11,696 nt of DNA from Zygophlyctis sp. KS116. Lineage: Eukaryota; Fungi; Chytridiomycota. Below, piece after piece: positions 1 to 11,696 of this stretch; within the stretch, counting starts at the first letter, position 1, and each line of letters opens with the position of its first letter. The notes under the pieces were generated by a model. The model did not search any database. It was not told the origin of the DNA and saw nothing but the letters and a program-made list of their open reading frames with translations. The stretch spans positions 1-11,696 of the forward strand of contig BAAFSQ010000306.1 in the NCBI GenBank assembly GCA_054661495.1. Direction: 5' to 3'. Position numbers and translations under genes: made by a program.

Positions 1-77
1 CAGGAGTCGCTGATCATGAAACTAGTATTGCCATTCTTGTAGGGAATTTACTCTATAAAACAGTGGATATTAATGAA
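1..77 (+). repeat. Left copy of an exact 77-bp inverted repeat at the window ends
   Basis: 1-77 is the exact reverse complement of 11620-11696; the first mismatch is at position 78 versus 11619. Confidence 0.98.
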
Positions 78-477
78 TATACATAGTCTTTTGAGTTTTT
101 TGTAATGGTTTATGATGAAATGAAGGTAGGTGATCATGACAGCTTGTTCCACCAGTTTGTTCCACAAGAGAGTCTTGGCAGATTTAATCCTATTGAATCT
201 TTTTCATGCGGGTTAAATGTGTTTTTTTCTCTTACCTTCCCGCGTGAAAAAGATTCCATAGTTTCAATTTAGTTTCCATTAAATATGCAAATATTAGCAA
301 ATTGTCCGAAACTGCGTCCGAAAGTCCCAAATCGTCACGTTTTTACATTTAGCCTTGAATGATTTGCATACCAATAAAAAATATATGTATTGAAAATGTC
401 AAATAAAGTATTTATTTCTTATTTGCTCATACCACTTAAATTAAATTCAGGAGGAGGATGACCAACCTTTATAAGTA

Positions 478-512
478 TGACGTCAACAGAAAGCATTGTT
501 CTCGAGAACAAT
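478..512. promoter_or_regulatory. Candidate regulatory sites upstream of the lectin-LRR gene: CRE/ATF octamer and a perfect 18-bp palindrome
   Basis: TGACGTCA at 478-485 and ATTGTTCTCGAGAACAAT at 495-512, which ends 30 nt before the ATG. Function is inferred only. Confidence 0.4.
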
Positions 513-542
513 ACGTAAACTTCAAAAGTTAAACAATATAAA

Positions 543-3500
543 ATGATTTCGATCTCCTTTAAGAAATCTATCTTGGCATTGGCTCTAGCTGCACTTATAG
601 CTGGAGTAAATTCCCAGGCTGTGAACACAGCAATACAATCACATGAAATCAAGGTTATTATTGCCGTCGATAATCGCTATAAATTAACGGTTGATGGGCA
701 GACAATTCCGGTAAATCCTAACTATGCTTGGTATATGATCAATACTCATAAGTTTACCGTGACAGGAGATGGGCCATGGGTAGTAGCTGTGGATGGTATT
801 GATGAAGGAGTTATTGCGGGCTTCGTTGGCGCAGTTTATGTTGACGGTGTATTGAAGGCAGCTACGGGAACTACTGATCCTGGAATAACTGATTTCAAAA
901 CAATACTAAATCCAACCGCTGGATGGAATCAGTCTGCAAGTTTTGATGATTCACTATGGGCTCTACCAGCAATATGCAGTGCTCAATATTGGGGAGGCTA
1001 TTTGGTTAACAACTTTAGAACTCAAACAAAGACCAATGCTTCTGTCGTATGGTTAGAATCTTGCGGAAAATTTTGGATCACAGCGTACTTTCGAGCTACT
1101 GTGGCTCCTGCAATTAAAATCCTTCCAGAATATTGCGATTCAAACTCTCCACAGTGCTGCCATGTTGTCCGTATGTGGCAATTGCTAGGAAATACAACTA
1201 CAGTTGACCCCAATATCAACAATAGCTGTTGCTCTATGGCTGGAGTTACTTGCAATACAGATCTTGGAACAGTCTTAACGTTGAATTGGACCTCACAAGG
1301 TCTGTCCGGAATAATCCCTTCGAATATTGGAAATTTGCCAGATTTACAAAATATGTAAGTCTACTTGCGAATTGAAATATAAGTGACTTGAGTAACAATC
1401 ATCTTACTGGCACGATCCCAACCCAGATTGGAAAATTGACCAATTTGCAAAATCTGTAAGAATTTTTGGAAAGTAATATTTAAGTAACTTTACGAATAAT
1501 CAAATTTCAGGAGGTATTATCTCTCAGATTGGGAATTTGACAAATTTGATGACGCTGTAATATTTTTAATCTAAAAGACAAAGTGGTCTAGCCAAAAATA
1601 AACTCTCGGGACCAATCCCTCCAGAAATTGGAAAGTTGAACTATTTGGTTGAACTGTAAGTATTTTGCGAATTTAACTCTTAGTAATGTAAACAGCAATT
1701 TCCTCTCCGGAGTAGTTCCAGCTGAGATTGTTGACTTGCCAAATTTGCGAACTTTGTATCCATTGTTTTATTTTTGAAATTATAGAGTTGTTTCTAACAA
1801 TGTGGATCTCACTGGATATATAATCACCAGATGCGGGGCGACTGTGAATGTGTAAATATATCATATTTAAGATTTTTAGAAGAACAGAAGGTACGGGGTC
1901 CACTTTTCGTAGCTGTGTGAATTCTTGCGATTCTTCTTCCCCTCAATGCTGCTGGGCTATCCGAATTTGGAAATTGCTTGGAAAGAATACTACAGCAGAC
2001 TCTACTACTCAAAATGGTTGCTGTTTCTTGCCTGGAGTGACTTGCAATGCTGATCTTGGTACCGTTACGAAAATTGCTTGGAGCAAAATGAGTCTTTCAG
2101 GGCCTTTGCCTTCGGAAATTGGAAAATTGTCGAATTTGAACTCGCTGTAAATATTTCTATATACTAAAAGTAGAGTGACCTTACGAACAATCAGCTCACG
2201 AGATTCATTCCTAAAGAGATTGGCGCTGCAAAAAGTTTGAATTGGCTGTAAATAATTCCTACGTTAAAAATACAGTGATCTTTCTAACAATCAACTCACG
2301 GGATCTATTCATAAAGAATTTGGAAATTTAACAAGTTTGACTTATCTGTAAATTTTTCCTAATGTTAAAATTACAGTAATCTTTACAACAATCAACTCAC
2401 TGGATCTTTTCCAAAAGAAATCGGAAATTTAACAAGTTTGACTGACATGTATTTATAGGCTAGATTTAATATTAAAGTGGTCTGGGTCGAAATGGACTTA
2501 CAGGCTCAATTCCTGGAGAAATTGGAAATTTGATCAATCTGCGTGTACTGTAACCATTATCAATTTTAAATTCTAGTGATTTGCATATGAATCAATTGAC
2601 GGGATCGATTCCTAGAGAAGTAGAAAACTTAGTAAGTTTGACCGTCCTGTAAATATCTAATAATTTAAAAATTAAGTGTGTTGGATCGAAATTATCAAAT
2701 GTCTGGAGCGATTCCTTCCGAATTCGGAAACATGAAAAATTTGGTTAGTAGCAGCATGATTTACCTTTCTCTTTCAGGTGTTGTTCCTGCATCCATCGGA
2801 AATTTAACAAATTTAGTTGAACTGTAACTTTTTTATCATTAATTCAAGGTCTATCGTTGGCAAATCTATCTCAGGACCAATTCCAGCAACGATCGGAAAT
2901 ATGAAGAAGCTGAAAATTCTGTACATAATCACTGCAAATTTACATTTTAGTAATCTTTCGAACAATAGAATAAATGGAACAATCCCATCAACTATCGGCG
3001 CCATGGCCAGCTTACAAAATGTGTAATTTTAATTGAAATTCATAGACAGTTATCTTTCACACAATATATTAAATGAAACAATTCCCAAAGAGATTGAAGA
3101 ATTATCTCAGCTTCGGAATTTGTAAATTTATCATTCTAATTCTTAAGTGCAATTTCTGGAAATGCGAATTTGACTGGAGATTTTTACCCGCGATGTGGAG
3201 TGGCAGTGTAATCATTTTTAAATTAATACAGTAGCCAAGCTCAAGGTACAGGAATTACTCTGCGTAATTGTGTAAACTATTGTGATTCGTCTTCATTTGA
3301 ATGTTGTTGGGTTATACGCTCCTTGAGATTGATGGGAAAAACTACTACGGTAAATGATGTGAGTAGCAATGGCTGCTGTATGATGACTGGTGTAACTTGC
3401 TCGGGAACCCAATCTAATGTTACTTGGATAAGTTGGCCCAATCAAAATCTTACTGGCTCAATACCTGCCGATTTAGGCAACATTAAAAGTTTGCAGAAGC

Positions 3501-4267
3501 TGTAAAATAATCAAGATTTAATTATTAGATATTTAAACAACAATGATTTAAGCGGGCCCATTCCTATATCGGTTGGAAATTTACCAAAGTTAGAGGAGCT
3601 GTAGAAATTGATAAACTAATAATTTATAGTGCTGTTTACAACAACACAAATTTGAACGGAAGCTTTAAGACAAAATGCAGCATCACAATGTAATTTTCCT
3701 ATATTTATGAAAAGATATTCTGCAAATACATCCATTACGATTGAAAAAACAGAGGAGTTGCATTGTATATCTGCCTTAAATACTGAGGTACAGAATCCGC
3801 GTGAAATTAAGGTTACTATTGCCGTTGACAATCGCTACAAATTAACGGTTGATGGACAGACTGTTTCTGTAGATCCCAGTTATTGGTGGGGAATGATCAA
3901 TACTCACAAGTTTACTGTGACAGGAAATGGTCCATGGGTAGTTGCAGTAGAGGCAATTGATGAAGGAGCTGTTGCTGGCTTTCTTAGTGCCGTATATGTA
4001 GACGATGTTCTGAAGGCAGAGACAGGTACTACTGATCCTGGATTAGCAGCTTTTAAGACAGTACTCAATCCATCCACTGGATGGAATCAGTCTACGAGTT
4101 TTGATGATTCACTCTGGTCAAAACCAGCGCTTTGCGTTACTAACCCATGGGGTGGCCTCATCAACAACTTTAGAGCTCAAACCAAATCCAATGCTTCTGC
4201 GGTATGGTTGGAATCTTGCGGAAAAATATTGATTACAGCTAAGTTTAGAGTTGTTGTGGCAGCGTAA
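543..4267 (+). CDS. Secreted lectin-like/LRR mosaic protein, 21 exons, about 1055 aa: signal peptide, jelly-roll lectin-like domain, 3 x [Cys-rich N-cap + 24-aa LRRs + C-cap], second lectin-like domain
   Basis: Hand-spliced exons: 543-1354, 1384-1455, 1485-1556, 1584-1655, 1684-1755, 1786-1851, 1880-2146, 2176-2247, 2276-2347, 2377-2448, 2478-2549, 2577-2648, 2677-2823, 2849-2920, 2951-3022, 3050-3121, 3148-3207, 3235-3501, 3529-3600, 3630-3689, 3715-4267. Total 3168 nt in one open frame, all introns GT-AG. The N-terminus MISISFKKSILALALAALIAGVNSQ is signal-peptide-like. Repeats fit the plant-specific LRR consensus LxxLxLxxNxLSGxIPxEIGxL. No transmembrane segment is seen. Intron 7 needs a GAG acceptor, and introns 6 and 17 have in-frame NAGNAG alternatives. 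Confidence 0.85.
645..1110 (+). other. Lectin-like beta jelly-roll domain, copy 1 (N-terminal)
   Basis: Motifs IAVDNRYKLTVDG, VVAVDGIDEG..AGF and GWNQSASFDDSLW resemble the xDN.(Y/F).L.VNG...GW....FDDS.W pattern of galactose-binding-like jelly rolls (Pleurotus-type lectins, glycosidase accessory domains). Assignment is from motif recall, not a search. Confidence 0.6.
1355..3714 (+). repeat. Array of about 100-bp units (72-nt LRR exon + 25-30-nt phase-2 intron) organised in three modules
   Basis: Thirteen exons are exactly 72 nt. The intron always interrupts the same codon (LxxL|xLxxN). N-cap exons 7 and 18 are both 267 nt with the chosen acceptors, and the C-cap exons are 66, 60 and 60 nt. 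Confidence 0.92.
3803..4267 (+). repeat. Lectin-like domain, copy 2 (C-terminal), a diverged direct repeat of 645-1110
   Basis: Clear DNA and protein similarity, e.g. AATCGCTAyAAATTAACGGTTGATGG and CTGGATGGAATCAGTCT are shared; EIKVTIAVDNRYKLTVDGQT aligns with EIKVIIAVDNRYKLTVDGQT. Confidence 0.95.
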
Positions 4268-4299
4268 AATCTTGCATGATTTATATCATTGATAAGTGA

Positions 4300-4333
4300 T
4301 ATTTGCAGGAAAATAAAAATGGATTGCATTAAT
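4300..4333 (+). terminator. Probable polyadenylation region of the lectin-LRR gene
   Basis: AATAAA lies about 45 nt after the stop, within TTTGCAG..AATAAAAA..ATTGCATTAAT, a block conserved again after the relic's stop (about 4985-5017). Confidence 0.5.
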
Positions 4334-4606
4334 TTTGAAATGAGGTGAGATTTTTTTCCACGGATAATTAAATTTATTGAGTAATAAGCATAAAGATCTC
4401 TAGTCATTGCAATGGATGTCAAAATTACTAGCTTGATGCCTTATAGCATCTGCCATCTTTTATTCTGTCAACGCTCTGCGGAGCCAGTCTGAGAAGGATT
4501 CGGATCTGTTTCTTGCGAAGGCGTTGATTGATCTTAAAATGGAGCTGCTGAAATAATTTGAAATGACGGTTATTCAGGAGAAAGTCTTAAAACGTATAGT
4601 TTTTAG

Positions 4607-4975
4607 CTCTTGTTCAGATCTATCCATCGAATATTAAATGTATCCGCAATAATTATGGGGGTAGAATCTCAAGTTACTTGTGATTCCTCATCTTCGGACT
4701 GCTGTTGGGTTATCGGCAACTGATGGATCGGGAAAGCGACAGATCCTGGCATTATTGATTTCAAAACAATACTTAATCCATCCGCTGGATGGAATCAGTC
4801 TGCAAGTTTTGATGATTCACTTTGGTCTATACCAGCAGTCTGCAATATCAACCCTTGGGGAGGTTGGCTAAGTACCTTCCGGTCTTTAACAAAGTCGAAT
4901 GCGTCGGTGGTGTGGTTAGAATCTTGTTGGAAAGTCTGGATAACAGCCTACTTTAGAGTTGTTGTATCGGCTTAA
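4607..4975 (+). pseudogene. Internally deleted paralog of the lectin-LRR gene (signal-peptide remnant + Cys-cap fragment + C-terminal half of a lectin-like domain)
   Basis: One frame reads LLFRSIHRILNVSAIIMGVESQVTCDSSSSDCCWVIGN*WIGKATDPGIIDFKTILNPSAGWNQSASFDDSLWSIPAVCNINPWGGWLSTFRSLTKSNASVVWLESCWKVWITAYFRVVVSA*. There is an in-frame TGA at 4721-4723 and no ATG ahead of the signal remnant (TAG at 4604-4606). The downstream 3'UTR also resembles that of the intact gene. Confidence 0.85.
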
Positions 4976-5076
4976 AATTGGATTTTTGCAGCAGAATAAA
5001 AAGTCAATTGCATTAATCTATTATCAAGATGACATACAGTCCAATCCTGCATTACGAGATAGAAATATAAGTATAT

Positions 5077-8000
5077 TTAATTAATCATTCCCAATGCCCG
5101 CCTAGTCTTCATTTTTGGCAATTTGGAACAGTTTTCTTGATTTTCTTGATCTTGGTTCTCAACAAATGGCGAATTTAATTCAGAATAGATTTGATCGCCT
5201 CCAAGTTCTGCAATAATGTCTTCATGACTTTTAGTTAGTGTCCATGACGATGGATATCTACTATTGAATAATATATGCTTACTCAAACGCTCTCCTCTTT
5301 GGTGTTACCCCACTCGATTGATCTGCATCCAACTTTCTTATTTGAATTTCTTTGTACAATTTTGATATTTCTGTCCTAAAATCTTTTAATAATTCTTGTT
5401 CCGTTTTGTGAATACAATTTGTCTTGTCTTTAATACTTGAATATGACTCTTGTAGTGTTTTTTTAACCTTCTGAGTCCCAGCTTCGATAAAATCTAGAGA
5501 TCCGTCAAAGGATATTTGGGCCGTTTTTAAAATATCTGACATATAGCTTTTAGATTCATTAACATTATCGATCACTATTTTTCAGTAAAAAATTCATGAT
5601 ATTACTTTTTGATAATGAACTTATCGATAAAGATAGATTTTTTTCCATTTTAGCTCGTTGCTCATTTCCCAAAGATTCTGCTTCTTTTTGAGATGCTTCC
5701 ATATCCGAACAAAAACCATTTAAATAGTTCAAATTGATCTAAATCCTGAATTCAAATGATATACCTTCATATTCTTCTCAAGAATATCTATTGTTTCACA
5801 ATATTCCTCTGCTTTACAAGACAAAAAATTATCAAATTCTGATTGCTCTCTTTTCTGTTGCTGTTTATTCCATTCCCCTGAGGCTAAGTTTTCGGCGATT
5901 TCAGTTGCAAACATCGCATTGGTAGCAGAAACTAAACGATTTAGCCTCTCTTCATTTTTGCTAAAGATTTCCCCAGATTTTTGACAAACTATGTTTAAAA
6001 AGCTTTCTTTTTCTTCCAACATTGTTGATCGCATTGAGTCAATCGTCTGATTAAGGATTTCAACATGTTTTTCCAGCTTTAAATTCTAATATTATTTCCA
6101 ATTGGAGTTTACCTTCTCCAAAAGTCGTTTCTCTCTCCATGAATAAGACTCATTCCCTCCACTTAATGCTTTTTGGAAAAAATCTTTCAATTTTTTACTG
6201 GAATCACTTAAAATTTCCTGAATATGTTGATTAGCATTCAGTTGCTATGATTAGCATAATAAAGTTACTTGTTCTTTTATCTGTGAAATAGCAGATATTA
6301 TATGTTCAGCCGTTTTTCGATCTTTCGCTTGTTGTAATTCGAACGCTTTCTCAAAATTAATAATTGTGGTGTTCAAATCCTTAGCAACAGTATCTAAAGC
6401 AAATACATTTTGTTCAGAAGAAGTCGATACGAAAGTTTGAAAAGTATTGAATAAATCTTTTTGTGCTTTTAGCTGACCAGATATATCCATTTTAAGGCTA
6501 TTAATAATCTAAATAATATAAATGGATTTGCTATATACCTCAGACTTTTGAATATAACTTTGAGACATAATATCCTCTAAATTCATTAATGAATCGTTTC
6601 TTTGGCTATGTGCATTTCCAATCCTTTGTTCCAGATTTTCAATATGATGATGTAAGATGTCTTGCATTGATGTGAAACTCATTAAATTTCTCGCCTCCAA
6701 AGTTCTTTTACGATCTAAAATAGAATTAATTAAGTGACGTTTACCTAGAGCAACATGTACAATCTCTAAATCATTGACGGTTTCGGAAATTGTACTAACG
6801 AGTCCACCTGCAATCTTGTCCAGCTTTTTCTCAGTTTGTTGGTACGCACTGTATCATTAAATGTTCAAAATTATACCCAAGGATTATTTTCTGCTGCTCT
6901 AAAGATAATTGCAGATTCTTGAGATCGATTAACGCTAGTGAAAGTCCATTCTTTTTCGCATCTAATTCCTGTATTGTTTCCTCCAATCGAAACTCGGAAT
7001 TGTTGAGTCTCTTTTCTGTTTCTGCAAACTTTTCATTAAGAGTATTGATTTGCTCCTGCTTGAAAGCTATTGAATTTGTAATTTCCTCGATTCGTGCTTG
7101 ACGTCCTTGATTTTCTAGAAGTAGCAAATCATAGTTCTATCATTTCAAAGTTACTTAATTTACCTCTGATGACATATATATCCCATTTTTATCCCTTGTA
7201 GCCTATTAAAGTTAATATAATAGAATATACCAGTAGATCTGCCTTTAATCGTTCAATTTCAGTAACATATTCCTTGATCAATGCGCGTTTAGTCATTCTC
7301 TGATTTACTTCTGGCTTATTCCTTATATTCTTTGCACGATGAGCATATTCAAGGGTAGATAATGTTTCTTCAAGATTACATTTTGCTGGAGAAACTGCTG
7401 CAATAATACAAGTCTTTGTCCGGCCTCCTAGAGAATCTTGTAAAAGCCTTGTTAGCTTGCTTTCACGATACGGAATATGAGGTGAACGTTCAACCAATGC
7501 ATTGATGACTCTTCCAAGAGTTAACAAACTTTGATTGATCATGCCTGCTTCTTTTGCCCGCTTATTTTCTGCTCCAGATCTTCCAATATTCTCTGATCCG
7601 GCTAAATCAACCAAATTTAGTTTTCCAACCTTTAGTAGTTCTTCCCCTTCTGGTGTGGTTTCCTTTATATGTATTGTAACTGAAAATATACAATGAGAAC
7701 GACTACCGATTACTGAAAGAAACAAACCTGGACATTTCATTCAACTTTGTAGCTGCCATTTGCTTTTTCTTTGATCCTTTTTCCAAAATACTCAAGACAT
7801 CAAGAGTATTTTTTACTGTTATTTCTTCCAATCCTTGAATAACAACTGCCCCTTTCCTGGCCAAATCTTCAAAAACTCTCAATTTCTTAAAATCGTCTGG
7901 GGCAGATAGCAGATCTTTAAGCTCCTCATTGTAAAGCTCTATAAACTAGATTGAGATTGTTGTAAATACCGAAACACGAACAGAATACTCTGCTATATCC

Positions 8001-8402
8001 TTTTCTAGAGACTCGAATAGTGAAATAAGAGATCTAGGAATAATACCTGCATTAGAAGATGATGGTGTATCGCCTAACATTGTGAAAGTCTTCCCTGTTC
8101 CCGTTTGTCCATACGCAAAAACAGTTACATTATAGCCTTCCAAGACCTCTGAGAGCATTCCGGACATAACTTGATCATACACTTGTTCCTGTGAAGCGTC
8201 AGCACTGATGACTTTATCAAATGTATACGTCTTTGTGCATTCATTAAGAGTTTTAATAGTAAGTTCCTTTGAATTCGGAGTTGTGATAATATTTTGAGAA
8301 TTTTCTTTAATCTCTTTGCTACTTCTGGGTCTTTTTATAAGATATAGAATATAACTACCTGACTCTTACAACAACCTGGACATTTGTTTCGCCAGAAGAC
8401 AT
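5077..8402 (-). CDS. bimC: Kinesin-5 (BimC/Cin8/Cut7/Eg5-KIF11 family) bipolar spindle motor, multi-exon
   Basis: Starts [16 protein letters not shown] (ATG 8402-8400, intron 8331-8358). P-loop [11 protein letters not shown], switch I NEMSSRSH (across intron 7703-7727), switch [40 protein letters not shown], neck [11 protein letters not shown], a long coiled-coil stalk and a tail BimC box SGVTPKRR. Stop at 5077-5079. Confidence 0.96.
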
Positions 8403-8689
8403 TTGGATAATCAAAACGCGCCGAGCTCCGTCGTTCATGAATATATTGTGATTAAATTTTGATCGTAGATTTCTTTCAGATAAAATTTTACTTTTTGTTG
8501 ATTGCGTTCAGAAAATTTTCCAGCTGGTGCTGCTTGGATAGTGCTTGGCAGACGAAATATCTAATATATGCTTAGTAGGCCGGGTGAGGGGGGTCGGTCA
8601 AATAGTTGGCAGACAGAGGTAACCTTTTCGAAAAATTCAATAATTTTATATGAGAATATTATATGAGACGCACATATAAAACACTAAAA

Positions 8690-8729
8690 ATTTAATTGCG
8701 GCAAGCCTGCCGAGGATTTAATTGCGGCA
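8690..8729 (+). repeat. 14-bp direct repeat ATTTAATTGCGGCA x2
   Basis: Copies at 8690-8703 and 8716-8729, ending 5 nt before ATG 8735. Confidence 0.85.
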
Positions 8730-8734
8730 CTTTT

Positions 8735-9487
8735 ATGAATAATTCTATTGACTTTAGAACCTTAATATCTCAAGAAGACTTTAACCAGAAACAGCAATGG
8801 GAAAGATCAAGATGCGACATGATGAGATCATTAAGAGATATTTTAGATGCTGTTAGGGAAACACAACAGCAAACAATAAGCCGCATGATTGAGGTGCTGG
8901 AACGGAATGCAATCGGGGCAGGCTCAGTTACTAGCAACGCCTTACAGACCATTCTTGATCAAAAATTCTCTGAGCAGCTTCAAACTATACAATCAATCAT
9001 GGGTAATATTCAGCCATCAACCACTGCAACTGTCCCTGATGTGGATATTTCACAAACAGAACCACAAGTGGCACGACAGGTTTTTCATGTTAATGGGCGA
9101 TTAAGAAGATTGCCAGCGGATTATCAGCTTCCTGATTGTGGACCTGCAGAAGCTTTCAGACAATGGTGTTTTCCAAATACTATGAATAATATCTCTGCCC
9201 TAAAAGATTGCGATAAACATGATTTCTCAGGAGAAAGACGCAGATTTGGAGAACTTCAGAAATTAATGAGAGACTTTGAGCGTTATGCTAATTTAAAAAA
9301 ATTGCCTATTAGAACAGAATCTGATATTGGACTCATAGTCAGTCGCTGGTTAGCGGATAATATCTCGCCATACACTCCCCAAGGCAGACCTCGAACTAGA
9401 ATTCCACAGATGAAATGGACAAACATTCTGAAATTATGGATTACTGAGCCTTCCATGTACGAGGGAACATGCCGCGATGGGGATTAA
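8735..9487 (+). CDS. Intronless 250-aa ORF resembling the C-terminal region of Crypton-type (tyrosine recombinase DNA transposon) proteins; recombinase domain absent
   Basis: First ATG is at 8735 (the track starts at a TTG, 8696). Motifs LERNAIGAGSVT, FHVNGRLRRLPADYQLPDC...FRQW and D.....RRRFGELQKLMRDFE recall oomycete/fungal Crypton-associated proteins (LE.RAIGAGTVT...GRFRRVP.DF.FP). The ORF is directly visible; the family assignment is from memory. Confidence 0.6.
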   Translation: MNNSIDFRTLISQEDFNQKQQWERSRCDMMRSLRDILDAVRETQQQTISRMIEVLERNAIGAGSVTSNALQTILDQKFSEQLQTIQSIMGNIQPSTTATVPDVDISQTEPQVARQVFHVNGRLRRLPADYQLPDCGPAEAFRQWCFPNTMNNISALKDCDKHDFSGERRRFGELQKLMRDFERYANLKKLPIRTESDIGLIVSRWLADNISPYTPQGRPRTRIPQMKWTNILKLWITEPSMYEGTCRDGD

Positions 9488-9566
9488 TTATAAATATTTT
9501 TTTAGTTTGTGGCACTGATCAGGATAATAATCCCTTTAAAAATTCATTTATTCGACCTCATAAGAT

Positions 9567-11696
9567 CTATATTGTTAACATTAAATGAGGATCTGAAAGA
9601 GTAATAACGATTGTTGGCCAACAAATTGCAGGACTTTTGTAAAAAAATATAATATAATACCGATACAAATAAAGCTCCTGACGAAACAAACCGCCTTTTA
9701 GCTCCAAGTTTACAGACTTCCAGGATTCAAGGAATGTATACCCTTTTTTTCTAATCAAGTCATTTAAAAGACCTTCCTCAAGCATCTTATGATTAGAGTT
9801 TCTACTTTTACCCATTCAATTAAATTGAGTGCCGAATCAACCAATATTTTTGAATGCGGATTAATTTCAAGCTGTTTCATGATTTCTTCAAATAATAATG
9901 TTGATCTATTTTTGAAGCTTAAGATTTGTTTCATCCAGGTACATTTAAGGATCAAACACTAGAGTTTATATTTGAATTCTTACTTCATGTAGAAAACGAT
10001 AAAACGCCACATAGACAGGAATCGAAATGGGCGCAGATTGACATATTGAGAATATCCGGTCAAATATAAAATCAAAGCAAAATTCATTCCAAACATCGTG
10101 GCAAACCTTGTTTACTCCAAGAGATTTTCTTTTTAATACAAGTAATATGTTTACGATACTTTCTAGAACGATTGCAATCTCTAATTGTCCATCAAATATG
10201 TAAATCTTTTCATTAATAGCGCTTAAATATACTTTTGAGCAGGCGAGATGTATGAGCAAACCTCTTAGCTTAACAAACATTAAATGAGATTTCTTGTCAA
10301 CTTCTTGGAATGGTGCATTATCCAACAAAGTAAGTGATGTTGACATAATTTTCGCTAATGGTGCAATCATCATTGAAGGAAGAGAATTATTCGAAAACTC
10401 TGAAATCAAATGCTCCAAAGACCAGGAATTTCGCATTTTTACAATTTCATTTTCAGAAATCTACTTTTAAAAATGTTTATTCACCTGTGCATTAGGCAAC
10501 TGAATCAAAAGCGACGAAATAAAAAATCCGACACTTATCTTGCTTGCAGTGAAATATCTAAAATCAAGCTCGTCCAATTCATCAAATTCCTGCTTACTAA
10601 ATGAATGAAGGCATTGAATAAGCATCGGGAAACCAATCGCTTCAAGGAAAACTATAATAAGTATTTAAATATTTACCTTGTGGACCCTGATTAGTAGCTC
10701 CAATAATTATCAGAAAGTTTACAACACCCAATAGTTTAGGAATTTTGTCTGATATTTCATTTTTAGAAATAATCCTTTGCATTAGAGCATTATTTTAAGT
10801 TTTACTTTATCAGAAACCCAAATAGTTTCTTGTAACTTTTAAATTGTACATTTAACCCGATAGGAACGTATTTTGCAATCGAAAATACCAATTGATTCAA
10901 AGGATCCCATTCTTTTACATTAAAATATCAATAAAATATACTTTCAAAAGGAATATTTTGTGGTTGCAGCAAAATCCAATCCAAAAAATAATTCCATAAT
11001 TGATACAGCACGTCTGCCTCAAGTCCAGGTGCTATAAATTCAATTAATTTCGCTGATAATTCAACCACTTCCTTTGGATCATTTATACAATCTTTAATGA
11101 TTTCCTAGAGTTAATAAATGCATGTATACAGTGATCATTTCAACCTTGTTTAAGATAGCAATTTCCTTGATTCTAGAATCTAATTCTCCATTGGTATGAC
11201 AATAACAAAGCCTAATTTTTAAATACTGATAATAAATACCAGAATTTATAGAGATTCTTTGTAAAGTTTTTCCAAGAATATCCCAAAACTCTTGATCCTT
11301 TATGGAGCCATTCCAACATTTGTACAGGATGAATGAATAAAAATTCATGTACATTGTTTACATAAAGATTTAGAGACTGGCAGGCCTGTAGCAAGTTTGA
11401 AACAGCGAGTGGCTCTATAGATTAGTCCACGATTTATATACTCTTCTCCAGTTCCTTCAGATCATGATCCACAGCATTACAAAGCAACATTACAAGATAT
11501 AGTAAATTTCTGATTCCGTAAAAACCAAGTGTTTTATCTAATTCATCTATTGAATTAATAATCGACGACTTACCGTATTCATCCAACCAAGTTTCAACAA
11601 CTTGATAAATCCAAACAATTTCATTAATATCCACTGTTTTATAGAGTAAATTCCCTACAAGAATGGCAATACTAGTTTCATGATCAGCGACTCCTG
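9567..11696 (-). CDS. Uncharacterised multi-exon protein (5'-partial), probably alpha-helical
   Basis: A continuous reading frame can be built from the window end (GVADHETSIAILVGNLLYKTVDINEIVW...) to the TAG at 9567-9569 by removing about 10 tiny GT-AG introns. This joins the track fragments 11434-11634, 11212-11394, 11094-11354, 9966-10436, 9764-9955 and 9567-9815. No family motif was recognised. Confidence 0.75.
11620..11696 (-). repeat. Right copy of the 77-bp inverted repeat, lying inside a coding exon
   Basis: Reverse complement of 1-77, in frame with the minus-strand gene. Confidence 0.98.

Follow-up and report, generated by a model that had tools for sequence, protein, structure and literature searches.

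We have identified, on the forward strand at positions 543–4267 of the window (the whole 11,696-nt stretch of DNA that was analysed), a gene predicted to encode a secreted protein of 1055 aa in which three leucine-rich repeat (LRR) solenoids are placed between two CBM67/POL-like lectin domains. The gene is one combination in a large modular family of secreted LRR proteins, comprising ~90 capped-LRR modules with interchangeable ends. CBM67/POL lectins, plant-type LRRs, one-repeat-per-exon shuffling and LRR expansion in chytrids are known already; the combination appears to be unreported, the literature searched having yielded no account of LRRs joined to a CBM67-like lectin or of a lectin-LRR-lectin fusion. 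The first-pass annotation had assigned the architecture to no described family, which holds, within the searches made, for the fusion itself but not for the notion of a lone architecture, since the gene belongs to this large family. The 1055-aa protein is well supported as the design of the gene but uncertain as the product of this allele, in which one intron requires a rare acceptor.

Gene structure and splicing

The region shows a periodicity of ~100 nt, composed of 72-nt exons and AT-rich introns of 25–30 nt, and a list of open reading frames (ORFs) alone yields only fragments of the gene. The splice model consists of 21 exons and 20 GT-AG introns, all in phase 2 and 25–30 nt in length, with 13 exons of exactly 72 nt encoding one LRR each. 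The resulting coding sequence of 3168 nt is open from the ATG at 543 to the TAA at 4267, the single terminal stop. When splice paths were searched without guidance, all introns but one, a stop-free intron of 30 nt, were recovered (19 of 20), and a single false intron was called at the stop codon. The earlier proposal that the small ORFs splice into one protein of about 1055 aa is therefore confirmed by the 20 phase-2 introns and the open coding sequence, and separate small genes are ruled out as the exons share one frame through introns of the same phase. Database searches were run exon by exon. Introns of 25–30 nt also imply that genes of this kind are missed by ORF-based and short-read annotation. 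Across the genome introns are 23–31 nt long (mode 28–29, commonest acceptor AAG), unusually short for a fungus.

In the search of sequencing runs, none of the RNA runs contained the 543–4267 locus. The middle of the gene (1311–3484) is present in contigs from three runs, two of them without any difference. Three of the four indels listed within the gene lie in predicted introns (1374, 2172 and 3617); the fourth, at 4134, is exonic with a depth of 3.8 and could be an error or come from a paralog. Contig depth over the LRR middle (1311–3484) in runs X1 and X2 is about a third of that over the pieces holding the lectin and the 3' flank, which is consistent with shared repeats or several haplotypes.

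Domain organization of the predicted protein

A predicted signal peptide occupies approximately residues 1–24 (543..614), as indicated by hydropathy and by a leader of the same type in the paralogs. The leader is the only clear hydrophobic stretch in the protein, with Kyte-Doolittle 19-mer values of up to 1.84 as compared with 1.59 or less elsewhere. No transmembrane (TM) helix, GPI tail or kinase was found beyond the leader by hydropathy or in the splice model, the absence of a TM or GPI tail being explained by a C-terminus that forms the last strand of a lectin domain. Nor does the predicted protein contain a toxin or translocation feature. These results agree with the initial description of a protein with a signal peptide and no TM, kinase or obvious GPI tail.

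The N-terminal lectin domain (aa 30–189; 630..1109), defined by AlphaFold (AF2) modelling, VIA and a sequence profile, contains a predicted Ca/sugar site consisting of D43-N44, D87 and W150, and C145-C174 is a probable disulfide. Solenoid 1 (1134..1851; splice model and Pfam) begins with a six-Cys N-cap and first repeat encoded by the end of exon 1, followed by four 72-nt repeat exons (2–5) and terminal exon 6. Solenoid 2 (1880..3207), delimited by the splice model, exon comparison and cap-exon matches, consists of cap exon 7, ten internal repeats in exons 8–16, two of which share exon 13, and terminal exon 17; exons 9 and 10 are recent duplicates with 83% nucleotide identity. Solenoid 3 (3235..3689) is reduced to cap exon 18, a single repeat exon (19) and terminal exon 20. 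The counts of 4, 10 and 1 internal repeats originally assigned to three separately capped solenoids are thus correct. The C-terminal lectin domain (~aa 897–1055; 3788..4267) extends up to the stop and is 72% identical to its N-terminal counterpart. The 28 Cys of the protein all lie in the caps or the lectin domains; there are 22 N-glycosylation sequons. All of these features are read from the forward strand.

Individually, LRR exons give weak Pfam LRR_1 matches (E 0.002–0.15) and the cap exon matches the ectodomains of plant HSL1/SERK (E 8e-8). The 24-aa LxxLxLxxNxLxGxIP repeats and Cys-rich N-cap are those of plant-type extracellular LRRs, in accordance with the RLK/RLP/PGIP type recognised at first reading.

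The terminal domains are CBM67/POL-like

The first-pass annotation had described only a lectin-like, jelly-roll domain at each end; both are now supported, by sequence profile and modelled fold, as CBM67/POL-like beta-sandwiches. The alignment-based AlphaFold model of the lectin domain has a pLDDT of 95.3, the single-sequence fold reaching only 42. In VIA, this model matches POL (6li7; Z 10.1, rmsd 3.4, 119 residues) and SaRha78A (3w5n; Z 9.6), and the top nine rows are all POL or GH78 rhamnosidases (Z 7.8–10.1), the next row falling to 6.1. Foldseek returns a probability of 0.99 with an E of only 0.05. With a profile of 143 sequences, E is 7e-25 for POL and 6e-14 for 3W5M, a rhamnosidase that bears a CBM67, and the nearest named Atlas cluster is PF08531 'Lectin' (score 0.89). 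Pfam itself gives no match for either end domain or for the caps; PF08531, not matched directly, is matched by 2 of the 143 kin. A PA14 domain was rejected, as only its first half matches (E 8e-5, Z 3.2), more weakly than POL/CBM67, and the rows for botulinum toxin and alpha-toxin returned by the fold searches are low-scoring beta-sandwich noise (probability <0.1 or Z <5).

POL-type domains bind Gal, GalNAc, GlcNAc and Rha (PMC11186620), with Ca2+ held by two Asp (PMC11512411). In both end domains the corresponding pair is Asp-Asn, whereas the family consensus is Asp-Asp; the first Asp is at least 90% conserved, and a further Asp and a Trp-Gly loop are conserved at POL-aligned positions. The fold and profile matches, together with the Asp and the Trp-Gly loop at these positions, suggest that sugar binding by the end domains is likely.

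A nine-sequence profile retrieved 144 relatives of the lectin domain, none of which (0/144) contains an LRR motif. The closest named kin are unnamed proteins of Batrachochytrium dendrobatidis, B. salamandrivorans, Homolaphlyctis, Polyrhizophydium and Irineochytrium (e.g. KAJ1334608.1, XJO73573.1), with up to 37–45% identity. These chytrid proteins contain 1–7 lectin domains and several have a signal-like N-terminus, as here. In the amphibian-pathogen chytrids and their relative, 'hypothetical' proteins of Batrachochytrium and Homolaphlyctis (P0005–P0012) carry up to seven tandem CBM67-like domains and constitute an unannotated lectin family. In related metagenome sequences (L038:355-1125 and P0013), the lectin domain follows other modules, one without a Pfam match and one of ephrin-like Cys repeats; the differing partners indicate that the lectin domain is a mobile module.

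Source organism and neighbouring genes

The genome encodes chitin synthases and IFT57, the nearest named matches of an Hsp70-family (Ssz1-like) protein are from chytrids (40–42%), and samples containing this DNA come from freshwater, estuaries and wastewater. The source is a flagellated, chitin-walled freshwater chytrid, probably of the Rhizophydiales as judged from the lectin kin; no sign of an animal or crop pathogen was seen. Downstream, a kinesin motor gene (~5100–8402, reverse strand; Pfam E 9e-53), probably kinesin-5/BimC from its motifs and coiled-coil tail, is convergent with the LRR gene and has very short introns as well. It is followed by an intronless 263-aa ORF on the forward strand (8696–9487) of higher GC content (42%) with no Pfam match, possibly transposon-derived, and by a multi-exon gene on the reverse strand (~9800–11696) which reaches past the contig end and includes one 156-aa ORF without a Pfam match.

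A modular gene family

The cap exon has 89 matches and the lectin domain seven in the 12.7-Mb, 1175-contig assembly. A length-filtered word-index search with cap 1 gave no match, a result of little weight given that filter. Script-generated models of ~20 paralog loci share a leader-cap-LRRn plan with variable ends, which include a lectin (C136, C682, C1165), PAN, ephrin-like Cys repeats, a TM tail or, in some paralogs, a Cys domain without known identity located after a Lys-Arg motif. No signalling domain was found in the lectin-LRR-lectin gene or in the modelled paralogs. Genes of the cap-LRR-lectin type also occur in three other freshwater metagenome contigs (L037, L039 and L067). Many LRR paralogs (L043:3820-4341, L044:6339-6845, L055, L056 and L059) terminate in a Cys-containing domain of ~170 aa that has a Lys-Arg (Kex2-like) site inside it and gave no Pfam match; this domain may be released as a peptide.

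The closest paralog, C488, is 96–98% identical over the promoter-leader region and cap 1, while the lectin between leader and cap 1 is 73–77% identical over most of its length. That N-terminal lectin shares ~99% identity with the one at the C-terminus of C1165 and 97% with a relic at 4739–4965. Such patchwork identity is seen among lectin copies of the paralogs, and the near-identity of the C488 lectin to that of C1165, with flanks matching the gene studied here, indicates that lectin domains are transferred whole from one position or gene to another. An overlapping repeat unit is common to C488 and C1165, which may together represent a single sister gene built on the same lectin-LRR-lectin plan.

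The relic derives from a sister gene and spans 4630..4975 on the forward strand, its junction being found within single contigs of runs X1 and X2. It is internally deleted: a decayed leader and cap start run directly into the C-terminal half of a lectin domain. This half-domain is 97–100% identical to the lectin of C488/C1165 and matches without difference the C-terminal half of P0001, a protein of another assembly.

Intron 7 and the product of this allele

Intron 7 (2147..2175, forward strand) maintains the reading frame only with a rare GAG acceptor ending at 2175; use of TAG at 2173 or AAG at 2170 gives a product of 499–500 aa. Among 130 distinct LRR-LRR introns in the fetched loci, acceptors are AAG in 90, TAG in 32, CAG in 7 and GAG in one, the single GAG being that of intron 7. 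This dependence renders the full-length product uncertain for this allele. A contig from an independent sample (depth 4.86) has 2 nt fewer at intron 7, which creates a canonical in-frame TAG, although this deletion may be an error.

There is accordingly a substantial possibility, falling somewhat short of an even chance, that, in a family evolving by birth and death, this allele is a copy in decay or truncated. Splicing at TAG 2173 would then lead to a lectin-LRR product of 499 aa or to degradation of the mRNA, the 1055-aa form being made only by other alleles or paralogs. In addition to the uniqueness of the GAG acceptor (1/130), the 27-nt intron produced by the TAG splice is of a common length, conserved Gly and Pro are missing from exons 8 and 9, and a deleted relic gene lies 360 nt downstream. 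Conversely, all 14 downstream exons are open and in register, the commonest intron length is 29 nt, an upstream AG is skipped in other introns too, and no indel is listed at intron 7 in runs X1–X3. Truncation would be compatible with functional models at the level of the family.

Diversification and its functional interpretation

In 211 distinct 72-nt LRR exons from the fetched loci, the five concave positions are the most variable (3.3–3.9 bits). By rough counting on paralog exon pairs chosen by intron similarity, which describes the family and not this gene alone, dN/dS at concave codons is 1.76 (32 exon pairs; Fisher p 0.012) or 1.40 (54 exon pairs; p 0.044), as compared with 0.39–0.40 elsewhere. 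The rate of change in lectin loops is roughly double that of the core, but positive selection on them was not found (pN/pS ~0.3–0.5). The suggestion of a diversifying molecule consequently stands at the family level, through concave dN/dS >1 and domain swaps, and does not extend to the lectin loops, whose pN/pS is below 1.

The most likely reading, at about even odds, is that the protein is a secreted multivalent recognition or adhesion protein of a freshwater chytrid, bridging surface sugars and proteins at attachment. The protein would be secreted and glycosylated (22 sequons), each end domain would bind a terminal sugar of the Gal/GalNAc/Rha type, as do POL and CBM67, via Ca2+, and the three solenoids would offer variable concave faces to protein ligands. 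With neither an anchor nor a signalling domain, it would serve as a bridge that holds the wall of the zoospore or thallus on a host or substrate surface and contacts surface proteins or enzymes of the host. New specificities would arise in the germ line as 72-nt phase-2 exons are duplicated or lost, as the concave face acquires point substitutions, and as paralogs exchange lectin loops or entire lectin domains in a conversion-like manner. In a Planktothrix-parasitic chytrid, carbohydrate-binding genes are elevated in the zoospore fraction (PMC13391722). This observation, the POL/CBM67 match, the 89 cap and seven lectin matches in the genome, the variable paralog ends, the concave dN/dS, the divergent lectin between near-identical flanks in C488, the patchwork identity of lectin copies and the LRR-lectin fusions of other freshwater metagenomes support a role in recognition or adhesion, which is weakened by Asn in place of Asp as second Ca ligand, a lectin pN/pS of ~0.3–0.5 and the possible truncation at intron 7.

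The same diversifying signature fits a soluble defence receptor or agglutinin of the fungus directed against bacteria, mycoparasites or viruses, comparable to shrimp Leulectin or lamprey VLRs. We regard this as unlikely, as a signalling domain is absent from the gene and modelled paralogs and no phagocytic arm that could make use of an opsonin is known in a single-celled fungus. Nevertheless, animals do have soluble LRR pattern receptors (PMC8812994), and chytrid LRR expansions have been proposed to serve sensing or immunity (PMC13618815).

Selection on the concave face is typical of PGIPs. Combined with the plant-type 24-aa repeats and cap and with a secreted, anchor-free protein, it could also indicate a PGIP-like inhibitor whose LRR faces block wall-degrading enzymes of host or competitor while the lectin ends only park the protein on the wall. 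Three separately capped solenoids of very unequal length, one with a single internal repeat, suit an inhibitor of a single enzyme poorly, and this role appears improbable.

Returning to recognition or adhesion, a more specific and rather speculative form is a combinatorial two-channel repertoire, in which a CBM67-like glycan-reading cassette, exchanged whole, and protein-reading LRR cassettes together set host or strain specificity at zoospore attachment. If true, fungi would have their own counterpart of variable recognition receptors, and the repertoire would be a candidate explanation, at the molecular level, of why chytrids that parasitise plankton have narrow host ranges. Host recognition by aquatic chytrids is an open question, with lectin-sugar hints only (PMC13391722), and two candidate modules, lectin and extracellular LRR, are joined here in one predicted secreted protein. 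The foldable 160-aa lectin domain is directly suited to a glycan array, and gives a name to the unannotated lectin family of the Batrachochytrium tandem arrays.

Comparison with known systems

The 24-aa repeat consensus and Cys-rich N-cap are shared with plant HSL1, SERK1 and PGIP. Unlike plant RLK/RLP proteins, the gene product has no TM or kinase, three serial capped solenoids and lectin ends, and its six-Cys cap, unlike those of plant extracellular LRR proteins, lacks a Pfam LRRNT_2 match. PGIP is a single solenoid which inhibits polygalacturonases, in contrast to the three solenoids and lectin ends found here. Shrimp Leulectin likewise joins LRRs to a lectin. It is also a soluble recognition protein (PMC8812994), an analogy only, as it combines a C-type lectin with animal LRRs.

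Extracellular LRR recognition proteins were held to be near-absent in fungi (PMC2939053), whereas high-copy LRR-receptor-like orthogroups are common to chytrids, with host sensing or immunity proposed (PMC13618815). As far as the accessible parts of these sources extend, the expansions reported there (PMC13618815; earlier survey PMC2939053) resemble the LRR expansion described here, but a lectin fusion or exon-cassette structure is not described in them. LRR genes of Ectocarpus with 72-nt exons (PMC3341825) and of Tetrahymena with 90-nt exons and phase-2 introns (PMC6564038) share with the present family the correspondence of repeat and exon, same-phase introns and shuffling; selection on the concave face is common to Ectocarpus and this family. 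The Ectocarpus genes encode ROCO or kinase proteins; a ROC-COR or kinase signalling domain is absent from the gene studied here, and the family is characterised by secreted proteins, swappable lectin ends and introns of 25–30 nt.

The end domains resemble POL/CBM67 in beta-sandwich fold (Z 9.5–10.1, rmsd 3.2–3.4 Å, ~120 residues), profile homology, the acidic Ca-site position and the Trp-Gly loop. They differ in having 19% identity, Asp-Asn for Asp-Asp, an extra helix and Cys pair, and a last strand which is unaligned and possibly circularly permuted. Furthermore, POL/CBM67 domains are joined to a hydrolase or only to themselves, whereas here they are joined to LRRs.

What the first reader, a model, noticed from the sequence alone, without database searches (positions are those of the whole stretch)
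1355..3714. One-LRR-per-exon cassette architecture: all 20 introns are phase 2
Seen: every internal exon is symmetric (2-2) and a multiple of 3 (72, 60, 66, 147, 267 nt), so any exon or whole module can be skipped, duplicated or swapped in frame. The intron falls inside the xxL|xLxx beta-strand, so each new exon junction creates a new combination of concave-surface residues. The neighbouring kinesin has introns in mixed phases. Known: similar layouts occur in plant ERECTA-type kinases and brown-algal (Ectocarpus) ROCO LRR genes, where exon shuffling was proposed. Inference: this is a substrate for combinatorial diversification by shuffling or alternative splicing, here with introns of only about 28 nt.
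Basis: partly seen in the sequence, partly recalled or inferred. Interest (0 to 1): 0.8.

Follow-up and report, generated by a model that had tools for sequence, protein, structure and literature searches.

The report
One-repeat-per-exon LRR gene in chytrid
A gene for a secreted leucine-rich-repeat protein in a freshwater chytrid-like fungus has each 24-residue repeat on its own 72-base exon, cut at the same codon position every time; this layout is already known from plants, brown algae and ciliates, and here it lets repeats be gained or lost in frame in the DNA, with no sign that exons are skipped during splicing.

Summary
Observation confirmed. The gene at 543-4267 (+) has 21 exons and 20 GT-AG introns of 24-30 nt. 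All 20 introns are phase 2. Internal exons are 72 nt (13 of them), 66, 60 (2), 147, 267 and 270 nt.

The layout is family-wide, not special to this gene. G000 holds at least 91 cap-domain matches. In paralog loci, 115 of 117 strict LRR motifs have AG at the same acceptor offset and 113 of 117 have GT at the same donor offset. A named chytrid, Entophlyctis helioformis, has the same layout with about 58-nt introns.

The split codon is the first Leu of xxLxLxx. That is the position and phase reported for rice LRR kinases.

Intron-less JGI contigs are cDNAs of relatives. One aligns to the window with gaps exactly at introns 18-20. A cDNA/genomic pair, 94-100% identical in five of six shared repeats (88% in the sixth), differs by exactly two repeat units in frame. 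The only splice variants seen are two retained introns.

The alternative-splicing part is not. The concave face evolves at about the neutral rate (omega 1.39, 0.91-2.05) against 0.35 elsewhere.

The scan found this architecture before on other DNA of this genome (s1-560686, s1-564362). Verdict: new member of a known kind.

The parts
543..4267 (+). Whole coding region: 21 exons and 20 phase-2 introns, 1056 codons. Order: signal-peptide-like start, beta-rich end domain, three modules of Cys-rich cap + LRRs + C-cap, then a second copy of the end domain.
   Evidence: Model and translation. Synonymous excess in strain variants. Indels only in non-coding parts.
543..1354 (+). Exon 1 (812 nt): hydrophobic N-terminus (signal peptide judged by eye), end-domain copy 1 (about 615-1106), cap 1 (1128-1349) and the first LRR.
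   Evidence: No Pfam hit.
1355..1879 (+). Module 1 cassettes: introns 1-6, four 72-nt LRR exons (1384-1455, 1485-1556, 1584-1655, 1684-1755) and a 66-nt C-cap exon (1786-1851).
   Evidence: Unit-by-unit colinear with paralog C488 at 83, 80, 76 and 73% identity.
1880..2146 (+). Exon 7 (267 nt): cap 2 plus one LRR.
   Evidence: Matches the N-terminal caps of plant LRR receptor kinase ectodomains in the PDB (HSL1 8e-8, SERK1, BAK1). 91 matches in G000.
2147..2175 (+). Intron 7. The only in-frame acceptor is a GAG that lies 2 nt after a TAG. Populations X4 and X5 lack these 2 nt, so their intron ends in TAG and is 27 nt long.
   Evidence: table 4, place 2172.
2176..2448 (+). Exons 8, 9 and 10 with introns 8 and 9: the most recent tandem duplication of exon+intron units in this gene.
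   Evidence: Exon identity 9 vs 10 is 83% and 8 vs 9 is 73%. Introns 8 vs 9 are 82% identical. Other units are 41-70% identical..
2449..3231 (+). Rest of module 2: introns 10-17, 72-nt exons 11, 12, 14, 15 and 16, the 147-nt exon 13, and the 60-nt C-cap exon 17 (3148-3207).
2677..2823 (+). Exon 13 (147 nt): two repeats plus one codon with no intron between them. Its centre (2744-2777) starts GTTAGT and ends TTTCAG like a former intron, but it is 34 nt long, so it must be read through to keep the frame.
   Evidence: No indels here in X4 or X5.
2921..2950 (+). Intron 14 (30 nt): the only intron that would stay in frame without a stop if retained.
   Evidence: The other 19 introns give an in-frame stop, 17 of them in the very next codon.
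3232..3501 (+). Exon 18 (270 nt): cap 3 plus one LRR.
   Evidence: 76% identical to cDNA contig L041.
3502..3714 (+). Introns 18, 19 and 20, 72-nt exon 19 (3529-3600) and 60-nt C-cap exon 20 (3630-3689).
   Evidence: Gaps in the alignment with the intron-less homologous contig L041 coincide exactly with the three introns.
3715..4267 (+). Exon 21 (553 nt): linker and end-domain copy 2, then the TAA stop.
   Evidence: The fold prediction failed.

Best explanation
This is one member of a large family of secreted plant-type LRR proteins, with at least 91 cap-domain matches in 12.7 Mb, in a freshwater chytrid-like fungus. Each 24-residue repeat sits on a 72-nt exon bounded by phase-2 introns that split the first Leu codon of xxLxLxx. 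The uniform phase is not a set of 20 independent events. It is inherited from one ancestral exon+intron unit that was copied in tandem, and the same unit is present in chytrid LRR kinases and at the same codon position in plant LRR kinases.

The mechanical consequence is as follows. The genomic period (about 100 nt) is not a multiple of 3, but the spliced period (72 nt) is. The split codon is fixed as hydrophobic by the upstream exon's last two bases. So any in-register unequal recombination or conversion between units or paralogs adds, removes or swaps whole repeats in frame.

This works in the germline. Shown here: unit-number differences, tandem unit duplication, mosaic identity tracts, and faster change on the concave face. 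Inferred: that this variation serves binding diversity, for example in host or prey recognition or as secreted LRR effectors. Splicing is most likely constitutive. Failure to splice gives an immediate stop for 17 of 20 introns, so retention yields a truncated or degraded product, not a new isoform.
For: - Model and phases.
- Family-wide conservation: in paralog loci 115 of 117 strict motifs have AG at -6 and 113 of 117 have GT at +68. 91 cap matches in G000.
- The same 72-nt phase-2 exons occur in the Entophlyctis helioformis LRR-kinase gene (18 of 18 motifs, period about 130 nt).
- Same split codon and phase in rice LRR kinases: PMC3050792.
- LRR identity: 24-residue consensus xLxNNxLxGxIPxEIGNLxxLxx. 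Pfam LRR_1, LRR_8 and LRR_14 pass their cut-offs on full-length cDNA homologues. PDB hits are all plant LRR kinase ectodomains.
- Splicing shown in relatives: the cDNA contig L041 against the window, and cDNA L081 against genomic L082, where five 27-28-nt introns are removed exactly.
- Germline cassette change: a two-unit in-frame difference between copies that are 94-100% identical in five of six shared repeats, 88% in the sixth. Variable unit numbers per module. Tandem duplication of exons 8-10. Mosaic 100% tracts.
- Selection: concave-face omega 1.39 (0.91-2.05) against 0.35 (0.28-0.43) for other positions, over 34 independent unit pairs.
- Retention gives stops, and retained introns are the only variants seen.
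Against: - There is no RNA from this organism, so splicing of the window's own introns is inferred from relatives and from variation patterns.
- For this gene itself the evidence is of conservation. The pieces from X4 and X5 are colinear, dN/dS is 0.34 against C488, and amino-acid changes are no more frequent on the concave face (6 of 20) than elsewhere (23 of 72).
- Omega on the concave face is not significantly above 1, so relaxed constraint explains it as well as diversifying selection does.
- Pairs were picked by exon identity, which may bias the estimates.
- Identical tracts shared with paralogs mean that some of the mosaicism could be assembly chimerism. In X1 and X2 the unitig depth is about 3x at 926-1340 and 3630-4400.
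- This copy may be impaired: intron 7 needs a GAG acceptor that lies behind a TAG, and exon 8 has lost the conserved Gly.
- The chytrid identity of the genome rests on earlier scan notes and on the best named homologue. I did not test it independently.
Confidence: 0.68

Rival explanations
1. Pure historical legacy. The cassette layout is only the trace of how the array grew. It gives no benefit, and this gene is a conserved protein with a fixed number of repeats.
For: The window gene is colinear in populations X4 and X5 over 1499-2296, 2394-3697 and 2550-3396. dN/dS is 0.34 in LRR exons and 0.20 in exon 1 against C488. There is no concave-face excess in that pair. Most of its units are old, at 41-70% identity.
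Against: Across the family, unit numbers differ between close copies. The concave-face positions change about four times faster than the rest. Mosaic tracts point to ongoing exchange between paralogs.
Confidence: 0.2
2. Alternative splicing. Symmetric exons are skipped in varying combinations to give many isoforms from one gene, as proposed for brown-algal ROCO genes.
For: All internal exons are 2-2 symmetric, and any junction restores a hydrophobic codon. Brown-algal ROCO genes with 72-bp exons have several annotated splice variants (PMC11378527).
Against: Related cDNA contigs keep a strict 72-nt spacing. The only variants are two retained introns. No 24-aa-multiple length variants occur in six cDNA protein clusters. 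The one repeat-number difference found is encoded in the DNA. Introns of 24-30 nt favour intron definition, where errors give retention (established knowledge). The kinesin has introns of the same size, so their size is not special to this gene.
Confidence: 0.06
3. The window copy is a decaying or non-functional allele, or a partly chimeric assembly.
For: In intron 7 the in-frame acceptor is GAG, 2 nt after a TAG whose use would shift the frame. Other populations lack the 2 nt. Exon 8 reads LTRFIP in place of LTGSIP. Exon 13 reads through an intron-like stretch. A relic fragment of a further copy lies just downstream at 4736-4972. The contig ends in a 77-nt perfect inverted repeat, and identical tracts are shared with paralogs.
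Against: A 1056-codon frame stays open across 21 exons. Among strain variants, 20 are synonymous and 16 non-synonymous. A 2174-nt unitig (1311-3484) identical to the window is present in two runs.
Confidence: 0.12
4. Programmed somatic assembly from silent cassettes, as in lamprey VLR genes or as speculated for Ectocarpus.
For: Only the cassette-like layout itself.
Against: There are no extra LRR cassettes on either strand of the window outside the gene. Introns of 24-30 nt cannot hold cassettes. The genes are complete in the assembled DNA.
Confidence: 0.02

Closest known systems
Plant LRR receptor kinases with one LRR per exon (rice group 5 LRR kinases, ERECTA/SERK-type genes)
   Same: 24-residue plant-type repeat with GxIP. 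72-nt exons. Phase-2 introns that split the first Leu of xxLxLxx (PMC3050792). The Cys-containing N-cap resembles plant caps.
   Different: No transmembrane or kinase part. There are three cap-LRR-C-cap modules in one protein, flanked by an unrelated beta-rich domain. The cap has a CC...CC pattern and does not reach Pfam LRRNT_2. Introns are 24-30 nt.
Entophlyctis helioformis (chytrid) LRR-kinase gene BC831DRAFT_505043
   Same: Best named homologue of the family. 18 of 18 LRR motifs lie in 72-nt exons with the same acceptor and donor offsets, and intron sequences are repeated along with the exons.
   Different: It carries a kinase domain. Introns are about 58 nt and GC is 52%. It is not a secreted multi-module protein.
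Brown-algal ROCO LRR genes (Ectocarpus, Saccharina)
   Same: One LRR per 72-bp exon, uniform intron phase, variable repeat number, and concave-face sites proposed to be under positive selection (PMC3341825, PMC11378527).
   Different: Their exon starts at GxxP, so the intron is at another place in the repeat. They are cytoplasmic GTPases. They have silent cassettes in long introns and reported splice variants; neither is seen here.
Tetrahymena 90-bp-exon LRR genes
   Same: Very large family, exact exon length, more than 96% phase-2 introns, explained by clonal expansion of an exon+intron unit and ectopic recombination (PMC6564038).
   Different: 90-bp exons, another LRR class, another lineage.
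Fungal secreted LRR effectors (ZtLRR and relatives, including one from the chytrid Globomyces pollinis-pini)
   Same: Secreted fungal proteins built of plant-like LRRs. They are reported to mimic plant receptor ectodomains (bioRxiv 10.1101/2025.08.22.671746).
   Different: Those are single-LRR-domain proteins present in one or a few copies. Their exon structure was not reported. No functional link to the window gene was tested.

Membership tests
Leucine-rich repeat proteins, plant-specific (24-residue) class | Tandem 24-residue repeats with LxxLxLxxNxLxGxIPxxLxxL | tested here: met
   13 exon peptides align to xLxNNxLxGxIPxEIGNLxxLxx. 140 family units show the same profile.
Leucine-rich repeat proteins, plant-specific (24-residue) class | Pfam LRR models above their curated cut-offs | tested here: inconclusive
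   Single window exons are too short and give no hit. Full-length cDNA homologues pass LRR_1, LRR_8, LRR_4 and LRR_14. The joined window protein was not sent to any search tool.
Leucine-rich repeat proteins, plant-specific (24-residue) class | Plant-type N-terminal cap (LRRNT_2) | tested here: inconclusive
   PDB matches to the caps of HSL1, SERK1 and BAK1 at E 8e-8 to 1e-4, but no Pfam LRRNT_2 hit at E below 0.1.
One-repeat-per-exon symmetric cassette architecture | Each internal LRR exon encodes exactly one repeat | tested here: met
   13 exons of 72 nt. The exceptions are cap exons, C-cap exons and one fused 147-nt exon.
One-repeat-per-exon symmetric cassette architecture | All introns of the array are in one phase | tested here: met
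   20 of 20 are phase 2. In paralog loci 115 of 117 motifs share the acceptor offset and 113 of 117 the donor offset.
One-repeat-per-exon symmetric cassette architecture | Plant-type position: the intron splits the first Leu of xxLxLxx | tested here: met
   Junction codons, compared with the statement in PMC3050792. No plant gene was examined directly.
One-repeat-per-exon symmetric cassette architecture | Repeat number varies between close copies | tested here: met
   Modules with 1 to about 11 units. A two-unit difference between near-identical copies in a relative. Not seen at the window locus itself.
Brown-algal ROCO type of LRR exon shuffling | Exon begins at GxxP; silent cassettes lie in introns or on the other strand | tested here: not met
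   The exon begins one base before xLxxN. There are no extra cassettes on either strand.
Brown-algal ROCO type of LRR exon shuffling | Exon-skipped splice isoforms | tested here: inconclusive
   No RNA for this organism. Related cDNAs show only intron retention.
Brown-algal ROCO type of LRR exon shuffling | Positive selection on concave-face residues | tested here: inconclusive
   Omega 1.39 with bootstrap range 0.91-2.05, against 0.35 elsewhere. For the window against C488 there is no concave-face excess.
Chytrid or plant LRR receptor kinases | Transmembrane segment and kinase domain after the LRRs | tested here: not met
   The ORF ends in the beta-rich end domain. No kinase hit in any exon.
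Fungal secreted LRR effectors (sLRR) | Signal peptide and a single LRR domain only | tested here: not met
   The N-terminus looks like a signal peptide by eye, with no predictor run. The protein has three LRR modules and two further domains.

The most novel reading that the evidence does not exclude
The exon+intron unit itself is shared between the green lineage and chytrids. It has the same repeat class, the same 72-nt exon, the same split codon and the same phase. That would mean either a very old LRR 'founder exon' or transfer of intron-bearing LRR genes between algae or plants and their chytrid parasites. In chytrids it has since been multiplied into a repertoire of secreted binding proteins, about 90 genes or modules here, which changes by in-frame cassette gain and loss.
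Probability: 0.25. Interest if true: 0.65.

Novelty: new member of a known kind. Interest (0 to 1): 0.45.

Why it matters
Fungi were long described as lacking LRR recognition receptors. Recent work reports LRR kinases and secreted LRR effectors in chytrids, but I found no description of their exon structure. This locus and its relatives show three things. Chytrid plant-type LRR genes are built from the same phase-2, 72-nt cassette as plant receptor kinases. The family is large. Near-identical copies differ by whole cassettes in frame. That gives a concrete and testable route for repertoire change in a group of algal and pollen parasites, and a dated character (the intron position) for asking where plant-type LRRs came from.

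Tried and rejected
- Pfam on single exons gave nothing usable.
- AlphaFold2 on the 183-aa end domain with a 7-row alignment failed (mean pLDDT 40.5), so no fold search was run. The Atlas feature search gave only a weak lead to rhamnosidase-N / lectin-like beta-sandwiches (0.89).
- No RNA run holds the locus. Read laying could therefore only show DNA contigs.
- Many 'joints' have sides of only 20-31 nt and come from paralogous repeats. I do not count them. One X4 contig (record 19, depth 2.7) suggests a different unit after 2420 but is too weak to use.
- My first automatic gene builders failed or chose wrong acceptors. The final models were curated by repeat register and by kinesin motifs.
- No related cDNA contig matches a G000 gene closely enough (about 65-94% over its matching pieces) to serve as a transcript of this genome.
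- L045 against L042 is a close pair in the cap (95%) but not in the array, so it was not used as a gene/transcript pair.
- The kinesin exons could not be used for a taxonomic check, because the word search only sees proteins of similar length.
- The big representative search, the complex prediction and the covariance-model tools were not needed.
It was not sent to any search or fold tool. Searches used single exons by reference, or natural cDNA contigs by reference.
Full report
**1. What is in the sequence**

The + strand from 543 to 4267 carries one gene. I rebuilt it from the sequence by following the reading frame and the 24-residue repeat register. It has 21 exons and 20 GT-AG introns of 24-30 nt (mean 27.7). 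Every intron is phase 2. Every internal exon is a multiple of three: 72 nt thirteen times, then 66, 60 twice, 147, 267 and 270. The joined frame is open for 1056 codons in the standard code and ends at TAA 4265-4267.

The protein reads as follows:
- a hydrophobic N-terminus that looks like a signal peptide (judged by eye only);
- a beta-rich domain of about 160 residues;
- three modules, each made of a Cys-rich cap, a run of LRRs and a short C-cap exon ending in a conserved Cys-Gly;
- a second copy of the beta-rich domain.

The three modules hold 5, 11 and 2 full repeats.

**2. Where the introns sit**

The last two bases of each exon (CT, AT, GT or TT) and the first base of the next exon form the first hydrophobic residue of xxLxLxx. 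Each concave-face strand is therefore encoded by two exons. Positions 23 and 24 come from the upstream exon, and positions 2, 4 and 5 from the downstream one. Whatever exon follows, the junction codon stays Leu, Ile, Val, Phe or Met.

**3. Is it more than chance?**

The kinesin-5 gene on the minus strand (8402-5080) has 12 introns of the same size class (24-31 nt) with phases 2,0,2,0,0,2,0,0,0,0,1,2. Tiny introns are therefore a property of the genome, and uniform phase is a property of the LRR gene. Twenty independent phase-2 introns would be about 3e-10, but they are not independent: they are copies of one unit.

**4. Support for the model without RNA from this organism**

No public RNA run holds the locus. 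Four lines of evidence support the model.
- Contigs of two other freshwater metagenomes (X4, X5) differ from the window by 1-2% (up to about 10% in one X5 piece). All four of their indel sites lie upstream of the ATG or inside predicted introns 7 and 18.
- Of the 36 listed exonic variants, 20 are synonymous in my frame.
- A G-to-A change at the last base of intron 17 in X4 lies next to another AG 3 nt downstream, which would keep the frame.
- An intron-less homologous contig (L041) aligns to 3200-3740 with three gaps that are exactly introns 18, 19 and 20.

**5. The layout is family-wide and older than this genome**

The cap exon finds 91 places in the 12.7-Mb assembly. In the paralog loci I fetched, 115 of 117 strict LRR motifs have AG at -6 and 113 of 117 have GT at +68. 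That is the same 72-nt exon and the same phase.

Freshwater metagenome contigs of relatives fall into two kinds:
- DNA contigs with a 97-104-nt period and the same splice offsets;
- contigs with a strict 72-nt period, long open frames and short flanks.

That the second kind are cDNAs is shown directly. L081 (JGI) and L082 (ENA metagenome) are 94-100% identical in five of six shared repeats (88% in the sixth), and L082 has five 27-28-nt GT-AG inserts at the phase-2 site that L081 lacks. Two of the cDNA-type contigs each keep a single intron (29 and 32 nt) at that site.

Full-length cDNA proteins pass the Pfam LRR models. Their best named relatives are LRR kinases of the chytrid Entophlyctis helioformis, followed by plant LRR receptor kinases. 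The Entophlyctis gene has 18 of 18 motifs in 72-nt exons with the same offsets and about 58-nt introns that are themselves repeated.

According to PMC3050792, rice LRR kinases have 72-nt exons whose phase-2 introns split the first Leu of xxLxLxx. That is the same place as here. In Ectocarpus ROCO genes the 72-nt exon starts at GxxP, which is a different place (PMC3341825). Tetrahymena has 90-bp LRR exons with more than 96% phase-2 introns, explained by clonal expansion of a unit (PMC6564038).

**6. Evidence on shuffling**

Within the gene, exons 8, 9 and 10 are 73-83% identical and introns 8 and 9 are 82% identical. Most other units are 41-62% identical, up to 70%.

Between paralogs:
- Module 1 is colinear unit by unit with C488 (83, 80, 76, 73%), while module 2 is not.
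- Modules in other genes carry from 1 to about 11 units.
- Identity between the window and C488, and between the window and C1165, is mosaic. Tracts of 100% over 150-250 nt that span exon and intron are flanked by 70-85%. This is what gene conversion or recent recombination gives. It could also partly reflect assembly through repeats, since unitig depth is about three-fold over 926-1340 and 3630-4400.

The clearest case is in a relative. cDNA L081 and genomic L082 share six units at 88-100% and a 94%-identical (about 98% outside the intron gap) 3' part. But the cDNA has two more 72-nt units where the genomic copy has only a 28-nt intron. That is a DNA-level, in-frame two-cassette difference between very close copies.

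At the window locus itself, the pieces from X4 and X5 are colinear.

**7. Evidence on selection**

Across 140 units, entropy is highest at positions 2, 4, 5, 23 and 24. In 34 independent closest-unit pairs, omega is 1.39 (bootstrap 0.91-2.05) on those five positions and 0.35 (0.28-0.43) elsewhere. The concave face therefore changes about four times faster and at roughly the neutral rate. Positive selection is not shown.

For the window against C488, dN/dS is 0.34 in LRR exons and 0.20 in exon 1, and changes are not concentrated on the concave face. Introns (21% different) are no more diverged than exons (21.5%) and less than synonymous sites (dS 0.55). The tiny introns are therefore themselves constrained, or homogenised.

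**8. Evidence on alternative splicing**

Nothing supports exon skipping.
- Related cDNAs show only retained introns.
- Six cDNA protein clusters with 32 members show no length steps of 24 residues.
- The one repeat-number difference found is genomic.
- Retention of 19 of the 20 window introns gives an in-frame stop, and in 17 of them it is the very next codon, because phase 2 followed by GTAA or GTAG reads NNG TAA/TAG. Only intron 14 (30 nt) would read through.
- Introns this short are expected to be defined across the intron, which gives retention and not skipping when it fails. This is established knowledge, not tested here.
- No spare cassettes lie near the gene, which argues against assembly from silent copies.

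**9. Caveats for this copy**

Intron 7 has three AGs in a row. Only the last, a GAG, keeps the frame, and X4 and X5 lack two bases so that their intron ends in TAG. Exon 8 has lost the conserved Gly. Exon 13 reads through an intron-like 34-nt stretch. The copy may be impaired in this strain.

The chytrid identity of the genome comes from earlier scan notes and from the best named homologue. I did not test it independently.

**10. Comparison and verdict**

The architecture works like, and belongs with, the one-repeat-per-exon LRR genes of plants (same intron site). It is analogous to brown-algal ROCO genes and Tetrahymena LRR genes.

The literature already reports expanded LRR kinases, an 'LRR effector' family and galactose-binding-like genes in chytrids (PMC13618815), and secreted LRR effectors across fungi including one chytrid (bioRxiv 10.1101/2025.08.22.671746). 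My searches found no description of the exon structure in fungi. The scan has already noted the same architecture at other loci of this genome.

I therefore rate it a new member of a known kind, of moderate interest. The interesting residue is the shared intron site with plants and the direct example of in-frame cassette gain or loss.

The spliced protein of the window gene was translated only inside scripts to check the frame. It was not sent to any search or fold tool. Searches used exons by reference, or natural cDNA contigs by reference.

Noticed in passing
window 1-77 and 11620-11696: The contig ends are a perfect 77-nt inverted repeat of each other. 77 is a common assembler word length, so this looks like an assembly or amplification artefact and not a transposon end.
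   Followed up: partly
window 8402-5080 (-): Complete kinesin-5 (BimC/Eg5-type) gene of 999 codons with 13 exons and 12 introns of 24-31 nt. Together with the LRR gene this gives 32 introns of 24-31 nt, so very short introns seem to be genome-wide.
   Followed up: partly
window 4736-4972 (+), with a CC-motif remnant just upstream (about 4680-4735): Relic of a further copy of the end domain (71% identical to residues 105-183), directly after a stump of a cap motif. It is a truncated paralogue just downstream of the gene.
   Followed up: partly
window 8735-9487 (+): Intron-less 250-codon ORF with no Pfam match, in a stretch of higher GC (0.39-0.40) than its neighbours. Its nature is unknown.
   Followed up: no
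window about 9500-11696 (-): Another multi-exon gene with tiny introns appears to run off the end of the contig into the terminal inverted repeat. It was not modelled.
   Followed up: no
window 926-1340 and 3630-4400: Unitigs of runs X1 and X2 covering these stretches have about three times the depth of the unique 1311-3484 unitig. These tracts are therefore shared identically by several paralogues, which raises the chance of chimeric joins in the assembly.
   Followed up: partly
L078 (Entophlyctis helioformis, JAHLKH010000068.1) 4800-7250: An array of at least 14 LRR exons of 72 nt whose roughly 58-nt introns are nearly identical to each other. This points to a recent tandem expansion of exon+intron units in a named chytrid LRR kinase.
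   Followed up: partly
L081 665-808 against L082 600-630: Two whole LRR units are present in a cDNA contig and absent from a genomic contig from another sample that is 94-100% identical to it in five of six shared repeats (88% in the sixth).
   Followed up: yes
L058 448-476 and L056 549-580: Single retained introns (29 and 32 nt) in otherwise fully spliced LRR transcripts of relatives. Each gives an immediate TAA.
   Followed up: yes
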